From: a virus
Lineage: Duplodnaviria > Caudoviricetes
DNA: 25,115 nucleotides
Virus record (IMG/VR): IMGVR_UViG_3300045526_000194
Coordinates: 1 to 25,115 of that record
Strand: one strand, 5' to 3'
In this document: positions 1-25,115 of the stretch, in pieces
How positions within the stretch are numbered: the stretch's first letter is position 1
Layout: every line of letters begins with the position of its first letter
The notes under the pieces: model-generated
Database searches by the model: none
What the model was told of the DNA's origin: nothing
What the model saw: the letters and a program-made list of their open reading frames with translations, nothing else
Made by a program: the position numbers and the translations under genes

Positions 1-526
1 TGGACGGCAACTGTATTACTGTATTGTAGGCTCTGTTCATGTCTGGAACTTCTGAGCCACCATTTTCGTCAAAGTACACCGTATAATTTGAAACTGTCCA
101 TACCGCAGTAAAGGTTAACGTTCCATTAATTGTCCAAGACTGTCCAGCGTTAACGCTATACAGTAAATCTCCAGCAGACGGGTTTCTCCAGTAGCTAAAA
201 GTGTATCCAGATCTTGTTGGTGTTGGTGCGGTTATAACTTGACCCCAAGTTCCGTCAGTTGATGTGGGTGAAACGCTTCCTCCATTTGCGTTCCAGCTTA
301 CGGTGTAATTTATTGCAGTATATTGTGCATAAAGAGTTATATCAGACGGTGGCTGATAAGTATCATTTGCGTTTCCGACAAAAGTTCCTCCAGTTGCAGC
401 GGTGTACCAGCCATTGAAAGTATGATATGTCTTATCCGCACTAGGAAGATTTATTGATGAACCAACATTTACAATATCAGTATTTCTTCCTGCAGTTCCA
501 GTGTTTCCATTATAAGTTATTGTATA
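1..526 (-). repeat. Tandem Listeria-Bacteroides (InlB B-type / Flg_new) protein repeats: two complete plus one partial, about 73 aa each
   Basis: Units start YTITYNGNTG (526), YTVSWNANGG (307) and YTVYFDENGG (85). The complete ones contain (H/Y)TF.(G/Y)W and end TLYAQY / TFTAVW, matching the family consensus. Confidence 0.85.
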
Positions 527-2479
527 GGTTGGTTCTGTAATTGGACCAATTGAAGTTTCTGTATATTTTTTATCACTTGTAGTTCCATTAAATGCAATAA
601 CATATCCACTTATTGTATTTGTCGTTGTTGTTGTAAAGGTATGATCGTAATTTGTGTCTGTCGTAAAAGAATAAGATGATGGATACACAGCTAATTCATT
701 TCCATATTGATCATTTTTTTCAAGGACAAATCTAAATTTGTCAGGTTGATTTGACCAAGTTCCGCTTGTTAGCCTATAAACAGATCCCTTTTTGTTTGGC
801 TGTCCACTAATTAATTGAAATTGTGGAGCAGTTAAATTGACTGGTTTTGCTAAAATTGAAACAGAATTTGAAACTTCTGACCATGGGCTCCAAATTGTTC
901 CTCCTACTGACTGAGAAACATAAAACCTATATTGATTTCCTGGAGAAGGAACCATATTGTTTTTATCTTTATTGCTCGGTCCCCATGTCCATCCTGAAGT
1001 AGTTAATTCTTTGTCATATGTAGAATCTGCTCCGCCGCCTGGTGGGAAAATAGAAGTTGACCAATACACTCTCCATTTTGTTGCATTTGGATGTGCATTC
1101 CAATATATTAAAATATTTGGCTCTGTGTAGGATCCAGTAACTCCAGTTGGTTTTGGTAAGGATATTGGTCCGATTATTGAGTTACTAGAGTATATTGAAT
1201 TTTTTGCTTGACCACTAATATTTTTTGCTAGAACAGAACCTTGTATTCCAGACTGATTTTCAGATAATATAGTATATTCATAGTAATCGTCTGCCGTAAA
1301 AGTTGTAAGCGAAGGATGTGTAACAAGTACGGTGCCAGCTGCATTAATTCTTTCTATAGAATATCTATATTGATTTGGTCCATTAGACCAAGTACCGCTA
1401 TTTAGTCTATATACTGAATCTACGCAAGAAGGATCTCCGCTAATCAGTTCAAAATTTGGAGGAACTTCATTTTCTGGCAAACTTGCTAAAGTTGTAAAAT
1501 TAACTTCTTCATAATAAATGGTTCTGTCTGATATAATCGGTTTATCTTTGTAACCATCTTTTCCTGTAACAGATAATTCCGCTGTATATTCTGTATCTGG
1601 CTGTAGAAGCGTACTTGTATACGGATACAAAACAGTGTTTTGATATGCATATAAGGATATGTTGCTTGAATCTAATGTTACTGTTTCTATAACATTTTCT
1701 TTTAAAATATCTGTAGCTAAATAAATTTTTATTATGTGTGACTCTATATCAGAAGATGCATTAATCGTTCCATTATTAGGTAAAGCATCTAGTGCCCAAG
1801 AAAAAGTTACTCCATCAGCCTGTTCTGTATCTGCTAATGTTGCAAAACTAGATATTTGAAAATCTAATCTTGGTTGAATTCCTGAATGAGAAGCATACCC
1901 TGTTGGACCATAATAATATTCACTTACTTCACCTGGTGGGTTTTCTGCTTCAATTGCAATTCTAAACCAGTATCCTTCTTTTGTATCGGCTTTTGATATG
2001 ACTGGCCTATTTGAAATTGTAGCTGGGAAAAGATCATAATCGTCCGATTCTAAATATTCAGTATATGTTTTTGTGTAAATGCTGCCATCTGTTGGCCATA
2101 TTGTTGTCCAATCTCCACTAGACCCTAATCTTTTTTGAATTCTTATTTTAAACTTATTTGGCTCTTCAGTCCAGCCACCTCTTTGTGCCGCAATTGAAGA
2201 TCCATTTATTGGAGAATCAAATGTTTCAAATCCGTCTGGCCATCTAAATAATAGATCTGGGTAAGGAGATCTTGGGCCTGGAATAGATAATCCACTAAAT
2301 ATTCTTGTCCATATTCCACTACCTTCGTGTCTCCACGCACTTTTTAGTTTTACCCATCCATCAACAGATACACTATTTTCTCCAGGTCCGTTTTTACGCC
2401 ATATGCTTTTAATCTTAATCCAACCATTTATATTATGGGTTCCTGTATCTGTAGGGCTTGCTTTCCTCCACCAGCTCAT
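1..2479 (-). CDS. Large Ig-like/FN3/InlB B-repeat tail adhesin or receptor-binding protein, 3'-truncated by window edge (>826 aa); absent from the ORF track
   Basis: Hand translation from ATG at 2479 (MSWWRKASPTDTGTHNINGWIKIKSIWRK...) stays open to position 1 (...YNTVIQLPS). Contains FN3 signatures (LQPDTEYTAELSV; PGNQYRFYVS...WSPWSE), two copies of an Ig-like unit (ISG..VYRL.SGTWSN.P) and B-repeats (YTVSWNANGG...PTRSGYTFSYW...TFTAVW). Confidence 0.92.
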   Translation of the reverse strand, partial: MSWWRKASPTDTGTHNINGWIKIKSIWRKNGPGENSVSVDGWVKLKSAWRHEGSGIWTRIFSGLSIPGPRSPYPDLLFRWPDGFETFDSPINGSSIAAQRGGWTEEPNKFKIRIQKRLGSSGDWTTIWPTDGSIYTKTYTEYLESDDYDLFPATISNRPVISKADTKEGYWFRIAIEAENPPGEVSEYYYGPTGYASHSGIQPRLDFQISSFATLADTEQADGVTFSWALDALPNNGTINASSDIESHIIKIYLATDILKENVIETVTLDSSNISLYAYQNTVLYPYTSTLLQPDTEYTAELSVTGKDGYKDKPIISDRTIYYEEVNFTTLASLPENEVPPNFELISGDPSCVDSVYRLNSGTWSNGPNQYRYSIERINAAGTVLVTHPSLTTFTADDYYEYTILSENQSGIQGSVLAKNISGQAKNSIYSSNSIIGPISLPKPTGVTGSYTEPNILIYWNAHPNATKWRVYWSTSIFPPGGGADSTYDKELTTSGWTWGPSNKDKNNMVPSPGNQYRFYVSQSVGGTIWSPWSEVSNSVSILAKPVNLTAPQFQLISGQPNKKGSVYRLTSGTWSNQPDKFRFVLEKNDQYGNELAVYPSSYSFTTDTNYDHTFTTTTTNTISGYVIAFNGTTSDKKYTETSIGPITEPTYTITYNGNTGTAGRNTDIVNVGSSINLPSADKTYHTFNGWYTAATGGTFVGNANDTYQPPSDITLYAQYTAINYTVSWNANGGSVSPTSTDGTWGQVITAPTPTRSGYTFSYWRNPSAGDLLYSVNAGQSWTINGTLTFTAVWTVSNYTVYFDENGGSEVPDMNRAYNTVIQLPS

Positions 2480-5400
2480 TTATGCCTTCCTACTTAATAT
2501 AACGTCTCCGATATCAAATGCTCCAGTGCCTTGTTCTCCTCCAGAAAATTGACTTCTATCAGTTTTACCATCTGGATAATTATTTCCAGCATAAAAAAAT
2601 GCACGTCCTAAAGTTATTTCTCCAGTATCTGCATCTTGAACTAGTGTTTTATCTCCAGCAGTTCCATCTCCATTAGCAATAGCATTCAGATACAATTTAA
2701 ATTGTGATGGTCCTAACTTATTTGGATTTACAGTAAGCACATTATTCTCATATGTCATTAACCCACCAGCAAGTCTAAACGAACCAGAACTTTTTGTAGT
2801 ATTTCCAATAGTAGAACTTTTTCCTAATAAATAATCTGAGTCAAAAGATTCAGAAGAACCTAAAAATACATTAGAAGCTACTAAATCTGTCTGCACATTA
2901 AATGTTCCATTTAGGTTTTCTGGTGTAGGAGTGGAGTATGTTAGTTTGCCACCAGCTAATCTGAAAGCTCCAGATGAAGATATATAATCAACATTTCCTG
3001 GGTTTCCACTTCCTGAACTTGGATATGTAGTATACCATAAATCTGGATTCATAAAAAACATATTAGACCCAACAATATTTCCGCCAGCAATTGTTCCTTG
3101 CAAACCGTCTAGTTTAATTTTTACATCATTAAATTGATTTGAAAACGATTGTAAAAATTTACCATTTATTTTCCATCCCTCAGTAATTGTTTTTGTTGTT
3201 GTACTGTATTCTCCAAAATATCCAGCTCTAGCTTCTATTGATCCATATAATGTTGCTTCTTTTGCTATTAGTGACCCGCTATATGTTACTGAAAAATTTG
3301 GACCTGGATTTCCAGTTCTAGATGTTCCAGCCCAAATCATAATATCATTTGCTTGAGGTGTTCCAGTTGGAGCATAAAATCCTACATTTCCAGCTTTGTT
3401 TATGGAATTAGAGTCTATGGTCCAGCCAGCTATTGTTCCTTTATTTGCAATAATTCCGCTTACTGGATCAAGTTGCACATACTTTCCATTAGCTCCTGTT
3501 ATCTGTATCCCAGAAAAACCAAGCAATGGGTTATTTATATCTCCACTTGTATATTTTCCAATTTCAACCTTAGATCCATTTGCGGCATCAATTAATAATT
3601 GTCCTGAATATGTCACTCCGTCTATAGTTCCGCCTATTTCAACATTGCCCAATATTCCAGACGCTGCTTTAATTTCTCCAGATAATTTAACATTTGTAGC
3701 TTCAAGGTCTCCTTGAGTGTTTACTTTAAATTTAGATCCTACTTGTATTTCTCCGCCTAAAACTTTTATATTTCTAGCTATTACAGAGCCTTCTTTAGTT
3801 ACTGAAAACTTTGCATCTTCATTAGCATTAAGTGAATATCCTCCAGCTACACCTCCTCCTGCCCAAAATGCATAGGTGCCGTTTGGTGATAATCCCGTGT
3901 AAGATCCTGTTGTAGCATTTAAAGTATTTTCTATTTTACTATCAGATATAACCCAATTAGCAATCTTAGCCTTTTTTGTTATAAATGTCGCAGTTACTCC
4001 ATTGTCTTCGCCAATAATCTGTGTAGTAGGATTTAATCCATTTTCATCGTTATTATCATACAAGAAGAATCCACGCTTATTAAATACTGCCCTAGCTCCA
4101 GTTAAAACTGGTTCATCATTTGAATCAAGAGTGCCAGCAAAAATAGAACCGTCTGTTTTAATTTTAATTGGATTTTCTATAATTGACATGGCGCCAACAT
4201 CTATTATGCCAACTTTTTGTGCTGCAGACATTGATGCGTTTCCGTCTTCTGATGTCCATTCAGCTTTTACCCAAACATCGTTGCCAGCATTCTGCTCATC
4301 ATAAACTATTACTGGACTAGATTTTGATGAAGCCACTAAAGAATATGTTCCATTTTCTGAAGAGCTTTGATAAACTTTTATTCCTGTTGCTTTTGAGTCT
4401 AGGTTAGAGGAAACTACATAACCATTAGCCATAGCGGTAACAGATATAATTGTTGTTTTGCCATCTAGAGGATTTGGTTTTGTTATAGAAGCTATATTGG
4501 ATATGTTTACCTGAGTAGTATTTTCATTTCTATAAATATCTAAATCTGTTACATATCCTGCAGTAAAAGAAGATGGGCTAAATCCAAACCCGTCTATAAA
4601 TTCAGTTCTAGAGATTTTGACTGAGGTGTTTGCTGAAGCGGACACTCCAGAAACTGTTTTTTCAAAATATTCTGTAGAGCCAGAAGAAGATAAGTGTACC
4701 TTTACATATGTGGGTATGTTTTGTGCAGGCATTGTAAATGAAACAATTAAATCTGTTCCGCTCCATGCTACAGACGGATTTATTATTGGATCTGGTGGCG
4801 TATTGTCAAACTCATATGGGTCAAAAGCTTTTCCTTCTACCACTGGGGAGCTTACAGACTCGCAGCCAGAATCAGATAAGTGATTTAATTTTACATATAC
4901 GGTGTTTAATGTATCTAATGTTATTGACGCAGGACCGTTTCCAGTATATCTTAGTTCCCAGGAATATGGGTTATTGGTTTCTGAAACATAAACTCTGGTT
5001 TCTCTATAAGTTCCATAGTTAGTTGCTGGATCCTGCCAAGAAACTAAAATTCCATTATTTGCACTAATTACAGTTGGCGTCAATCCAGTTGCAGTACATA
5101 TTGGGTCCACATAAACAGGTATATTAAATAAACAATCGTCTGATGATCCGTCTCCATATATACTTGTTATTTTTCCAGTCAATACTGTTTGGAAACTTCC
5201 TCCAAAGTTTGCCATATTGTCTGGCTGAGAAAGTTGCCACCTATACTGATTAACATCTTCTTTAACAGCAAGCGTTGAGAAAATAGGTTCCTCACCCACA
5301 GCAGATACAGTTAATTGAAATAATTTAATTCTATTATCACGTGTCACTCCGTCTGATAAAAACGGCTTTTCAAATGATATGTTTAAATTAGCGTTTGCAT

Positions 5401-5620
5401 CCCATGTTGCTGATACATTTATTGGACATGTTCTACGAGGTGCTGGAGTTGTAAATTCAAAAAAGTCGGAAAACTCGCTATTGCCTTTTTGTTTATCTGC
5501 ATAGACCCAAGCAAATTGAGCCGCATAGTTTGTATTTGGATCTAACGCAGGAACTACTATATCCCAGTATTCGCCGTCTTGTTTTTGAGTAATTCCTAAG
5601 TCTTGATTTTTTTCTGCCAC
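2480..5620 (-). CDS. Tail fibre / central fibre-like minor tail protein (N-terminal FN3/Ig-like domains, C-terminal Gly-rich beta repeats)
   Basis: 1046 aa, GTG start with GGAG 6 nt upstream. LDPNTNY and other FN3-like motifs in the first ~470 aa, then GxIxA / IAGWTI / WAG...FSVT repeats typical of beta-stranded fibre shafts. Lies downstream of the tail-tip genes. Confidence 0.8.
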   Translation of the reverse strand: MAEKNQDLGITQKQDGEYWDIVVPALDPNTNYAAQFAWVYADKQKGNSEFSDFFEFTTPAPRRTCPINVSATWDANANLNISFEKPFLSDGVTRDNRIKLFQLTVSAVGEEPIFSTLAVKEDVNQYRWQLSQPDNMANFGGSFQTVLTGKITSIYGDGSSDDCLFNIPVYVDPICTATGLTPTVISANNGILVSWQDPATNYGTYRETRVYVSETNNPYSWELRYTGNGPASITLDTLNTVYVKLNHLSDSGCESVSSPVVEGKAFDPYEFDNTPPDPIINPSVAWSGTDLIVSFTMPAQNIPTYVKVHLSSSGSTEYFEKTVSGVSASANTSVKISRTEFIDGFGFSPSSFTAGYVTDLDIYRNENTTQVNISNIASITKPNPLDGKTTIISVTAMANGYVVSSNLDSKATGIKVYQSSSENGTYSLVASSKSSPVIVYDEQNAGNDVWVKAEWTSEDGNASMSAAQKVGIIDVGAMSIIENPIKIKTDGSIFAGTLDSNDEPVLTGARAVFNKRGFFLYDNNDENGLNPTTQIIGEDNGVTATFITKKAKIANWVISDSKIENTLNATTGSYTGLSPNGTYAFWAGGGVAGGYSLNANEDAKFSVTKEGSVIARNIKVLGGEIQVGSKFKVNTQGDLEATNVKLSGEIKAASGILGNVEIGGTIDGVTYSGQLLIDAANGSKVEIGKYTSGDINNPLLGFSGIQITGANGKYVQLDPVSGIIANKGTIAGWTIDSNSINKAGNVGFYAPTGTPQANDIMIWAGTSRTGNPGPNFSVTYSGSLIAKEATLYGSIEARAGYFGEYSTTTKTITEGWKINGKFLQSFSNQFNDVKIKLDGLQGTIAGGNIVGSNMFFMNPDLWYTTYPSSGSGNPGNVDYISSSGAFRLAGGKLTYSTPTPENLNGTFNVQTDLVASNVFLGSSESFDSDYLLGKSSTIGNTTKSSGSFRLAGGLMTYENNVLTVNPNKLGPSQFKLYLNAIANGDGTAGDKTLVQDADTGEITLGRAFFYAGNNYPDGKTDRSQFSGGEQGTGAFDIGDVILSRKA

Positions 5621-5621
5621 A

Positions 5622-6530
5622 TTAATCTCCGAATGACAGGTCTAATTTAAATTCTATTTGTGACTCCCTGCCTAAAACCTTTGTTATTTCGGCTGGCAAA
5701 ATTGATCTTGCAATTAGTCCATATGTTGGATCAAATGTGTCTTCATCATTTATTCTTATTGCATCTGCTCTTACTCTGGCTACTTCTGCTCCGCTTCCAC
5801 CAGTTAAAACAAATCCCATCTTATTTATATTTTGAATGTTCGGGGACCCGTATGCTGTTCCTGTAGAAAACGGTTTTTCAATTATAAAGTTTCCAGTACC
5901 AGACGTACTAAAATCAAATTCATAATAATTATTATCTGAGCTGTAAAATTTTATTTTAATACTAGAGTTATTAATTGATGGAGCAGAAAAAGCAAATGTT
6001 ATTGAATCTTGCTGGCTATATCCAGATAAGTCTAATGACACTGGGGTTGTCCATTCTAAAGTAGAATTTGGAAGGCAGATAAAATTCAATCCACTATCTC
6101 CAGCTCCAACTCTATATATCGCTGCTTCTGGATCGTATGATGGAGTTGTAATTGTATTGCCGCTTACAACTACATCATGTGTTGTCCAATCATAGGGAAG
6201 CTCAAAATTATATAAAAGTTTACTATCAAAATAATTTTTAGAGCTTCTTTCTCCAGGATATAATCCAACTTCATTTATTTTTCCTGCAACATTTGTAGGT
6301 ATTGTTGCTGAATATATAACTGTATATTTAGTAGGGGTAACTGAAGCATCTATATCTATTCCGCCAGCCCTTGCGGGAATTCTATAAAATTCAAATCCTA
6401 GTCTAGAGTTTGTATCTGATAAAGGATATTCAGTATTGTTTGCAATACCTATTGCAATTTCCTTATTAGAGAAAGATGTATTCCCAGCAATAAAATTTGT
6501 TAAAAACCTTTTTCCAAACTTTGTTATCAA
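5622..6530 (-). CDS. Minor tail protein, collar/fibre-anchor-like fold with inserted carbohydrate-binding-like beta-sandwich
   Basis: 302 aa, TTG start overlapping the upstream TGA, with GGAGG SD. N-terminal ITxxG...IAIG...LxxExxR...INEVGL and C-terminal LIARS...ITK...IEFKL resemble the tail-collar fibre N-terminal (DUF3751-like) pattern. Recognised by eye. Confidence 0.6.
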   Translation of the reverse strand: MITKFGKRFLTNFIAGNTSFSNKEIAIGIANNTEYPLSDTNSRLGFEFYRIPARAGGIDIDASVTPTKYTVIYSATIPTNVAGKINEVGLYPGERSSKNYFDSKLLYNFELPYDWTTHDVVVSGNTITTPSYDPEAAIYRVGAGDSGLNFICLPNSTLEWTTPVSLDLSGYSQQDSITFAFSAPSINNSSIKIKFYSSDNNYYEFDFSTSGTGNFIIEKPFSTGTAYGSPNIQNINKMGFVLTGGSGAEVARVRADAIRINDEDTFDPTYGLIARSILPAEITKVLGRESQIEFKLDLSFGD

Positions 6531-6871
6531 GATCTTCCTCCCTGTGTATCAGATAAAGTAATTGCTACTAAAAATTTTTCTAAATCTTCTCCGCTTGAAT
6601 TATAGACTCTAAATTTTGCTTTATATTTTTGCATCTTACTAGAGTCTTCATATTCTTCAAAACCTACTAACTGTATATCACTAAGTTGTGGTCTATTTCC
6701 TGGTGGCGGTGGTGGCGGTGGTGGAGGATTGTCTCCTCCTCCAGCGTTTCCAAACGGGAATGATCCTGTTGCTCCCTTTAACTGCTCTGCGCTTTTTGCC
6801 TTCCAGACGTCAGCTAATAATTGATCTTCATCATCAATTATTGGTGCGAGTTTTCCTGCCTCTATTCCCAT
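6527..6871 (-). CDS. Small hypothetical tail-region protein with Gly/poly-Pro linker
   Basis: 114-aa ORF filling the gap between two tail genes. Its stop overlaps the next start (TTGA), and an extended -10 element lies just upstream. Confidence 0.8.
   Translation of the reverse strand: MGIEAGKLAPIIDDEDQLLADVWKAKSAEQLKGATGSFPFGNAGGGDNPPPPPPPPPGNRPQLSDIQLVGFEEYEDSSKMQKYKAKFRVYNSSGEDLEKFLVAITLSDTQGGRS
6701..6727 (-). repeat. Nine consecutive proline codons (CCT CCA CCA CCG CCA CCA CCG CCA CCA)
   Basis: Read directly; contains a 9-nt CCACCACCG periodicity. Confidence 0.95.
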
Positions 6872-6877
6872 TTATTT

Positions 6878-6886
6878 ATTATACCA
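6878..6886 (-). promoter_or_regulatory. Extended -10 promoter TGGTATAAT, positioned for a leaderless transcript
   Basis: Minus strand reads TGGTATAAT-AAATAA-ATG(6871) in the 23-nt intergenic gap. No SD before this ATG and no consensus -35 at 17 nt. Confidence 0.7.
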
Positions 6887-6894
6887 TTTGAGCG

Positions 6895-9800
6895 TCAAAT
6901 AGCTCTACACTCTATAGTGGTAGTTACCCCCTCATTATAATCTAAAAATACCCTAGTGATTATATATTTACCAGTTAATTCACTGATAGATTGTAAAGGA
7001 TAGTTTATAGTAACAACATCTCCTGGGGACAATAAAGGATTCCCAAAAATTTCCATTGAGACTAATCTGCCCTTATTTAAAATATTTGTTTTTATCCAAT
7101 TTGCTAAAGATTTAGCATCTGACTCTGATTGTATCCAATTTGTGTCAAATATAACTGGCTCAATATTACTGGAATCTGTTTCTGTTTTTGTGTCATAATC
7201 TATAGGGTTAGATCTAACAATGGTGTTACCATTTACATAAAAGCTAGATTGAATTCCATCGCTTAAAGGAATTGTTGTTGATGTGTTATTTAGCACATAT
7301 GTCTCAAATGAAAATGGCTGCAATCTTTGAGCTAAAACTGTTACATACTTATTGTTACCAGTTCTTACATAGTTTGGTATAGCTGGTCTGTCTGAATAAA
7401 CCGTTTTAACTTTTTTTATTTCTCTTGCAGTGCTGCCGAATTCTATTAAGGATCCTTTTTTAGAACTAATCGTTTCTCCTGCAGCATAAATTAAATCTCC
7501 ATGAAGTAGTGATAGGGTGTCATCTGAGTAAACACCAGAATAATTTAATGCTGATTTATTCGATAAATTATCATATTCAGGTTGAGATATATCTTTTGCA
7601 TAAAAATATTCAAAATACACCACACCTTGACCGCAATTGACTCCTGCGTATTTAGAAGGAGAAACTGGATTTATATCCAAATCTCCAGATTCAAAAAATA
7701 TATCCTGTGCATTCATTTTAAACCCATTTACAAAAACTGTTATTGTATTTTTATTAATCTCCTTTTTAATTAAAACATCAACATTATAAGCCATTCCAGA
7801 ATATATTCCTGCTAAAGTACTAAAGGTATTGTCTTGAGAATCTTTTAAAATTTTAATTCCAGTTTTAGATCCCACTTTCCATTGTTTGACAAGCATCAAA
7901 TCTTTTTTTAGCCCTGAAAATGCGGTGCTGCGTAAAATTAAATAATACCCGTACTTACCTTGTGGATCAGTAAATATTGCTAATCCTCCAGCTTGTTCTG
8001 GGCTTTCAAATTGACTATCAAAAAACATTCTAGTCCCAAAAGAAAAATAAGATTTGGAGGTATCTATTGAGTTAAATTGTTTTGTAGCTATGCTAAAAGA
8101 TGTTTTATCTTTATCTAAATTAGACAGAGACAGAAATGCTTTTGATACAGATTTTGTCATTGGGTTCACTGGAGCCTTGTAAGACCCGTCCTCTTTTTTA
8201 TATCCTTTATCTTGAGCTGTTACAATGTTCATCGTATTTAAATCAAACTTGTCTGGATCTGATCCTGGTGTAGAATTAATATAAGAAGAAGGAGATTTTG
8301 TATGAATTATTTTAGCGTTTTCTGTGGACAAAGCGCCTCTTGTTTTTATCTTGTATCTTCCAGTAGCAGTAAAATATTGTTCTGTTAAAGTATTTTTTTT
8401 AGATAAATTTTTATATTTTATTACATCGGTTTCTGATCTTATAATTACTGGAATTGGAGTATTTGATGATGAATTAATTGGAACATATTGATATTCAATT
8501 CCATCATATTCAATTATTTCATTATTCAAAAGTACGTATCCAGAAAAACTTCCTAGCAATTTGTTTGTTTGTGTAGTGTCAAAGGTGGTTGTTTCTAAAT
8601 TAAAATATTCATCGTTTAGTTGCAGGTCTTTAGAAAGAGCTCCTGCGCCCAACAATGCAGTATCTGAAGACCATAGAGGAGAGGCTGTGTTTTGTCCGCT
8701 ATAAATTGTTGGAACTGAATATCTAATTCTAACTTCATTAGCAGAAGACAACTCTTTAGATGTGTAAGATATTATGTTTGGAAGTATTGTAATTGAATTT
8801 TCTATCACTGGCTCACTAGTAAATTTCCAAACAGCATTCTTCGATGAGTCATAAAATTTATCTCTAGTATAAAAATTTAATATATTGTTTTCATCAAAGA
8901 AAGCATTTATTTGAAAATCTCTACACAGTGCTTGTAAACATTCCCATACTGTTTCCTCAGAATTTGTCCACCAATACGATAACGTAGGTATTGAATTGTC
9001 TACTATATCGTCCCCGTCTTTTTTTAAATTAATTTTATAAGTTGAAAATCCAACTGCATCTAAAATTCTTCTTATTGCTAAAACAATAGAGCCATCTTGT
9101 ATTAGAACTTCTGGACATAAAGTTTCTTGTAAAAATTTTGCTGAATCTAGATTTAAAATTTCAGCCTCTCCGAATTCTGTTATAGCCCAAGAATGCATAT
9201 AAAAGGTTCCTTGTTCTATTTTAGATATTGTTCCTTGATCAATAATATTAATATGTGGCTTTACAATTGCATTTTTAAACAAATATATTTTTTGATTATC
9301 TATATCAGAATTTCTGTTGTATTCTAAAATTACTTTTTCATCTTTTTTATATTTAGCCATAGACATTGACATTGAGTTAGATGTAATTGTTCCAATTGGT
9401 AAAAGAACACTTTCGTCAGATCCTGTTTCTTTAGTTATGGCGAAAGATTGTATGTCTGAACTAATATCTACAACCCATCTAGGGCTAAGCTCTAAAACTG
9501 CTATAAATTTACCAGAATTAGAGTTGACTGCCTCTAATGTTATTTTTTTAAATGTTTGTGTTTCTGTGTAAGATTGGGGCTCTAAATTAGACCATGCAGT
9601 TCCATTATAATAAATTATTGCTTCGCCATTATTGTTTAATGATGTACCAGAACTTAAAGTTATTTCTGAGTTATCAGATTTAACTGCTTTAAAGGTCCAA
9701 GATGTGGGGGTATCATGACCAACCTCAAATCTTGCAATAACTTTATTGCAAACAATTAACTTTGGCACTGTTTTTGCTTCGTCTTTAAAATACTCCAATG

Positions 9801-10176
9801 AAAGATTTATATTCTCGTTTTTTGGACCAACCCAATATTTATAATAAGTGTCTGGTCCAGGATAATACAGTCTAGGTTTAATGTTTGAAATTTCTAATTC
9901 TTTTACAGTTTGATATGAATTGGCTGGAGTATCAGTATTATTTGTGGTATGAATTAAATATTTAATTCCTGGCGACAATGGTCTGAATGGCTTGTAGACA
10001 GTATCTATCGGAAATAATTTTTTATAAGCTTTATCAAAAACCGTGTGCTCTGTTCCCGTTGCCTTAATATATTCAACCATTGAATTTAAGTTATATTCAA
10101 TGGTGGCTCCTGCAGAAGTAGATATACTATTTTTTGTTTTTAATAAGTTAACTACAGATTGAGATGCATTTATCAT
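6895..10176 (-). CDS. Tal / baseplate hub-like tail tip protein
   Basis: 1093 aa, second gene after the TMP (ATGA overlap). Has WECLQALCRDFQINAFFDENNILNF and C-terminal WIQSESDAKSLA...FGNPLLSPGDVVTI...YIITRV, patterns typical of hub/Tal folds. Confidence 0.7.
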   Translation of the reverse strand: MINASQSVVNLLKTKNSISTSAGATIEYNLNSMVEYIKATGTEHTVFDKAYKKLFPIDTVYKPFRPLSPGIKYLIHTTNNTDTPANSYQTVKELEISNIKPRLYYPGPDTYYKYWVGPKNENINLSLEYFKDEAKTVPKLIVCNKVIARFEVGHDTPTSWTFKAVKSDNSEITLSSGTSLNNNGEAIIYYNGTAWSNLEPQSYTETQTFKKITLEAVNSNSGKFIAVLELSPRWVVDISSDIQSFAITKETGSDESVLLPIGTITSNSMSMSMAKYKKDEKVILEYNRNSDIDNQKIYLFKNAIVKPHINIIDQGTISKIEQGTFYMHSWAITEFGEAEILNLDSAKFLQETLCPEVLIQDGSIVLAIRRILDAVGFSTYKINLKKDGDDIVDNSIPTLSYWWTNSEETVWECLQALCRDFQINAFFDENNILNFYTRDKFYDSSKNAVWKFTSEPVIENSITILPNIISYTSKELSSANEVRIRYSVPTIYSGQNTASPLWSSDTALLGAGALSKDLQLNDEYFNLETTTFDTTQTNKLLGSFSGYVLLNNEIIEYDGIEYQYVPINSSSNTPIPVIIRSETDVIKYKNLSKKNTLTEQYFTATGRYKIKTRGALSTENAKIIHTKSPSSYINSTPGSDPDKFDLNTMNIVTAQDKGYKKEDGSYKAPVNPMTKSVSKAFLSLSNLDKDKTSFSIATKQFNSIDTSKSYFSFGTRMFFDSQFESPEQAGGLAIFTDPQGKYGYYLILRSTAFSGLKKDLMLVKQWKVGSKTGIKILKDSQDNTFSTLAGIYSGMAYNVDVLIKKEINKNTITVFVNGFKMNAQDIFFESGDLDINPVSPSKYAGVNCGQGVVYFEYFYAKDISQPEYDNLSNKSALNYSGVYSDDTLSLLHGDLIYAAGETISSKKGSLIEFGSTAREIKKVKTVYSDRPAIPNYVRTGNNKYVTVLAQRLQPFSFETYVLNNTSTTIPLSDGIQSSFYVNGNTIVRSNPIDYDTKTETDSSNIEPVIFDTNWIQSESDAKSLANWIKTNILNKGRLVSMEIFGNPLLSPGDVVTINYPLQSISELTGKYIITRVFLDYNEGVTTTIECRAI

Positions 10177-10772
10177 ACCTGCTCCATGCTTAAGTTAACA
10201 TTCCAAAATGATTGAATTCCTCTTTTCACAACTGTAAAGTCACAAGATGTGAATGAGACAGTATACGTATAGTCATCCTGAAGTCCGTAGTCATTTGATT
10301 CAATGATGGACTCTGGATTCCAACCAGATGGATTAATTCTTATCCTAAATACTCCTTGACCTAATTCACTTTCATAAAAAGTTTTTAAATCTTCTGCAGC
10401 CCATCCTCCATCAACAGTTTCATTTCTAAAAGAAGGAAGCATAGACCATGATACTGAAAATATTTTTTTATCTGCTACAAAATATTTTCTTAATGATCCG
10501 TTTGCCATTCTAGAAGATTTTTCAATTCTATTAGTTCCAATATTAAACTCTGATCTATTATGTTCCGAAACTCTTCTAAATATTAGACTTGTAGCACTAG
10601 ATTCTGTTAATTTATTTCTAGATGCAGCAGACTGAGTATAATTTTGCCCACCAGCAGAAGTATTTGTAGTAGCTCCTGGGTACATAAATCCTGTACTTCC
10701 AACTGGCATTGACAACAGATCTTTTGCCTCTATATACAATATAGACCCTTTAGATAATTTTGTAAATGACAT
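10173..10772 (-). CDS. Distal tail (Dit-like) protein
   Basis: 199 aa immediately after the TMP (TAATG overlap). RMANGSLRKY...FSVSWSMLP...WNVNLSMEQV is a lambda gpM/Dit-like pattern; call rests on synteny. Confidence 0.7.
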   Translation of the reverse strand: MSFTKLSKGSILYIEAKDLLSMPVGSTGFMYPGATTNTSAGGQNYTQSAASRNKLTESSATSLIFRRVSEHNRSEFNIGTNRIEKSSRMANGSLRKYFVADKKIFSVSWSMLPSFRNETVDGGWAAEDLKTFYESELGQGVFRIRINPSGWNPESIIESNDYGLQDDYTYTVSFTSCDFTVVKRGIQSFWNVNLSMEQV

Positions 10773-13700
10773 TATACTCTCCTGCCTACGCCAGATGAAA
10801 TTTCTCTAATTCTCATCCTATTGTGTATTGCTTGCGCTACATCTTCTGCACTTAAATCTGTTCCATTAAGTGTAACATTAATATTGTACAAGGCGTTGCT
10901 GGAAGGAGGAGGATTTCCGTATGCTAATTTACCATATTCTATTGGTCCACCAACATTATATTTAGGCATAGTCATTGCATTTGGATATACGGTTCCTGGC
11001 ATATCAAACTTAATTCCTTCTATCTTGCCGCCATCATTTAATGCATATGGAACTCCTGGGACAACTCTTCCGCCTTGAGCTCTATACACAGAAAGCTGAA
11101 CCCTTTGTCCTTCTGAATTTGAAAATATATTTTCTACTTTCATCTGTCCAGACTTTTTAATAGTTCCATCAGATAAACTTATTGCTGGCCTTATTGAGCC
11201 GTTAGGCCCAACAATAAGGAGGTCTCCTACTTTGAGTCTTCCGCCATTTACTATCCTTGAAGCTGATATTTCGGTTAATCCCGCTGTAATTTTTTCTCTT
11301 TGTCCAGTTTTTTGATTTTCAGTGGTTCCAGAAACTGGAACAGTTCCCCTTTTACCTGCATCTTTTACAACAACTCCAGTTGAATTGTTGCCAGATGGAG
11401 CAACTCCTGGATTTTTCCCTAACGCAACAAGCAAGTCTGATCTTAATTTTTCAATTGTGGTTCCGCCAGTAATTGCAGTAGCCTGAGCTTTTGCGGCAGC
11501 AATATCATTTGCAATTATTCCAGCACCAACGTTACTTGGAGAAGTTGTTGTTTGGAATCTGCTTCCTACATATCCAGATGTTGTAGTTGTCATAGGAACA
11601 GCTTTTCCTGATTTGTCAAAGTACTTAGAGAAAGCTGATCTAATTTGCTCAGCTTCGTAGCCTTTTCCAGTTCCAGCAGTTTGAATTTCTTTAATTAATG
11701 CTAATATTTGTTCTTGAGTTGCTGCCATTGCAGCATTTCTTTCAGATTGATCAGCTATTAACTCATTAGATATTTGTGTTTTTACTAACTCGTTGTACCT
11801 TCCGCTAAATCCAGATATTTTACCTGCGGCCTCTGAAGCATCAGCTGCTCTATCTTGAGATGCAGCCATCCTATTCTGTATATCTTCGCCCTTTTTATTT
11901 TTACGTTCGGCATCTGCTTCTAATGGTTTAATCTTAGCTGCAGCAGCATCTTCAATAGCTTTTCTGGCAAGGTCGGCCTGTCGATCTTTAGTTAATTGCT
12001 GCATGCTAATTTGAGCTTGAGCAGCACGAGCCATATCACCATTTGCAATAGCATCTTGATATTCTATTTGAAGTTTTTGTAATTCTAACTGATAATTTTC
12101 TTTGTCTTGAGTTGCGTTTAAAGCTTCAAGCTTCTTATTCTTTTCTTCTTCAATTAATTTAATTTTTTTCTGTATAAGTTTTAATTCTTCTTGAAGATTT
12201 TTTTGTGCGGCGGCAGCATTTCTTTGTGCATTTCTTGATACAGATTTAGCAATTGCATCTAGTTTTAATAATGAAGAACCTACAGTTCCAAATGTATTTG
12301 AGTCTCCTCCAGATTTTGCCATAGCAGAAATTCCACTGTCTATTGCAGATGTAAAACTTGCAATCTTTAATGCTAATCCTGAGTCTATTTGTCTTAAATT
12401 TATATTGACATTACTTGTAAACAATTGCCATTTTGCAAGAATTCCAGCCATTGTGTCTGCTTCATTTGATATCCCAGCTAACAATGGCTGAGTTTTTAAT
12501 AGAGCTTCATATGCATCTGTTCCAATTGCTTGATTCATTCCTGAATTATTTGCACTCATAGAACTTATTGTCATTTGAAATGCTCTATATTGGTCTATTA
12601 ATTCTCCCATAGAATCTTTTGTTCCAATTAACTTATTTTGAGCTTCTTGGAAAGTGTTTATTAATGACTCAAATCCATTTCCTATGTCGCTCTTGTTTCC
12701 TTCTTTAATTGCTCCAAGTAAATTGTTCACAGCAAATTGTGCTGCAGAAGCCTTATCTGTTATTGATCCAAATGTCTGATCTGAAAAAATTCTAAATGAG
12801 CTACTAGCTTTTTCTGAATTTGCTAATGCTCCATAAATCTTTTTATTAGCTTCCGCCGCACTCATTCCAGCTGCAACAAATTGAGCTTTTTGGTTTGAAA
12901 CTAACTGTATTGTTTCTTCTAAATTTTTAGTTCTATTAATAGACTCAATCATTTCTTTGAGTCCTTTGCCTTCTTCTTTAGCCTTTTTCATTTCTTTTAT
13001 AGACATAACGAGACCTGGCATACCAGCACCAGTAGATGCAGCGCCTTTAGCTCCAGCAGCAATAGCATCTTGTCTTTCTTTGACCAACTTCATTGTTTCT
13101 GCTAAATTAAAATATTTAATTCCAGCTTGCTCTGCACCCTTTACTGTCATAGACATTCTCATTGCAGAGTCTTGTCTATTATCATTAGCCTTTTTCCATA
13201 AATTGAGTGCTTCTGCTACTGCAGATATAGCTATTCCTAGTGGCCCAAAACCTTTAGCGAATCTTAGTATTCCAGCAATTACTTTTGATGCAGTTAATCC
13301 AGCCGTTGCAATTCCTCTTATTGCAGTAGATACACCAGTAGCTCCCTTTTTAACAGCATTAAGCATTCTTCCAAACGGTAGGAAACTGGCCACCATACCA
13401 GCAGTCATAACCGCTGTTCCTAATTGAGTTTGTCCCTGACCCATTAATCCCATTCCAGCAACTTGTGAGCCCATCATTAAGGCCATTTGATTAGCTCCGC
13501 CTGCTCTTACTGGAACTTGCATTCCTGCAGAACGCATTTGTTTAGCGCTCATTATCTTATCGCCAACCATATACTCTTTGCGCCTAAATCCTAAAGATCC
13601 TACTTTTCTAGATTGAACTCCTTCTTGTCCTGTCTGTTTCCAATCTCCCACTACTCCAGGTCCAAATAAACTAACTGGCATCATTGTTCCTGGATAAGCT

Positions 13701-16700
13701 CTTGCTGTTACCGCAGCTTGTTCTCTTAATATATCTGATTTGGATGGAACATAATTCATAATTTTATTTTTTATATCTCTTGATTTATTTATTGCATCTG
13801 TAACATAAGATTTCATTCCCCCTGCAAGTGCTACTCCTGAAGCTTTAAATGATGCCGCTGCATATTTAGCGGAAGCTAAACTTTGAACTGCTAAAGCATT
13901 CATTCCTTGTTTTAAAACAACTCCAGCATTTTTAATTGTAGCCTGCATATATTGTGCTTGCATGGCAATTTTATTAGTGAATGGATCTATCATTGAGCTT
14001 CTAAGATAAGCGCCAGGGTTATAAAAACTTGTAGTTCCTTGTCTAACTGCTTCTCTGCCGAGTCCTGTAGTTAATCCTTGTTGTCCATAAATTTGATGAG
14101 ATGCAGCACGTGATCTTTGTGCCTCTAATTCTATTGCTCTTTTTTGACGTTGCTGCTCTTCCCATTTCTCTCTTGCTGCAGGGTTTCCTGGCCTTCCATA
14201 ACTTCTTCTTCCAGAAACAATTCTTCCTCCGCCAATCATTCCTCCACCATTAAATGCTGGGGCTGCATGGACTTTTTGATATTTGTTCCAATTAACTTTC
14301 ATGCCATCTTCAAGTCTTCCAAGCATTGCAATATAAGGAGCTCTATCTGATTCTGGCAAAGATTCTATAAATGCTTTAAGCTTAGGATGCATTTTTTTCA
14401 TGGCTGATTTCATTTTGGCGCCATATTGTCTAGGAGACATTCCTGCGGCAATTTGAGATGTATTATATGCAAAATCTTTACGTGCGCCTCCTCTGACTGC
14501 AAGCAAGTTAATTAAAGCTTGCTTCTCCATGGAGTTCATTGATTCTGCATATGCAGTATTCATAGATGCTCTTGGAAATACTCCAGCGGGACCAACATCA
14601 GCTAACACGTTTCCAAATACATTAGATTTTGATAAATCTTTGTTACCCATTAGCAGAGATGCAATTGTTTGTCTTATCATTTGATCTTCAGTAAACTTAG
14701 TTCCTCCAGCAGAAAATTTAGGATCAAATTTAGATTCTAATCCTAATAATTTGCTTTTACCTGATGGATCGTATGGATTAGAAATTGTTCTTGGCACTTG
14801 AACTGGTGAATCTAGGCCAAACACTTCTCTTGACATTCTAGTTCCATACATTTCTGCCTTCGCACTTATTTCATTTGGAACACCCTTAAAAAATACTAAT
14901 TCTCCATTATCATTTTTGTATACGCCTGAGACGCCAGGTATTGGATAGCTTTTCCCAGAACTTGGAACAATTTGATGACTGTATGAAGCAACTGGCATAC
15001 CTGCAAAACTTCCTAATGCATTTTTAGAACTTAGTTGTTTTACGTTTGCTAATACCTTAAGCATTTTTTCTGGTGAAAGTAAGGTTAATCCATAATTTTT
15101 TCTATTTCTAGATATAGATCCTCCTGGAACTGGTCCACCCATATTTGCAACCATTTTTGCAATAAGCATATTTTGTCCAGTTAACGTTGGCAATAATCCA
15201 GAATATCTAGAACTCAACATCCTGCCTACTGAGTTTTTTGATTTAGGATTAAGTAATTCCATAAAAATTTGAGACCAGGACATTCTGCCTCTTCCGCCCT
15301 TTAACGCAGAAAGTCCTTTTACTAAAACATCTTTTTGAATTTTAGCATTTGGAGAAAGAATATCTTTTGTGCCTGGAAGTTTAGACAAAACTCTATTTAC
15401 TGATGAGGCAACTGCTGTACCTTGATATGCATATTGATTTGCCACAACTCCAGTAATTCTTCTAAACTCTGCAGCTTCTTCTGCAGTTAACGGCGCTCCT
15501 CCTAATCCTGATTTTAATAAATTTTCTAAATGACCTGGGGCCTTGAACAGTTTAGCCTGAAGTTCAGCTCTCATAAAATGTGATTTATCAATTGATGTAG
15601 TTGATCCAGATAATAAAAACGCTCTTTCCAACAAATCTACTTGTGCGCCATTTGGCCTTGTTACTGTCCCAAGACCAGAAGCTTCTAAATTTGATCTAAA
15701 TGCTGCTCTAAAATCTTCTCCTCCAAAATTTGCAGCTGCTGCAGTTTTAATTTTGGGATCGTATTTTACCGCTTTAGACTCTCCAATATTTCCAGAACCA
15801 ACATATGCTTTTATTAAATTTGGATACTTTCTTGCTAATTTAATTAATTGAACATTTCTTGCTCTTGTATACTCAGTAGTAAAATCAAGTCCAGGATTTT
15901 TCTTTACTCTTTCCATTGCATACTCTGTTGCTTCAGCGTGATGTTGTGACGCAATTATTCTAGCTTCTTCAGGATCCATTCCAGTTAATTTAGTAAGCAT
16001 GGTTGCGTTATAAGCAACATTATTTGCAGCATCTACATCTGTAAAATTTGGAGAATTTAAATGTTTTGCATAAGCTGACATCATATTTATGTCATTGCCA
16101 TAGCTAAATGTGCTTCTCATTATTTGTCCGCCAAAATTATATCCATTATTAGCAGCATGTACGGCTGCGTACAAAACTGGATCTTCTTGTATTTTTGGTC
16201 CGTATACAATTTCTCCTGGAGTTAATGCTGCTGTAATTTCTCCACCAGGATTATAAGCTTTTACTTTTCCGCCCTTATTATATGTTGATGCAACTACAGC
16301 AGGATCTGTTATAAATGAATTGTTTGAATCCATAGATGCAGATTGATTTAATACATAACCACCAACTGGGACTCTGCCCAATCTATCATCATAATTAATA
16401 GATGTATCTCCAGAAACTGTAGTTTTGCCTGGTCCAAATGTCTCTATATTACCAAAATGAGTACTTGATGAATTTATCGGTCCTCCCAATTCAAACTTAG
16501 GTAATTTTGTTGTTTGAATACTGTAAGGAGCTCCAAATGTTCTGACTCCACGAAGTCTTCCAAACTCTTCCATAACAGCTCTGTTTGCTTCTTTTTTGTA
16601 TAAATCTCTTAAAGTAAACTGTCCGTTTGCATCTACTACTGGCTGATTCATTAATGGAGCTTTTGTAAAATCAATTGTTCTTCCTCTAGATGCTGCATAT

Positions 16701-19189
16701 GCTGCAATATCTGCTTGAAGTTGTGCCTCCATTTGTGCATTTATTGCCATAATTTCAGCTCGTGCCTGCTCTGCGGTTATTTTTCCTGCTCTAAGTTGTG
16801 CAACAATTGCTGCAGATTGTTGTGCTGCATTATCTGCCACAGATGATGTTAATGGCAAAATGTCATCAAATGTACTTAATAAATCTGCGCTTACCGTACC
16901 GCCTAAAGATATAGTCTTTTTTAAAGCGGCAACTTCAGCTTCTGTTTGCATTGCTAATGTAGAAAGCAGAGCGTGGTATCTTGCTGCCTCGTTTGCAACA
17001 ATACCTGTAGAAACTCCTTTTACTGTAGTAAGTCCTGGAATATTTGGAAGTCTGTCGTGCATGTATATTTGTGGAGTCCTGCCAATTTTTTGATTAACAG
17101 GTAGCGCTCCTGGAACTCCACCTAAAAATGTTGCTGGATTATCAGGATCTCTTGGATTAATATGAGACATGGCTCTAGTGTTTTGTTCTCCAACATATGG
17201 ATCATTAGGATCAACAATTCTTCTTAATGGAGACATTACAGGGCTTCCAGATACAGTTGTTACTGCTGGATTAACTGGAATAGTTCCTTTAGTCATGGCT
17301 GATTGCAAGCTCATGTAATCTGAAATTAATTTAGTTAAGGCACCGTGTAAAACTTCTGCTGCTGCTGCGTCTCCATAAAAAGATTTCTCAACCATTTGTG
17401 CAGCTTTTTCAGTAGCTATAATTTCTGGAGTAAGCATTTTCCATCCAGAAGCTCTTTGGAAAAATGCTCTTAGTTGTACAACACCTTTAGTAATATACCC
17501 AAAAAAGTTAGCAAGCACACCAGTTAGCATGATTATAGGGCCTATTACTGCTGTGAAGCCACCCAAATAAGTTACAGCTTTTTTAATTGGTCCAGGAAGA
17601 TTATTAAAAAAGTCTAAAACTTTTGTAAATGCATTAATAAATTTAGTTGCTACTCCAAGGAACTCTTCACCAACATCAGCTAAGCTGGCTCTTAATCCCT
17701 CTATTGCTCTTCTGTATTTACCAGAAGCTGACTCTGTTACAAGTGTTAATTCTCGACTAGCAATTCCAGCAAGCTGTTCTGCATTTGCTTTCATCAAATC
17801 CATAACTTGCAAAGTTTGCGATCCTGACTTTCCAAGGTTATTAAATAATGCTGACATACGAGCAAATTGGAATTTACCAAACATCTGTTCAAGTGCTCTG
17901 GCTTTGCTTAACGGATCTAATCCTTCTAGTGCTTTTTGTAAATCTAAAATCATACCAGTTGTGTCGCCAGTATTTTTTTGAACTAATCCCATTATGTCAA
18001 TTCCAAAATCTGACATAACTCCTATTGTTTGTTTTGTAGGATTAATCATGGACGCCAATCCTGATTTAAGTGCATTTGCAGCTTCAGATGCACTAACTCC
18101 ACCTTCACGCATTGCTGTCAAATAAAGAGCTAGATCTTTTACGTCTCCACCTAGTTGCTTAACAACAGTACCCGCTTTGGGAATTGCTTCAACTAAATCG
18201 TTTAGGGTAGTTGAAGTTTGGTTTTCTACTGCGTTTAAAAAGTTGATTGATTCTGTCAATTGCTGAGTGTTAGATTTAAATGCTGTTTGTATTGCTAGAG
18301 TTGCTTTCATTGCTTCTTGACGATCTACTTCACCTAAAACTGCTAGCCTTGTTGTTTCTTTTAATGATGATAAAAGCTGATCTCCTTGTTGTCCTGTAGC
18401 TGCTATATCCGCTGCCAACCCAATGGTTTCTTTAAAAGAAACTCCCATGGCAGAAGATAATTCTTTTGCTGTTTGAGTTACATCTTGTCTTATTTTCTGT
18501 AAATCTGCTGAAGCTGTACCAGATATATCTCCATAAACCTTAACTAATCTTGTTAGCTCTTGGTCTGCCTCTCTAAATGCTTTTGCTGCTTGAGATCCAA
18601 ACATTGCCAATGGAACTGTTAATCCTACGGTAAGCTGTCTACCTGCCCATTGAGTATTTTTACCCCAATTAATTAATGATGTAGAACCTTCTAACAATGC
18701 ACGATTCATAATTTGCATTTCCATACGAGCTAACTGTGCACTATTTTTAACCGCATCAAGTCCTCGTGGAATCATTACATTGTATTGCATTAATCCTTGA
18801 GCATTTCTGCCCAGAGGTTGCAAAACGGAGTTTTGTAACATTACTTGCTCTTTAGCGAGCTCTCTTATTAATCCCTTTTGAGTTGTTGCATGAGTTCTAA
18901 ATGTTTGGAAATAATCTTTTAATTTTAATCTACCAGCATCTAACTGTTTTCCAAATTTATCTACATCTGATTGTAAATTTACAAAATGACTAGAGTAATA
19001 TCCACTTCCAGTTAATGTATCTCTAAATAAATTATTTGCTACTTTTGTAGCTGAAGCAATTGATTTATTAGAAGCAAGGAGTTCTCTCTGTAGTTGCTGT
19101 AAACTAGCCGTAGCCCTGTGTACTTCAGACACAAGGCTTGATAAGTCAGCTTTGGCGACTATACTAGTTACAATTTGTTCGTCAGCCAT
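10772..19189 (-). CDS. Tape measure protein (TP901-family core) with internal cargo domains
   Basis: 2805 aa directly after the frameshifted chaperone. N-terminal WAGRQLTVGLTVPL...EAMKATLAIQTAF...NAVENQTSTTLNDL core, Ala/Gly-rich helical segments, hydrophobic stretches near aa 540-570 and 1900-1990, and a coiled coil in the C-terminal part. Confidence 0.95.
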   Translation of the reverse strand: MADEQIVTSIVAKADLSSLVSEVHRATASLQQLQRELLASNKSIASATKVANNLFRDTLTGSGYYSSHFVNLQSDVDKFGKQLDAGRLKLKDYFQTFRTHATTQKGLIRELAKEQVMLQNSVLQPLGRNAQGLMQYNVMIPRGLDAVKNSAQLARMEMQIMNRALLEGSTSLINWGKNTQWAGRQLTVGLTVPLAMFGSQAAKAFREADQELTRLVKVYGDISGTASADLQKIRQDVTQTAKELSSAMGVSFKETIGLAADIAATGQQGDQLLSSLKETTRLAVLGEVDRQEAMKATLAIQTAFKSNTQQLTESINFLNAVENQTSTTLNDLVEAIPKAGTVVKQLGGDVKDLALYLTAMREGGVSASEAANALKSGLASMINPTKQTIGVMSDFGIDIMGLVQKNTGDTTGMILDLQKALEGLDPLSKARALEQMFGKFQFARMSALFNNLGKSGSQTLQVMDLMKANAEQLAGIASRELTLVTESASGKYRRAIEGLRASLADVGEEFLGVATKFINAFTKVLDFFNNLPGPIKKAVTYLGGFTAVIGPIIMLTGVLANFFGYITKGVVQLRAFFQRASGWKMLTPEIIATEKAAQMVEKSFYGDAAAAEVLHGALTKLISDYMSLQSAMTKGTIPVNPAVTTVSGSPVMSPLRRIVDPNDPYVGEQNTRAMSHINPRDPDNPATFLGGVPGALPVNQKIGRTPQIYMHDRLPNIPGLTTVKGVSTGIVANEAARYHALLSTLAMQTEAEVAALKKTISLGGTVSADLLSTFDDILPLTSSVADNAAQQSAAIVAQLRAGKITAEQARAEIMAINAQMEAQLQADIAAYAASRGRTIDFTKAPLMNQPVVDANGQFTLRDLYKKEANRAVMEEFGRLRGVRTFGAPYSIQTTKLPKFELGGPINSSSTHFGNIETFGPGKTTVSGDTSINYDDRLGRVPVGGYVLNQSASMDSNNSFITDPAVVASTYNKGGKVKAYNPGGEITAALTPGEIVYGPKIQEDPVLYAAVHAANNGYNFGGQIMRSTFSYGNDINMMSAYAKHLNSPNFTDVDAANNVAYNATMLTKLTGMDPEEARIIASQHHAEATEYAMERVKKNPGLDFTTEYTRARNVQLIKLARKYPNLIKAYVGSGNIGESKAVKYDPKIKTAAAANFGGEDFRAAFRSNLEASGLGTVTRPNGAQVDLLERAFLLSGSTTSIDKSHFMRAELQAKLFKAPGHLENLLKSGLGGAPLTAEEAAEFRRITGVVANQYAYQGTAVASSVNRVLSKLPGTKDILSPNAKIQKDVLVKGLSALKGGRGRMSWSQIFMELLNPKSKNSVGRMLSSRYSGLLPTLTGQNMLIAKMVANMGGPVPGGSISRNRKNYGLTLLSPEKMLKVLANVKQLSSKNALGSFAGMPVASYSHQIVPSSGKSYPIPGVSGVYKNDNGELVFFKGVPNEISAKAEMYGTRMSREVFGLDSPVQVPRTISNPYDPSGKSKLLGLESKFDPKFSAGGTKFTEDQMIRQTIASLLMGNKDLSKSNVFGNVLADVGPAGVFPRASMNTAYAESMNSMEKQALINLLAVRGGARKDFAYNTSQIAAGMSPRQYGAKMKSAMKKMHPKLKAFIESLPESDRAPYIAMLGRLEDGMKVNWNKYQKVHAAPAFNGGGMIGGGRIVSGRRSYGRPGNPAAREKWEEQQRQKRAIELEAQRSRAASHQIYGQQGLTTGLGREAVRQGTTSFYNPGAYLRSSMIDPFTNKIAMQAQYMQATIKNAGVVLKQGMNALAVQSLASAKYAAASFKASGVALAGGMKSYVTDAINKSRDIKNKIMNYVPSKSDILREQAAVTARAYPGTMMPVSLFGPGVVGDWKQTGQEGVQSRKVGSLGFRRKEYMVGDKIMSAKQMRSAGMQVPVRAGGANQMALMMGSQVAGMGLMGQGQTQLGTAVMTAGMVASFLPFGRMLNAVKKGATGVSTAIRGIATAGLTASKVIAGILRFAKGFGPLGIAISAVAEALNLWKKANDNRQDSAMRMSMTVKGAEQAGIKYFNLAETMKLVKERQDAIAAGAKGAASTGAGMPGLVMSIKEMKKAKEEGKGLKEMIESINRTKNLEETIQLVSNQKAQFVAAGMSAAEANKKIYGALANSEKASSSFRIFSDQTFGSITDKASAAQFAVNNLLGAIKEGNKSDIGNGFESLINTFQEAQNKLIGTKDSMGELIDQYRAFQMTISSMSANNSGMNQAIGTDAYEALLKTQPLLAGISNEADTMAGILAKWQLFTSNVNINLRQIDSGLALKIASFTSAIDSGISAMAKSGGDSNTFGTVGSSLLKLDAIAKSVSRNAQRNAAAAQKNLQEELKLIQKKIKLIEEEKNKKLEALNATQDKENYQLELQKLQIEYQDAIANGDMARAAQAQISMQQLTKDRQADLARKAIEDAAAAKIKPLEADAERKNKKGEDIQNRMAASQDRAADASEAAGKISGFSGRYNELVKTQISNELIADQSERNAAMAATQEQILALIKEIQTAGTGKGYEAEQIRSAFSKYFDKSGKAVPMTTTTSGYVGSRFQTTTSPSNVGAGIIANDIAAAKAQATAITGGTTIEKLRSDLLVALGKNPGVAPSGNNSTGVVVKDAGKRGTVPVSGTTENQKTGQREKITAGLTEISASRIVNGGRLKVGDLLIVGPNGSIRPAISLSDGTIKKSGQMKVENIFSNSEGQRVQLSVYRAQGGRVVPGVPYALNDGGKIEGIKFDMPGTVYPNAMTMPKYNVGGPIEYGKLAYGNPPPSSNALYNINVTLNGTDLSAEDVAQAIHNRMRIREISSGVGRRV
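14255..15088 (-). other. HipA/PI3-4-kinase-like atypical kinase domain embedded in the TMP (aa 1368-1645)
   Basis: Ordered motifs: GVSGVY (Gly-rich loop), VFFK1435, AKAE1446, LLMGNKD1518LSKSN1523, LAD1531VG, followed by a helical C-lobe. Motif recognition only. Confidence 0.6.
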
Positions 19190-19190
19190 T

Positions 19191-19852
19191 TTACTCCCTG
19201 GAGTAACCTAATCCCATTCCGATTCCAAATCCAGCGTCTTGTGCAAAACTTCCTTGGAGTGAAACTACATCTTCTCCACTAGCGTTTATGCCAAGAGCTT
19301 TTCTTTTTATGTCGTCAAAAGATTTACTCTTTTTATTTTCTGCTCCATCATCAAGTTCTATGCCCTTTAATGATGCTGCAAATTTTCTCTGGTCATGCTC
19401 CTTCTTATGCATAGATTCTAGCGTCTGAAGAAGCTCAGGCATTGATAAATTTTCTTCTAACTCTTCGTAATTCTTCCAATGCCCAAGAAGAAATACTTCG
19501 CCTAGTAAAGCGGCTAAGTCTAGTTCTGACCAGCTAGAACCGCTGCCGCTATTAGGTTTGGGTCGTCCATCTTTATTCCACCGCAAACTTCAAGAATTCG
19601 GTTAATAGTTGGAACATCCAAAGCTTCCTCAAGTTTTTCCATATCAGCAACTAGATCTGGCAATTGAGTTTGCAATGCTACTCCGCATGCCTCAACTAAC
19701 ACACCTAGTGTTGCAGTTTCATCTTGAGAATCTTGTACTTTCTTTACAACTTCCATGAACTTACGAAGTTGCTTAATAGATAATGGTTTTAATTTAACTC
19801 TAGCACCATTTTGTAATTCAATTTCTTCTACATCGTATACTGTTGTAGCCAA
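19191..19852 (-). CDS. Tail assembly chaperone, frameshifted long form (gpGT-like, about 220 aa)
   Basis: 99 codons of the G frame up to C CCA AAC, then 121 codons in the -1 frame (PNSGSGSSWSELDLAALLGEVF...GLGYSRE), ending 1 nt before the TMP ATG. Confidence 0.9.
19520..19852 (-). CDS. Tail assembly chaperone, short form (gpG-like)
   Basis: 110 aa, TTG start with strong AAGGAGG SD, between the major tail and TMP genes. Confidence 0.9.
   Translation of the reverse strand: MATTVYDVEEIELQNGARVKLKPLSIKQLRKFMEVVKKVQDSQDETATLGVLVEACGVALQTQLPDLVADMEKLEEALDVPTINRILEVCGGIKMDDPNLIAAAVLAGQN
19556..19562 (-). other. Programmed -1 ribosomal frameshift slippery heptamer C CCA AAC
   Basis: Minus strand GAC CCA AAC CTA is an X XXY YYZ heptamer correctly phased in the G frame, and the -1 frame is open to 19191. 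Confidence 0.9.
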
Positions 19853-19878
19853 TTTATCCTCCTTTAGGATTCTAAATT

Positions 19879-19907
19879 ATTATAGCATAAGCATTATGCA
19901 GATACAA
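19879..19907 (-). promoter_or_regulatory. Sigma70/HrdB-type promoter TTGTAT-17-TATAAT with TG extension, upstream of the chaperone/TMP genes
   Basis: TTGTAT (19907-19902), a 17-nt spacer ending TGC, then TATAAT (19884-19879); intergenic. Confidence 0.75.
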
Positions 19908-19933
19908 TAAATAAGCCCCCATTTCTGGGGGCT
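19906..19933 (-). terminator. Intrinsic terminator after the major tail gene
   Basis: AGCCCCC-AGAAAT-GGGGGCT hairpin followed by TATTTATT on the minus strand, 25 nt after the stop. Confidence 0.8.
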
Positions 19934-19958
19934 ATTTACTAATAATTAATTTTAATTA

Positions 19959-20669
19959 TTATGCTACGAGTACACGGTCAATAATCTTGCCGTATTCTGT
20001 GCCAGATTGATCAGCGTCTGGAAGTAGACGGAATGTTACTGGGAATGTAGTTGGTGTTGTACGAGCAAGTGAGAATTGTGACTGTTGAACAGACAATACT
20101 CGACGTGCGTAATAAATACGCTCTGATAGTGTGCTATCTGCTGTCGGAGCTTGTCCGATTGCAATTAACTGACGCTCTGTTGGCGCTTCGCCAAGAGCTC
20201 CAGCTGCAAGTCCAAGTTCTCTCTTTGCTGTATTTCCAGTTCCAGATGTATTTCCAAGAGTTGAAGCAGCCTGTCCGAAAACAGCTACAACGTTTTCTAA
20301 TGTACCTTCAGACATTTCTGTTGCGATCATAACCTCCATCGCAGACTTGAATAGCTTAGCTGTGTCAAGTAGCTGATCTACGGTTACTGAATCATATGTC
20401 GGATTATAGGTAATTTGAAGACCGTTATTGGTAAAACCAACGTTACGATATCCAAACTTTCCTGCTTCCTGGTTTACACCATTAAGTGTGTCTGTATAAG
20501 ATACTCCTGCTGAAAAAGCTGGTACCGCTACGGTTCCTGCTCCTGCAGCAATTGCTACACCTGGTTCTGCATTTGTTATGTAGTCTGCATCGTTAATATC
20601 AATATTTGATAAGAACAATGGTGACGCACCAACAAGAATATTTTTAGCATTACCTACGGATTGTGCCAT
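19959..20669 (-). CDS. Major tail (tube) protein
   Basis: 236 aa with AGGAGG SD. NILVGA...VGFTNNGLQITYNP...VDQLLD...FPVTFRLLPD is a siphovirus tube pattern. Precedes the chaperone and is followed by a terminator. Confidence 0.9.
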   Translation of the reverse strand: MAQSVGNAKNILVGASPLFLSNIDINDADYITNAEPGVAIAAGAGTVAVPAFSAGVSYTDTLNGVNQEAGKFGYRNVGFTNNGLQITYNPTYDSVTVDQLLDTAKLFKSAMEVMIATEMSEGTLENVVAVFGQAASTLGNTSGTGNTAKRELGLAAGALGEAPTERQLIAIGQAPTADSTLSERIYYARRVLSVQQSQFSLARTTPTTFPVTFRLLPDADQSGTEYGKIIDRVLVA

Positions 20670-20741
20670 GAGTTGTTATCCTCCTATTTCATGAAATTAA
20701 TATATATATATTTGGCTGGCTAGGCCCTTTCCTCTAGTCTA

Positions 20742-20770
20742 ATTTTACGGGATTTAGTCGCCTAAAGCAA
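20742..20770 (-). promoter_or_regulatory. Putative promoter TTGCTT-17-TAAAAT for the major tail gene
   Basis: TTGCTT (20770-20765), 17 nt, TAAAAT (20747-20742) in the 102-nt intergenic gap. Confidence 0.6.
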
Positions 20771-20771
20771 A

Positions 20772-21281
20772 CTAGGCAAACCTGCCGTTATTATCTGTAA
20801 TTCTTGAGTATTGTATCTCAAGTATGACGTCTGTAGCCAGAAACCCTTGTATTTCTTCGGAGGGCTTGGTTGGCGATATGTCTGCTATAAAAATGCTATG
20901 AAACTTAAATTTATTTGATAGACTGCTCCATTTATTAACATCCTTGCCAGATTCATCCATTCTTCTGAATTCATCTGTCATAAAGTTTCTAATTTCAACT
21001 ATATCCAGAATATCTGTTGAATATATGGTAAATAGTATTTGCTCACAGCATATAAGCCAATTGTCTTTATATGACATCCCTATCTTGTCATAGACTATAT
21101 GCTTCTTCCCGCTTAAAAATTGATTCATTTCTGGGGATTGTTGTATTGGAATTATAGGAATTAAAGTTTCGCTAAGATTATCTGCATAGTAATTATTAGG
21201 ATCAAATATTTCTGCAGCAACCAATTTTGACCACAAATATTTTCTTAGCTCAAACATTGCATCTAATTTATAATTACGCAT
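20772..21281 (-). CDS. Tail terminator / tail completion protein
   Basis: 169 aa directly upstream of the major tail gene; size, position and alpha/beta pattern fit gpU/SPP1 gp17-like proteins. Confidence 0.7.
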   Translation of the reverse strand: MRNYKLDAMFELRKYLWSKLVAAEIFDPNNYYADNLSETLIPIIPIQQSPEMNQFLSGKKHIVYDKIGMSYKDNWLICCEQILFTIYSTDILDIVEIRNFMTDEFRRMDESGKDVNKWSSLSNKFKFHSIFIADISPTKPSEEIQGFLATDVILEIQYSRITDNNGRFA

Positions 21282-22065
21282 TTGCTACCCCCGAAAAAGA
21301 AGCCAACAGCGCAGCCTCTGCCTCACTAGCTATGCTATTTGGTGAATATTTATATTTAACAGTTTTAATGCTAACTGGTACAGAAAGAGCTTTAGTCATT
21401 GAAGAATTAAATAATTTTTGAAATCCAGATTTTTTTATTGATAGGTTTACCATCTGGCCTGTAAAAAAATGTTTGTACTCTGAAATAAAAGAATTTTTAA
21501 CAGCAACGCCACCAGGCTTAGAAACTGTAACAGATTGTCCTTTTGGCATATAAACCATATATCCATTTGTCTCAAAGACTAGCCTTTCTGCGTTTCTTGG
21601 AGATATGACAACAGATTTTCCCTCTTCCATAATAGAAGCTTTTTTAATAAATATATGTCTATGGTTTGAATTTACTGATGGTACAAAAGACTTTGAGTCT
21701 AAAAGTTCATAATTTAATTTTAAAGATAGTCCATCTGATGGAAGTTTTTTTAGCTTAAAAAGTCTTGATTCTTTTTCTCCTACTTTACCCCATTCATAAA
21801 CATGATGCAATGATCTTGGAGAAGTCCTTGCTTTTGAGTCAATATAATTTCCAAAATCTTCTTGCACCTGCTCAAATATAACCTTTCTAAAAGCATTTTG
21901 AAAAGCTATGTTTGAAGTAAGTTTGGCCATAACATTAGTTTTATAAAATATAGCAGCTGATATCTGTGCAACAGTGCTATCTTTTATTGCACCAACAACT
22001 GGCTGCCCAGCCATTAAATTAACTAAACCGCTGGCAGCCTGCAAGGCCATAGTCTCAGAAGCCAA
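21274..22065 (-). CDS. Neck / minor virion morphogenesis protein
   Basis: Basic protein between stopper and terminator. The track start (22107) looks too long; TTG at 22065 has GGAG upstream and overlaps the previous gene by only 11 nt. ATG at 22050 is the alternative. Confidence 0.6.
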   Translation of the reverse strand: MASETMALQAASGLVNLMAGQPVVGAIKDSTVAQISAAIFYKTNVMAKLTSNIAFQNAFRKVIFEQVQEDFGNYIDSKARTSPRSLHHVYEWGKVGEKESRLFKLKKLPSDGLSLKLNYELLDSKSFVPSVNSNHRHIFIKKASIMEEGKSVVISPRNAERLVFETNGYMVYMPKGQSVTVSKPGGVAVKNSFISEYKHFFTGQMVNLSIKKSGFQKLFNSSMTKALSVPVSIKTVKYKYSPNSIASEAEAALLASFSGVANA

Positions 22066-22480
22066 TTTGCTGATTCTCCGCTCTAGACAAAGATGCGTTA
22101 TATCCAACTACTGTACCGAATGGATCTGTTATTGGCGTTGAACCCACAACTTCAAATACAGTTTCGGTATTGTTTGGATAATTTAATTCATACCATATCG
22201 GATTTCCATCTATATCTCTAATATTTTTTATTTTTTCTCTTTGAGTTAGTCTTTCTTTTGTTCTAATTTCTATAAACTGTGAATTTTTATATGTGTTTCC
22301 GAAAGACTGTTTATCTAAATTTCTATTTACATTTTCTTGAATAACACCACGAGCATAGCAATCAACAGTTTTATAATACATAAATCTTCTAATCATTGAT
22401 CCAGTATCTGGATCTTGTTCTTCTTCTTGTCTATAAACATCTAGTTTCATAGACATTAATCCATCAATTATATCGAACAC
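22055..22480 (-). CDS. Head-to-tail stopper (head closure protein)
   Basis: 141 aa, GTG start overlapping the adaptor TAG. Beta-rich, ends FEVVG..PITDPFG...YNASLSR; SPP1 gp16-like position. Confidence 0.7.
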   Translation of the reverse strand: MFDIIDGLMSMKLDVYRQEEEQDPDTGSMIRRFMYYKTVDCYARGVIQENVNRNLDKQSFGNTYKNSQFIEIRTKERLTQREKIKNIRDIDGNPIWYELNYPNNTETVFEVVGSTPITDPFGTVVGYNASLSRAENQQIGF

Positions 22481-23463
22481 TATACCACGACCATTTGAGT
22501 TACAACATAATCTAGAAGAAGCTTGTCCGCATATGCAGACCCAGTTCCACTAAAGGCATCTGAGGCAAATTGGAAATTCCAGTCAGTTGTAGATATCTTG
22601 TTTACATACCTATCTTTCCATAAACGATCTTTACTAAAATAAGATCTAATAATTTCAATTGTTGCTTGCTCTACTTCATCTGGAACCGTGTTCCAACCAA
22701 ATCTTGCGTACACGTCGTAGTGTTTTCCTCTTTTAAATATATTTGGAGAAGCGTCATTTATTGATGGAGGAACCATTCCATTTGCAATGTAAACATCCCC
22801 GTCTAACAAGGCAGATTGGTTTACCTTTATTCCAAAACCGCTGGTTGTTGGCTCTATAGAATATCCTAAATAATTTATTTCATTTAAATTATCTATCCAC
22901 AATTGATCATTTTGATGTAATGAGTGGAGTGTATGTATTTTTCTTGGTAAAGGAAGTGTATCTGAATCATTACCCATTATAGTAAATTTATCATCAAACA
23001 AATAGAACTTTTGACCAGTATAATACTCTACCATTTTTCTGGCATATTTTTCTGCCATTCTTATTTCATGATATGTTTTATGATTAGGGTCATTTGCGTC
23101 TGAACCAAGATTTAGATCTTCTATGGCTTCCTGTATAGAAACATACGGAGTTACGACATCAAGGTAGGTTACGTGATAAAAAGTTTGAGAATTATAATTA
23201 TAAACCCACTCTAATTTAAACTTTCTATCTCTACTAGCATGCTGAATCGGTAGGTATACAACATACACTCCGACGTCAACTTCAGACTCTATTGCATTCA
23301 ATGAAACAATTACGTCATTTTTATTTATAAGAGGAGAAACTAATGGATCCTCAGTAATATCATAAAAAGAAACAGTTACCTGCCCAGATGCGGAAATTGC
23401 ATTTCCGTTAACAAATAGTTTGGTGGATATTGGTGTGTTACTGTACTTATATATCTCTGCCAT
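22480..23463 (-). CDS. Head-to-tail adaptor with N-terminal beta-sandwich extension
   Basis: 327 aa. YVSIQE...ARKMVEYYTGQKF...GWNTVPDEVEQAT...LLDY is the gp15/gp6-like adaptor pattern, starting only after about 105 extra beta-rich residues. Confidence 0.75.
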   Translation of the reverse strand: MAEIYKYSNTPISTKLFVNGNAISASGQVTVSFYDITEDPLVSPLINKNDVIVSLNAIESEVDVGVYVVYLPIQHASRDRKFKLEWVYNYNSQTFYHVTYLDVVTPYVSIQEAIEDLNLGSDANDPNHKTYHEIRMAEKYARKMVEYYTGQKFYLFDDKFTIMGNDSDTLPLPRKIHTLHSLHQNDQLWIDNLNEINYLGYSIEPTTSGFGIKVNQSALLDGDVYIANGMVPPSINDASPNIFKRGKHYDVYARFGWNTVPDEVEQATIEIIRSYFSKDRLWKDRYVNKISTTDWNFQFASDAFSGTGSAYADKLLLDYVVTQMVVV

Positions 23464-23472
23464 TAATTAGGC

Positions 23473-23871
23473 TTAGTTGTAGTACTCCTGTACCTCTCTT
23501 GGCGTAGCCAACCTAAACCCTTCCTCCTTATCAAAAATTTCTTGTGCTTCATCTGGCTTCATTGCTACAAATGGGTGCTCTTTAGTAAATGTGAAACCTA
23601 GAGCATCATATCGATAATTAGGCCTATCCATTCTTACCAAAACCATATCCTCGTCAATCTTTTGATTTGGATCAAGTCTCGGAAGTACTTCATCTGCTTC
23701 TTCTTTTGAATCTTCAATTTTTTTAATTGTATCTTGATACACAGACCATGTTACGCCTTCTTCTGCTAGTGCAGCAATAATGTCAGCTTTGTTTTTTAGC
23801 CCATCTGTATCAACAGCGAAATTTTCGGCAATTTCTTTTAATTCTTTGACTTTAAGTGTGTCAAATGACAT
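23473..23871 (-). CDS. Small acidic protein with N-terminal Rho-N/HeH (SAP/LEM-like) motif
   Basis: 132 aa with AAGGAG SD. FDTLKVKELKEIAENFAV...KNKADIIAAL matches the helix-extension-helix consensus. Confidence 0.7.
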   Translation of the reverse strand: MSFDTLKVKELKEIAENFAVDTDGLKNKADIIAALAEEGVTWSVYQDTIKKIEDSKEEADEVLPRLDPNQKIDEDMVLVRMDRPNYRYDALGFTFTKEHPFVAMKPDEAQEIFDKEEGFRLATPREVQEYYN

Positions 23872-23896
23872 ATATACTCCTTTGATATGTATATAA

Positions 23897-23905
23897 ATTA
23901 TAGCA
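23897..23905 (-). promoter_or_regulatory. Extended -10 promoter TGCTATAAT
   Basis: Intergenic, just downstream of the capsid terminator and 25 nt before the next ATG. Same 9-mer as at 19879-19887; the -35 match is poor. Confidence 0.65.
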
Positions 23906-23915
23906 TTAGTAAGTT

Positions 23916-23954
23916 AAAAGGAAAAGCCCCCAAAAATTAATTTAGGGGCTTTTC
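23916..23954 (-). terminator. Intrinsic terminator after the major capsid gene
   Basis: GAAAAGCCCC...GGGGCTTTTC inverted repeat (23921-23954) followed by CTTTT on the minus strand. Confidence 0.85.
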
Positions 23955-23973
23955 AGCAGTTAAATCCTAATAA

Positions 23974-25023
23974 TTAGGAAGCAACTTTAACGTCTTTAAC
24001 GACTACCCATGCATCTGCCTGCTCAATTTGGGTTCCGACACGAGTATACATTGTATATTCAATCGAATCCTTCTTTGGCCAGAAGAAGCGATAAACAGTA
24101 ACATCACGCTTGATACCAATAACAACGTTATTTGGGAATGTCAAGTGGACGTCTCCGTGATCGCCAGATGGTGAGGCATAAGAACCAGTTTGTGTTTCCT
24201 TCAATAGCGGAACTTCGACAATCGGAATACCGAATGCGAATGGAGCTACGAAGCCTGCTGGACCACCGAGGCCGCCTTGATCTCCACGGATAATGCTTGA
24301 AGCAATATCTTGTGGGTTGACGTTCTGAATATTCTGTGATGTCGAATATAAATAGTCTTGGATCAAGTTGGAGCCAGAAAGGAAGCGGAGGTCTGGACGA
24401 CGCTGCTTGTACTTACGTGGCATAGCCTTAAGTGCCTTGTTGAAGATATCACGGGATACTGCTGCACCCGCACCTGCTACAACATGGCCGTTTGCCTTAG
24501 CAAGCTTAACAACACCGTCAAATGCCTTATAAAGGTTATCTGACGATAGTGAGATATCACCGTTAAGGACTACGTCCTCAAGGTCGTTACCTGCCTGTGT
24601 TGCCATAAGTCTTGCAATGTGGTCTTCGAGATCGGCACCTTCAATATTATCTTCTAGAGACTCTGTTGAAAGCTCCCAATCTAAACGAAGCTTCTTTGTT
24701 GTGAGAGAGATCTTTGAGAATTGTACGGCTGCGTTTGAGCCAGTATTCTCTGCTTCAGCAGCAAGCTTCATAAGCTTGGTGCCAACGCCAATACGATCAA
24801 TCTCAGTAGTGTCAGCTCGCATGCGAACTGTACGTGCTACTTTACCGATTACTGTTGCATCGAACATGTAATCAAGGAATCTTGCGGACTGCTCAGGATT
24901 GAGCAAGCCACCCTTACCCTCGGAACCGACGTGGATTCCAGTGGTGGGGTCTGCTGCACCAGTCATACTACCTGTTAGGGTTGTATCTGCTGCTGCCGCT
25001 TTAGCTAATAGTTCATTACTCAT
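23974..25023 (-). CDS. Major capsid protein (HK97 fold)
   Basis: 349 aa with AGGTGA SD. GGLLNPEQS..FLDY, KLRLDWELSTESLEDNIEG, GNDLEDVVLNGD and FGIPIVEVP motifs. Visibly GC-richer codons and a downstream terminator, as expected for a very abundant protein. Confidence 0.95.
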   Translation of the reverse strand: MSNELLAKAAAADTTLTGSMTGAADPTTGIHVGSEGKGGLLNPEQSARFLDYMFDATVIGKVARTVRMRADTTEIDRIGVGTKLMKLAAEAENTGSNAAVQFSKISLTTKKLRLDWELSTESLEDNIEGADLEDHIARLMATQAGNDLEDVVLNGDISLSSDNLYKAFDGVVKLAKANGHVVAGAGAAVSRDIFNKALKAMPRKYKQRRPDLRFLSGSNLIQDYLYSTSQNIQNVNPQDIASSIIRGDQGGLGGPAGFVAPFAFGIPIVEVPLLKETQTGSYASPSGDHGDVHLTFPNNVVIGIKRDVTVYRFFWPKKDSIEYTMYTRVGTQIEQADAWVVVKDVKVAS

Positions 25024-25042
25024 TAGTTATTTTCACCTACCC

Positions 25043-25115
25043 TTATTTAATCAATTCACTAACGGAACCGAGGAAAGTGCCGTTCCATTTTGATTTCTTT
25101 ATTGTTACTTCCTGA
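25043..25115 (-). CDS. C-terminal end of the upstream gene, probably prohead protease/scaffold (partial)
   Basis: Frame open from the window edge: QEVTIKKSKWNGTFLGSVSELIK*, stop at 25045-25043. Function inferred only from its position before the capsid gene. Confidence 0.55.
   Translation of the reverse strand, partial: QEVTIKKSKWNGTFLGSVSELIK

Follow-up and report, generated by a model that had tools for sequence, protein, structure and literature searches.

Polymorphic toxin systems diversify by cassette recombination and carry a variable toxin at the extreme C-terminus, an adjacent immunity gene and orphan cassettes nearby. In the polyvalent proteins of phages and conjugative elements, unrelated enzyme domains (kinase, GNAT, ART, zincin and lysozyme) are joined in one virion-linked polypeptide, for which injection and processing were proposed (Iyer et al. 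2017, PMC5512222). These proteins were described as packaged in the capsid or fused to MuF or portal proteins, and the terms "tape measure" and "linker" each occurred 0 times in that text (PMC5512222).

Wall hydrolases borne on tape measure proteins (TMPs), one TMP-borne polymerase and single cuts in TMPs have already been published. Mycobacteriophage TMPs were reported to carry peptidoglycan hydrolases (PMC1796659), and the TMPs of Streptomyces BE/BK phages contain M23 domains. In the Thermus phage P23-45, gp96 is an RNA polymerase fused to a TMP and was reported as full length in virions (PMC10770324). The T5 TMP, pb2, was reported to be cut after R1127, which splits off a C-terminal piece described as muralytic, and the fragment remains in the tail (PMC10038345). 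In lambda gpH, a piece of ~14 kDa is cut from the Gly-rich region after tail assembly, and a 2025 paper gave both the site and the catalyst of this cleavage as unknown (PMC12617516). In searches of open-access literature, we found no description of repeated TMP joints with exchanged cytoplasmic enzymes.

Here we analyzed a 25-kb fragment (25,115 nucleotides, hereafter the window) that contains a siphovirus head-tail module. The open reading frame at 10772-19189 on the minus strand encodes a TMP of 2,805 aa, with the TMP domain PF10145 at aa 239-438 (E 2.9e-29). The gene lies between the tail chaperones and the distal tail genes, in an order common to Streptomyces phages Kenrey and LukeCage. 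The nearest cultured TMPs, from Streptomyces BE/BK-type and Gordonia phages, had ~34-36% identity. WhiB genes were carried by all five near-complete relatives (5/5), which points to an actinobacterium as the likely host. The sequencing runs containing the window DNA were mostly from freshwater, reservoirs or wastewater; the window phage is an uncultured freshwater phage. The features of the TMP are as follows.

19191..19852, minus strand: overlapping ORF pair upstream of the TMP, likely tail assembly chaperones from a position like that of the annotated Kenrey and LukeCage chaperones
10772..19189, minus strand: TMP (PF10145, TMP PHROGs, synteny with Kenrey and LukeCage)
16493..19189, minus strand: conserved N-terminal scaffold, aa 1-899, with a hydrophobic segment at aa 538-567 (alignment, hydropathy)
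16097..16495, minus strand: joint module 1 (F899-G1031), GG...D...GE.V, with copies at F899, Y970 and Y979, ending in linker 1 (alignment, profile A3)
16097..16141, minus strand: linker 1, YNFGG...YG, aa 1017-1031; block-1 exchange has its left edge here, with a cut predicted after Y1017
15149..16096, minus strand: block 1, 316 aa, hypervariable cassette with invariant His1204 (15578-15580) and Asn1265 (15395-15397) (invariant residues, model)
15089..15148, minus strand: linker 2, ANMGG...YG, aa 1348-1367; block-1 exchange has its right edge here, with a cut predicted after A1348
14255..15088, minus strand: block 2, 278 aa, optional, predicted atypical kinase fold of CtkA/MavQ/PI4K-II/HipA type (model, Foldseek, invariant residues)
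14195..14254, minus strand: linker 3, FNGGG...YG, aa 1646-1665; predicted cut after F1646
11084..14194, minus strand: central region with a Gly-rich hydrophobic segment at ~aa 1970-1989 (segment clusters, hydropathy)
10988..11083, minus strand: C-terminal module RAQGG..., starting at R2703; homologue of the T5 pb2 sequence from the mapped cut site onwards
10916..10960, minus strand: last linker copy, YNVGG...YG, aa 2744-2758, preceding a 61-aa C-terminal piece

Exchange of blocks between conserved linkers

The initial annotation had proposed that three N-x-G-G...YG linkers bracket two unrelated blocks in the TMP. The linkers indeed start at 16141 (Y1017), 15148 (A1348) and 14254 (F1646), and the blocks have the lengths that had been claimed, 316 aa (1032-1347) and 278 aa (1368-1645). 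Shorter copies had been listed at F899, Y970, Y979, A1153, R2703, L2717 and Y2744. All of these positions were correct, but A1153 was rejected as a linker: its ANFGG lies inside block 1 with GG nearby in only 3/38 aligned rows, and is probably a chance look-alike. The N-x-G-G core occurred 8 times in the TMP when 1.4 copies were expected from 60-residue local shuffles (0 of 2000 reached 8), and N-x-G-G...YG matched 5 times when 0.08 was expected (0 of 2000 local shuffles reached 3).

For comparison, 198 loci were fetched, 43 via the kinase block (block 2) and the best 80 each via the N-terminal scaffold from two collections; because of this retrieval, the set is biased to close relatives and enriched in kinases. 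The TMP was complete in 137 of the 198 loci, and the 81 distinct proteins yielded 63 representatives including the window. Full-length homologues ranged from 2,077 to 4,130 aa, and the N-terminal scaffold of the window was 61-88% identical to those of the other 62 representatives. The pattern [YF][NA]xGGx[IV], composed after the motifs were seen, had 195 matches in the 63 representatives against a local-shuffle mean of 1.8. None of its matches (0) fell within the first 880 aa, where a looser pattern had 1-2 matches in 38/63 proteins.

Linkers 1-3, including the YG, were retained in 35-36 of the 36 kinase-bearing TMPs. The residue preceding N/A-x-G-G was Y, F, L, M, R, K or A in 343/350 copies. 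Both a large residue before N/A and an I/V after GG were conserved across copies, and short tandem copies clustered at block borders. An F-x-x-G-G look-alike was present within the kinase block in 18/36, which means that the signal must consist of more than the core.

Block 1 proved to be a hypervariable, swapped cassette. Slot 1, which holds block 1, was delimited in 61/63 representatives (L169 and L175 were excluded, and three boundaries were placed by hand), and its sequences formed 17 groups at 35% identity and 9 groups lacking mutual matches. Sequence identity dropped inside linker 1 and recovered at linker 2. Locus L015 was 99% identical to L014 in the scaffold and 96% in the kinase, compared with 19% in block 1; the values for L015 and L020 were 97, 97 and 20%, respectively. 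Even the scaffolds closest to the window (86-88%) were accompanied by only 12-30% identity in block 1. The left change point of the exchange was located at +6 to +17 of linker 1 in 131/131 pairs and the right one at -5 to +20 of linker 2 in 31/43 pairs, while kinase-allele change points were blurrier (near linker 2 in 9/23 pairs); the pairs in these counts are non-independent, and an edge at a linker marks the end of homology, not the strand-crossing point. On a quick tree of the N-terminal scaffold (36 rows), two block-1 allele types each required at least 6 changes across well-supported branches.

The other blocks also varied. The kinase block was present in 36/63 representatives and in a more distant TMP lineage (P0005, P0006). 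It was missing from L061 (87% scaffold identity), L078 and L132, and other blocks replaced it in L061, L092/L153 and P0019. Near the C-terminus, relatives carried up to ~1400 aa of inserted linker-bounded blocks. Among the linker-bounded blocks of relatives were CHAP (9/63), LysM (6) and phage tail lysozyme (3), and 18 cargo combinations occurred across the representatives. A GNAT match was weak. HExxH, looked for as a sign of the zincin-like MPTase that would process polyvalent proteins, was found after aa 1700 in 6/63 representatives and not in the window TMP, with one weak Peptidase_M13 match. The ART-like, zincin and second-kinase labels for relatives' blocks are tentative ones given by eye from motifs, and the second kinase of L075 scored only 0.1 bit with the window kinase profile. 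The segment cluster of the central region was found in most representatives, with such counts being rough because automatic segmentation missed some linkers. The idea that inter-linker blocks differ in identity and number between conserved flanks and linkers is well founded, with the edges of cassette exchange falling at the linkers.

An independent contig (run X3, from another study) crossed 13800-17200 without gaps and with 52 differences, showing that the arrangement is natural and ruling out an assembly chimera as its origin. The suspicion that block 1 was missing from runs holding 0.69 of the words was wrong; the block was present in them with ~1.5% differences. In two samples, contigs of relatives matched at linker 1 and then diverged, at 16116 (X1) and 16111 (X16), so that other block-1 alleles join at linker 1 within the same samples.

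It could be argued that the linkers are DNA recombination sites, serving repeat-mediated or site-specific shuffling with the peptide as a by-product. The exchange edges coincide with the linkers, and a 19-nt repeat family (D2) covers three motif copies at 79-84%. However, any recombination in conserved flanks should leave its edge at a linker, both Gly codons vary synonymously, and once codon constraints are allowed for, the DNA of the three cassette linkers has little in common. In addition, 0 block-1 or kinase matches, and hence no spare cassettes, were found outside the TMP ORF in 62 loci with flanks of up to 10 kb. Such a role of the DNA is very improbable, and the suggestion in the initial annotation that the linkers are recombination junctions found no support at the DNA level, where the copies are no more alike than codon constraint entails.

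The same loci bear on the class of the system, which had been proposed as a candidate polymorphic effector-delivery system. No immunity gene was found next to the TMP: the next tail gene starts ~-135 to +12 nt from the TMP stop in 62/62 loci. The cassettes are internal, and the C-terminal piece is TMP-like rather than a variable toxin at the extreme C-terminus. Thus, the window TMP family resembles polymorphic toxin systems in its diversification by cassette recombination, but the terminal toxin, the immunity gene and the orphan cassettes are all missing. Since there is neither an immunity gene nor an orphan cassette, the window TMP is most likely a tail-borne polyvalent protein; strictly defined, the term polymorphic toxin system does not apply to it. 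Like polyvalent proteins, it has several unrelated domains per polypeptide (the kinase fold and block 1 in the window; CHAP, LysM, lysozyme and a weak GNAT in relatives) and is encoded among virion morphogenesis genes. Unlike them, as they were described, its carrier is the tail TMP and not the capsid or a MuF/portal protein (PMC5512222).

Predicted activities of the two blocks

Neither block was matched in Pfam, PHROGs or PDB sequence searches, and the kinase block had no match among cultured phages. These blank searches, like those described below for block 1, prove neither absence nor novelty.

The model of block 2 (pLDDT 83.5) matched CtkA with a Foldseek E of 3e-4 and a Z of 10.8 (rmsd 4.1, 197 aligned). 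MavQ (Z 10.2), PI4K-II (Z 10.1) and HipA (Z 9.6) were nearly tied with CtkA, and the Atlas structure neighbours agreed with a kinase fold. Block 2 has the Lys, the Glu, the catalytic Asp-x4-Asn and the metal-binding Asp of a kinase, with K1435, E1446, D1518, N1523 and D1531 being invariant in 34/34 kinase blocks; the roles of these residues are assigned from the motif. The loop reads D-L-S, against D-x-H in HipA/PI3K. The fold and the invariant residues uphold the earlier call of a kinase-like second block, and block 2 is predicted to have an atypical kinase fold of the CtkA/HipA/PI4K type. It retains a CtkA/HipA-like C-terminal lobe, in contrast to the polyvalent kinase of Iyer et al., which was described without the C-terminal subdomain (PMC5512222).

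The alleles of block 1 share very little sequence (12-33% identity to the window), yet His1204 and Asn1265 were invariant in 39/39 aligned alleles. The block-1 model (pLDDT 78.7) has a strand-strand-helix order, with strands at 168-172 and 225-229 and a helix at 230-238; H172 ends the first strand and N233 is on the helix. In His-Me-finger (HNH-like) nucleases, strand 1 likewise ends in a His and the helix that follows strand 2 carries an Asn; we put the odds that block 1 is a nuclease at somewhat better than even. Foldseek against PDB and viral models returned no match for block 1 at E <= 0.001, a wide VIA structure search gave a best Z of 5.1 on the helical part, an Atlas search with the L093 allele had no usable match, and profile searches for a known nuclease member had no match. 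The block-1 profile itself had 22 matches among 1.84 billion representatives; of five inspected, four were TMPs and one was a chance repeat protein (P0032).

Such a nuclease may be aimed at rival phages, or be selfish. Injected block 1 would then cut co-infecting relatives and, in the manner of a homing endonuclease, spread its own allele. This reading concerns the target of block 1 and is compatible with delivery by the tail. Block 1 changes backbones much more often than the sequences on either side of it, and the alleles joining at linker 1 in the same samples (X1 at 16116, X16 at 16111) are consistent with this idea. On the other hand, the nuclease identity is motif-based, some of the sequences in slot 1 look unrelated (the 9 groups without mutual matches), and a target form lacking any allele was not seen, L169 and L175 being possible exceptions. 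We consider a rival-phage target improbable.

The linker as a putative processing site

The T5 cut site reads R1127, then AEGG and a module, the cut lying between R1127 and AEGG. A profile built on 9 non-T5 copies, among them the window R2703, with instances picked after the T5 sequence was seen, matched T5 at 1126-1154 with 10.9 bits, compared with a best of 3.3 in 300 local shuffles. This homology covers the C-terminal R2703 module; linkers 1-3 share just the short core and the YG, and profile A3, built on the longer module, did not match the T5 site. Searching PDB sequences with profile A3 returned the Douge TMP twice (E 4e-28), 8rk3 (E 7e-12; 1158 aa, the same length as the JBD30 TMP) and, weakly, lambda gpH (E 0.15). 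The joint module was also found in the Kenrey and LukeCage TMPs. This distribution indicates that the linker motif is an old TMP element.

With the T5 register aligned to the motif, the bond predicted to be cut precedes N/A-x-G-G, instead of falling at GG or YG. The linkers probably serve as protease sites like that of T5 pb2, and the homology to the T5 cut site provides indirect support for the cleavage that had been suggested at them. No protease was identifiable in the window by Pfam or PHROGs. Lambda gpH has FATGG at 733, inside its Gly-rich region, and a cut at F733 would give ~12.5-12.7 kDa, compared with the ~14 kDa reported. The motif thus predicts an exact bond, between F733 and A734, for a cleavage that has long been in question (PMC12617516). 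More broadly, a cut between any residue X and [NA]-x-G-G may be a general, ancient TMP processing signal (T5 R1127, lambda F733, Douge, JBD30), multiplied in freshwater actinophages into a reloadable tail magazine, a polyprotein trimmed to length that injects wall hydrolases and then polymorphic nucleases, kinases and further modifying enzymes, without immunity genes. We advance this tentatively, at a little under even odds.

Alternatively, the linkers may be uncut hinges, that is, flexible joints or chaperone/unfolding boundaries, with the cassettes ejected in one chain and working while tethered to the membrane channel, and at most the last copy cut. The motif is short and Gly-rich. P23-45 gp96 remains full length in virions, so cargo needs no cut (PMC10770324), and T5 and lambda were reported with one cut near the C-terminus (PMC10038345, PMC12617516). 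However, a hinge would not require the conservation seen at the large residue preceding N/A and at the I/V following GG, the motif register matches the T5 cut, and short tandem copies accumulate at block borders. Uncut hinges are rather unlikely, although they are the strongest of the competing readings.

Proposed delivery through the tail

The reading that we prefer, with a probability of roughly 0.5, is that the TMP is a modular polyprotein whose exchanged blocks are cut at T5-type joints and ejected piecewise, freeing a predicted kinase and a likely nuclease in the host. Ready-made enzymes, in a changing set, would likely reach the host through the tail. In this proposal, the whole chain would be laid unfolded in the tail lumen and held by tail chaperones, so that no immunity gene would be needed. 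Tail maturation would cut before N/A-x-G-G at several copies (Y1017, A1348, F1646, R2703 and Y2744), which is predicted to give pieces of ~97, 36, 32 and 112 kDa and small ones. Upon infection, the C-terminal pieces, which are cell-wall hydrolases in relatives, would exit first. The central piece, likely the membrane-channel part by analogy with T5 and lambda, would form a channel, and blocks 1 and 2, being N-terminal to it, would follow into the cytoplasm, refold and act on host defence or metabolism in the first minutes. Each block would end at the motif because it needs its own processing site. Exchange would be ordinary homologous recombination in the conserved flanks, and block-1 polymorphism would be maintained by selection from the host or rival phages. 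The GNAT-, HExxH- and ART-like blocks of relatives sit C-terminal to the membrane segment, which counts against a neat sorting by compartment.

Folded domains of 30-36 kDa are unlikely to fit the tail lumen, and this would favour a late polyprotein, in which the cassettes are excised in the producing cell and act late, unpackaged, while the scaffold pieces alone measure the tail. But a tail ruler must be continuous while the tube polymerises, and the CHAP and lysozyme cargo of relatives fits a role in entry. Furthermore, the lambda gpH cut follows tail assembly and the T5 fragment remains in the tail (PMC12617516, PMC10038345). Excision in the producing cell has, in our judgment, only a small chance of being correct.

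The piecewise delivery that we prefer has partial precedents. The window R2703 module aligns with the module downstream of the T5 pb2 cut (R1127, then AEGG), but the T5 module His is not kept in the window, and the accessible text on pb2 describes one cut and one small piece, with no internal exchangeable enzyme cassettes (PMC10038345). P23-45 gp96 likewise has an enzyme that acts in the cytoplasm, placed in the N-terminal half of its very long TMP, and the enzyme is optional among relatives; unlike the window blocks, it is one fixed enzyme and uncut, and repeated joints or an allele series are not reported in the accessible text (PMC10770324). Other actinophage TMPs resemble the window TMP in having variable cell-wall enzymes embedded, with the joint module present twice in the Douge TMP, but their cargo is only wall hydrolases, with no kinase block found in cultured phages. 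The Sle1-type effectors of actinobacterial contractile injection systems also combine a TMP-derived scaffold with exchangeable functional domains, but belong to a bacterial injection system, with a toxin-antitoxin example, and not to a phage tail ruler (PMC13277306).

If the proposed delivery is true, phages would have, besides the capsid, a second general route for fast-evolving effectors made in advance, namely the tail lumen. The linkers also suggest defined places where protein cargo could be inserted in non-contractile tails. Finally, the swapping of block 1 is evidence that TMPs have exchanged domains recently, something that a broad survey was unable to confirm (PMC10684548).

Occupants of the kinase slot

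The kinase of the window's tape measure protein (TMP) was also found in the more distant TMPs P0005, P0006 and P0007, with 46-49% identity in the kinase and 36% in the scaffold; in P0005 and P0006, it lies at about aa 750-1040. In P0019, another relative, the kinase slot (aa about 1307-1605) was occupied by a different block with the ADP-ribosyltransferase-like pattern R...S-S-W-S...E-x-E. Three relatives of this block were detected, and a family search with it returned no match. An FSAGG-type look-alike, present in 18 of the 36 kinases, is located within the window's kinase:

14705-14716 (-), aa 1492: FSAGG, without I/V after GG

C-terminal cassettes of homologous TMPs

Additional linker-bounded blocks formed C-terminal inserts in five homologous TMP loci, L048, L087, L122 and the following:

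L075:14417-16192
L016:14435-17164

The block types included HExxH, GNAT-like, ART-like and a second kinase-like block that differs from the first kinase. One L075 block was shared, at 83% identity, with the kinase-less L132. In many late cassettes of L020, L048 and L122, HxGGPVGHxH stands at the start, and a W-x-x-A-G-L-N-F-V-P-G segment similar to the pre-toxin TG motif is also present; a Pfam search with these cassettes gave no match.

The joint module in short TMPs and lambda gpH

Clear linkers around slot 1 were absent from the short TMPs L169 and L175, which retained a GG...D...GE.V module. A profile search with the joint module weakly matched lambda gpH:

L199:1043-3604, aa 733-784: module flanked by FATGG and YATGG

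This bracketed module is a candidate site of the gpH cut.

Other probable tail genes in the window

19191-19852 (-): two overlapping ORFs upstream of the TMP
2-2479 (-): 826-aa open-ended ORF, Flg_new repeats
2480-5620 (-): 1046-aa ORF, no family match

By analogy with the annotation of Streptomyces phage Kenrey, the overlapping ORFs probably encode a frameshifted tail chaperone pair. The other two ORFs are probable receptor-binding or minor tail proteins.
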